Shown piece by piece: positions 1-64,000 of a stretch of DNA of 64,000 nt. The translations under genes were made by a program, and so were the position numbers. The stretch's first letter is position 1. Every line of letters begins with the position of its first letter. The DNA is from Candidatus Poribacteria bacterium (GTDB taxonomy: Bacteria > Poribacteria > WGA-4E > WGA-3G): the NCBI GenBank assembly GCA_028824685.1, contig JAPPCZ010000086.1, positions 270,339 to 334,338 of the forward strand, in the 5' to 3' direction. The notes below the pieces were generated by a model, which saw only the letters and a list, made by a program, of their open reading frames with translations, was not told the origin of the DNA and searched no databases.

Positions 1-91
1 CGCGGAATCGCAATATGCACGGCGTTAATCTACCGCCTCAGAACTAACCAATTTTGTCAACTCAAGTTTATCTCAGAAAGGAATTGGGACA

Positions 92-919
92 ATGAAATTC
101 AAACGCGAAGAAATTTTAGAAGAATTGCGAAACAATATTGACGCTGGCAAACCTATCATTGGGGCAGGTGCTGGCACAGGCATCTCAGCAAAATGTGAAG
201 AGGCAGGCGGCATTGACTTGATAATCATATACAATTCCGGCAGATTTCGAATGGCAGGCAGAGGTTCGCTTGCGGGCATGATGCCTTACGGGGACGCAAA
301 CCAGATTGTCGTTGAAATGGCAAGCGAAGTTCTTCCTGTTATCAAAAATACGCCTGTTCTTGCAGGTGTTTGCGGCACCGACCCGTTTCGCTTGATGGAT
401 ATATTTTTAGGTCAAATAGACGCTATAGGATTTTCAGGAGTACAGAACTTTCCAACAGTAGGACTAATTGACGGCACTTTCCGTCAACTGCTTGAAGAAA
501 CCGATATGGGATATGGACCCGAAGTAGAGATGATTCGGACAGCACATCAGATGGGGCTGCTTACTACACCGTATGCATTCAACGAAACCGAGGCAGAACA
601 GATGGCAGATGCGGGGGCGGATATTCTCGTTGCTCACATGGGATTGACGACGAAAGGCTCTATCGGTGCAAAAACTGCTTTTACGCTTGAAGATGCTGCA
701 AAACGTGTGCAAGCAATTCATGACGCTGCAAAAGGTGTTAATCCTGAGATTCTCGTAATCTGTCACGGAGGCCCCATCGCCGAACCCGAAGATGCTACTT
801 ATGTGTTGGAAAATACCAATGGTGTTGTTGGATTTTATGGCGCATCAAGCGCAGAACGTCTCCCAACAGAACGTGCGATCACAGCACAAATTGAGGCTTT
901 TAAGAAAATACGGTTATAG
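92..919 (+). CDS. Phosphoenolpyruvate hydrolase-like TIM-barrel protein (Tm-1-like family)
   Basis: 275 aa ORF with the family motifs [52 protein letters not shown] and [12 protein letters not shown]. Confidence 0.85.
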
Positions 920-990
920 AATTATCCTAAAAATGTTGTTTCAAAGATATAGGATTTTCCTGAATATCTTAGCAAAGGAGATTGTAAACT

Positions 991-1794
991 ATGACTGACG
1001 AAGAAAAATTTAGATTTGACTTAACAGGATTTCTTGTGCGTCCAGCTATTCTGAGCAAAGACGAAGTAGATGCAATTGTTGATCAACTTGATCGGATCCG
1101 ACATAACCCCGAATCGTTACCACCAGAACACCGCGCTGTTCCTGGTGGGGCTTCAAGTGTTCTTATTGATCATCCAAAGGTGATTGAAGTGTTGCACCAA
1201 ATCATCGGTCCCGATGTCCGAATGGAGAGCACCTTTTTTGTATGGCGCGAAAAAGGACAAGAACACGGTGGACTCCACGGAGGAGGTCCGCGTCAAGCAG
1301 ACCCTATTTTTGGGTATCGTGTAAATAATGGTAGGATTCATGCCGGTATGGTGCGCGTCGTTTTTGAACTCACGGATATTTCTAAAGACGATGGTGCTAC
1401 CCATTTCATCGTTGGTAGTCACAAGTCAAACTTCCCAATGCATTCAGATCACATGTCGTTAGAGGAAGAAAAGCGAAGTCCTTACTTAATGACTTATGAA
1501 TGTCCTGCTGGTAGTGCTATATTTTTCACAGAAAATCTCTGCCATGCTGGCCCCGTATGGCAACGTGAAACCCCACGTATCGCGATTCTAAATGCTTATG
1601 CACATCTCGCAACGCATTGGCATCGTCTTCGCATTCCGCCAGAGGTGCTGAATGGACTCCCACGAGAAAAACAGGCATACTTCCGTGAACCGTGGATTGC
1701 CGATTTCCGAACAAGTCCCGCTACGCATAATACAATAGATCGTTTTATTGAAAAGGACAACGAATCTCCAATTAACACGAACCATAGTCCGTGA
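991..1794 (+). CDS. Phytanoyl-CoA dioxygenase (PhyH)-family Fe(II)/2-oxoglutarate enzyme, HxG variant
   Basis: N-terminal FDLTGFLV, LTDISKDDGATHFIVGSHK, CPAGSAIFFTENLCHAG and a distal Arg; SD AAGGAG upstream. Confidence 0.8.
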   Translation: MTDEEKFRFDLTGFLVRPAILSKDEVDAIVDQLDRIRHNPESLPPEHRAVPGGASSVLIDHPKVIEVLHQIIGPDVRMESTFFVWREKGQEHGGLHGGGPRQADPIFGYRVNNGRIHAGMVRVVFELTDISKDDGATHFIVGSHKSNFPMHSDHMSLEEEKRSPYLMTYECPAGSAIFFTENLCHAGPVWQRETPRIAILNAYAHLATHWHRLRIPPEVLNGLPREKQAYFREPWIADFRTSPATHNTIDRFIEKDNESPINTNHSP

Positions 1795-1942
1795 AATGCG
1801 TTCTTTGTTTAAGATGAATCCCTTTTCAATTCGCCTAATTTGTGGTAAACTACCATCGCGTGTGTAAAATATAATTGGGTTCAAGAAAACTCATGCATTC
1901 CAGAGGTCAATTGGGAAACAGAAGTGTGATTCTGGGTAGATA

Positions 1943-3061
1943 ATGGCACATATTAAACTACAAAATATAATAAAACGATTCGGCGATGTTGTCGCAGTAA
2001 AAGATTTTAATTTGGAAGTTGAAGATAAGGAGTTTGTGGTTTTCTTAGGTCCATCAGGTTGTGGAAAAACGACAACGCTGCGATTGATCGCTGGGTTGGA
2101 ACATCCTGACGAAGGCGAAATTCTAATTGATGGACATCTCGTCAACGGTTTGTCTCCAGCGGACCGGGACATCGCATTCGTGTTTCAATTTTATGCACTA
2201 TATCCGCATCTGAGTGTGTATGATAATATCGCGTTTCCACTAAAAGCGGTGAAGGTTGAAAAACCAGAAATTGAAGAGCGGGTAAAAAAGGTTGCAGAAA
2301 TTTTGCAGCTCACTGACATTTTAAATCGAAAACCGAGTGTGCTAAGCGGCGGTGAGATGCAACGCGTTGCACTTGGCCGTGCGATGGTCCGCCAACCAAA
2401 AGTCTACCTGCTTGATGAACCGATGGCGAATTTAGATGCGAAACTCCGAATTGATACGCGAGCAGAAATTAAACGTCTCCAACATGAAATCGGAGCGACC
2501 ACTATTTTTGTGACACATGACCAGGTGGAAGCGATGTCTCTCGCTGACCGGATAGCAGTAATTCATCAAGGTGTACTTCAGCAAATCGGCACACCCCATG
2601 AGGTTTATAACAAACCGAAAAGCCTTTTTGTTGCTGGATTTATGGGTATGCCAGCCATGAACCTACTTGATGTTGAACTAACCTCTCGTGAAGGCAAACC
2701 AGCATTGTACCTAAGTCATACTGATGTGCAGTTGGAACTTTCTCCTTGGCAGCAATCTAACCTAAACGCAAATAGTCAGCATAACGATTGTATCTTAGGC
2801 ATCCGACCTGAGCATATTACTGCTTCAAGAGAATCAGTTGGACGCAAAATTGCTGCGGATGTTCATCTGATTGAACCCCTTGGTTCTGTCAATATCCTTG
2901 ACTTAATGCTCGGAACACATCAGAAGACACAAGAACCTATTCTCCTCCGAGTGAGGACACATCCTACATTTAATGCTGATATTGGAGAGACTATCTGGTT
3001 GGATTTTGATGACGATCAAATGCACCTATTTGACAGTGGAACAGAGCAAGCAATTTGGTAA
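1943..3061 (+). CDS. Carbohydrate ABC transporter ATP-binding subunit (MalK/UgpC family)
   Basis: Walker A GPSGCGKTT, signature LSGGEMQR, Walker B YLLDEP, VTHDQVEAM, C-terminal TOBE-like region. Confidence 0.92.
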   Translation: MAHIKLQNIIKRFGDVVAVKDFNLEVEDKEFVVFLGPSGCGKTTTLRLIAGLEHPDEGEILIDGHLVNGLSPADRDIAFVFQFYALYPHLSVYDNIAFPLKAVKVEKPEIEERVKKVAEILQLTDILNRKPSVLSGGEMQRVALGRAMVRQPKVYLLDEPMANLDAKLRIDTRAEIKRLQHEIGATTIFVTHDQVEAMSLADRIAVIHQGVLQQIGTPHEVYNKPKSLFVAGFMGMPAMNLLDVELTSREGKPALYLSHTDVQLELSPWQQSNLNANSQHNDCILGIRPEHITASRESVGRKIAADVHLIEPLGSVNILDLMLGTHQKTQEPILLRVRTHPTFNADIGETIWLDFDDDQMHLFDSGTEQAIW

Positions 3062-3092
3062 AATCCTTGATTTTTGATGGGAAAAAACAGAT

Positions 3093-3893
3093 ATGAAAAT
3101 ACCGTGTCGTTTGGCAGCTTTCGATTTAGATGGAACACTACTGAATAGTGATCACAAGTTATCATCTCAAAACTGTGAAGCACTTCAACAACTTGCAGAA
3201 AATGAAATCTTGGTAGTCTTAGTTTCAGGCAGAATGCATCAATCTATTAAACCCATAAGCGATCAGATTGGATTGGAAAATCCAATTATTTCGTATAATG
3301 GAGCGATGGTAAAGCATGCAACTACTGATGAGGTTTATCATCATACGCCAGTTCCAGCAGACATTGCAATGGCTATAGTTAATGATTGCATGGAGCAAGA
3401 TTTGCATCTCAATTTCTGCTTGAACGATGAACTGTTTGTTGCAGAAAAGAATAAGTGGAGTGAACTTTATGAATCTCGAACGGGTGTTCCTGCTACCCCT
3501 GTAGGTGATCTTCGGCAGTTAGCAGGCAAAACGCCAACAAAATTGCTTATCATTCATCCGCCTGAAAAATTACCACCACTTTTGAACAGTTTCAATTCAC
3601 AATATGATGGCAAATTATATGTAACGCAGACACAACCTGAGTATATCGAATTTATGAATCCAGATGTTACCAAAGGTCGTGCGCTGACAGCACTTGCGAA
3701 ACGTTGCGAGATTCCAATAGAATCCGTTGTCGCTTTTGGTGATAGTTACAACGACGAAAGTTTGCTCAAAACGGCAGGATTTGGCATAGCGATGGAGAAC
3801 GCAGTCACTCCGATTAAAGCTTGTGCGGACCACATTACTGCGACCAACGATGAAAACGGTGTCGCTAAAGCAATCTGGAAGTTAATTCTTTAA
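3093..3893 (+). CDS. Cof-type HAD-IIB hydrolase
   Basis: DLDGTLL, VSGR, KGRAL and AFGDSYND motifs. Confidence 0.9.
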   Translation: MKIPCRLAAFDLDGTLLNSDHKLSSQNCEALQQLAENEILVVLVSGRMHQSIKPISDQIGLENPIISYNGAMVKHATTDEVYHHTPVPADIAMAIVNDCMEQDLHLNFCLNDELFVAEKNKWSELYESRTGVPATPVGDLRQLAGKTPTKLLIIHPPEKLPPLLNSFNSQYDGKLYVTQTQPEYIEFMNPDVTKGRALTALAKRCEIPIESVVAFGDSYNDESLLKTAGFGIAMENAVTPIKACADHITATNDENGVAKAIWKLIL

Positions 3894-3933
3894 CAAGAGA
3901 AAAGGATTACAATTTTAAAAAACAACTACAAAG

Positions 3934-4191
3934 TTAACGATTTTTTTTAGATTGATTAAACGGAAAATCTGCCATCAGCACGTAGGAATTACCTTCACGT
4001 TTTAAGGACATCTTGACAGAGTTCATCGTAAATTCAAAGTATTTCGCCAACACTTCAGTTAATTCAAACTGTAGTTTTTTCATCGAATCCTCGCTTACCT
4101 CAAACCGATCTTGTGTGAGAATGAGTTGTAAACGTTGCGTAGCAATATTGCTTGATTTCGATTTACGAGTGAATAAACTTCTAAAATCCAT
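3934..4191 (-). CDS. minE: Cell division topological specificity factor MinE
   Basis: SSNIATQRLQLILTQDR motif; 85 aa; directly downstream of minD. Confidence 0.88.
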   Translation of the reverse strand: MDFRSLFTRKSKSSNIATQRLQLILTQDRFEVSEDSMKKLQFELTEVLAKYFEFTMNSVKMSLKREGNSYVLMADFPFNQSKKNR

Positions 4192-4199
4192 AGTACCCT

Positions 4200-4994
4200 C
4201 TACTTATTTCTTGAAAACCAATTCAGAATATTAGAAAAAAAATTATCATCTCGCATTTCAGGTATTGGAACGCGTTGTCCTGTCATGCGCCGCGCTATCC
4301 GTATATACGCCTCAGCACCGGGAGACCCGTCGTTATGAACAAGGGGTACACCGCGATTTGTAGAGGCGATGACTCCAGTATCTTCAGGGACAACACCGAG
4401 AAGATCAATGTTCAGAATGTCTAAAACGTCATTCTTACTAATCATATTTCCTTTCTTAACAAGTGTTGGCGATAATCTATTTATTATAAGGTTGATTGAA
4501 TCAATCCCTTGGTGTTGCAAAAGTCCGATGATGCGGTCTGCATCTCGGATGGCTGATACGTCAGGGGTCGTGATAATGATAGCCTCATCTGCACCAGCGG
4601 CCGCATTGCGAAAACCTTGTTCTATCCCCGCAGGAGAGTCAACAAGAACAAAGTCATATTCTTCTTTCAGTTTTTCACAAACTTCCTGCATCTGCTCAGG
4701 CTTAATATCATCTTTTCTGTTCCGTTGTGAAGCAGCAAGAAGCATCAAATCTTCTACACGTCGGTCTTTTACAAGGGCTTTATCAAGATCGCATCGCTTT
4801 TCAATGACATCCATAGAAGTATAAACGACTCTACTCTCTAAACCCATTACGACATCGAGGTTTCGTAATCCAACGTCAGCATCTACCACCACCACCGTTT
4901 TACCGATCATCGCTAATGCGGTGCCAAGGTTTGCAGTTGACGTCGTTTTACCGACTCCCCCCTTTCCAGATGTAATTACGATAACCTTACCCAT
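4200..4994 (-). CDS. minD: Septum site-determining ATPase MinD
   Basis: SGKGGVGKTT, DADVGLRNLD, DSPAGIEQGF and a C-terminal amphipathic helix FFSNILNWF; ATG at 4994 chosen because it follows GAAGGAAGG. Confidence 0.95.
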   Translation of the reverse strand: MGKVIVITSGKGGVGKTTSTANLGTALAMIGKTVVVVDADVGLRNLDVVMGLESRVVYTSMDVIEKRCDLDKALVKDRRVEDLMLLAASQRNRKDDIKPEQMQEVCEKLKEEYDFVLVDSPAGIEQGFRNAAAGADEAIIITTPDVSAIRDADRIIGLLQHQGIDSINLIINRLSPTLVKKGNMISKNDVLDILNIDLLGVVPEDTGVIASTNRGVPLVHNDGSPGAEAYIRIARRMTGQRVPIPEMRDDNFFSNILNWFSRNK

Positions 4995-5011
4995 AGTCAA
5001 CCTTCCTTCAT

Positions 5012-5689
5012 TTAGAATTTAATAAATTCCTCCACGATGATAATATCTTCAGCACCGACGCGAGCAATTTCGGGATATCCTCTCGGCTTTTGACCAACTG
5101 GTGGACGATTTACATAAGTCCCAATTTGGAGTTGCAATGGCACCAACTCCATAGCAATAATAACCGAGGTAAGTCTCCCGTGAGCCCCAGCGTGAGCGTT
5201 GCCACGTAAGGTGCCGAGTACTATTATATCTCCGGCAGCGACAACTTCACCTCCCGGATTAACATCTCCATATACAATCATACTTCCAGCTAAACAAGAT
5301 GTTGTCTGTCCAGACCGAATTGTTTGATGTACGATTTGAGCATGTTCTAAATCCGGATGGTTGTCGGCAGCCAAACTCTGTGAAATACTATGAGTGGCTG
5401 GGGCTGCCAAGATTGGAGATTCGTTCTTTTCATCAAATACGTTAACACCGCTGACAACAAGATCATATTTTTCTGTCAGGTGTGTTTCTAAATTACTCAG
5501 ATCTTCGGATGTAAATATGGGCGGCCTCATATCAATATGAATAGAAGTACCCGCTAACGGTTGATTCATTTCACCCAGCAACTCATGAATTGCTGTTTCA
5601 ATCTCAGGAAGCGAGACCTTCGGATTGATAATCAGATGCAAACCATCTTTATATCCTCTGAGTTTCACGATTGAATTTTCCATATTCAC
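5012..5689 (-). CDS. minC: Septum site-determining protein MinC
   Basis: TIRSGQ, GDVNPGGEVVAAGDIIVLGTLRGNAHAG; lies upstream of minD. Confidence 0.92.
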   Translation of the reverse strand: MNMENSIVKLRGYKDGLHLIINPKVSLPEIETAIHELLGEMNQPLAGTSIHIDMRPPIFTSEDLSNLETHLTEKYDLVVSGVNVFDEKNESPILAAPATHSISQSLAADNHPDLEHAQIVHQTIRSGQTTSCLAGSMIVYGDVNPGGEVVAAGDIIVLGTLRGNAHAGAHGRLTSVIIAMELVPLQLQIGTYVNRPPVGQKPRGYPEIARVGAEDIIIVEEFIKF

Positions 5690-5748
5690 TACACACGAGC
5701 TATCTTATTTTAAGAGGCATTGCCTCATGGTGGAGTTAAAAGTGAAAA

Positions 5749-7032
5749 TTATGAAACAGCACTTTCAACTTTAGCTAAGACGTACGGTCCTTCAGGGATC
5801 GCTGCTATCTGAACATCATCTCCATAACGTGTTAAAAATTCTTTAATTCCTTCTTGTGGATTTTTTAACGGATGTACAAACAACTTTGATCTTTGTTGAT
5901 ACGGGATACCGTCTGTATAAAAATAGATATCGGCTTTACGCGCAACCTTAGCCAATTCTTCCAATTGCCACTGATCAATAACAAAATTAGCTGGGTTGTA
6001 AAGTCCTTGAACAAAGGCAGTCAGGTCATCAGTTTTGAAGAGTAGATCAGTGAAAGGTTTGCTACCAATTCCCTCACTACACGCAGCTACAAGGAGAATA
6101 CTACCACCCTGTTTAACGATTTCAACGGCAGTGAGTAATCCTTTTATCGCTTGGTAGAATGTAGCGTCCAAAGGATACCCAGCACTGGAAACTACAACCG
6201 CATCAACAGGCTCTGATAGTGTAACCTTAGCGTTTTTTTCTACAAATTTTGCACCAGAGAGATGGGATTCAACAAGGTCTCCAGCAAAAACACCGGTAAT
6301 CTGTCTCTGTTTGTCAATTGCAACATTAAGGCTAAAGTCAACACCAGCCATCAGTGCGATCTCAGTTGCTTCCATGTGAAACGGATTTCCATCCAAGATA
6401 CCGACTGCAGATTTAGGGTGTTCCATTAGTTCAGGACCATGCATCACCTTCATCGTTTCAATAGATGCAAGCCCTGGGCAGATTGCTTTCCTACCACCAG
6501 AATATCCTGCCATCAAGTGGGGTTCAATCAATCCTGTTATAATCTTCAGATCTGCCGCGAGATACGTCTTATCAATGTAAACAGGTGTACCTTTGCGCGT
6601 CTCACCTAAATGTGTGTGCGTCTCCGGCTTTTGAGAAAAATGGTTGACGATACGGTACGAGCCCATAATCGAACGACCGACCATTTCCTCAAGTTCTTTG
6701 CCTTCATTGGGACGGTGAATCCCTGTTGCGATAAGGATTGTAATCTCATCACGCGATATTCCTGCCTGTTCAAGCGTTTCAAGTATTGGAGGTAGAATCA
6801 CTTGATTAGGTACAGGACGAGTTATATCGGAAATTACAATACACGCTGAGTCTCGTCCCTTAGCAATTTCTGCTAAGGACGGTGAAGCAGTTGGCTGTGA
6901 AATCGCTTGCCAAACTGCTTTGTCAGCATCAGTTAATGGGACAATTGCTGCAGTTTCCAAAACTCCTGCCAAATTTTTGTCAGGAATCTCTACTGCAACT
7001 GTGCCATGTCCGTATCTCATCTGGACTCGCAT
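5749..7032 (-). CDS. LarA-family nickel-pincer-dependent racemase/epimerase
   Basis: ISDITRPVP, IATGIHRP, IEPHLMAGYSGGRKAICPG and GYPLDATFYQAIKG motifs. Confidence 0.88.
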   Translation of the reverse strand: MRVQMRYGHGTVAVEIPDKNLAGVLETAAIVPLTDADKAVWQAISQPTASPSLAEIAKGRDSACIVISDITRPVPNQVILPPILETLEQAGISRDEITILIATGIHRPNEGKELEEMVGRSIMGSYRIVNHFSQKPETHTHLGETRKGTPVYIDKTYLAADLKIITGLIEPHLMAGYSGGRKAICPGLASIETMKVMHGPELMEHPKSAVGILDGNPFHMEATEIALMAGVDFSLNVAIDKQRQITGVFAGDLVESHLSGAKFVEKNAKVTLSEPVDAVVVSSAGYPLDATFYQAIKGLLTAVEIVKQGGSILLVAACSEGIGSKPFTDLLFKTDDLTAFVQGLYNPANFVIDQWQLEELAKVARKADIYFYTDGIPYQQRSKLFVHPLKNPQEGIKEFLTRYGDDVQIAAIPEGPYVLAKVESAVS

Positions 7033-7138
7033 GATTGAATTTTCCTAAAATTAGTGACTGGTTAAATTGAAATAAATATGATGCCGTGTTTAAATATGTC
7101 GTGAAACTGCAAAAATTGAATTGTGATTACAAATTTAG

Positions 7139-7167
7139 AGTGTAACATACCTAACATTAGATGTCAA
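7139..7167 (-). promoter_or_regulatory. Sigma70-type promoter for the larA-like/minCDE genes
   Basis: Minus strand TTGACA-N17-TACACT. Confidence 0.6.
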
Positions 7168-7196
7168 CTTTTTCATTCAAACTTATTCAATACTGC

Positions 7197-7225
7197 TTGA
7201 ATTTTTTCACACTGCATGTTAGAAT
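7197..7225 (+). promoter_or_regulatory. Sigma70-type promoter for 7296..7682
   Basis: TTGAAT-N17-TAGAAT with TG extension. Confidence 0.45.
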
Positions 7226-7295
7226 TTATATGTTTCCAACAGAATCTACAAACTCTTGAGATGGAAATCTAACCTAAACGGAGAATCAAACAGTC

Positions 7296-7682
7296 ATGCA
7301 ACGCATAGAAGTTACTACAAAACCTAACGGCGCTGGTCGCAATTGGCTTGAGGTCGGTTCTTTTGAAGTTGATGCGCTCGGTCGTAAACAGTGGGTTAAG
7401 AAAAATGTGCCACATCAAGAATCAAAACTGACTGTGGATAGACAATATACAGAACGGGGTGAAATGATTGACTGGATTGTCATCATTCCAGAAAATTATC
7501 CGTTTACGCTCGTCAAAGTATCCTACGACCGTTTGAACCCCAAAAAACTTGAAGTACTCTGGGAACCAGGGACATCTAACCAAACAGAGGATTCCCGTGA
7601 AATTAAAAAGAAACGTGCTCTTGAACTTGCTGCTGGAAACGAAGAACTTATATCTCTATTGAAGGAACTCCTTGCAGATTAA
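7296..7682 (+). CDS. Hypothetical protein
   Basis: 128 aa ORF with GGAG SD and its own promoter-like signal; fills an otherwise empty gap. Confidence 0.65.
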   Translation: MQRIEVTTKPNGAGRNWLEVGSFEVDALGRKQWVKKNVPHQESKLTVDRQYTERGEMIDWIVIIPENYPFTLVKVSYDRLNPKKLEVLWEPGTSNQTEDSREIKKKRALELAAGNEELISLLKELLAD

Positions 7683-7718
7683 AATTTGCACTGCAAAGGT
7701 GTAATAGAATTCTATTCC

Positions 7719-9089
7719 TCACCAACCATAACGGTCTGGTCCCCACGGCTTTGTTATCAATTCCTGTTTTGCCATCACCATCGTTTTGCTTGGGACATCT
7801 TCGTATAGAATCACGCCTGGACCTACGACGCTATAAGAACCGATTCGTCTGCCCGGCATTATTATTGCATTGACTCCTGTGCGGCAATAATCTCCCATGT
7901 AGGTGGCGTTTGCGCCGTAAGTTGGTACTTCGTAGCGTCCTTCTACTTGAATTGGTGTATCACGGTCATCAAACCGTAGTGTGCCACACACTGTGGCGGC
8001 CCCAATATCTGTCGCGCATCCAAATACACCGGACATTTCACAGTAGTGATATAGATAAACTTTGTCAAACATGACACCGGACATTTCTGCACCGTGTCCT
8101 ACGATGCACCGGTTTCCGATGGCACTGCTCTCAATATCGCAATAATCACTAATACGACAATGATCTCCGATGTATATGTTTCCATGTAAAATCGCGCCGT
8201 TTGTGATGTTATTATTTGCTCCGGCTATAAGTGTCCCATTTACAACGACACGCGGACCAATAACTGTGTTTTCTCCTAATACGACGTGACCATTAATTTC
8301 GGCTGCATCGGAAATTTTAGCACCTACTGCTATGTGGTTCTCATCAACCTGTTTTGTGAGGTAATCAACTAATCTGCGGTTTGCTTCTAAAACATGCCAA
8401 GGTTTATCAACGTCAACAAAAAAGTCTGTTGTTTCGACTGTTAACACCTCTATTCCGTCATCAATCATGATTTGGATAGATTGTGCAACTTCAGACTCAG
8501 GCGGTGGCATTCCGCCGACAGGGACTTGGGTGACGATTCCGGGATTCCTTAACAAATAAGGTTTTGCTGTTGCTTTAAAAGCATAGATTCCACATAGACG
8601 ATGCGAACCCCCTCTCGGATGTCCATCAATACCTGATAAACACCCGTTATGGGTTTTAGCACAGAGCCAGTTACTCGCGTCCTCATCGCTAAGTGGTTGA
8701 ATTAACGCAGCTGCTTCCGCATTTTGACTTTCAAACGCTTTAATAAGGTTACGATAATTTTCAGAAGTGGTTACAGTATCACCATAAATTATGAGAAAAT
8801 TTTCATCATTTAACGTTTTTAACGCAGTTAAAACTGCATCTGCAGTGCCATTAAGAGGATGTTGGGGTAAAAATTTAACGTTTGGAATATCTGCAATTGC
8901 ACCACGGACCTGTTGCGCATAATGCCCGACCACAACTATAATTTGTTCTATTCCTATTTCAACGAGATTCTCCACTATTCGACGAATTATCGGTTTATTT
9001 GCAACCGGGATTGTGCACTTCTGGCGAAATTCTCCATAAGGCCAAATTTTGCGTCCTAAACCTGCAGCTAAAACAATAGCGTTTTTCAT
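7719..9089 (-). CDS. GlmU-like sugar-1-phosphate nucleotidyltransferase with left-handed beta-helix domain
   Basis: AIVLAAGLGRK N-terminus, GTADAV, VDVDKPWHVLEAN, C-terminal hexapeptide repeats. Confidence 0.85.
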   Translation of the reverse strand: MKNAIVLAAGLGRKIWPYGEFRQKCTIPVANKPIIRRIVENLVEIGIEQIIVVVGHYAQQVRGAIADIPNVKFLPQHPLNGTADAVLTALKTLNDENFLIIYGDTVTTSENYRNLIKAFESQNAEAAALIQPLSDEDASNWLCAKTHNGCLSGIDGHPRGGSHRLCGIYAFKATAKPYLLRNPGIVTQVPVGGMPPPESEVAQSIQIMIDDGIEVLTVETTDFFVDVDKPWHVLEANRRLVDYLTKQVDENHIAVGAKISDAAEINGHVVLGENTVIGPRVVVNGTLIAGANNNITNGAILHGNIYIGDHCRISDYCDIESSAIGNRCIVGHGAEMSGVMFDKVYLYHYCEMSGVFGCATDIGAATVCGTLRFDDRDTPIQVEGRYEVPTYGANATYMGDYCRTGVNAIIMPGRRIGSYSVVGPGVILYEDVPSKTMVMAKQELITKPWGPDRYGW

Positions 9090-9092
9090 AAT

Positions 9093-9827
<735 letters not shown>

Positions 9828-10054
9828 TTATCCGCAAATATTGTTAGTAATAAATCTTTGTGTGTTAACAAATATATCAGATTGACGTTTAATAAATGAA
9901 AGGTGTGATATAGTCTGTATTTACATTTTAATTTAAAACTTTGACTGTGTCAAAATTATTTTTAGATTAAGAATGAACAAAACATCTATTAGGTTGTTTT
10001 TTTGACTTGAATATGGGAAAATAGAAATTAAGAATTTCTTAAGGGGAAGTAATC

Positions 10055-10561
10055 ATGAATTCAGAGAATCTACGCTTGGCTTTATCAAAATCTAAGGATA
10101 TTACGCTAAATTTTCTTGGTCGTGTTTTATCAAATACACGGATGGAACCAATTCGTGATGAGGCAGGTGTTAAAGGCGTTAAGGCATCTTGGGTAGGAGA
10201 ACAAGGTGAAAGTAGTGTTGCGATAGATACTGGCGAATGGAATGCTAACGTTAAAATGGAGGCAGACGAACCGCCAACCGTAGAATATACGCAACATGGC
10301 GAAACACGAAGTGTTGCCATAAAAAATATCAACAATATATCTTGTTCGGTAGATCGTGAGACATTAGACCAATTTGCTACTCCGAGGGGTGCTGCGATTG
10401 CTGTTTGTGCTGGCGCTGCTGCTGGTTTGGTCGGTTGGTTTGTCGTTTCTGTGATGCGGGCACTTGCAGTGCCAAATAGAGAAGACGAAGAACCTGCTGT
10501 AGCCGCGCTTTCTTCTGAGAATGTTGAAACTGCCACGGAAAATCCATCCGCTGAAGCATGA
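10055..10561 (+). CDS. Hypothetical membrane-anchored protein
   Basis: 168 aa with one hydrophobic helix near the C-terminus; stop overlaps the next ATG (ATGA). Confidence 0.65.
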   Translation: MNSENLRLALSKSKDITLNFLGRVLSNTRMEPIRDEAGVKGVKASWVGEQGESSVAIDTGEWNANVKMEADEPPTVEYTQHGETRSVAIKNINNISCSVDRETLDQFATPRGAAIAVCAGAAAGLVGWFVVSVMRALAVPNREDEEPAVAALSSENVETATENPSAEA

Positions 10562-29779: not shown

Positions 29780-31387
29780 TTAAGGATTGACAACCGTGAC
29801 ACTTTCACCCACTTTGAGAGAATGTTGCCCGGCGATAACAACGGAATCTCCTTCATTCAATCCGCTCACTATTTCTACTTCACCGCCACGAGATAGCCCA
29901 ATCTCTACAGGACGACGTTCGCTCACCCCTGCTTCTACAACAAAAACATTCTGCGTCTTTGTCTGGGCATCTTCAATAAGAGAAGTCCGTGGGACAAGAA
30001 TGGCATCTGTATGCACCTCAACAGGGACAGTGACTTTGGCAAACATTCCAGGTCTGAGCGTGCCTTCAAGGTTATCAATACGAATTTCAACCTTTGCAGT
30101 GCGCTGCATCGGCTGTAGCGTTGGACTGATATACGAGATCGTTCCCGATATCGGGGTATTGATACCATCAATATTGATAGAAGCTTGTTGATTTAGTGCG
30201 ACTTGGCTCAAGTGTACTTCAATAACATCTGCTGTTGCTTTGACTGTGTCAATATCTACAATTTCAAATAAAGGTGCAGTTGGAACTGCCATGCCACCTA
30301 AATCTAAGTATCGTTGTGAAACGATACCATCAATAGGTGCTTCAATTGTGGCATCTCTCAGTCGTTTTTTGGCAAGTTTAAGAGCAATGCTGGCTTGTGT
30401 CTGTGCGGTCTTTGCAGTCGTTATCTCTGCTTCCCAACTTTTTGCTTTTTCTAAGGCGTGTGCGGATGTAAATCCTGCTTGTGCTGTATCCACTTGAGAT
30501 TGTGCAAGTGCGATGTCTTTTTCCCATGTTTTAGTAGAGGCTTGTGCTTGTGCCAATCTGAGTGCAGCCTTTGCTTGCTCCACCTGTGCTTCCATCGCCT
30601 GAATGTCTTCTTCCCGCGCGCCATTATCAATTAGTTGGAGTTGTTCAGTAGCAATTTTATGCTGCGCTATCATAACATCTAACTGTGTCTGGCTGTTTTC
30701 CAATGATTGTTGACTAATTGCTCCGTTCTTAAAGAGTTCTTCCATACGGGCATAGTTGTTTTGCGCATTCACAAGGCTTGCCTTTGCCTGCTTCAAGCCT
30801 GCTTCTGCTTGGCGTCGGTCTTCATCACGGGCGCCTGTTTTTATTTTTTCCAGATTTGCCTCAAGAGATTTTAATCCTGCTTCAGCTTGATCTATTTGCG
30901 TGACAGTGCGAATTTCCGCAAGTTCTTTGACCTGCAGTAGCGAGACTTCAGCAGCATTCAGTAGCGCCTTTGCTTGTGCAACTTGTGAATGTACGCGAAC
31001 TTTAGCGAGTTGTTGTGTTTGAGAAAACGCAGATTCGGCTGCTTCCAATGTTGCTTCCGCTTGTTGAACTGCAAGTTTTAATTCTTCATGCTCAATGACC
31101 GCAAGTGGATATCCTTTTTTAACACGGTCACCCTCGCTTACAGAAAGGGAAATGATACGACCAGAAATTTTGGGAATCACGCTCACACGAGATTCTGCTT
31201 CAATTGTTCCCGATAATTGAAGTTCTGAACGAATTTCACCACGTTTAGCCTTAGCGATTTCTACAGGTTTAGAAACCTCTGTTTGATCTGTTGCTTCGAC
31301 TGCTGTTTTATCGGGTTTCAAAAATCGAAACATTGCAATCACAGCAATCACAGCAATTATGATAATGCCAATCCAAAATTTTTTCAA
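29780..31387 (-). CDS. Efflux periplasmic adaptor (membrane fusion protein) with extended coiled coil
   Basis: N-terminal TM anchor; lipoyl halves VSEGDRVKKG / IEAPIDGIVS; LRPGMFAKV; GLNEGDSVV. Confidence 0.88.
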   Translation of the reverse strand: MKKFWIGIIIIAVIAVIAMFRFLKPDKTAVEATDQTEVSKPVEIAKAKRGEIRSELQLSGTIEAESRVSVIPKISGRIISLSVSEGDRVKKGYPLAVIEHEELKLAVQQAEATLEAAESAFSQTQQLAKVRVHSQVAQAKALLNAAEVSLLQVKELAEIRTVTQIDQAEAGLKSLEANLEKIKTGARDEDRRQAEAGLKQAKASLVNAQNNYARMEELFKNGAISQQSLENSQTQLDVMIAQHKIATEQLQLIDNGAREEDIQAMEAQVEQAKAALRLAQAQASTKTWEKDIALAQSQVDTAQAGFTSAHALEKAKSWEAEITTAKTAQTQASIALKLAKKRLRDATIEAPIDGIVSQRYLDLGGMAVPTAPLFEIVDIDTVKATADVIEVHLSQVALNQQASINIDGINTPISGTISYISPTLQPMQRTAKVEIRIDNLEGTLRPGMFAKVTVPVEVHTDAILVPRTSLIEDAQTKTQNVFVVEAGVSERRPVEIGLSRGGEVEIVSGLNEGDSVVIAGQHSLKVGESVTVVNP

Positions 31388-31486
31388 TTGTGTAGTTCTC
31401 CTTTAACCGATGGACAAGAGGCCATCCTTTAAATTCAATGTTTTATTTTATTGTGGATTCTATAGTTTACTTGACATCTTAGAATC

Positions 31487-31549
31487 GTAGGAGGGAACTC
31501 CGGAGAATGCCAAAAGGCATTCATACCGTTGATTTGGATTCCCGACTAC
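31487..31549 (+). repeat. REP (family B, GGGAACTCCGATTCCC core) split by a 35-nt hairpin micro-insert
   Basis: GTAGGAGGGAACTCC[GGAGAATGCCAAAAGGCATTCATACCGTTGATTTG]GATTCCCGACTAC; the uninterrupted core is at 35276-35291 on the other strand. Confidence 0.7.
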
Positions 31550-31554
31550 AAACG

Positions 31555-31580
31555 GGTCGCGATTCGGAGATCGCTCTTAC
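31555..31580 (-). repeat. REP (family A)
   Basis: ggtcgcgattcggagatcgctcttac, two mismatches to the 27214 copy. Confidence 0.78.
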
Positions 31581-31628
31581 AAAAGAAGTGTCAGCTTATT
31601 TTATAATTCACCATAAAGTTAAAATAGT

Positions 31629-33017
31629 CTATTGTATTTTCTGTCCTATTGCTTTTTCAAGTCTTGCTAAGCCAACGACATAATCGTGTTGTGCTTGGAG
31701 ACGGTTAACTTTTGCTTGCATCAAAGCGAGTTGTGTGTCAGTAAGTCCAACAGTTGTAATCATACCGTTTTCAAATTGAAGTGTAGCAATCCTCACGCTT
31801 TCTTGTGCTTGTGCCACAGTTTCACGCTGGACATCAATGAGTGTTTTGGCTTCAAGTAGTGCAAGGTAAGCATTACGCACCTCAAATTCAACAGCGGATA
31901 TGACCTGTTTTGTGCCTAATTGAAGCTGCTTTAGAACCGATTCGCTCTGTTGGACACCCGCACGAGAAGCAAACCCATCGAAAATTGGAATATTTATTTG
32001 CAGTCCAAGACTCCAGATACGGTTCATTTGCGTCAGTCTTTCGTTATGGGATATTTGATAATTAGAGAAAAAGGCGAAATCGGGTAGGTTCCGTGTTTTA
32101 GCGACACTAAGTTGTTTTTGACCTGCTTGTTCATTGAGTTGGGATTGTGTGATTTCTGGTCGTTTTTCAAGTGCCAACTTTATTAATTCATCCAATTGAA
32201 TTTCGATTTGTGGAATCTCAAAAGACCCTTGCACTGAAACATCTTCCGAAAAGGGCAGATTCAATAATGTTTTGTAGGCATCTTTAGCTGTTTTGACCCC
32301 ATTTTTCGCTCGTATCAATTGTGATTCAGCATTGGCAAGTTGCACCTTCGCCCGAAGGACATCGAAATTGGTAGTTGCCCCTGCATCAAAAGATGTTTGC
32401 GCAATACCGAGTTGTTTTTTTACAAGTGTGACGCTTTGTTCAGCAACTTTTACGAATTCTTGTGCTATTAACACACGATAAAATGCCTCGTATACATCTA
32501 ATCTGAGTTTTTCATAAGCAGCGTTTAACGCTTTTTGCGCTGCTTCGTATTTGAGTTTGGCTGCTTGGTAACCATAATAGTAGCGTCCCCAAGCAAAGAC
32601 AGGCTGCGTTAAATTGACTGTGCCTTGAACATTATGATGGGCACCAAATTCCAATTCAATTAGATCGACTTCATTATCCATATTCGGTGTTGACATTTCA
32701 TTCGTATCGTCACCAGGTATAGGGAATCCGAAACCGCCTTCTGCCTGAATTACTGATTTTTGGACATCTTTAAAATAGGTATAATTACCACTTGCTGCGA
32801 GTCGTGGTAGCATTGCAGCACGGGCAACACTAATTTGTGCTTCTGCAGATTTTAAATTTTGCTCAGCTGACTGAACAGTGAGATTGTTCTGTTGCGCAAT
32901 TTGTAAACTTTCTTCAAGGTTTAATATTTTAACTTCTTCAGCGGATGCTGAGAAAGTTACCAATAGGAATAAAAAGGTTCCAACCCAACTTGAGTAATGG
33001 AACCGCGATAAATTCAT
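31629..33017 (-). CDS. TolC-family outer membrane efflux protein
   Basis: LNLEESLQIAQQNN, two OEP halves, IPIFDGF, LARLEKAIG; GGAGG SD before the ATG at 33017. Confidence 0.9.
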   Translation of the reverse strand: MNLSRFHYSSWVGTFLFLLVTFSASAEEVKILNLEESLQIAQQNNLTVQSAEQNLKSAEAQISVARAAMLPRLAASGNYTYFKDVQKSVIQAEGGFGFPIPGDDTNEMSTPNMDNEVDLIELEFGAHHNVQGTVNLTQPVFAWGRYYYGYQAAKLKYEAAQKALNAAYEKLRLDVYEAFYRVLIAQEFVKVAEQSVTLVKKQLGIAQTSFDAGATTNFDVLRAKVQLANAESQLIRAKNGVKTAKDAYKTLLNLPFSEDVSVQGSFEIPQIEIQLDELIKLALEKRPEITQSQLNEQAGQKQLSVAKTRNLPDFAFFSNYQISHNERLTQMNRIWSLGLQINIPIFDGFASRAGVQQSESVLKQLQLGTKQVISAVEFEVRNAYLALLEAKTLIDVQRETVAQAQESVRIATLQFENGMITTVGLTDTQLALMQAKVNRLQAQHDYVVGLARLEKAIGQKIQ

Positions 33018-33143
33018 GTGTACTGTTTCCTCCAAATGAGTGCAATATTGTATTTGCGCCCATCACAAGACTAATTCGTTAGATGTTATTTCATAATATG
33101 CGATGAGCTGCGAAAGCATCTGTATCGGTGTAAAAGAAAAGGT

Positions 33144-35027
33144 TTAATAACGGAGAATAGTCGTCGAATCACCAATTATCCATAACGTTCCATTTGGTGA
33201 TTTTATAATATCTCTAAGGTTATTTGTAGTTGGGGTACTATGCTTCAACCATGTAACACCACCATCAGTTGTGTGTAAGATTATGCCTTTGTCACCGACT
33301 GCCCATCCCTCTTTTTCGTTTACAAAGAGAATGGCGTTTAGGTTTTCTTCGGTGGGAACAGTTTGATCAATCCATGTCTCTCCACCATCCGTTGTAACCA
33401 TAATAGAGCCTTGGTTGCCAGCAGCCCATGCGGTTTGTGGGTTAATTGCGTAGACATCCTGCAATTCTGCATAACCTATGTTAATACTCCATGTGTAACC
33501 GCCATCAGTAGTCTTTACGATTGTTCCACCAAAACCGACGATCCATCCGACATTTTCGTTTATAAAATGAACACCGAACAGATTGTTAAATCCTGCCCCT
33601 GTAAACCCAGGATCTATGTCTATCCCAACCCATGTTTCACCACCATCGGTGGTGCGCATTACCTTCCCTGTTTCCCCAACTGCCCATGCGTGGGTTGGAC
33701 TACCAAAACTCATAGCGTAAGATCCTATTGCACTTTTCCAACTAATCGTATCACCAACAAACTGTATCCGCTTGGCTGTGCCGTGTCCTTCATCGCCAGG
33801 GTCACTGACGCTTTTCCAAGTTTTTCCGCCATCAAGTGTTTCAAGCAAGGCTGCATTACTACCAACAATGTACCCTTTCTTTTCATTAACAAATCCGACT
33901 CCGAACAGTTCAAAAACATCACCACTATTTTGCGGCAACCATGTTTCACCACCATCGTTTGTATGTAGAACAGCCCCAGCTAAACCGACTGACCAACCAA
34001 GTTTATCGTTATGAAAATGGATAGCGCGTAGTTCCTTTGCATTAGAGACGACATCCCAGGTTGTTCCACCATCGGTGGTGTGAAGGATAGTTGCCTTATC
34101 TCCGACTACCCAACCTTCGTTTGGACTAATCATGTGCACACCCTGCAGACGCGCAGCAACAGGTCGATAGTTAAGCGGTTTCCATGTTTTCCCGCCATCT
34201 TTTGTGCTCAGAATTACGCCGAATTCTGCTGCAGCGATACCGATATTGTTATCGGCAAAATGGACATCCCAAATTGGCTCTGGCATTCCGTTGGAATGTG
34301 GTACATTACTCTGTTGGCCATCCCAATTCTTACCGTCCACTGTTGAAACGATGGCACCGCCTGCGCCGACTGCCCAGCCGGTTGTGTCGTTGAGCATAGA
34401 AATCGCGTCAAGCGTGTTGACTGTAGCACTTGTCTGGAACTGCCAAGTGTCTCCGCCATTAGTTGTATGAAGTAGCGTTCCACCACCACCTGCTGCCCAA
34501 CCAGTCTCAGGTGTAACAAAATGGACACCTTCAATTGTGTTATTGGTTTCAATTGGTTGTTGTGTCCACGAGGTGCCTCCATCATTTGTATGCATGATGA
34601 ATCCACCATCACCGCATGCCCAGCCATGCTGTTCATCAGCAAATGAAACTCCCAACAAGGCAACACGGGTATTAGTGGATAATTTGCTCCACTGTCGTCC
34701 CCCATCAAGCGTTTTTAATACAGTCCCATTTTCGCCTACAACCCAGCCAATTTTAGGATTGATAAACCGCACTTTCTTTAATTCAATTTTGAATGGCAAA
34801 GGTCGATTCGGTTGATGGTTCCAAGTTTTACCGCCATCGGTGGTATTTAAAATGGTTGAAGCGCTCCCAACTATCCATCCGTTTTGAGCATCTACAAAAA
34901 AGACATCAGAAAAGCCAGCTTGCCACCGAGATTGGCTGACGGTTACCCACTCTTTTTGCGCGAACACAAACGGCGTTATGCAGAACAAAAAAATCAGGAT
35001 GATCGAAAATAAAATTCCCCGTTTCAT
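33144..35027 (-). CDS. Ycf48-like BNR/Asp-box beta-propeller protein, secreted
   Basis: About 14 repeats of F....GW.VG..G.ILHTTDGG.TW; signal peptide; AGGAGG SD. Confidence 0.88.
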   Translation of the reverse strand: MKRGILFSIILIFLFCITPFVFAQKEWVTVSQSRWQAGFSDVFFVDAQNGWIVGSASTILNTTDGGKTWNHQPNRPLPFKIELKKVRFINPKIGWVVGENGTVLKTLDGGRQWSKLSTNTRVALLGVSFADEQHGWACGDGGFIMHTNDGGTSWTQQPIETNNTIEGVHFVTPETGWAAGGGGTLLHTTNGGDTWQFQTSATVNTLDAISMLNDTTGWAVGAGGAIVSTVDGKNWDGQQSNVPHSNGMPEPIWDVHFADNNIGIAAAEFGVILSTKDGGKTWKPLNYRPVAARLQGVHMISPNEGWVVGDKATILHTTDGGTTWDVVSNAKELRAIHFHNDKLGWSVGLAGAVLHTNDGGETWLPQNSGDVFELFGVGFVNEKKGYIVGSNAALLETLDGGKTWKSVSDPGDEGHGTAKRIQFVGDTISWKSAIGSYAMSFGSPTHAWAVGETGKVMRTTDGGETWVGIDIDPGFTGAGFNNLFGVHFINENVGWIVGFGGTIVKTTDGGYTWSINIGYAELQDVYAINPQTAWAAGNQGSIMVTTDGGETWIDQTVPTEENLNAILFVNEKEGWAVGDKGIILHTTDGGVTWLKHSTPTTNNLRDIIKSPNGTLWIIGDSTTILRY

Positions 35028-35076
35028 GTGAATTCCTCCTATATTATAATCTCTTAATAGCATTTACACAAATTCA

Positions 35077-35099
35077 GTAGTACGTGGTTTTCACCACGT
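35077..35099 (+). repeat. GTAG-type REP-like palindrome
   Basis: GTAGT-ACGTGGT-TTTC-ACCACGT. Confidence 0.5.
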
Positions 35100-35136
35100 T
35101 ATCTATATTATAAAATAACATCTATATATCCGTTAA

Positions 35137-35165
35137 AGTATATCACGTTTCAGATTTTACGTCAA
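35137..35165 (-). promoter_or_regulatory. Sigma70-type promoter for the Ycf48-like/tolC/adaptor genes
   Basis: Minus strand TTGACG-N17-TATACT. Confidence 0.55.
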
Positions 35166-35234
35166 CGTAATTTGAGAGGTTCTCAAAGGCATCAATTGTC
35201 TATTAATCGCAAATTCTAACATAGGTTTCTTCTT

Positions 35235-35331
35235 GTAGAAGCGATCTCTGAATCGCGACGAAAACACTGATAGTCGGGAATCGGAGTTCCCTACCCCCAA
35301 ATGCCAAAAAGCGCATTTGGCGTTGATTCAC
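35235..35331. repeat. Pair of REPs (family A + family B); the family B copy carries a 35-nt micro-insert
   Basis: GTAGAAGCGATCTCTGAATCGCGAC, then TAGTCGGGAATCGGAGTTCCCT-AC-[CCCCAAATGCCAAAAAGCGCATTTGGCGTTGATTC]-AC. Confidence 0.7.
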
Positions 35332-35421
35332 AAAACATGGCTGTCATGTTAATTGGACAATACATCACAATTAATCAGGTAAACTCGTCACTTGAATGGT
35401 TCTGAAAGGTTCTAAGCATCA

Positions 35422-35450
35422 TTGACAATAGCACGGTATCATGGTATAAT
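35422..35450 (+). promoter_or_regulatory. Consensus sigma70 promoter upstream of rhodanese-moeB
   Basis: Exact TTGACA-N17-TATAAT with TG extension. Confidence 0.75.
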
Positions 35451-35603
35451 CTTTCAGAATTAGAACGATTCATTACATTTTGGACATCTATTTGTGTAGA
35501 TAGAAAACTGCTAACCACCATCATAATAGGCTGATTATCACCGCTGAATTTATGAATTAATCGGTCTTGACAAAACAGAAACCTAAAACTTTGGAGAACA
35601 AAT

Positions 35604-36791
35604 ATGAAATCTTACAGGCAAATCGTAGAGGAGGCAAAAACAGAAATTCCAGAAGTGACCGTTGATGATGTGAAAGAAGATCAGGAAAACGGCAGTGACT
35701 TTGTACTTCTGGATGTTCGCGATGAAGATGAATATCGCGCTGGTTATATCCCTGATGCTGTTCACGTCACACGTGGCATGTTAGAATTTTCCGTTGAAGA
35801 TTACATTCCTGACCGTGACCAAAAGGTAATCGTCTATTGTGCTGCAGGACTCCGTTCACTCCTCGCCGCAAAATCGCTCCGTGAAATGGGATACACAGAC
35901 ACCGTCTCCATGGCGGGTGGATACCGAGATTGGAGTGCCGCCGGTTTTCCAACCGCACAAGACAAAGAGATGTCGCATGAGCAGCTGGACCGCTATAGCA
36001 GACACTTTATGCTCACGGAAGTTGGTGAACGCGGACAGGCAAAACTCCTTGATGCGAAGGTCTTGCTTGTCGGTGCAGGTGGATTAGGTTCGCCTGCAGG
36101 CGTATATCTTGGTGCTGCTGGCATCGGACACCTGGGAATTATAGACTCGGATGTTGTAGAGTTAAGCAACCTACAACGTCAGATTTTACATCGCACAGAA
36201 GCAGTCGGTACACCGAAAGTGCAGTCTGCTACAACGACTATCAAATCGCTTAATCCAGATGTTGAGATTACACCTTACAATCTCCGTCTAACCGCTGACA
36301 ACGTTGAGGAGATTTTCTCGGAATATGACCTGATTGTTGATGGATGTGATAATTTCGCTACCCGTTACCTCGTCAACGATGCCGCAGTGCTTATGAATAA
36401 GCCGGTTGTTCACGGCAGTATTTTCCAGTTTGAAGGACAGGTCACCCTCTTTAAACCGAACGAGGGTCCGTGCTACCGATGCATGTACCCCACACCGCCA
36501 CCGCCGGGCATGGTGCCGAGCTGAAGTGAGGCTGGTGTCCTGGGCGTGCTCCCAGGCGTTATTGGTGTGATGATGGCAACGGAAGCAATTAAATATATCA
36601 TCGGCATCGGTGAACCGCTCATAGGCAGGCTTGTCCTTTATGATGCACTCAGTATGACCTATCGCGAAATGAAAGTTCCGCGAGATGAAAATTGCCCACT
36701 TTGTGGTAAAAACCCGAGCATAACAAAACTAATCGACGACTACGATGCAGCTGCGGAAAATCCTGAAACCTTCGCACCCGCTGCTGATTAG
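35604..36791 (+). CDS. moeB: Rhodanese-MoeB/ThiF adenylyltransferase fusion, probable selenoprotein (UGA at 36522-36524 read as Sec), 395 aa
   Basis: Rhodanese YCAAGLRS; RYSRH, VGAGGLGSP, SNLQRQ, DGCDNF, CYRC; in-frame PPPGMVPS-(TGA)-SEAGVLGVLPGVIG continuing to CPLC and TAG at 36789-36791. Confidence 0.88.
36522..36556 (+). promoter_or_regulatory. Putative bacterial SECIS element
   Basis: TGA, then 14 nt, then stem CCTGGG (36539-44), loop CGTGCT, stem CCCAGG (36551-56); G at loop position 2. Confidence 0.7.
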
Positions 36792-36806
36792 CCGATTAGA
36801 GGGTTT

Positions 36807-36828
36807 GTAGTCGCGCAATTCATTGCGC
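36807..36828 (+). repeat. GTAG-type REP-like palindrome
   Basis: GTAGTC-GCGCAAT-TC-ATTGCGC. Confidence 0.6.
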
Positions 36829-36956
36829 CTCTTACATTCAACATCATTTGGGTTTCAAATGTTACAAAGCCTCAAATGCTATATTGTTTTCAGTATTGGT
36901 ATTATTCTGAATCGCGGATTATATGGATTTCACAGATTACGCTGATTTTGTGGTGA

Positions 36957-38300
36957 ATGAAAATGATTACACATATACGAATGAAAAACTTCAAGTCATG
37001 GGCAGATAGCGGCAAGGTCGAACTTGCGGTGCTGACAGGCTTTTTTGGGACAAATAGTTCTGGGAAGAGTAGTCTGCTACAAATGCTGCTGTTACTTAAG
37101 CAAACTGCGGAGCGGAAGGATGCGGAAGAAGTTATTTTCTTTGGTGATAATAACTCTCATGTGTCTTATGTGAATCTCGGAGATTTCGGTGAAGTGATAC
37201 ATGGGCATAATACGGAAGAATCACTTGAGTTGGGTTTTGGATGTAAACTCCAAGAACTTTCGGATATCCGCGTCCCACTAAAATCGAATAGGAGCAATAA
37301 TACTCGCTATGTGTCGGATGGTATTGATAGTTTTAACTTTAAAACCATTATAAAGGAAAATGAAGGAAAACTCTATATTGATGACTTTAGTTACCGTTCA
37401 TCTAATTTCACTTTGGAAAAAGATCCGTACAACATGCATGTTTACCTGAATAATAGTGTAATAGGAAATATAACAGAAATAAAAAATTGCTATGGAGTGC
37501 CTGCCTCTGAGGAAAGTGGACTTGGGAAAATTTTGCAACAGTTCTCCTCTTTGTTTGGAAAACTATTCGATCATGTATACTATCTCGGTCCGACTCGAGT
37601 GAATTCACAAAGACTCTATCAATGGGAAGGCAGGCATCCTGGGCACGCCGGACAATGGGGAAATCAAACCATTGACGCGCTTCTCTCAGCACGCGTGAGA
37701 AATTTAAAAACATCACATGAAAAAGAAGGTATCCCAATTGAGCAAAGTATTTCAGATTGGCTGCAAAAGATGGATCTGGCGCATTCGTTTTCGCTTGATT
37801 GGACAAAGGGAGCAACCTACGAAGTTCGCATCCAAAAAACACCCTCCAGTCCACCAGTAACATTAGTTGACATGGGTTATGGCTTATCTCAATTCTTGCC
37901 AGTGTTAGTTCTTTGTTACTATGCACCAGAGGGTTCAACTTTGATTTTAGAACAACCCGGTATTCACCTTCATCCAATGGTTCAATCCCAGCTCGCAGAT
38001 CTTCTGATAGAGGTAGTCAACGAACGGAAACTGCAGATTTTGGTAGAAAGCCATAGCGAACATCTGTTAACGCGTCTCCAAAGACGAATCGCAGAAAAAC
38101 AAATTCCTGAAGAAAACGTTGCCCTCTATTTTTGTCGTAATAATGATGGTGCTTCCACGATTGAAAAGTTAGAAGTAGACGAAGAGTCCGGGGACATTAA
38201 GAATTGGCCTGAAAACTTCTTCGGTGATGTGATGGGGGATATGTTTGCAATGACAGACAAACAGACTGAAACCATTGCAGAAACGGAACCGGAGGGTTAA
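36957..38300 (+). CDS. ABC-type (AAA_15/AAA_21) ATPase with DUF3696-like C-terminus, copy 1
   Basis: NFKSW, Walker A GTNSSGKSS, signature-like DMGYGLSQ, LILEQPGIHLHP, VESHSEH, C-terminal NWPENFFG. Confidence 0.85.
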   Translation: MKMITHIRMKNFKSWADSGKVELAVLTGFFGTNSSGKSSLLQMLLLLKQTAERKDAEEVIFFGDNNSHVSYVNLGDFGEVIHGHNTEESLELGFGCKLQELSDIRVPLKSNRSNNTRYVSDGIDSFNFKTIIKENEGKLYIDDFSYRSSNFTLEKDPYNMHVYLNNSVIGNITEIKNCYGVPASEESGLGKILQQFSSLFGKLFDHVYYLGPTRVNSQRLYQWEGRHPGHAGQWGNQTIDALLSARVRNLKTSHEKEGIPIEQSISDWLQKMDLAHSFSLDWTKGATYEVRIQKTPSSPPVTLVDMGYGLSQFLPVLVLCYYAPEGSTLILEQPGIHLHPMVQSQLADLLIEVVNERKLQILVESHSEHLLTRLQRRIAEKQIPEENVALYFCRNNDGASTIEKLEVDEESGDIKNWPENFFGDVMGDMFAMTDKQTETIAETEPEG

Positions 38301-38818
38301 TGGACGCAGTTGTAATTGATACGAACGTTTTGGTAGTCGCAAATGGCAAGGCTGCCGCGCCGCAGGCATCCAAAAAATGCATCACACTTTGCAGGGCAAG
38401 ACTTGCTGAAATACTCAGAGGTACCGAGAGAGTGTTACTTGATGACAAAAAACGTATAATTCGAGAGTACAGAAATAACTTGAATGAAAAAGGACGTGGA
38501 TTTGGTGACCGTTTCTGGCTGGAATTGAAGAGAAGATATTATAATCCGGAAGATTATCCTGAAACGGTTATCGCTGTTCAAATTACACCATTAGAAGGAA
38601 ACGGTACCGAATTTGAAGAATTTCCTAACAATGACGCGGCACTAAGCGATTTTCATAAAAAAGATAAAAAATTTGTTGCTGTTGCGCTTGCGTATCAAAG
38701 TGTTGCTGAAAAACAAGCCCCTATTCTAAAAGCAGAGGATAGTGGTTGGGAGGAATTTAGAGCTGCGCTTGCTGCCCACGGTGTGCAAGTTGATTCCATC
38801 TGTGAAGACGACATTTAA
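38300..38818 (+). CDS. PIN-domain protein, copy 1
   Basis: VVIDTNVL PIN N-terminus plus conserved acidic residues (EY, DKKFVAVA, DSGW); translationally coupled to the ATPase. Confidence 0.75.
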   Translation: MDAVVIDTNVLVVANGKAAAPQASKKCITLCRARLAEILRGTERVLLDDKKRIIREYRNNLNEKGRGFGDRFWLELKRRYYNPEDYPETVIAVQITPLEGNGTEFEEFPNNDAALSDFHKKDKKFVAVALAYQSVAEKQAPILKAEDSGWEEFRAALAAHGVQVDSICEDDI

Positions 38819-38844
38819 CGTCCATATCAAGAAAGAAAAGAAGT

Positions 38845-40167
38845 ATGATTACACATATACGAGTTCAAAACTTCAAGTCGTGGGAAGATAGTGGCTATAT
38901 TAAATTTGGACCGCTAACAGGCTTTTTCGGGACGAATAGTTCCGGAAAGAGTAGTTTGTTACAAATGCTGCTGCTTCTTAAGCAAACGACGGAATATAAA
39001 GATACTGAAGATGTTATCTTTTTTGGAGATGAAACTTCCTATGTAAATCTTGGTAATTTCCGTGAAGTGATCCATGCACACAGAATGATAGCACCGCTTG
39101 TATTTGAGCTTCAATGTCAACTTACCCACCCTCGCTCTCTCATCAAAATTTCTGAAGATGGTTCTCCGTGGGAGCAGAAAGTAGAGAAATTCGCTTATGA
39201 AAGTGTAATTCAAGTTGAAAATAGAGAATTAATCGTGGGAAAACTCAGTTACGGGGCTTCCCTCAATGGGGTTGCGGAAATAGTATGTAGTGAGGGACAG
39301 GCATCATTTCGCAATACGTATGGTGAAGAATCTATTCTAAAACTGGAAAATTGTTACGGCATACGATCAACTGGGGAAACCGAAGTTGAAAAGTTTCTAA
39401 GGAAATACTCATCTGCATTTGAAGAGTTGTTTACGTACGTTTTCTATCTTGGTCCAACCCGTTCACATCCAAAACGTCAGTATCACTGGGAAGGTAGTCA
39501 TCCCGCAGATATTGGACATTGGGGTGACAAAATGATTGATGCTCTCCTCTCTGCCCGTGTAGATTTAAAGACAATTCAGTGCGATGAAGTAAATATCTCA
39601 ATTGAGGAAAAGATCTCAGAATGGCTACGAGAGATGGAGCTTGCCTATTCCTTTTTGCTTGAACGGATTGAAACGAGAGATGGAAAAGATTATGATGTTA
39701 GAATTCAAACGAAAGAGTATGGATCAAAAATAGCACTTGCAGACATGGGGTATGGATTGTCACAGTTTCTGCCTGTTCTTGTTCTCTGTTACTATGCACC
39801 AGAGGGTTCAACCTTAATTTTGGAGCAACCCGGTATCCACCTCCACCCAATGGTTCAATCCCAACTCGCGGATCTTTTGATTGAGGTCGTCAACGAACGG
39901 AAACTCCAGATTTTGGTAGAAAGCCATAGCGAACATTTCTTAACTCGTTTACAACGAAGAATTGCTGAAGAAAAAATTGCTGCAGATCAAACCGCCCTCT
40001 ATTTTTGTCGGAATGATAACGGCGTTTCTAACATTGAACAGTTGAAAGTAGATGAATTCGGTAACATTGAAAACTGGCCAGAAAACTTTTTTGGTAACGA
40101 GATGGGGGACCTATTCGCAATGACTGATGCGCAAAGTGAACGTCAGAAGAGAGCGGAGGGTGAATGA
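38845..40167 (+). CDS. ABC-type ATPase with DUF3696-like C-terminus, copy 2
   Basis: Same motifs as copy 1, with a divergent central insert. Confidence 0.85.
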   Translation: MITHIRVQNFKSWEDSGYIKFGPLTGFFGTNSSGKSSLLQMLLLLKQTTEYKDTEDVIFFGDETSYVNLGNFREVIHAHRMIAPLVFELQCQLTHPRSLIKISEDGSPWEQKVEKFAYESVIQVENRELIVGKLSYGASLNGVAEIVCSEGQASFRNTYGEESILKLENCYGIRSTGETEVEKFLRKYSSAFEELFTYVFYLGPTRSHPKRQYHWEGSHPADIGHWGDKMIDALLSARVDLKTIQCDEVNISIEEKISEWLREMELAYSFLLERIETRDGKDYDVRIQTKEYGSKIALADMGYGLSQFLPVLVLCYYAPEGSTLILEQPGIHLHPMVQSQLADLLIEVVNERKLQILVESHSEHFLTRLQRRIAEEKIAADQTALYFCRNDNGVSNIEQLKVDEFGNIENWPENFFGNEMGDLFAMTDAQSERQKRAEGE

Positions 40168-40664
40168 ACGCTGTTATTGTAGATACGAACGTAATCGTCA
40201 TTGCCAACGATACAGATGATAAACGTGCAGATTGTAGAGACCTTTGTCAAGATCGCCTTCATCAGATTATCTCTCGTCGTGAAAAAGTGGTTATTGACAA
40301 CAATTGGCGAATCCTTAAGGAGTACGAGCGCAATACAAAACCTAACACTCGAAAAGGGATAGGCGATGTGTTTGTGAAAACGCTACTGCGAAATCAGAAA
40401 AACGCAAATTTTTGTGCAATGGTGCATATCACTCCGCTAGCTGGAAATGGCACTGAATTTAAAGAGTTTCCAACTGACAACGCATTACGTGGCTTTGACC
40501 CTGATGATAGGAAATTTATTGCCGTTGCAATTGCGCATCAGGCACAATTTGGGCAAACAGCAACTATTTTATTGGCAATAGATAGTGGTTGGACAAATTA
40601 TATAACCGCGCTTGCAGCACATAGCGTTGACATTCATTCTATCTGTGAAGAGGACACTTCCTGA
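40164..40664 (+). CDS. PIN-domain protein, copy 2
   Basis: VIVDTNVI, DDRKFIAVA, IDSGW; ATGA overlap with ATPase copy 2. Confidence 0.75.
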   Translation: MNAVIVDTNVIVIANDTDDKRADCRDLCQDRLHQIISRREKVVIDNNWRILKEYERNTKPNTRKGIGDVFVKTLLRNQKNANFCAMVHITPLAGNGTEFKEFPTDNALRGFDPDDRKFIAVAIAHQAQFGQTATILLAIDSGWTNYITALAAHSVDIHSICEEDTS

Positions 40665-40689
40665 GACGTTATCCCGAACCCTATACCAA

Positions 40690-41547
40690 ATGCGTCGTAA
40701 TTACCGCCTCTTAATCCTACTCTCCCTACTCTCCCCCGTTATTCTCTGGCTTGTCTGTTTCTTTTTTCTTCCCCTCATCTCTGTCCTCATCTATAGTTTT
40801 GTGGAGCGCGGCACCTATGGCGGAGTAGAGTGGAACTTCACACTGGAAAACTATCAGCGTCTGTTCGACGGACTCTATCTCGGCATACTTTGGCGTTCAA
40901 TTTCAACAGCACTCGTCTGCACAGCGATTTGTTTGCTTGTCGGTTATCCGTTTGCCTATTACTTGGCATGCTACAAACCGAAATGGCGAAATGTGTTGTT
41001 ACTTTTGGTAGTTGTCCCGTTTTGGATTAACTTCCTGATACGCACCTATGCATGGATACTGATTTTACGCACAGAAGGGCTGCTGAACAGTTTTCTCGCC
41101 CTACTAATTCCAGGATTTCAGCCCTTAGAACTCCTCAATACACCTTTTGCAGTGCAGATTGGTCTGGTTTACGGCTATCTACCATTCATGATACTACCGC
41201 TATACGCTGCATTAGAGCAGTTGGATTTGTCGCTGATAGATGCAGCGAAAGATTTGGGAGCATCTCCACGTCATGCTTTTTGGCATATCACCCTGCCGCT
41301 TAGCCTTCCCGGCATTCTTGCAGGCTCAATGTTAGTTTTTATCCCAACGGTTGGTGCATTTCTAACGCCAGATATCCTCGGTGGTGGAAAGGTAAGCTTT
41401 ATCGGCAATGTAATTGAACGACAATTCAAAACAGCGCGAGATTATCCATTTGGTTCTGCTCTCTCATTCATGCTGATGGCGATAGTACTTGCAGGGACTA
41501 TACTATATTTCCGTGCTTTGCAAGGCAGCGAATCTGCAGAAACTTAG
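40690..41547 (+). CDS. potB: Polyamine ABC transporter permease, PotB-like
   Basis: PFWINFLIRTYAW, YLPFMILPLY, EAA-like DAAKDLGA, ITLPLSLPG. Confidence 0.82.
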   Translation: MRRNYRLLILLSLLSPVILWLVCFFFLPLISVLIYSFVERGTYGGVEWNFTLENYQRLFDGLYLGILWRSISTALVCTAICLLVGYPFAYYLACYKPKWRNVLLLLVVVPFWINFLIRTYAWILILRTEGLLNSFLALLIPGFQPLELLNTPFAVQIGLVYGYLPFMILPLYAALEQLDLSLIDAAKDLGASPRHAFWHITLPLSLPGILAGSMLVFIPTVGAFLTPDILGGGKVSFIGNVIERQFKTARDYPFGSALSFMLMAIVLAGTILYFRALQGSESAET

Positions 41548-41584
41548 TCAAGGTTACGGCACACGGATTTTGCCTACTACTTCA

Positions 41585-42358
41585 ATGAAACGACTTCTTG
41601 AAATCAATATCTGCTTAGTCTTTCTTTTCCTCTATATCCCGATTTTAGTTGTTGTTATGTTCTCATTCAACAGTGGGGATCAGATTGCGGTTTGGGAAGG
41701 GTTTTCGCTCAACTGGTATGCAAAGTTGTTCAAGAATCCTGATGTGTGGCGTGCATGTAAAAATAGTTTGATCATCGCAGGTGTTGCGACGTTCATCTCA
41801 ACCATCATCGGGACCGCTGCAGCACTCGCAATAGAAAAATATCGATTTCGGATTCGCACTGCTTTAACCCGTGTGCTCTATCTACCACTCATCATACCTG
41901 ATATTGTCTTAGCGATTGCCTTGTTGACGTTTTATGTACAGGTCAAATTTTCACGTGGATTAACGTCGGTGATTTTAGCGCACGTAGTTTTCAACATCGC
42001 TTACGTTACAATAGTTGTCCGCGCGCGTTTGGAGGGTTACGATGACACCATAGAGGAAGCAGCGCTTGATCTTGGCGCAAACCGATGGCAAACATTTTGG
42101 CGGATTACGTTCCCGCTTATTGCTCCCGGTATCATCGGTGGTGCACTGCTCGCTTTCACGCTCTCAATAGACGACTTTGTCATCACATTCTTTACTGCAG
42201 GCGTTGGATCAACAACGCTTTCAGTATATATCTATTCCAGTTTAAAGTACGGTATCACACCAGAGTTAAACGCCATTTCAACGATGTTGTTAGTAAATTC
42301 AATCGTATTCATTTTGTTATTCCTGTGGTTTCGGGGACGAAACACACAAACGAGTTAA
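41585..42358 (+). CDS. potC: Polyamine ABC transporter permease, PotC-like
   Basis: FLYIPI..SFN, GFSLNWY, EEAALDLGA, FTLSIDDFVITFF, PELNAIST. Confidence 0.85.
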   Translation: MKRLLEINICLVFLFLYIPILVVVMFSFNSGDQIAVWEGFSLNWYAKLFKNPDVWRACKNSLIIAGVATFISTIIGTAAALAIEKYRFRIRTALTRVLYLPLIIPDIVLAIALLTFYVQVKFSRGLTSVILAHVVFNIAYVTIVVRARLEGYDDTIEEAALDLGANRWQTFWRITFPLIAPGIIGGALLAFTLSIDDFVITFFTAGVGSTTLSVYIYSSLKYGITPELNAISTMLLVNSIVFILLFLWFRGRNTQTS

Positions 42359-42481
42359 CCAATTACTTGAAATTATGGTATAATGTAGTGAGTTCGAATA
42401 TAATAATTTAGCCTTCTTGAAGGTTGTTTCCAAACTTCTTTTCTCGAAACAATTGTCAGAACCTTTCAGAAGATATACGGA

Positions 42482-42504
42482 AATTTCAGAGTTACTCTGA
42501 AATT
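42482..42504. promoter_or_regulatory. Perfect 11-bp inverted repeat, operator-like
   Basis: AATTTCAGAGT-T-ACTCTGAAATT. Confidence 0.4.
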
Positions 42505-42634
42505 GTTGTTTTTCAAAAATGATGAAAACCCTTATTAAGACTGGATTTACCGGCAGTTTTCGCATCTGTTCTAAGGACTGACTCTGAAAATTTCAGCATA
42601 CGTCTAAAAAAAATGTTGTGTCGAACTTAGGTTA

Positions 42635-43399
42635 ATGTTAAGTAATATGAAAATCCAAAAACTTCAAATTTATATCCAAATCCTATGTCTATTGTGTGCA
42701 ATTGCATTTGTATCGGCTTGTGATACAGAAAACTTGCTGAACATTGATGGGGAGATGCTTGATATAGATTTACAATCTGAGACTCAAACGCTCAATATCG
42801 GTGATACCACAACCATCAATGCAACGGTGAGTTACTCTGGAAACTCAGCAGTGCTGGTTTACGAATGGAACGCAAGCGGCGGTAGGATTGTAGGGGATGG
42901 TGATACCGTTGTTTATGTCGCCCCTGAATCCGCTGGCACTTATACGATCACCCTTGAAGTCTCTGATGGCACAGTAGCGGAACGTAATGATATTCGGATT
43001 GAGGTAAATATCGGTCATGCGATTGTAGCGATGCCAAATCGCTATTGGCAAGGGAACACCTTCACGCAGACTTTAACATATCGGTTGAACATAGAAGAGA
43101 TATTTCGTGATAACATCACGTTGCGATATGAGATATTGCAGGATACAGCACGCGCAGGGGCATTTTTGACAATAACTCTCAATGGTACGCCGGTTATTAG
43201 AAATCGCGCAATTGGTGCTGTGCAGCCTGCTGAGATGCTGTTGATCGCAGATGGTGTAGATGTTTCGCGAATTATAACTGCACCGGGCAATTATGAACTT
43301 GCTCTAACACTTGAGGTCGTGAACGTTATGGAAGATGCTTGGTTGTTACGGAAACTGACACTGATTGGGGCTGAAGGCACAATAGCTGAGGTGCGTTAA
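42635..43399 (+). CDS. Putative lipoprotein with PKD/Ig-like domain
   Basis: Lipobox-like VSAC; YEWNASGG...YVAPESAGTYTITLEVSDG. Confidence 0.7.
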   Translation: MLSNMKIQKLQIYIQILCLLCAIAFVSACDTENLLNIDGEMLDIDLQSETQTLNIGDTTTINATVSYSGNSAVLVYEWNASGGRIVGDGDTVVYVAPESAGTYTITLEVSDGTVAERNDIRIEVNIGHAIVAMPNRYWQGNTFTQTLTYRLNIEEIFRDNITLRYEILQDTARAGAFLTITLNGTPVIRNRAIGAVQPAEMLLIADGVDVSRIITAPGNYELALTLEVVNVMEDAWLLRKLTLIGAEGTIAEVR

Positions 43400-43415
43400 C
43401 ACACAGGAAATTGTA

Positions 43416-44531
43416 TTGAACGCAAGCATTCAAGCACATGTAGAAGTTGACCTAAAAGCGATTCAAGCCAATGCAACAGCAATAAAAGCACACACAGGAG
43501 GGCAGTTAATTGCCGTTGTGAAAGCAGATGCCTACGGACACGGTGCTATTCCTGTAGCAGAGGCATTGCATACAATTGCAGACATGTTCGCAGTTGCAAC
43601 GGTTGCGGAAGCCATTGAACTGCGTGAAGCGGGCATTCAAAAGCCTATTCTTATTCTGTTTAGTCCTCTACCCGATTTTGCAGAGGAGATCATCGCACAC
43701 GACTTGACTCCTGCAGTTGATAATTTCACCCTGGCGCAAGAAATGAACAAAGTTGTTGAAGATGGTAAGTCCCAATCACAACAGACATCTACAGAAAAAG
43801 TAAAAGTTCACATTGATGTTAACACAGGGATGAATCGATGCGGGGTTCGTTACACCGAAGTGGCAGCGTTCCTGAAAAAAATAAAAACATTACCGCACAT
43901 TGAGATTGAGGGTATTTTTACACATTTTGCAACTGCCGATGAAACCGATAAAAGTTTTGCACACCTTCAACTTGAACGATTTTCTTCTGTGCTTGCGAGC
44001 GTTCCGAATATACCGATGACGCATGCCGCGAATAGTCCAGCAGTTCTGGCAATACCTGAATCTCATTTTGACGCAGTGCGTCCCGGCTTGAGTTTATACG
44101 GAATCTATCCCGCAAACGAAAAATCGATTCCGTTGCAACCTGCGCTCACGTGGAAAGCACGTGTCGGATGGATAGATTCTATTGAAGCAGGTGAAGGTGT
44201 CAGCTATGGATTGGTATATAAGGCACCGTCTCGAACTTGTGTGGCAGGGATACAAGTTGGCTTTGGCGATGGCTATCCACGACCACTTTCAGGAGTAGGT
44301 GAAGTGTTAATTGGCGGAAAGTACTGTCCAATCATTGGACGTATCTGTATGGATATGATGGTGGTCAGTTTAGGACCACAAGATAAAGTGGCAATAGGTG
44401 ACGAGGTTGTCCTGATTGGAAAACAGGGAAATGAAGAAATAACAATTTATGAAGTCGCAGAACGTGCCAATACTATTCCTTATGAAATTTTGATAAGTAT
44501 AGCAAAACGCGTGAACCGAATTTATTCATAA
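43416..44531 (+). CDS. alr: Alanine racemase
   Basis: AVVKADAYGHG PLP-lysine motif, GIFTHFATAD, VRPGLSLYG, GRICMD, TIPYE. Confidence 0.95.
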   Translation: MNASIQAHVEVDLKAIQANATAIKAHTGGQLIAVVKADAYGHGAIPVAEALHTIADMFAVATVAEAIELREAGIQKPILILFSPLPDFAEEIIAHDLTPAVDNFTLAQEMNKVVEDGKSQSQQTSTEKVKVHIDVNTGMNRCGVRYTEVAAFLKKIKTLPHIEIEGIFTHFATADETDKSFAHLQLERFSSVLASVPNIPMTHAANSPAVLAIPESHFDAVRPGLSLYGIYPANEKSIPLQPALTWKARVGWIDSIEAGEGVSYGLVYKAPSRTCVAGIQVGFGDGYPRPLSGVGEVLIGGKYCPIIGRICMDMMVVSLGPQDKVAIGDEVVLIGKQGNEEITIYEVAERANTIPYEILISIAKRVNRIYS

Positions 44532-44539
44532 TATAAAAA

Positions 44540-45457
44540 ATGCTAATTGAAATAAAAAACCTCTCAGTCTTTTTCGGGACTAATCCTGCTTTAGACGACC
44601 TTTCAGTAGAATTAGAAGGCGGTGCTATCGGATTATTAGGTCCTAATGGTGCTGGAAAAAGCACACTGATTAAAATGCTTCTCGGTTTTGTCCAGCCAAC
44701 CAGAGGTGAAGCAAAAGTGTTTGGTCTGGATGTGCAAACTGAACAAGTGGCTATCCGACAACAGATCGGATATTTGCCCGAAGACGACTGCTTAATCCCT
44801 CAGATGAATGCCGTTCAACTGGTCGCTTACGCAGGTCAACTCTGTGGGATGCCGTCACGGGATGCGATGCAGCGCGCACACGAAGTACTATATTATGTCG
44901 GTGTTGATGAAGAACGTTACCGTCCCATAAGCGGATATTCAGCAGGAATGCGACAACGTATTAAGTTGGCACAAGCATTGGTGCATGATCCGAAGCTGCT
45001 ACTGCTTGACGAACCAACAAATGGCATGGATACAACTGGTAGAGAAGAAATGCTTTTACTTGTTAAAGACATTTCGGTAGATAAGGGAATCTATGTGGTG
45101 TTATCTTCCCACTTGTTGCCTGATGTAGAGTCCGCATGTCAACACGTAATGGGACTCTCTCACGGTAGTCTTGTTATCCAAGGAAATATAGAAGATCTCA
45201 GAAAGAATCATGGGCAAGCGTTTGATCTAAAAATTGTAGGTGATCGTGATACTTATGTTGCTGCTTTAGAACGTTACCCCTACAATACTGAATTACGACC
45301 AGACGGACACGTTCGCGTTACATCAACGGAGCAAGAGCAGACAGAAGGAACTTTTTTCTTTAAGTTGGCACATGAAACAGGTGTCCAACTTCGCCAATTG
45401 CGTGAGGTAAAACATTCGCTTGAGGATGTTTTTGCTGACGCTATGGAAATGGAGTAA
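44540..45457 (+). CDS. ABC-2-type transporter ATP-binding protein
   Basis: GPNGAGKST, YSAGMRQR, LLLDEPT, SSHLL. Confidence 0.9.
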   Translation: MLIEIKNLSVFFGTNPALDDLSVELEGGAIGLLGPNGAGKSTLIKMLLGFVQPTRGEAKVFGLDVQTEQVAIRQQIGYLPEDDCLIPQMNAVQLVAYAGQLCGMPSRDAMQRAHEVLYYVGVDEERYRPISGYSAGMRQRIKLAQALVHDPKLLLLDEPTNGMDTTGREEMLLLVKDISVDKGIYVVLSSHLLPDVESACQHVMGLSHGSLVIQGNIEDLRKNHGQAFDLKIVGDRDTYVAALERYPYNTELRPDGHVRVTSTEQEQTEGTFFFKLAHETGVQLRQLREVKHSLEDVFADAMEME

Positions 45458-45552
45458 TAAAAAATATCCGTCTATTAGTCGTTTAGTGAAAGTGTCACTT
45501 AAATCATTTGCTCAGAGATAATGAATTAGCAACAATTTAGAAGGGAAATCAA

Positions 45553-46884
45553 ATGGCAGATAAAGAAAATCTGATTGATGTTGGTGTTGCGCAAATAGAC
45601 ATAACCCCCGATTACCCGATTCGGCTCAACGGCTACGGCAGTCGGCGAACAGAATCTGAGGGAATTATCCAGCGGATATACGCAAAAGCACTTGTGATCG
45701 GTAGCGATGACGATGATCCTGTGGTCATGATAACCGTAGAAAACTGCGGCTTACCTGATGAGTTAACCGAAGAAGTGTCCGAACGCGTAAAAAATAAAAC
45801 AGGAATCTCGCGAGAGAATTTCGTAGCATGTTACACACATACCCACAGCGCGCCGTGCTTAACAAACGCTGCATCGTTTATCTTCAGTGCTGATATTTCA
45901 CCTGAAGAACAGGAAAAAATTGACCGCTACACGCAACAACTTAAAAACTGGATGGAAACAGTTGCACTTGAAGCGCTCACAAGGCGACAACCTTGCCGAT
46001 TAGCATGGAACATCGGTGAACTCGGTTTTGCAAAGAATAGACGAACGGAAGGTGGGCCTGTAGACCATTCATTACCGGTGATGCAGATAACGGATGCTGA
46101 TGGCACTTTGCGTGCCGTGTGGGTAAGTTATGCTTGTCATTGCACAACATTAGCAGGGGCTGACAACCATATCTGCGGTGATTGGGCAGGATTTGCACAA
46201 GAAGAGATTCAAAATGCACATCCCGATGTAACCGCACTGATAACGATTGGATGTGGAGCGGATGCCAACCCAGAGTCCCGCATGCGACCAATGCCCGAAG
46301 GAAAACAAGAGGTATTCGAAACGCGACTCGCTTATGCTAAAGAACACGGGAGGGCGCTCGCACAAGAGGTTGAACACCAACTTGAACGAGAAGCAATCAG
46401 CATTTCCAATGTGCCTAAAGGCGCGTTTGCGAGAGTGAATTTGCCGTTTGATAAACTGCCAACCCATGAGGAGTGGGAGGAACGAGCAGCACAAGGTGGT
46501 GCGGGGGCATACCATGCTAAAAAACATCTTGAAATGTTACAGAATGGTCAAGCCATCAAAACGGATATCTCTTATCCAATACAAGCGTGGACGTTTGGTG
46601 ATGAATTGGCTGTTCTGTTCCTTGCAAGTGAGGTGGTAGTAGATTTTTCGCTGCGTTTGAAAAAAGAGTTTGACACCACAAGATTATGGGTAGGTGCTTA
46701 TGCAAACGCTTTTCCCGGCTATATCCCATCTGAGCGGGTGTTGGCTGAAGGCGGATATGAAGGTGGCGGTGCAATGATCTATTTCGGTCAACCTACCCGG
46801 TTTGCCCCCGGTGTTGAACAGCTGGTAATTGATACCGTGCATCAAGTGCTACCAACAGAATTCCTTGCAAAATCTAACAACTGA
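45553..46884 (+). CDS. Neutral/alkaline ceramidase-like family protein
   Basis: GVAQIDITP, THTHSAP, YACHCT, GCGADANP, YIPS...GGYEG motifs. Confidence 0.78.
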   Translation: MADKENLIDVGVAQIDITPDYPIRLNGYGSRRTESEGIIQRIYAKALVIGSDDDDPVVMITVENCGLPDELTEEVSERVKNKTGISRENFVACYTHTHSAPCLTNAASFIFSADISPEEQEKIDRYTQQLKNWMETVALEALTRRQPCRLAWNIGELGFAKNRRTEGGPVDHSLPVMQITDADGTLRAVWVSYACHCTTLAGADNHICGDWAGFAQEEIQNAHPDVTALITIGCGADANPESRMRPMPEGKQEVFETRLAYAKEHGRALAQEVEHQLEREAISISNVPKGAFARVNLPFDKLPTHEEWEERAAQGGAGAYHAKKHLEMLQNGQAIKTDISYPIQAWTFGDELAVLFLASEVVVDFSLRLKKEFDTTRLWVGAYANAFPGYIPSERVLAEGGYEGGGAMIYFGQPTRFAPGVEQLVIDTVHQVLPTEFLAKSNN

Positions 46885-46897
46885 AAGAGAGAAAATA

Positions 46898-47653
46898 ATG
46901 GAAATAAGACCCAATCAGGTTAAACAGAAATTAGCAAATGGAGAACTTGCGTACGTTATCGCAGGATTGACAAATGCAGATGATATAGACGCTTTCGGTC
47001 CAAACGGATTTGATGGCGTTTGGTTAGAAGGCGAACATGGAAATGTAGATGCTTTAAACCTCGGCAATCTTACACGTGCATGTGATTTGTGGGGCATGAC
47101 CTCTGTTGTGCGTGTCAATCGCAACGATCAAGCTCTCATTTATCGCACCTTGGATTGCGGAGCAATGGGCATCGTTGTGCCGCATGTCAATACAAAATCG
47201 GAAGCACAAAACGTAGTTGATGGCGGAAAGTTCGCGCCAATCGGCCATCGGGGTATGTTCACAAGTCGCCAAGGTTACGGTGTAGACAACTATTTTGACA
47301 TTGCCAATTCACAGACATTGCTGATTGTCTTAATAGAAGATATTGTCGCTGTAAACAACCTTGACCAGATTCTTACAGTTGATCATATAGATGTGTTTTT
47401 CGTAGCACCCTCAGATTTAGCGACATCAATGGGACACATCGGCAATCTTACCCATCCCGATGTGCAAAACACTATTGATACGGCATTGGCACGTATTCAA
47501 GATGCAGGACGTATCGCTGGCACACTGGCACTGGATGATACTGTTGAGAAATATGTGAAGGCTGGCGTGCAGTTTTTGCTTGTTGGTGTCGGGGGGTGGA
47601 TTGCATCTGGCGCGGCGGAATATAAATTGCGGGCAGAGGGTGTGAAAACTTGA
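46898..47653 (+). CDS. HpcH/HpaI aldolase family protein
   Basis: GFDGVWLEGEHG, LDCGAMGIVVPHV, LIED, FVAPSDL. Confidence 0.88.
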   Translation: MEIRPNQVKQKLANGELAYVIAGLTNADDIDAFGPNGFDGVWLEGEHGNVDALNLGNLTRACDLWGMTSVVRVNRNDQALIYRTLDCGAMGIVVPHVNTKSEAQNVVDGGKFAPIGHRGMFTSRQGYGVDNYFDIANSQTLLIVLIEDIVAVNNLDQILTVDHIDVFFVAPSDLATSMGHIGNLTHPDVQNTIDTALARIQDAGRIAGTLALDDTVEKYVKAGVQFLLVGVGGWIASGAAEYKLRAEGVKT

Positions 47654-47732
47654 ACTTATCTTAACGTGAGTTTGATAATAAAATGTGAGTTTGCTCTAAA
47701 CACTCTTCATGCCTAAAGAAAGCAGTATTTTT

Positions 47733-47756
47733 GTAGCATAACCTGTTAGGTTGTGC
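47733..47756 (+). repeat. GTAG-type REP-like palindrome
   Basis: GTA-GCATAACCT-GTT-AGGTTGTGC (one G-U pair). Confidence 0.5.
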
Positions 47757-47842
47757 CGTTTTGCGAAAAATAACAGAGAATGCTGCGGGTGAAAACTTTT
47801 TCAAACTGCCGTTATCTTAAATTGTTTGAAAGGAGATTTATT

Positions 47843-48169
47843 ATGAAAGACTTTCTAAAGTTTAAAAAGATGATCACACCGATTATCATTCCAATTCTGT
47901 TTTGGATTGGGACTATTATTTGTATAATTGTTGGACTTGTTATGATCATTACGGGGACTACTGGTGAGTTACGTGAGTTTCGACCCGTTGGTGAGGAAAT
48001 AGTCCTTATAGGACTTGGATATATCTTTTTGGGTCCAATTGTTATGCGTGTATACTGTGAGTTTTTGATAATCCTGTTTTCCGTTAACGATAAACTGGAA
48101 GATATTAAAGGTTTGTTAAAATCCCAGCAAGATAATGATAACCAAGACAATTCGTTAAATGAAGATTAA
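47843..48169 (+). CDS. DUF4282-like small membrane protein
   Basis: FLKFKKMITPIII..FWIG, two TM helices, RVYCEFLIILF; AAGGAG SD. Confidence 0.75.
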   Translation: MKDFLKFKKMITPIIIPILFWIGTIICIIVGLVMIITGTTGELREFRPVGEEIVLIGLGYIFLGPIVMRVYCEFLIILFSVNDKLEDIKGLLKSQQDNDNQDNSLNED

Positions 48170-48231
48170 ACAAGTATGAATTAGGAATCGTAAAGGAATC
48201 GCTTCCAAGAGCACCGATTGGTTTCTATTGA

Positions 48232-49590
48232 TTATGCCAAAAACGTTATCCCGCCAGATGCCTCTCTCCCTTGCCAGACTGCACCAGTGGGGTAGATGTG
48301 TTTCGCAATGAAATCAGGATACATTTCCAGCCCCCATCCTGATACACTCGGTGCAACATACGAACCATCACTAATCCTAATTGGATCAATAAACACTTTA
48401 TCTTGCAGAAAATTGAGATATTCCACTACTTGGGTATCTGAATGTGCTGCAACGCAGATTTGATCCCACATCGCGTAATGCTGGATCATATTACATAGAC
48501 CGATACCACCGCCATGCGGGCAGACAGGCACATTGTACTTTGCTGCCATCAGAATCACTGCCAAAACATCGTTTACACCACCAAGACGCGTTGCATCAAT
48601 CTGACAGAATTGGATAGCATCACTGGTTATCAACTGCTTGAAGATGACAGGTGACGGCACCTGTTCCCCTGCCGCAACGCCAATGTCATATTTTTTTAAT
48701 GCGCGTGCAATCTTTACAAAACCGAGGACATCGTCTCGCGCTGTCGGTTCTTCAATCCATGTCGGTTTGTATTCTGCCAGTGCCTCCATGTGAGCGATTG
48801 CTTCATCAACACCCCACACCTGATTTGCATCCACCATCAAACGTGCTTCTTCACCGATTACCTCTCTTATAAAAGCAAGTCGTTGCTTATCAAAGTCTAA
48901 ATCTTGTCCAACCTTCATCTTAAAGCAATCAAGTCCAGCTGCTTTTACCTGATTTACTGTTTCAATGATTTGTTCATCTGTTAGACCGAGCCAACCAGCA
49001 GTGGAATACGCTTTCGGTCCTTTCTGACAAAGTGCTTGTTCACGGGTTTCTCGGCTATTGCAATGCTTACTCAGGATTTCTTCTGCTTCATCGGGTGTCA
49101 ACGCATCCCGCAGATACCGCCAATCAATACACTGCACAATCTTCTCAGGTGGTAAGTCAACAAGCAGTTTCCACAGTGGTTTTTCAACCAGTTTCGCCCA
49201 CAGGTCCCACATCGCATTGACAATACTGCCAATTGCCATCCGATTAACCCCATCCGCGAGCCACCTTAATTGATGATGATCAATGAGAAGTTTATGAAAT
49301 TCGCCCGGATCGTTTACGAAGGTTTCAACACGCATCCCCGTTACAAGTTGTGCGAGGTCTTTAACCCCGTAAGCGATCCAGTCGTTTCCTGCACCAGCAG
49401 TGAAAGCAACGGAAATACCAGTGTGTCCTGTGTTCGTTTCAATAGTAGTTAGCACTGCGGAATAGTTTGGTTTCTTGTGAAATGGGTCTGAACCGAGCAG
49501 TGTATCAGATGTAGGCACGCGTAAATCTATAACATTTACATTTTCTATTTTGCAATCTGGGTGAGCAAGTTGTGTCATAGTGTTATCCAT
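48232..49590 (-). CDS. L-fuconate dehydratase-like enolase-superfamily protein
   Basis: DLRVPTS..LGSD, NAMWDLWAK, IDWRYLRDALT, FKMKVG, DANQVW, WIEEPT, CPHGGGIGLC. Confidence 0.85.
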   Translation of the reverse strand: MDNTMTQLAHPDCKIENVNVIDLRVPTSDTLLGSDPFHKKPNYSAVLTTIETNTGHTGISVAFTAGAGNDWIAYGVKDLAQLVTGMRVETFVNDPGEFHKLLIDHHQLRWLADGVNRMAIGSIVNAMWDLWAKLVEKPLWKLLVDLPPEKIVQCIDWRYLRDALTPDEAEEILSKHCNSRETREQALCQKGPKAYSTAGWLGLTDEQIIETVNQVKAAGLDCFKMKVGQDLDFDKQRLAFIREVIGEEARLMVDANQVWGVDEAIAHMEALAEYKPTWIEEPTARDDVLGFVKIARALKKYDIGVAAGEQVPSPVIFKQLITSDAIQFCQIDATRLGGVNDVLAVILMAAKYNVPVCPHGGGIGLCNMIQHYAMWDQICVAAHSDTQVVEYLNFLQDKVFIDPIRISDGSYVAPSVSGWGLEMYPDFIAKHIYPTGAVWQGREASGGITFLA

Positions 49591-49597
49591 AATTGAG

Positions 49598-49626
49598 TTG
49601 ACTCCTTTCGCTACACAGTATAAAAT
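49598..49626 (+). promoter_or_regulatory. Sigma70-type promoter immediately before the pduO-like gene
   Basis: TTGACT-N17-TAAAAT, ending 8 nt before the ATG. Confidence 0.5.
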
Positions 49627-49634
49627 AAATCACC

Positions 49635-50177
49635 ATGAAAATCTATACAAAATTTGGTGATTCTGGGGAAACAGCACTATACGGCGGTACTCGGATACCA
49701 AAGGACGCACTGCAGATTGAGGCGATTGGCACTGTAGACGAACTAAACGCCTATATCGGTTATGCACAAACATTGGTTGATGATGCTGACCTCTGCCACT
49801 TGATGGAACGTATTCAAAATCACCTTTTTTCACTCGGTGCAGACTTGGCAACGCCAGCTACACACACAAAATCTACTGAATTGCGAGTATCAGAAGATTT
49901 TACATTAGAGATGGAGAAAGCGATTGATACACTCTCTGACGAACTACCGCCGCTAACGAACTTTATTCTCCCAAGCGGTTGCCAAGCAGGTGCCGCTTTA
50001 CATGTTGCGCGAGCAGTATGTCGTAGAAGCGAGCGGTGTGTTGTGCGTCTCGCGCGCGAAGTGGACGTGAATCCAGAAATTATCCGATGCCTAAATCGAC
50101 TATCAGATTTGTTGTTTGTTTTGGCACGTGTGGTGAATCATCGTTCTGAGATGCCAGAGCCGATTTGGAAATCCTAA
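49635..50177 (+). CDS. ATP:cob(I)alamin adenosyltransferase, PduO type
   Basis: KIYTKFGDSGET, GTVDELNA, FILPSG, ARAVCRRSER, LNRLSDLLFVLAR. Confidence 0.93.
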   Translation: MKIYTKFGDSGETALYGGTRIPKDALQIEAIGTVDELNAYIGYAQTLVDDADLCHLMERIQNHLFSLGADLATPATHTKSTELRVSEDFTLEMEKAIDTLSDELPPLTNFILPSGCQAGAALHVARAVCRRSERCVVRLAREVDVNPEIIRCLNRLSDLLFVLARVVNHRSEMPEPIWKS

Positions 50178-50575
50178 GGAACGCAACGGTGGGAAAAATT
50201 ATTGAAAGCGTCATTACAAAACATTATTGGCGTGCTGTCATCTTTCTCGTGGCAATCATTTTAATCGGAGCAGGATTCTGGGGTTTGCGACGGTTTAACC
50301 CTGCCTTATTCCTCGGAAAACCCGATTTTATCGCTGTCCCCAACAAAGACCAACCGCAACAATCAGTCGAAGAAAAACCCGCACTTCTCAATATCAACAC
50401 TGCTTCTGCCGAAGAACTGGAATCACTTTCCGGTATTGGTCCACAGATGGCGAAAAGGATTATTCAATATCGTGAGGAACACGGCAATTTTGCTTCAGTT
50501 GATGCGTTGACTGAAGTAAAGGGTTTGGGAGAAAAGACATTGGAGAAGTTGAAACCTTTTATTGCCGTGGAATAA
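50165..50575 (+). CDS. ComEA-family helix-hairpin-helix DNA-binding protein
   Basis: N-terminal TM helix; LNINTASAEELESLSGIGPQMAKRII...VKGLGEKT; start uncertain (GTG at 50189 is possible). Confidence 0.88.
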   Translation: MEILRNATVGKIIESVITKHYWRAVIFLVAIILIGAGFWGLRRFNPALFLGKPDFIAVPNKDQPQQSVEEKPALLNINTASAEELESLSGIGPQMAKRIIQYREEHGNFASVDALTEVKGLGEKTLEKLKPFIAVE

Positions 50576-50597
50576 TATATTTTGTGACAAAAGAAGA

Positions 50598-50626
50598 GCA
50601 GGTAACATAAGTATTTACCTGCCTTT
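50598..50626 (+). terminator. Possible intrinsic terminator after the comEA-like gene
   Basis: GCAGGTAA-N9-TTACCTGC followed by CTTT; weak U-tract. Confidence 0.35.
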
Positions 50627-50781
50627 GATCTATTGAGGACTGTGAAAAACCAAGTTGAGATCAGATACTATAATCCTGAAATCCTGTAAATCTTGGTTCA
50701 GACAAAAACTTCACATAACTCAATTATACATTAATTGGAACGACGCTGGTTATTTTGCACATCCCACAATTACTCTCAATC

Positions 50782-51807
50782 CTACTCATCTCGTTTTCGT
50801 TTGAGTTGTGCCCACTGAAGCGTAAGTTTTCCTGCTGGCATCACAGCAAGTGCTGCATCATTTATCCAATCCGGACTGTATCCGCCCCCTGGACCTTCGG
50901 TGAGGTTTGTCAACTGTTTACTGCCAATATGATACCGATAGATATCTTTTTCATTAGTGATCATGTTCTTTGCACTCAAAACAATCTCATGTCCAGGTGC
51001 TATCCAGCACATGCTATTGACATTATACTTTTCCGGAAGTGTGATGATTTTCTGAATTTCTTTCGTGTGAAATTGATAGATCACTAATCTTTGAGCGAAT
51101 ATCTCCCGCCTGTTATTTATGAATCGGTATTCAGTTTCGCGGTATAGAATTGAATCACCGTCTGGTGACCAACGCGGCGCACCCCTTGATAAACCATCGG
51201 CGGGGACAAGCGGCTTCTGATCCCTACCATCAGCCTCCATCGTGTAGATTGTTCTGCCTTGCCCTGGTATGAGTTGTTGATAGGCAATATGTCTTCCATC
51301 GGGGGACCAGTCTGGAGCGGCTGATAAACCTCCTAACACTGCGTTGCTCGTCAGCTGCTTTACGGCGCGGCTTGCCACATCTATTACGTGAATATCAATG
51401 TGTCCGTTCCGCAGACTAACAAAGGCGATGCGTGTGCCATCAGGTGACCACGCCAGATCGCCCCCATCTTCCCTCGGGTGATCGGTCAGACGAATTTCAT
51501 AAGTGCCTTTTAGATCTTTTATGAACAGGTCAGTTTGTTCTCTATCAGTGAGTGCGATATCCACGTCTCTTGCAAAAGCGATGGCTTTTCCATCCGGCGA
51601 CCACCGCGGAGTTATCTCAAGAAACGGGGTATCTGTCAATTTCTGCATGTTACTGCCATCATCGTCCATCATATAAATACTAAAGTCAATGTCGTTGCCC
51701 CGGACGAAGACCCTCTCATGAGATGAATGAAAAAGAATCTTTGCGGATACGAGAGAGGAAAGCAAACTAAAACAGAGGCAGTAACCGATAAGTAGTTTTA
51801 CATTCAT
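50782..51807 (-). CDS. Secreted TolB-like/PD40 beta-propeller protein, copy 1
   Basis: Signal peptide; repeated P.WSPDG..IAF; C-terminal AVMPAGKLTLQWAQLK. Confidence 0.85.
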   Translation of the reverse strand: MNVKLLIGYCLCFSLLSSLVSAKILFHSSHERVFVRGNDIDFSIYMMDDDGSNMQKLTDTPFLEITPRWSPDGKAIAFARDVDIALTDREQTDLFIKDLKGTYEIRLTDHPREDGGDLAWSPDGTRIAFVSLRNGHIDIHVIDVASRAVKQLTSNAVLGGLSAAPDWSPDGRHIAYQQLIPGQGRTIYTMEADGRDQKPLVPADGLSRGAPRWSPDGDSILYRETEYRFINNRREIFAQRLVIYQFHTKEIQKIITLPEKYNVNSMCWIAPGHEIVLSAKNMITNEKDIYRYHIGSKQLTNLTEGPGGGYSPDWINDAALAVMPAGKLTLQWAQLKRKRDE

Positions 51808-51834
51808 GCTATATTGCTCCTTTTACGCTCAATC

Positions 51835-52857
51835 TTATTCATCTCGTTTTCGTTTGAGCTGCCCCCACTGAAGTGCAAGTTTTCCTGCTGGCATCACAGC
51901 AAGTGCTGCATCATTTATCCAATCCGGACTGTATCCGCCCCCTGGACCTTCGGTGAGGTTTGTCAACTGTTTACTGCCAATATGATACCGATAGATATCT
52001 TTTTCATTAGTGATCATGTTCTTTGCACTCAAAACAATCTCATGTCCAGGTGCTATCCAGCACATGCTATTGACATTATACTTTTCCGGAAGTGTGATGA
52101 TTTTCTGAATTTCTTTCGTGTGAAATTGATAGATCACTAATCTTTGAGCGAATATCTCCCGCCTGTTATTTATGAATCGGTATTCAGTTTCGCGGTATAG
52201 AATTGAATCACCGTCTGGTGACCAACGCGGCGCACCCCTTGATAAACCATCGGCGGGGACAAGCGGCTTCTGATCCCTACCATCAGCCTCCATCGTGTAG
52301 ATTGTTCTGCCTTGCCCTGGTATGAGTTGTTGATAGGCAATATGTCTTCCATCGGGGGACCAGTCTGGAGCGGCTGATAAACCTCCTAACACTGCGTTGC
52401 TCGTCAGCTGCTTTACGGCGCGGCTTGCCACATCTATTACGTGAATATCAATGTGTCCGTTCCGCAGACTAACAAAGGCGATGCGTTTGCCATCAGGCGA
52501 CCACGCGAGATCGCCCCCATCTTCCCTCGGGTGATCCGTCAGTCTAATTTCATAAGTGCCTTTTAGATCTTTTATGAACAGGTCGGTCTGTTCCCTATCG
52601 GTAAGTGCGATATCCACGTCTCTCGCAAAAGCGATGGCTTTACCATCAGGCGACCACCGCGGAGTTGTCTCGAGGAACGGCGTATCAGTTAATTTCTGCA
52701 TGTTACTGCCATCATCATCCATCATATAAATACTAAAGTCAATGTCGTTGCCCCGGACAAAGACCCTCTCATGAGATGACTCAAAGAGAATTTTTGCGGA
52801 TACGAGGGAGGAAAGCAAACCAAAACAGAGGCAGCAGATAAAAAGTTTTTGTCCCAT
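51835..52857 (-). CDS. Secreted TolB-like/PD40 beta-propeller protein, copy 2
   Basis: Nearly identical to copy 1; C-terminal AVMPAGKLALQWGQLK. Confidence 0.85.
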   Translation of the reverse strand: MGQKLFICCLCFGLLSSLVSAKILFESSHERVFVRGNDIDFSIYMMDDDGSNMQKLTDTPFLETTPRWSPDGKAIAFARDVDIALTDREQTDLFIKDLKGTYEIRLTDHPREDGGDLAWSPDGKRIAFVSLRNGHIDIHVIDVASRAVKQLTSNAVLGGLSAAPDWSPDGRHIAYQQLIPGQGRTIYTMEADGRDQKPLVPADGLSRGAPRWSPDGDSILYRETEYRFINNRREIFAQRLVIYQFHTKEIQKIITLPEKYNVNSMCWIAPGHEIVLSAKNMITNEKDIYRYHIGSKQLTNLTEGPGGGYSPDWINDAALAVMPAGKLALQWGQLKRKRDE

Positions 52858-52876
52858 ACTATATTTTTCCTTTTAG

Positions 52877-52910
52877 AAAAACGCGGCACCTCACTCGGAG
52901 ACACCGCGTT
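52877..52910 (-). terminator. Intrinsic terminator after 52927..53481
   Basis: Minus strand GCGGUGUCUC-CGAGU-GAGGUGCCGC followed by GUUUUU. Confidence 0.6.
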
Positions 52911-52926
52911 CGCTGAGAGTCTGTTC

Positions 52927-53481
52927 TTAGTTGTTAGGATCCCGCCATCGGAATTCCATTGTTTCTGACTCTATGTCCCAGGAATCCGAACCTTTTCTAC
53001 TATTTACAACAAGGCGGGTATAGCCGCCAACTTGATACCACTGATTGTGTTCTAAATTCCAATCAAGAAGGTAGTGACTTTGAAAACCACCGTCAGAGGC
53101 TTGGTGATCATTATCATCAGGATCTTCATCATACACATCCAAACTGCCGTTACCAAATCCCTTATCCTCATTTATAAGGTCTCCAGCTTCTCCCTGCACG
53201 GGATCGTATTCTGAGAGCCACTGTTTATATTCGTATTCGTAAGAACAACTTTTCTCTGCAAAGTTGTAAACATCAAAACCGTGATCTGTCAACGTCATCA
53301 CACGAAAATCATTATCGTCCCAGTAACTATACGGACTATCACTTATATAAATATAACCGTATACCTGTGGATTATTGCTACCAGCGCCACTTTTTTCTTT
53401 AGAATCAGTTGTTACCGGTGAGGTAAAACAAATCGATATTAAGAATAGCAGGGTTAGTGCAAAATTAAACAAACGTTTCAT
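52927..53481 (-). CDS. Hypothetical secreted acidic protein
   Basis: N-terminal signal-like MKRLFNFALTLLFLISICF; Asp/Tyr-rich; SD, promoter and terminator present. Confidence 0.7.
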   Translation of the reverse strand: MKRLFNFALTLLFLISICFTSPVTTDSKEKSGAGSNNPQVYGYIYISDSPYSYWDDNDFRVMTLTDHGFDVYNFAEKSCSYEYEYKQWLSEYDPVQGEAGDLINEDKGFGNGSLDVYDEDPDDNDHQASDGGFQSHYLLDWNLEHNQWYQVGGYTRLVVNSRKGSDSWDIESETMEFRWRDPNN

Positions 53482-53575
53482 TCCTAAATACTCCCTTTTA
53501 GTTAGGTGCTAACCTAATACTACACAAAATACTGATTTCATGCTAAATTAGGTTAGCAATGTCAAAATATACCTT

Positions 53576-53641
53576 TGGCAGTGTCGCGTCGATCGGTGTT
53601 CACTCCACCATCGACGCACCTATAAAAATAGGAGACTACCA
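53576..53641 (-). ncRNA. Candidate structured 5-prime leader RNA (three-way junction)
   Basis: P1 UGGUAGU/ACUGCCA enclosing P2 CCUAU-UUUU-AUAGG and P3 GCGUCGAUGGUG-GAGUGAA-CACCgAUCGACGC; lies just downstream of a strong promoter. Confidence 0.45.
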
Positions 53642-53652
53642 ATAACGTAACG

Positions 53653-53681
53653 ATTGTACCAAAACCATAAAAAGATGTCAA
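53653..53681 (-). promoter_or_regulatory. Sigma70 promoter for the leader and 52927..53481
   Basis: Minus strand TTGACA-N17-TACAAT with TG extension. Confidence 0.7.
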
Positions 53682-53729
53682 GAAAAAGTTTATTTTTTCT
53701 TTAATACATGTCTTTTTATGATCAATCCG

Positions 53730-54320
53730 CTATACCATGCCTTCTTCTGTGAAAATATGATGCACGGGAATATCCCACGGTTGCGGACATATCTTTACTA
53801 CGAGTTGTGTCTGAAATGCTATACCAATAGTAACCGCGTTCGGACAGGAAGGCAGAAAACGGTCATAAAATCCTTTGCCGTATCCGAGACGATAACCATT
53901 TGGATCAAAAGCAATGCCGGGAACTATAATGAGTTGGAGTTGATCAGGTGGGAAAATAGGACAATTCGTATTGGGTTCGAGCATGCCATAACGATGTTCA
54001 ACTAAGTCCTTTTCTAAATTTTGAACACATCTCGGTATAAGTTGACCGCTTTTCGTCCCAACAACTGGGGCGACAACCTGTCTTTCCTGATTGAAAAAGG
54101 TTTCAATTAGTTCTCGTGTTTCTACCTCACTTTTCATGCTCAAATAGACCATCACCGCATGAAAAGAACTGTTTTCCCCATTTTTTTCATTTTGCTGAAT
54201 CCATTCTATCACATGCGCCGCAATCCGTTTGCTGCACGCAGCTCGCTCCGCAAGTGGTAGGTTTTCACGCCGTTTCAATGTTTCTTCCCTGATATATTCC
54301 CGTTTTTGAGCGATCTCCAT
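53730..54320 (-). CDS. 5-formyltetrahydrofolate cyclo-ligase
   Basis: YLSMKSEVET, YGMLEP, IIVPGIAFDPNGYRLGYGKGFYDRFL, PWDIPV. Confidence 0.93.
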   Translation of the reverse strand: MEIAQKREYIREETLKRRENLPLAERAACSKRIAAHVIEWIQQNEKNGENSSFHAVMVYLSMKSEVETRELIETFFNQERQVVAPVVGTKSGQLIPRCVQNLEKDLVEHRYGMLEPNTNCPIFPPDQLQLIIVPGIAFDPNGYRLGYGKGFYDRFLPSCPNAVTIGIAFQTQLVVKICPQPWDIPVHHIFTEEGMV

Positions 54321-54329
54321 ACACGACCT

Positions 54330-55676
54330 TTATTCTTCCCATTCAATTTGATGTATATGTTTGGCAAGTGCATCACGGAAAGTAGATGGTTTCATAGAGA
54401 GTAACTTTGCCGCTCGCGTTTTATTCCCTTGTGTCTTTCGCATTGCCCAGGCAATAAGTTCACGTTCCGTGGATTTAATAATTTCGTGGAAAGAGGTCAT
54501 ACTTGGCGTATTGTCAAGTTTTTGAGATGTGGGTAGTTTTAATTCAATCGGTATTTCTTCGGTTGTAATGTCAGTCTCATTGTTGACAGCGACAAGTCGT
54601 TCTATAATATTTTCAAGTTCACTGATATTTCCTGGCCACGGATACTCAGTAAGGACGTTGATTGCATCCTGCTTCATACGGATAGCTTGATGCGGTGAGA
54701 AAATCTCCAAAAAATGGTTAATGAGCATTGGAATGTCGCCTTTTCGTTCTCGTAGTGGCGGTAGGAACAAAGGGATGACATTCAATTGATAATAGAGGTC
54801 TTCAAGAAACTCGTTACGTTTTGTTTTCTCTTTTAGATTCTCGCGGGACGTTGATATGATACGCAAATCCAGTTCAATGAGTTCAGTTTCAGACGATCCC
54901 AAAAACTTTCGTTCTTCCAATATGGCTAAGAGTTTTGCTTGCAGGTCAAGTGGAACAGTATCCACATTTGCAATGAATAGTGTGCCGTTATTCGCTAATT
55001 GTATTTTTCCTTGTCGGGATTGATCACCAAAAAGTTCTAATTCAATAGCATCGGCAGTAAGACCATAACAATTGAGGCTAACATAAGGTTGATGCTCCCG
55101 AGAACTTCGCAGATGAATTGTTTTTGCCAAGAGTGATTTACCTGTCCCCTCTTCTCCACAAATCATAACATTGCTATCAGCAGCAGCAACATTAGGTATT
55201 AATTTGAAGATTTCTTGTATTTGTTGGCTTTTTCCGATGAGTGTTTGGTAAAGAGAAGGTTCTGGGTTTGTGTCAGGTGTTTTGAGAGATGATTGTGTAT
55301 TTTCAGCAGGTGTTTTCCCCCTCAACGCTTTGAGTTTATCCAGCATAAGGATTAACTCATCACTTGAAAAAGGTTTTTTAATATAATTGTATGCCCCGAA
55401 TCTAAGTGCCTCAACAGCGGTCTCAACGCTCGCGTATGCAGTCATCACAATTACGGTTATATGTGGATGTTCTTTTTTCACTCTTTTAAGAAAATCAATC
55501 CCGTGCATCTGTGGCATCCGCAAATCGGTCACCAACACATCAAACGCCTCTTGTTGCAAAAGTTGAAGCCCAATTAATGGCGATTCGACAGCGATAGCAT
55601 CGTAATTAGATTCGCGTAAATCATCACGGAGTGTCATGCGTTTTAATTTTTCATCATCAACAACGAGGATTTTCAT
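54330..55676 (-). CDS. NtrC-family response regulator with degenerate AAA+ domain (no GAFTGA)
   Basis: Receiver VVDDE / TDLRMP / KKPF; GEEGTGKS; WPGNISELEN; Fis-type HTH GNKTRAAKLL. Confidence 0.88.
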   Translation of the reverse strand: MKILVVDDEKLKRMTLRDDLRESNYDAIAVESPLIGLQLLQQEAFDVLVTDLRMPQMHGIDFLKRVKKEHPHITVIVMTAYASVETAVEALRFGAYNYIKKPFSSDELILMLDKLKALRGKTPAENTQSSLKTPDTNPEPSLYQTLIGKSQQIQEIFKLIPNVAAADSNVMICGEEGTGKSLLAKTIHLRSSREHQPYVSLNCYGLTADAIELELFGDQSRQGKIQLANNGTLFIANVDTVPLDLQAKLLAILEERKFLGSSETELIELDLRIISTSRENLKEKTKRNEFLEDLYYQLNVIPLFLPPLRERKGDIPMLINHFLEIFSPHQAIRMKQDAINVLTEYPWPGNISELENIIERLVAVNNETDITTEEIPIELKLPTSQKLDNTPSMTSFHEIIKSTERELIAWAMRKTQGNKTRAAKLLSMKPSTFRDALAKHIHQIEWEE

Positions 55677-55685
55677 TTTGACCTC

Positions 55686-57446
55686 CTATGTTTGTTCTTG
55701 TGGAATGGGCAATTTTACTGTAAATGTTGAACCACGACCAACTTCGCTCTCTACTTCAATAACTCCTTGATGTTGTCTCACAATTCTGTCAGACACTGAA
55801 AGTCCAAGCCCAGTACCTTTTTCTGTAATTTGTGTTGTGTAAAACGGGTCAAAAATTCTGTCTTGAACGGATTTTGATATGCCGATTCCAGTGTCAATTA
55901 CTTTGACGTAAACGCTCGGTTTTCCTATCAAGGCATCTAAATTTATTTCGCCAGTTTCGAATAAAAGCCTTCCACCATCTGGCATTGCAGTAATAGCATT
56001 CAATGCGAGATTGAGGATGACCTGTTCTAAAAGATGTTTATCACCACGAATAAGTGCAATTTGATCTCGGTAGTCTTTTTCTATTTTTATACCTTTTTCG
56101 GACGCTCCATATTCTATAAGTCCAATTGTCTCATTCACAACATCATTAAGATTTACAGCAGTTAACATCAATTCATGAGGTCGAGAGAAATCGAGAAGTT
56201 TCCCAATTGTCGCTTCAATACGCCGAATGGCTTCTTCCATTAAACCGAGATATTCTTGTGTTTGTTCAATGTTTTTCGGGTTACGCTGTATACGAAGAAT
56301 GCAGTTCAATAAACCGTCAAGCGGATTGTTGATTTCATGTGCGACACCCGCCGCCAATTCACCGATAGCAGCCATTTTTTCTGAAAAAATAAGTTGCTGC
56401 TCCATCCGTTTTCGATCAGTTACATCACGCGAAACGAGAACAGTCCCAAGATAATTATCCTCGTCATCGCGAACAGCAGCATAAGTATTTTCTAAGTGTT
56501 TTTCTCCTATTTGCTGGTTTTTCCTTTCAATCGCATCTCCACCTTCGGAAAAGTCCTGTGAAATTTGAGCAAGTGTTTCAGCACTTCCAAATTGCAGATC
56601 AGGGGTCATATCTTGTTCTGATCGATCTTTCTGAATCATTTGTGCAGCTTTGTTGAAGAGGGTCGTTTGGTTAGTAGAGTCTACAAAAACAACACCCTCC
56701 TGCATACATTCAATAATAGATTGCAATTTGTTACGTTCAAACACAACCTCTTTACGAGTTTCAACAAGTTCATCAACCTTTTCTTCCAAATTCTCCTTGA
56801 GTTCCCTCGTTTCTGCTTCACGCTCTCTTGCAGTTTGCGTGATTGTGGTTGCCAAATAAACTGAAAAGAAAAGGGTACTTGTAAACACAAATAACACGCC
56901 AAAGATATAAATTGGGTCGCTCCCCAACTCATCGGGCAGAAAATTATTCAGGGGATAGTGTGGAAGAATCTCAAAATACTCAAGGAAAATGAGCGAGCTT
57001 AATAGGACAGTGTTTAGTGTAGCTAATATATAACTGACACGTTTCGATAAGATGATACTCGCGATAATTAGGTGAAAAATGAAATAGAATATAAATGGAT
57101 TTTCAACACCGCCGCTGAAATGGATGAGAGCAATCAACGACAGCAAATCAAGTATAATATGGATACACGCTTGCCGTTTGATAGACATTAGCCGTTGTTG
57201 CGCTGGTGCTTTGCGATACATCTGAGGTTCAAAGTTGTAAAGCACCATCAGGCCGGCTATGATATAAAGCGGAATGGGGTTCGCAATCATATCGTACGCT
57301 AAATTGGCAACCGTCACAGTGAAAAATACACCTCCGATTGCAATCCAACGAAGCCGCACCAACCATCCGATTTGCTTGATTAACTCCAGTTTTAACGGCA
57401 GTTCATCATCGACTGCTTTTTCCTGGAACAATTGTGTCTGTTCCAT
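55686..57446 (-). CDS. Membrane sensor histidine kinase (RegB-like TM domain, PAS, NtrB-type core)
   Basis: WLVRLRWIAIGG, SGGVENPF, AAGVAHEINNPL, NLALNA, DTGIGI, FDPFYT, GTGLGL. Confidence 0.92.
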   Translation of the reverse strand: MEQTQLFQEKAVDDELPLKLELIKQIGWLVRLRWIAIGGVFFTVTVANLAYDMIANPIPLYIIAGLMVLYNFEPQMYRKAPAQQRLMSIKRQACIHIILDLLSLIALIHFSGGVENPFIFYFIFHLIIASIILSKRVSYILATLNTVLLSSLIFLEYFEILPHYPLNNFLPDELGSDPIYIFGVLFVFTSTLFFSVYLATTITQTAREREAETRELKENLEEKVDELVETRKEVVFERNKLQSIIECMQEGVVFVDSTNQTTLFNKAAQMIQKDRSEQDMTPDLQFGSAETLAQISQDFSEGGDAIERKNQQIGEKHLENTYAAVRDDEDNYLGTVLVSRDVTDRKRMEQQLIFSEKMAAIGELAAGVAHEINNPLDGLLNCILRIQRNPKNIEQTQEYLGLMEEAIRRIEATIGKLLDFSRPHELMLTAVNLNDVVNETIGLIEYGASEKGIKIEKDYRDQIALIRGDKHLLEQVILNLALNAITAMPDGGRLLFETGEINLDALIGKPSVYVKVIDTGIGISKSVQDRIFDPFYTTQITEKGTGLGLSVSDRIVRQHQGVIEVESEVGRGSTFTVKLPIPQEQT

Positions 57447-57460
57447 ATCAGTCAGTCTCT

Positions 57461-57748
57461 CTATTTCATGTAACGGACTTCACCATCAACTTCAATGGTA
57501 TCAACGATTGCCATGACAACACCATCAACAGGTTTGTTGCTTGTCACACTCGTCTGACGCGCTGAGCTGCCTGTTGCTATAAGAACAATTTCACCGATGC
57601 CAGCACCGACAGCGTCCACCGCGACTGTGTACTTCCGTTCTAATTCTCCATCTAAATTAACATCTTGGACAATCAGCAACTTGCTTCCAACAAGTTTCTC
57701 ATCTTTTTGCGTTGCAACGACTGTCCCCGTAACCTTTCCAAGTATCAT
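57461..57748 (-). CDS. Bacterial microcompartment vertex protein (EutN/CcmL family, BMC-P)
   Basis: MILGKVTGTVVATQKDEKLVGSKLLIVQ...VAVDAVGAGIGEIVL..GSSAR...PVDGVVMAIVD. Confidence 0.93.
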   Translation of the reverse strand: MILGKVTGTVVATQKDEKLVGSKLLIVQDVNLDGELERKYTVAVDAVGAGIGEIVLIATGSSARQTSVTSNKPVDGVVMAIVDTIEVDGEVRYMK

Positions 57749-57818
57749 TCAAAAAGCCTTTGTTTTAGTTTTAAATCAATTATTTTTCTCTGATGTTTAC
57801 AGCGTAATGCGTGAGAAA

Positions 57819-57847
57819 TTGACAAATTACTATCATCATGTTAAACT
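57819..57847 (+). promoter_or_regulatory. Sigma70-type promoter for thiO
   Basis: TTGACA-N17-TAAACT with TG extension. Confidence 0.55.
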
Positions 57848-57877
57848 ATTTCAGCGGGTAAAGTCAAGTCTAAAAGA

Positions 57878-58996
57878 ATGGAGAAAAACTTGAATCAAAA
57901 TAAGACTGATGTAGCAATAATTGGCGGTGGTATCATCGGATGCGCGATTGCTTATGAACTTGCCAAAAGACAGGTAGATGTCATCCTCATTGAAAAAGCA
58001 TCACGCGTTGGCACAGAAGCATCTTGGGCAGGTGCTGGGATTTTAACATCACACGCATCAACACACGAACCGTATCCAGAGTTGTGCCGTGCAAGTCTTG
58101 CTATGTATCCGTCACTGGCAACAGAATTGAAATCCGAGACAGATATAGATATAGAATTTATCCGTTCAGGCACGCTATCAGTCTTTTTCGATGAAGCTGA
58201 AGCCGCAGGTTTAATCGGTTTAGCGGAACGACGAGTTAACCGAGGATTTTCTGCGGAGGTACTTACACCAGAACAGGCATGGGAATTAGAACCTGCTGTT
58301 TCAAAATCCATTGCAGGGGCAGTACTGTTCCCAGAAGATGGACATGTGCGCAACCCCAAAATGGTGGCTGCGTTGACAAAAGGCGCAGCAAATTTTGGGG
58401 CAAAGTTTCTATTGGGTAATCCGGTTACTGAATTTGTTAGAGAAAAGGGACGAGTTGTCGGAGCAGTTGTCAATCGTGAGACTATTCATGCTGACTCGTT
58501 TGTGATTGCTGCGGGATGTTGGGCAGGTAATCTGACCGCATTGCTTGATTTTCCTATCTCAATTTCTCCTGCTAAAGGGCAAATTGTTCTGCTTGAAACA
58601 ATGCCGCCGCTCATACAACGGACAATAGATGGTCTCGGTATCTATATCGTTCAGCGTGCAGATGGGAAGATTCTACTTGGTGCTACGGTGGAGTTTGTAG
58701 GTTACGATAAAACCGCATCGCTTGACGGTGTAAAGCAAATGATAGACGCTGCGGTTGTAATTGCACCGGAACTCGCGCAAAGCACATTTGTGCAAACATG
58801 GGCAGGTTTGCGTCCATATTACAAACAAGGCCCGTGCCTCGGATATCTTCCGGGTTATGACAACGTAGTCTTAGCATCTGGACACTTCAAAAATGGTATC
58901 CTGCTTGCCCCGATTACGGGACAACTCATCGCTGAACTAATTACGACAGGACAGACTTCGCTACCTCTTGAGTCTTTTAAACCTAATGCTATATAG
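57878..58996 (+). CDS. thiO: Glycine oxidase ThiO
   Basis: IIGGGIIG, EASWAGAGIL, AAGCWAG, PAKGQ, WAGLRP, GHFKNGILLAPITG. Confidence 0.85.
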   Translation: MEKNLNQNKTDVAIIGGGIIGCAIAYELAKRQVDVILIEKASRVGTEASWAGAGILTSHASTHEPYPELCRASLAMYPSLATELKSETDIDIEFIRSGTLSVFFDEAEAAGLIGLAERRVNRGFSAEVLTPEQAWELEPAVSKSIAGAVLFPEDGHVRNPKMVAALTKGAANFGAKFLLGNPVTEFVREKGRVVGAVVNRETIHADSFVIAAGCWAGNLTALLDFPISISPAKGQIVLLETMPPLIQRTIDGLGIYIVQRADGKILLGATVEFVGYDKTASLDGVKQMIDAAVVIAPELAQSTFVQTWAGLRPYYKQGPCLGYLPGYDNVVLASGHFKNGILLAPITGQLIAELITTGQTSLPLESFKPNAI

Positions 58997-59195
58997 GGAA
59001 TAAACAACATGCATTTGTAATGAATCCAAGTGAACAGAGATTGTATCCTGGAACTTTTGATATACACATCGTTATTTGCACTTTGGCACATGACCCCGCG
59101 CCAGAGTGCCTTTGCTTTTAATGGACTTTAATAACAGAATCGTATATACTATGATTCTAAATCTGATTTATGACTCTGATGACAGGAGGTAGATA

Positions 59196-59369
59196 ATGGA
59201 AGGTCTTGCAGTTTTGGTGATGTTATTCGGTATTTTTACTGGGATTTTTTGGATGATTGTCGGCTGGCGTGCTATGCAGGCACATGAAAAACTCGCAGAT
59301 TCTGTTGAATTATTAGCACGACAAAGTAATAGGCAAGAACCGCAATCAGGTTCCTTAGGAGAAGATTAA
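59196..59369 (+). CDS. Small single-TM protein (57 aa), absent from the ORF track
   Basis: AGGAGGT SD; MEGLAVLVMLFGIFTGIFWMIVGWRAMQAHEKLADSVELLARQSNRQEPQSGSLGED followed by TAA. Confidence 0.7.
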   Translation: MEGLAVLVMLFGIFTGIFWMIVGWRAMQAHEKLADSVELLARQSNRQEPQSGSLGED

Positions 59370-59457
59370 GGATATCAACACTACAAATAACCCGCATAAA
59401 CTTAGGTAGGTGCGGGTCATATATTTTGATTTGTAAAACACATTATTAAGGAGATAA

Positions 59458-59847
59458 ATGAAACCGCATATTACTATTGTTACGCTTGGTGTTGAAGACT
59501 TGCAACGTTCCGTTGATTTTTATCAGAACGGGTTAGGGTTTCCCTTAATGGGTGACTCGGATAGCATCGCATTTTTTAAGATGGAAGGAATAATATTTGG
59601 GCTATATCCAAGGGATAAACTGGCTGAAGATATTACTATTTCCTCTGAAGGAACTGGCTTTCAAGGATTTACACTTGCTCATAACGTTGATTCGCCAGAA
59701 GATGTGGACAAAACCTTAGCAGAAGCGGTTGCAGCAGGGGCAGAGCTTGTTAAACCGGGACAAAAGGTATTTTGGGGTGGTTATTCCGGCTATTTCAAAG
59801 ACCCTGACGGATTTTATTGGGAAGTTGCACACAATCCGTACTTATAA
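59458..59847 (+). CDS. VOC/glyoxalase family protein
   Basis: ITIVTLGVEDLQRSVDFY, TLAHNV, FWGGYSGYFKDPDGFYWEVAHNP. Confidence 0.92.
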   Translation: MKPHITIVTLGVEDLQRSVDFYQNGLGFPLMGDSDSIAFFKMEGIIFGLYPRDKLAEDITISSEGTGFQGFTLAHNVDSPEDVDKTLAEAVAAGAELVKPGQKVFWGGYSGYFKDPDGFYWEVAHNPYL

Positions 59848-59901
59848 TGTTCCGTTATTTTCATCTAATGACTACGCAAAGATTGATTTGGAGTTTTATT
59901 T

Positions 59902-60921
59902 ATGGACAAAATTAGAGTTGCTTTTATTGGTTGCGGTGGGATGTCATCGCAGTTGCAGCAATGCATCCCGATGGTACCTGAGTTCGAATTTGTGGCTACG
60001 TGTGACCTCGTAGAGGAAAAGGCGGAATCGAACGCACGAAGGTTTGGTGCTTTACGCCACTACACCGATTATAATGAGATGTTCAAAAATGAGGACCTCT
60101 ATGCCGTGGCTGTTGTTGGCAGACCAGAGGATAAACTACATCGCGACATTGGTATTGAATGTCTTCAACAGGGCTATCATATCTATACAGAAAAGCCTCC
60201 TGCCACTACCGCAGAAGGCGCGAAGATGTTGGTAGATGCGTCAGTTGAGACTGGCAAAACGGGAATGGTAGGCACAATGTGGCGGCATGCCCCCGCGCAT
60301 CAGATTGCAAAACGCCTGATTGATGAAGATGATTTCGGATCGACATGCCAATACCATACACGTTATCTTGCCCCAGGTCCGCGTCTCAGTGAAGCAGGAT
60401 CACCATTTGCTTGGTCCTTCATGCTTGATCAGGTGATCCATCCTACCGATTGCATGCGTTTCTTTATGGGACAGGTCAGCGAAGTGTTCGCTATGGGCGA
60501 GATTAATCGTGCATCAAGCACTGTTTCAATGTCCGTAAATCTACGTTACGAAAACGGCGGTATCGGTACGATGACACTCGGCACCGGTCCGGTTTTGGAG
60601 GCGATGGTATTCATCAAAGGCACAAACAATCAAGCGATTCAGGTGCTTGAGACACGCAAGTTGCGTCGTTACCGTATGCCGACATGGCTGGGTACAGGTG
60701 GAGGTTATGCCGATACACCGACTGAAGAATGGGATCTCAATACTGCATACCACGGTGTTGGCAGACCCGGTTATCTGGAAGAGATGCGACATTGGGCACA
60801 ATCTTTACAAGCAGGAACGCAACCACATTCCAGTCTTGAAGATGCATATCAAAATATGCGCGTTTTGGAAGCGATTAGTTGTAGTATTGAAAACGGGGAA
60901 GTGGTTCAAATATCAATATAG
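59902..60921 (+). CDS. Gfo/Idh/MocA family oxidoreductase
   Basis: RVAFIGCGGM, HIYTEKPPA, DQVIHPTD. Confidence 0.88.
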   Translation: MDKIRVAFIGCGGMSSQLQQCIPMVPEFEFVATCDLVEEKAESNARRFGALRHYTDYNEMFKNEDLYAVAVVGRPEDKLHRDIGIECLQQGYHIYTEKPPATTAEGAKMLVDASVETGKTGMVGTMWRHAPAHQIAKRLIDEDDFGSTCQYHTRYLAPGPRLSEAGSPFAWSFMLDQVIHPTDCMRFFMGQVSEVFAMGEINRASSTVSMSVNLRYENGGIGTMTLGTGPVLEAMVFIKGTNNQAIQVLETRKLRRYRMPTWLGTGGGYADTPTEEWDLNTAYHGVGRPGYLEEMRHWAQSLQAGTQPHSSLEDAYQNMRVLEAISCSIENGEVVQISI

Positions 60922-60932
60922 TGGAGGCAGAA

Positions 60933-61166
60933 ATGGAAAAATTAGATCGGATCCAGGTTAATCCTAAGATTTGTCTTGGACAACCTGTGGTTCGAGGCAC
61001 GCGAATCACAGTAAGTGTAATTCTCAAGTTGTTAGCCAACGATAAATCAATTGATGATATTATTGAGATATATCCAGAGTTAGAGGTTCCTGATGTCCAA
61101 GAGGCGATGAAGTATGCTGCTTGGGTGGTTTCAGATCAACTTTTAGAGATGCAAGCGATGCAGTAG
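60933..61166 (+). CDS. DUF433 family antitoxin (VapB45-like)
   Basis: RIQVNPKICLGQPVVRGTRITVSVIL...YPELEVPDVQEAMKYA. Confidence 0.9.
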   Translation: MEKLDRIQVNPKICLGQPVVRGTRITVSVILKLLANDKSIDDIIEIYPELEVPDVQEAMKYAAWVVSDQLLEMQAMQ

Positions 61167-61175
61167 GAGTTACAA

Positions 61176-61550
61176 ATGACCTCGCTTCGTTTTCTTGTTG
61201 ATATGAACCTTTCGCCAAAAACAGTTACTAATTTGCAGCAACACGGTTGGGATATTCTTAGAGTATCACAAGTTTTGCCAATGGATGCAGAAGATTCCGA
61301 AATTCTTGAATTCGCCCGACAACACAACCGTGTGATTATTACACAAGATTTAGACTTTTCCTCCTTACTGGCGTTGGGTGGTCATGAAAAACCCAGTTTG
61401 ATCACCTTTCGTTTATCTGTTCCTGACCCTGAGATAATTACGCAGAAGTTGTTAGAACTCTTACCTCAAATTGCGAATAGATTAGCAGAAGGTTGTGCTA
61501 TAACTATTGATGATCGTAAAGTGCGTGTTCGTCGTTTACCTATCTTATAA
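61176..61550 (+). CDS. DUF5615 PIN-like toxin (VapC45-like)
   Basis: RFLVDMNLSP, DSEILEFAR..NRVIITQDLDFS; follows the DUF433 gene. Confidence 0.88.
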   Translation: MTSLRFLVDMNLSPKTVTNLQQHGWDILRVSQVLPMDAEDSEILEFARQHNRVIITQDLDFSSLLALGGHEKPSLITFRLSVPDPEIITQKLLELLPQIANRLAEGCAITIDDRKVRVRRLPIL

Positions 61551-61571
61551 CTTGAACTCAATGAAAATATT

Positions 61572-62468
61572 ATGATTTGGTCACCCCGCGTAAAACCGAT
61601 TAAAATAAGACGTTTATACCGATTCTCACGACTCGGCATCTATGATGATATGTTGCTACATGATGTTGGATGGGAACTGTATGCCCGATGTGCTGATATA
61701 GCAACGGTTGCAGATGTTTACCGAGAGGGACAAGTGCCTTGTCCACAGTGTAGGACAAAAATAGCGAGGCAGATAGATCCACTTTTTAGTACTGGTGAAG
61801 GTGGAACTCGCGAGAATTGGTTCCACTGCTCACACTGTGGAGGTAGACTTCTCTGGCGCGATTGTCGTCAAGCATTGCGTGACACACCACGATGTTTTAC
61901 ATGTCGTTCTGTTTTACAGCAAAATAACGAATTGCAGTGTGTTTGTGGTAAAACATGGTCTCAGGAAGCCTATAATCAGTCAGTCAGAACTCGTGTTCGT
62001 TTACCGTGTCCACACTGTCATAATCTCGTCCGCAGACCTGAAAAACCTCCTTCAACTCAAAATGTAAAACATCGGCGATCTAAACCTGAATTACAATGCC
62101 CGAAGTGTCAAGAGACAGCACTGCATGTCTCTGGCAACATTCAGTGTACAGTGTGCGATTACAAACGTAGGTGGCGAGATTACCGTAAAAGCCTCAAAAA
62201 GAAAGATGAAAAACTTACTTGCACTGGCTGTGGTTATTCCTTTCGGTGGCAAGCATGGCGAAAAAGCACTCGAACACTAAGAACTGGTAATCCTAAACCA
62301 GCTCGGGAATTTATCCAAAAATGGCTCAGATGCTACACACCCCAACAGCGTATGATTCAAATTGATTCCTTACTTCAGACGTTGCATGGTAGAGGCCCTT
62401 TAGCACCTCTGTTTATTGATAGCGGTGAGCGCTGCATACGAGAGATGCTTGATGATTTGGCGTCATAA
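61572..62468 (+). CDS. Basic multi-zinc-ribbon hypothetical protein
   Basis: CPQC, CSHC, CFTC, CVC, CPHC, CPKC, CTVC, CTGC. Confidence 0.7.
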   Translation: MIWSPRVKPIKIRRLYRFSRLGIYDDMLLHDVGWELYARCADIATVADVYREGQVPCPQCRTKIARQIDPLFSTGEGGTRENWFHCSHCGGRLLWRDCRQALRDTPRCFTCRSVLQQNNELQCVCGKTWSQEAYNQSVRTRVRLPCPHCHNLVRRPEKPPSTQNVKHRRSKPELQCPKCQETALHVSGNIQCTVCDYKRRWRDYRKSLKKKDEKLTCTGCGYSFRWQAWRKSTRTLRTGNPKPAREFIQKWLRCYTPQQRMIQIDSLLQTLHGRGPLAPLFIDSGERCIREMLDDLAS

Positions 62469-62583
62469 GTTTAAATGTTCTCAACATAAGATATTTTCTT
62501 GTGATTTTCCAAAAGAGAGGTTATACTAATTGTAAAGGTTTAAGAAACATATAATTGTCAATTACATTACGGAGGGATAAACA

Positions 62584-63591
62584 ATGAATTCAGGTTGTGG
62601 CTGTTCAGATAATACACCAACGAAAGAAATTATTCGGTTGTCCCCACGCGATGAAGAAGCGATTTCATTGCCGCATGTTTTCCAATGGGAACCGTTTGAT
62701 GACGCGTATGAGTATGTTCTTCTAATTGATGAAATTAGAGGAAAAGATGCTGTTTGTATCAAGGAGACACAAAAAACGCAAATCCAGCTTGAAGAAACAG
62801 ATCTGGATATTAACGGAAATTATCTCTGGCATCTTGAAGTGCTTGATAATGCGGGGAAAACAATCGCGACAACGAAGGGCGGTTGCGGCACACCGATTTC
62901 TACCTTTGCAGTAAAATCCACCGATGCAGAAAATACTCCTAATAATAATCGTCGGATACTACTCGATTTCTCACATAACGAGTCGGACATAAGAAGTCTC
63001 GGTGTATACAATTTCTCACAATATACAGCCTACAAGCTGCTGCGGGAAAATGGTTTCAAAGTCGAAACTAACCCCCATAAAAAGTTGTGGAAGGACCTAC
63101 TTTCTGACTATGACGAACTGATACTACACGGTAAGTACGCAGGTCCAATTGTACCTTTTGTTCCGAGTGAAATAGAAGCAATCACAGATTATGTGGCTAA
63201 TGGTGGCACACTATTTGTCCTGTGCTGGGGCAGCGGTGGTGGTGCTGAGATGCCCGATTTTTATAACCCGTTATTGAAGGACTTTGGCATTGAACTAAAA
63301 CCGATACCGGACCCAGATTTCAGGAAGGCAGAGAATCTCTCAGCAGAGATTTTCCCAGATGTTAACGAAATTGCACTTCAGTGTCCAGCAGAAATCGTTG
63401 GAGAAGGATACGACGTGTTAGGAAGTGCTTCCACTGGCGAGGATTTGTTAGTTAAAAAGCGTTATGACAAAGGAACGGTTTTAGTTTCTGGCATGGGCAT
63501 GGCATTTATGGATTCTTATATGGGTGGAAAAAACGAAAGGGCAATTAACAATCAACAGGCTTTTGTCAATTTGATGAGAAATACCTGCTAA
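62584..63591 (+). CDS. Hypothetical protein with N-terminal beta-sandwich and class-I GATase-like (DUF4350/ThuA-like) domain
   Basis: GGAGG SD; RILLDFSHNE, LSDYDELIL, EIEAITDYVANGGTLFVL, NPLLKDFGI. Confidence 0.6.
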   Translation: MNSGCGCSDNTPTKEIIRLSPRDEEAISLPHVFQWEPFDDAYEYVLLIDEIRGKDAVCIKETQKTQIQLEETDLDINGNYLWHLEVLDNAGKTIATTKGGCGTPISTFAVKSTDAENTPNNNRRILLDFSHNESDIRSLGVYNFSQYTAYKLLRENGFKVETNPHKKLWKDLLSDYDELILHGKYAGPIVPFVPSEIEAITDYVANGGTLFVLCWGSGGGAEMPDFYNPLLKDFGIELKPIPDPDFRKAENLSAEIFPDVNEIALQCPAEIVGEGYDVLGSASTGEDLLVKKRYDKGTVLVSGMGMAFMDSYMGGKNERAINNQQAFVNLMRNTC

Positions 63592-63645
63592 ACTTGTCTT
63601 AGTAGGGTTTTTTAATATGGATGGGCTCTGAAGGGAAATCAACAG

Positions 63646-64000
63646 ATGAATTTTCACCTAATGCAAAACATAGACCTGAGAAAAGAACTGAAAAAACGTG
63701 GATTGAAAGGGTACTCGTCGTTAAGAAAAGCCCAATTGATTGAGTATCTTTCAACAGGAATTCATCCACTGAAAAGAACAGAAACACCATCAACAATTGC
63801 AGAGGGTGAAATTTACGACTCTCCTTCTGACAGTGTAAGATATTCACCAACTACTTTAGGAGGAACAACCAAAAATCTTCCTGTTAATCAAATCTTATCA
63901 GGTGACTGTTTAAAAGTTCTTTCTTCTTTTCCAGATGGAGTCTTTGATTGTTGCATCACTGATCCGCCGTTTAATATGTCCAAAACAAAAGGATTGGGTT
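63646..64000 (+). CDS. N4/N6 DNA methyltransferase (beta-class-like) with N-terminal Rho_N/HeH-like domain; truncated by the window end
   Basis: Open frame MNFHLMQNIDLRKELKKRGLKGYSSLRKAQLIEYL...NQILSGDCLKVL..FPDGVFDCCITDPPFN runs off the window; not in the ORF track. Confidence 0.82.
   Translation, partial: MNFHLMQNIDLRKELKKRGLKGYSSLRKAQLIEYLSTGIHPLKRTETPSTIAEGEIYDSPSDSVRYSPTTLGGTTKNLPVNQILSGDCLKVLSSFPDGVFDCCITDPPFNMSKTKGLG

Follow-up and report, generated by a model that had tools for sequence, protein, structure and literature searches.

The window, by which we mean the whole 64,000-nucleotide stretch of Candidatus Poribacteria DNA that was analysed, contains on its forward strand a gene for a rhodanese-MoeB protein with one in-frame TGA (Table 1). 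The open reading frames at 35604..36524 and 36546..36791 share a frame and, on translation, their sole interruption is this TGA, within PPPGMVPS-TGA-SEAGVLGVLPG. The original prediction was that both frames form one hidden selenoprotein gene, with a second zinc-binding pair (CPLC) beyond the TGA and a hairpin shortly after it, and everything that it had observed in the sequence was confirmed, including the position of CPLC 3′ of the TGA.

Table 1. Features of the rhodanese-MoeB locus, in positions of the window.
Feature	Position	Strand	Details
GGAG, likely ribosome-binding site	35593..35596	+	7 nt 5′ of the ATG; suggested by reading of the sequence alone
Whole gene, putative rhodanese-MoeB selenoprotein	35604..36791	+	395 codons; ATG at 35604, in-frame TGA, TAG at 36789-36791 (translation)
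Rhodanese domain	35658..35942	+	Residues 19-113; Pfam PF00581, E 2.5e-19
Cys79 codon	35838..35840	+	Rhodanese active-site loop C-A-A-G-L-R-S (translation)
ThiF/MoeB adenylation domain	35994..36698	+	Residues 131-365, spans the TGA; Pfam PF00899, E 7e-87
First zinc pair, CYRC	36471..36482	+	Cys290/Cys293; aligns to CYRC of MoeB (cysteines counted as 172, 175)
TGA, predicted to be read as selenocysteine	36522..36524	+	Residue 307, position of the E1 crossover-loop cysteine (alignment, conservation)
Candidate SECIS-type hairpin	36539..36556	+	18 nt; 6-bp stem CCUGGG/CCCAGG, loop CGUGCU; UGA-to-loop distance 20 nt
Second zinc pair, CPLC	36693..36704	+	Cys364/Cys367; in the alignment matches CEVC, the C-terminal motif of E. 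coli MoeB

Translated through the TGA, the protein scores 542.5 bits against the NCBIfam MoeB equivalog NF006444 (cut-off 449), a match that runs across the TGA from residue 5 to residue 384. The PF00899 match takes in profile positions 1-237 of 238, and the adenylation domain aligns with residues 3-249 of E. coli MoeB (1jw9). Besides the curated score, the nucleotide-binding glycine loop and the four zinc cysteines of an E1-like MoeB/ThiF enzyme of the NF006444 type are all present: G157, G159, G162, D181, C290 and C293 are unchanged in 41/41 orthologues, and positions 364 and 367 are Cys in 39/41. The C-x4-R loop of an active rhodanese is equally intact, Cys79, Arg84 and Ser85 being unchanged in all 41, and the domain search leaves a gap of only about 10-15 residues between the rhodanese and adenylation domains. 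Membership of the MoeZ family (NF005902) was rejected, the score being 399.5 bits against a cut-off of 647 and the rhodanese domain being N-terminal.

Conservation of the TGA codon and of the frame beyond it

The TGA was found at the identical codon in 41/41 related genomes, compared codon by codon and drawn from 4 families and 8 genera, the most distant at 61% identity. Across the phylum, 153 of the 176 genomes searched gave a match, and all 150 rows among the matches listed carry one TGA. In the alignment the codon occupies the position of E. coli MoeB Cys187, as had been proposed, and also aligns with the thioester cysteine of Uba4 (SCGEAG). The anticipated alternation of TGA with TGC or TGT was borne out, other phyla having mostly TGC/TGT. 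Cys codons occupy the site in 20/20 paralogues, in 5/5 orthologues from Binatia, Myxococcales and Syntrophobacterales, in 27/28 parsed loci of a second phylum and in 70/80 metagenome relatives, whilst the best 120 database matches include 88 full-length proteins, 87 with Cys and one with Arg at the site. The locus therefore shows the Sec/Cys pairing expected of a bacterial selenoprotein gene.

Moreover, the region after the TGA is not decaying. The majority-residue fraction there is 0.834, against 0.865 upstream (41 genomes), and the 88 codons that follow the TGA resemble the remainder of the gene in their conservation. Their frame is open in 41/41 genomes and conserved in the manner of coding sequence; synonymous changes account for 0.42-0.67 of the changed codons in relatives. 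An erroneous TGA in place of TGC or TGT, arising in sequencing or assembly, which the original prediction had named as a danger, is refuted by the presence of TGA in all 41 independent assemblies, many of them single-contig, and by a 685-base contig from an independent DNA run of a different study, which covers 36053-36737 with 0 differences and contains the TGA; we give such an error practically no weight. Contigs from RNA libraries, in which DNA carry-over is possible, lie on either side of the TGA, at 35468-35635 and 36534-36616 amongst others, with none over 36156-36533 and none bridging the codon.

Almost every genome of one order of sponge-associated Poribacteria has the rhodanese-MoeB Sec gene; in five genomes of sister orders, a rhodanese-MoeB query found only a rhodanese-less type. 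Three Sec lineages with an unresolved backbone were recovered both by FastTree (128 rows) and by a quick IQ-TREE run (53 rows, the careful search being unfinished). A single Sec clade was not rejected by the AU test on 36 rows (p = 0.344).

Selenocysteine machinery and the downstream hairpin

The genome contains selA, selB, selC and selD, all above curated cut-offs, as the original prediction called for (selA 609 bits, selB 351 bits, tRNA-Sec 78 bits), and the tRNA-Sec gene adjoins selB. selA was also found in 39/41 genomes with the TGA form, as well as in the genome from the other phylum that has a Sec form.

The hairpin begins 14 nt past the TGA, as described, with CCTGGG (36539-36544) facing CCCAGG (36551-36556) across a CGTGCT loop (36545-36550). 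Constraints on bacterial SECIS elements are given in a recent review as a loop of 3-9 nt, a stem of 4-16 bp, a G in the first two loop positions, a spacing of 16-37 nt and a minimum free energy of -7.5 kcal/mol or lower (PMC13188914). The hairpin falls within all of these, folding at -9.2 kcal/mol in isolation. In our own implementation the constraints were passed by 45/52 Sec forms versus 28/122 Cys forms. The strict energy cut-off for a qualifying hairpin was missed by 7/41 Poribacteria Sec forms, and when the canonical 6-bp hairpin was taken alone 8/41 fell below par (-5.7 to -6.9 kcal/mol). As a single sequence, the fold of 36516-36585 is unremarkable (z = -1.35, with 19/200 shuffles folding as well), and the significance of the hairpin comes from comparison with relatives. 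With Rfam at gathering thresholds, no match was obtained anywhere in the window.

This comparison shows selection beyond that on the protein. The lowest synonymous entropy in the gene lies at the hairpin, the six lowest of 135 windows starting at residues 310-315. In 20 genomes that carry both genes, the number of synonymous codons seen at the five hairpin positions is 1, 1, 1, 1 and 2 for the Sec gene but 2, 2, 4, 5 and 3 for the Cys paralogue, which encodes the same peptide and whose synonymous sites vary freely there. In the 41 Poribacteria, hairpin cells are 98.1% paired, compared with at most 67.6% when the hairpin is slid. Covariation of the stem, which the original prediction had proposed as a check, was a different matter: the synonymous sites are frozen and the changes that do occur preserve wobble pairing, but covariation within Poribacteria is absent, 0 stem pairs having changed on both sides among the 41 hairpins (shuffles were uninformative). 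The Poribacteria hairpin is therefore supported by conservation, not by covariation. RNAalifold adds weak outer pairs only. Sec forms of other lineages carry a hairpin at equal distance, with differing loops whose second base is G, and one Sec form has an outer G-C pair in place of C-G, a compensatory change across lineages.

The conserved peptide LGVLPG by itself encodes CUGGG...CCNGG, and it is for this reason that 28 of the Cys forms also pass the constraints. Among metagenome Cys forms, 29/70 give a fold as stable as that of the weakest Sec form, or more so. The hairpin is thus partly pre-encoded by the peptide, which is a new point, and such a latent hairpin would be a simple, testable reason for Sec conversion at the site of residue 307.

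Decoding of the UGA and the role of residue 307

Judged from its sequence, this is a real selenoprotein gene, one intact gene, and UGA-307 is almost certainly decoded as selenocysteine. The mRNA hairpin would act as a bacterial SECIS element, and SelB with Sec-tRNA(Sec) would decode the UGA, incorporating selenium into a 395-residue enzyme. If the TGA were instead a true stop, the gene would yield a 306-residue fragment and perhaps, from the GTG at 36546, an independent product of 81 residues, or be a pseudogene. Public gene calls agree with this, 32 of the best 120 database matches being 306-307 residues long and ending VPS or VPG, and a degree of termination at the UGA is to be expected of every selenoprotein gene. 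However, a product ending at residue 306 would be without the C-terminal third of its ThiF domain and without the second zinc pair. The 3′ frame is open and conserved at all distances compared, down to 61% identity, and a true stop would not explain why the genome has Sec machinery or why the hairpin is frozen. We regard a true stop as extremely improbable. Read-through of another kind, by genome-wide UGA reassignment or by near-cognate suppression inserting Trp, Cys or Arg, is also very unlikely. Such read-through would accommodate the database homologue of 396 residues that bears Arg at the site, but homologues otherwise pair with Cys there, as expected of a Sec/Cys pair, and a hairpin at SECIS distance is under selection. 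Moreover, selA and selB are without internal stops and selD carries a single internal TGA of its own, which speaks against reassignment.

In general function, the protein very probably belongs, on its sequence, with the MoeB/MoeZ/Uba4-type enzymes that activate sulfur-carrier proteins. We propose that the substrate of the MoeB domain is a ThiS/MoaD-fold carrier, whose C-terminal glycine it adenylates, and that a persulfide on rhodanese Cys79 turns the activated carrier into a thiocarboxylate, which would serve molybdopterin and probably cysteine synthesis. Sec307, in place of the crossover-loop cysteine, would attack the acyl-adenylate, and the resulting acyl-selenoester with the carrier would then be resolved by the Cys79 persulfide. 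We consider this explanation as a whole, from SECIS-directed Sec and carrier activation to the Cys79 persulfide and the Sec307 acyl-selenoester, to be probable. For the selenoester mechanism specifically the chances appear about even; it is the likeliest route because of the analogy with Uba4, in which the crossover-loop cysteine takes up Urm1 as a thioester, the target of the rhodanese persulfide, and this thioester is reported to be essential. Solved structures of homologues show a flexible crossover loop.

Which carrier the enzyme serves is inferred, as is the selenoester step. The genome has four ThiS-family genes, with MoaD, a CysO/SAMP-like protein and ThiS as candidate carriers, and also a MoaD-MoaE and a CysM-like/PAPS reductase/ThiS-like/JAB cluster. 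No linkage of ThiS-family genes to the rhodanese-MoeB gene was found in the window or at the paralogue locus, nor any conserved operon partner among the neighbours in the window, those of the paralogue, the locus of family-f3 Poribacteria or the Cys-form locus of Binatia.

The original prediction had reasoned that Sec at this site implies a residue of catalytic importance in sulfur or selenium transfer, working with the Cys of the rhodanese domain. Homology to Uba4 supports a catalytic role, with the qualification that E. coli MoeB/MoaD is described as following an acyl-persulfide route without a thioester; a role in selenium transfer found no support. Substitution of Cys187 in E. coli MoeB is also tolerated, and the crossover-loop residue is therefore not catalytic in every family member. 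With this qualification and that on covariation, the earlier interpretation is supported. Alternatively, Sec307 may be a resolving residue. The persulfide would then attack the acyl-adenylate directly, as in the bacterial MoeB/ThiF type, to give an acyl-disulfide, which Sec307 would attack in turn, freeing the thiocarboxylate and leaving an easily reduced Se-S bond with Cys79. The acyl-persulfide route of bacterial MoeB/MoaD is consistent with this, as is the published ThiF-ThiS acyldisulfide. For Uba4 Cys202, moreover, a part in the resolution or reversal of reactive intermediates during oxidative stress has been described. The ThiF residue concerned is presumably Cys184, homologous to the position of residue 307. 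The rhodanese domain in the same chain, however, is shared with Uba4, where the thioester is reported to be essential, and we consider a purely resolving Sec307 possible but rather unlikely.

Returning to Sec307 as the nucleophile, a broader and tentative proposal is that sponge Poribacteria carry out central sulfur-carrier activation with a natural E1-type enzyme whose catalytic nucleophile, Sec, would be joined to ubiquitin-fold carriers through an acyl-selenoester. A change from Cys to Sec, perhaps repeated, may have been possible because VLGVLPG already encodes a near-SECIS hairpin, suitably spaced from the catalytic codon. To our knowledge, acyl-selenoester chemistry has not been described for any E1-like enzyme. 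The catalytic role of the crossover-loop cysteine in bacterial MoeB-type enzymes is unsettled, being essential in Uba4 and described as unused in E. coli MoeB, and retention of the costly Sec at that residue in at least 150 genomes would, if the genes are read as here, be strong natural evidence that the residue takes part in the chemistry of rhodanese-fused enzymes. The Sec gene, the Cys paralogue from the same genome and the Cys orthologues form a ready experimental set. SelA and SelB are reported to be enriched in sponge-symbiont genomes; if Sec307 is indeed a nucleophile, this near-universal gene would be one concrete client explaining that enrichment.

Relation to known systems

The gene is probably a member of the MoeB selenoprotein family that Zhang, Fomenko and Gladyshev predicted from marine metagenomes in 2005 (PMC1088965). 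MoeB selenoproteins recur in the GOS analysis of 2008, where they were assigned to pfam05237 (PMC2398784), and are listed under 'Predicted' in a 2022 review (PMC9312934) and again in a 2026 review (PMC13188914). The original prediction's mention of an uncharacterised Sec-MoeB from marine metagenomes was thus right, and in the accessible text of these sources no functional data on these proteins were found. As described in that text, the predicted proteins resemble the Poribacteria gene in belonging to the MoeB/ThiF family, with an in-frame UGA, Cys homologues and a bacterial SECIS-like hairpin; the text compared does not state the Sec position or an N-terminal rhodanese domain. We take pfam05237 to be the region after the adenylation core. 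The Poribacteria gene differs in its source, which is sponge-associated, and in being nearly universal in one order. In public collections it appears as a 306-residue "ThiF family adenylyltransferase", and metabolic reconstructions of sponge symbionts therefore carry a truncated form of a key Mo-cofactor/sulfur-carrier enzyme. Whilst the MoeB Sec family itself was known, the core status of the gene in sponge Poribacteria and this truncated annotation are new, together with the peptide-encoded hairpin.

Amongst characterised enzymes, E. coli MoeB (PDB 1JW9) and ThiF match the adenylation domain at about 200 bits and share its zinc cysteines, but are without a rhodanese domain. The Cys forms of NF006444 (PRK08762) have the same N-terminal rhodanese-MoeB architecture and match over the full length, with Cys-form orthologues in other phyla at 56-67% identity; they differ from the Poribacteria enzyme in that the latter would have Sec at the crossover-loop position. 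Mycobacterial MoeZR is likewise a bacterial MoeB-rhodanese fusion, with the domain order reversed (a C-terminal rhodanese) and Cys rather than Sec, and is reported to sulfurate both MoaD and CysO. Lastly, Uba4/MOCS3, the eukaryotic activating enzyme of Urm1 and MOCS2A, also joins an E1-like adenylation domain and a rhodanese in one chain. Its rhodanese is C-terminal on a flexible linker, whereas that of the Poribacteria enzyme is N-terminal with a short spacer, and by analogy the Poribacteria nucleophile would be Sec and its carriers bacterial.

The rhodanese-MoeB gene and its in-frame TGA

The rhodanese-MoeB gene in the window is a real and highly conserved selenoprotein gene. Translation confirmed that its two ORFs lie in the same frame with only the TGA at residue 307 between them, as the original prediction had it. 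With the TGA read as U, the product is 395 residues long and matches NCBIfam NF006444 (equivalog, MoeB with an N-terminal rhodanese) at 542.5 bits over residues 5-384, against a cut-off of 449.

Features of the rhodanese-MoeB gene and its 3′ flank (window positions unless given as residues)
Feature	Position	Strand	Remarks
First part of frame	35604-36524	+	
In-frame TGA	36522-36524	+	sole interruption of the frame
Second part of frame	36546-36791	+	
Stop codon TAG	36789-36791	+	
Rhodanese domain	residues 19-113	+	Pfam
ThiF domain	residues 131-365	+	Pfam; profile positions 1-237 of 238; crosses the TGA uninterrupted
Hairpin, stem CCTGGG/CCCAGG, loop CGTGCT	36539-36544/36551-36556	+	begins 14 nt past the TGA
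GCGCAAT..ATTGCGC element	36803-36840		~37 nt; ~12 nt past the stop codon
GCGCAAT..ATTGCGC element	36906-36949		
GCGCAAT..ATTGCGC element	36959-36994		
Two AAA_15/AAA_21/DUF3696 ATPase genes with small ORFs	36957-40664		directly 3′ of the gene

Forty-one genomes from 8 genera and 4 families of one order were searched in six frames. The gene was found in all 41, at identities from 100% down to 61% and with exactly one TGA each, and the TGA occupied the identical codon in every extracted locus (30/30 and 11/11). Phylum-wide, 153 of 176 genomes matched at E <= 1e-120, including 152/158 genomes in the order and 0/17 in other families; each row among the 150 of the 153 matches that were listed contained one TGA. 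In five of the more complete sister-order genomes, this query matched only rhodanese-less MoeB.

Among the observations that the original prediction had named as speaking against it were reads with TGC or TGT at the site and decay beyond the TGA in relatives. A 685-base contig from another study's independent DNA run spans 36053-36737 with 0 differences and therefore excludes a sequencing error at the TGA. Beyond the TGA, conservation resembles that before it: majority residues make up a fraction of 0.834 over residues 308-380 vs 0.865 over residues 1-306, and the synonymous share of changed codons is 0.42-0.67 downstream vs 0.49-0.83 upstream. Invariant in 41/41 genomes are Cys79, Arg84 and Ser85 of the rhodanese loop, the glycine loop, Asp181, Cys290 and Cys293, with Cys364 and Cys367 retained in 39/41. 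Judged from this conservation, the part downstream of the TGA is functional.

The inverted-repeat element that follows the stop codon is dispersed over the genome's contigs (40 scored matches of 73 candidates), and many loose-ended contigs pile up at it in all four sequencing runs; it resembles a REP-type intergenic element or a terminator. A small ORF follows each of the two consecutive ATPase genes, and the second of these ORFs has a PIN domain; the stretch looks like a defence-type island.

Sec machinery and Sec/Cys alternation

Candidatus Poribacteria are sponge symbionts. The Sec machinery that the original prediction had proposed to look for was found complete: the window's own 5.4-Mb assembly carries selA (609 bits), selB (351 bits) with tRNA-Sec (78 bits) directly adjoining it, and selD (G000:C57:3570-4496), which has a single in-frame TGA and is likely itself a selenoprotein. 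Since neither selA nor selB is interrupted by a stop, UGA has not undergone general reassignment in this genome. Among the TGA-form genomes, 39/41 had selA above cut-off, the two exceptions being assemblies of 140 and 300 contigs. In two relatives selA sits upstream of the Sec-MoeB gene in divergent orientation, at a distance of 550-640 nt (G009:C1:2822091-2825177, G015:C104:5293-8471); in the window's genome the two are on separate contigs. One paper has SelA and SelB co-occurring in most sponge-symbiont bins, and another source places Poribacteria among the phyla with Sec hydrogenases.

The anticipated alternation of TGA with Cys codons was also observed. All sampled Poribacteria genomes additionally carry a rhodanese-less paralogue (~63% identity over the MoeB domain), which has TGC or TGT at the site, 10 each, in 20/20 fetched copies. 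Full rhodanese-MoeB orthologues in Binatia, Myxococcales and Syntrophobacterales records have TGC (5/5), and a record labelled Nitrospinota has TGA. In the phylum of the latter genome the orthologue occurs in 45/51 genomes and the stop in that genome alone; 30 fetched loci gave 27 Cys codons, 1 TGA and 2 that were not parsed. Eighty metagenome relatives of this second Sec form comprised 10 with TGA and 70 with Cys codons.

In P0093, a full-length metagenome protein of 396 aa, Arg takes the place of Cys or Sec (VPSRSEVG); its codon may differ from TGA or TGC by one base, or the residue may reflect a variant or an error. Short free-standing rhodanese matches, each interrupted by a single in-frame TGA, recur in several relatives (e.g. 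G006:C1:343603-343944, G012:C123:182841-183182) and may be rhodanese selenoproteins. At a Binatia locus (L167:5539-7131), 1.4 kb separates a Cys-form rhodanese-MoeB from a ThiI gene downstream of it.

The Poribacteria Sec genes group in a single clade with strong support. Its branching mostly agrees with the genome families, a pattern compatible with vertical inheritance within the order. In a 128-row tree with an unresolved backbone, Sec forms fall in three lineages and require at least 3 changes; a single Sec clade was not rejected in a 36-row AU test (p = 0.344).

The hairpin downstream of the TGA

The predicted hairpin was found with the stem, loop and offset originally described, and it lies within the bacterial SECIS consensus as given in PMC13188914 (loop 3-9 nt, stem 4-16 bp, G in the first two loop positions, UGA-to-loop 16-37 nt, MFE <= -7.5 kcal/mol): its stem has 6 bp, its loop is CGUGCU, the UGA-to-loop distance is 20 nt and the energy -9.2 kcal/mol. 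Folded alone the stretch is not unusual (z = -1.35), and Rfam gave no match anywhere in the window.

Across the whole gene, the six lowest of 135 seven-codon windows in synonymous entropy start at residues 310-315 (0.16-0.30 vs a median of 0.77). The Cys paralogue encodes nearly the same peptide here; across the same 20 genomes, the numbers of synonymous codons seen at the five hairpin positions were 1, 1, 1, 1 and 2 for the Sec gene vs 2, 2, 4, 5 and 3 for the paralogue. Stem cells are paired in 98.1% of cases vs at most 67.6% with partners slid, and the sole stem variants are G·U-preserving transitions and four unpaired cells. Stem covariation had been anticipated, but no pair has changed on both sides; what stands is strong comparative support for the putative hairpin from conservation.

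Other Sec lineages have hairpins at the same distance, namely CCUGGG[GGUCCU]CCCGGG, CCUGGG[AGUUUUG]CCCGGG (nine loci) and GCUGGG[GGUCCUG]CCCGGC; the second loop base is G in all, and the outer pair is G-C in the last and C-G in the others. Cys forms often form 5-6 bp stems because the codons for the conserved LGVLPG peptide alone give CUGGG...CCNGG. Our implementation of the consensus passes 45/52 Sec forms and also 28/122 Cys forms, and in 29/70 metagenome Cys forms the fold is no weaker than in the poorest Sec form. The seven failing Poribacteria Sec forms miss narrowly, on hairpin energy. Scored alone, the canonical 6-bp hairpin falls short in eight (-5.7 to -6.9 kcal/mol), one of which, locus L031, passes via an alternative 5-bp hairpin.

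Predicted role of residue 307 and known systems

In alignments with solved structures, residue 307 matches the Cys of LTCVEAG in E. coli MoeB (Cys187, counted from the alignment, with CYRC cysteines 172 and 175) and the Cys of SCGEAG in Chaetomium Uba4. According to published work, thiocarboxylation by Uba4 requires a thioester between Urm1 and the crossover-loop cysteine (Cys225 in yeast, Cys202 in Chaetomium), and the fused rhodanese domain's persulfide attacks this thioester; the E. coli MoeB/MoaD system is described there as lacking one.

We infer the catalytic chemistry of Sec307 as follows. The MoeB domain would adenylate the C-terminal glycine of a carrier, Sec307 on the mobile crossover loop would accept the acyl group as a selenoester, and the Cys79 persulfide would then attack to release the thiocarboxylate. 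By analogy this selenoester route is the most likely mechanism, and we would give it an even chance of being correct. Compared with thiolates, selenolates are stronger nucleophiles, leave more readily and are easier to restore once oxidised, properties that would suit an aerobic sponge habitat. A resolving role, with Sec attacking an acyl-disulfide and making an Se-S bond with Cys79, is a less likely alternative that fits the sequence data equally well.

Only two MoeB-type enzymes occur in the window's genome. Its carrier genes include a MoaD adjoining MoaE, ThiO-ThiS and a fourth ThiS-like gene, and no conserved neighbour indicating a carrier was found at the window, the paralogue, a family-f3 Poribacteria locus or the Binatia Cys-form locus. 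A cluster elsewhere in the genome (L175, G000:C72:51457-54717) encodes a PALP enzyme, a PAPS reductase, a ThiS-like carrier with best NCBIfam matches, below cut-off, to SAMP1 and archaeal MoaD, and a JAB-NIL protein. The cluster is similar to the CysO/CysM/Mec pathway and may be served by the Sec enzyme. In mycobacteria the MoeB-rhodanese fusion MoeZR is reported to sulfurate MoaD and CysO alike.

Public protein collections misrepresent the Poribacteria gene through truncated products: 32 of the best 120 matches stop after 306-307 residues, at VPS or VPG, under names such as "ThiF family adenylyltransferase" (one NCBI entry) and "molybdopterin/thiamine biosynthesis adenylyltransferase" (JGI). 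The remaining 88 are full-length, with Cys (87) or Arg (1) at the site. Literature searches for Poribacteria with selenocysteine or selenoprotein, and for MoeB with both terms, returned no paper describing the gene in Poribacteria. The original prediction's mention of Sec-MoeB in marine metagenomes was well founded: "Molybdopterin biosynthesis MoeB protein" was introduced as a selenoprotein family with 11 Sargasso Sea sequences (PMC1088965), reappeared in GOS (19 sequences, pfam05237, PMC2398784) and is listed in reviews of 2022, as "Predicted", and 2026 (PMC9312934, PMC13188914). The Sec site is likely the same as in that family, compared here through text that gives neither Sec position nor architecture. 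The interest of the gene lies in Sec at a putative catalytic position, in a core gene of a major sponge-symbiont group, and in its systematic mis-annotation; it is a new, well-documented member of the family predicted in 2005.
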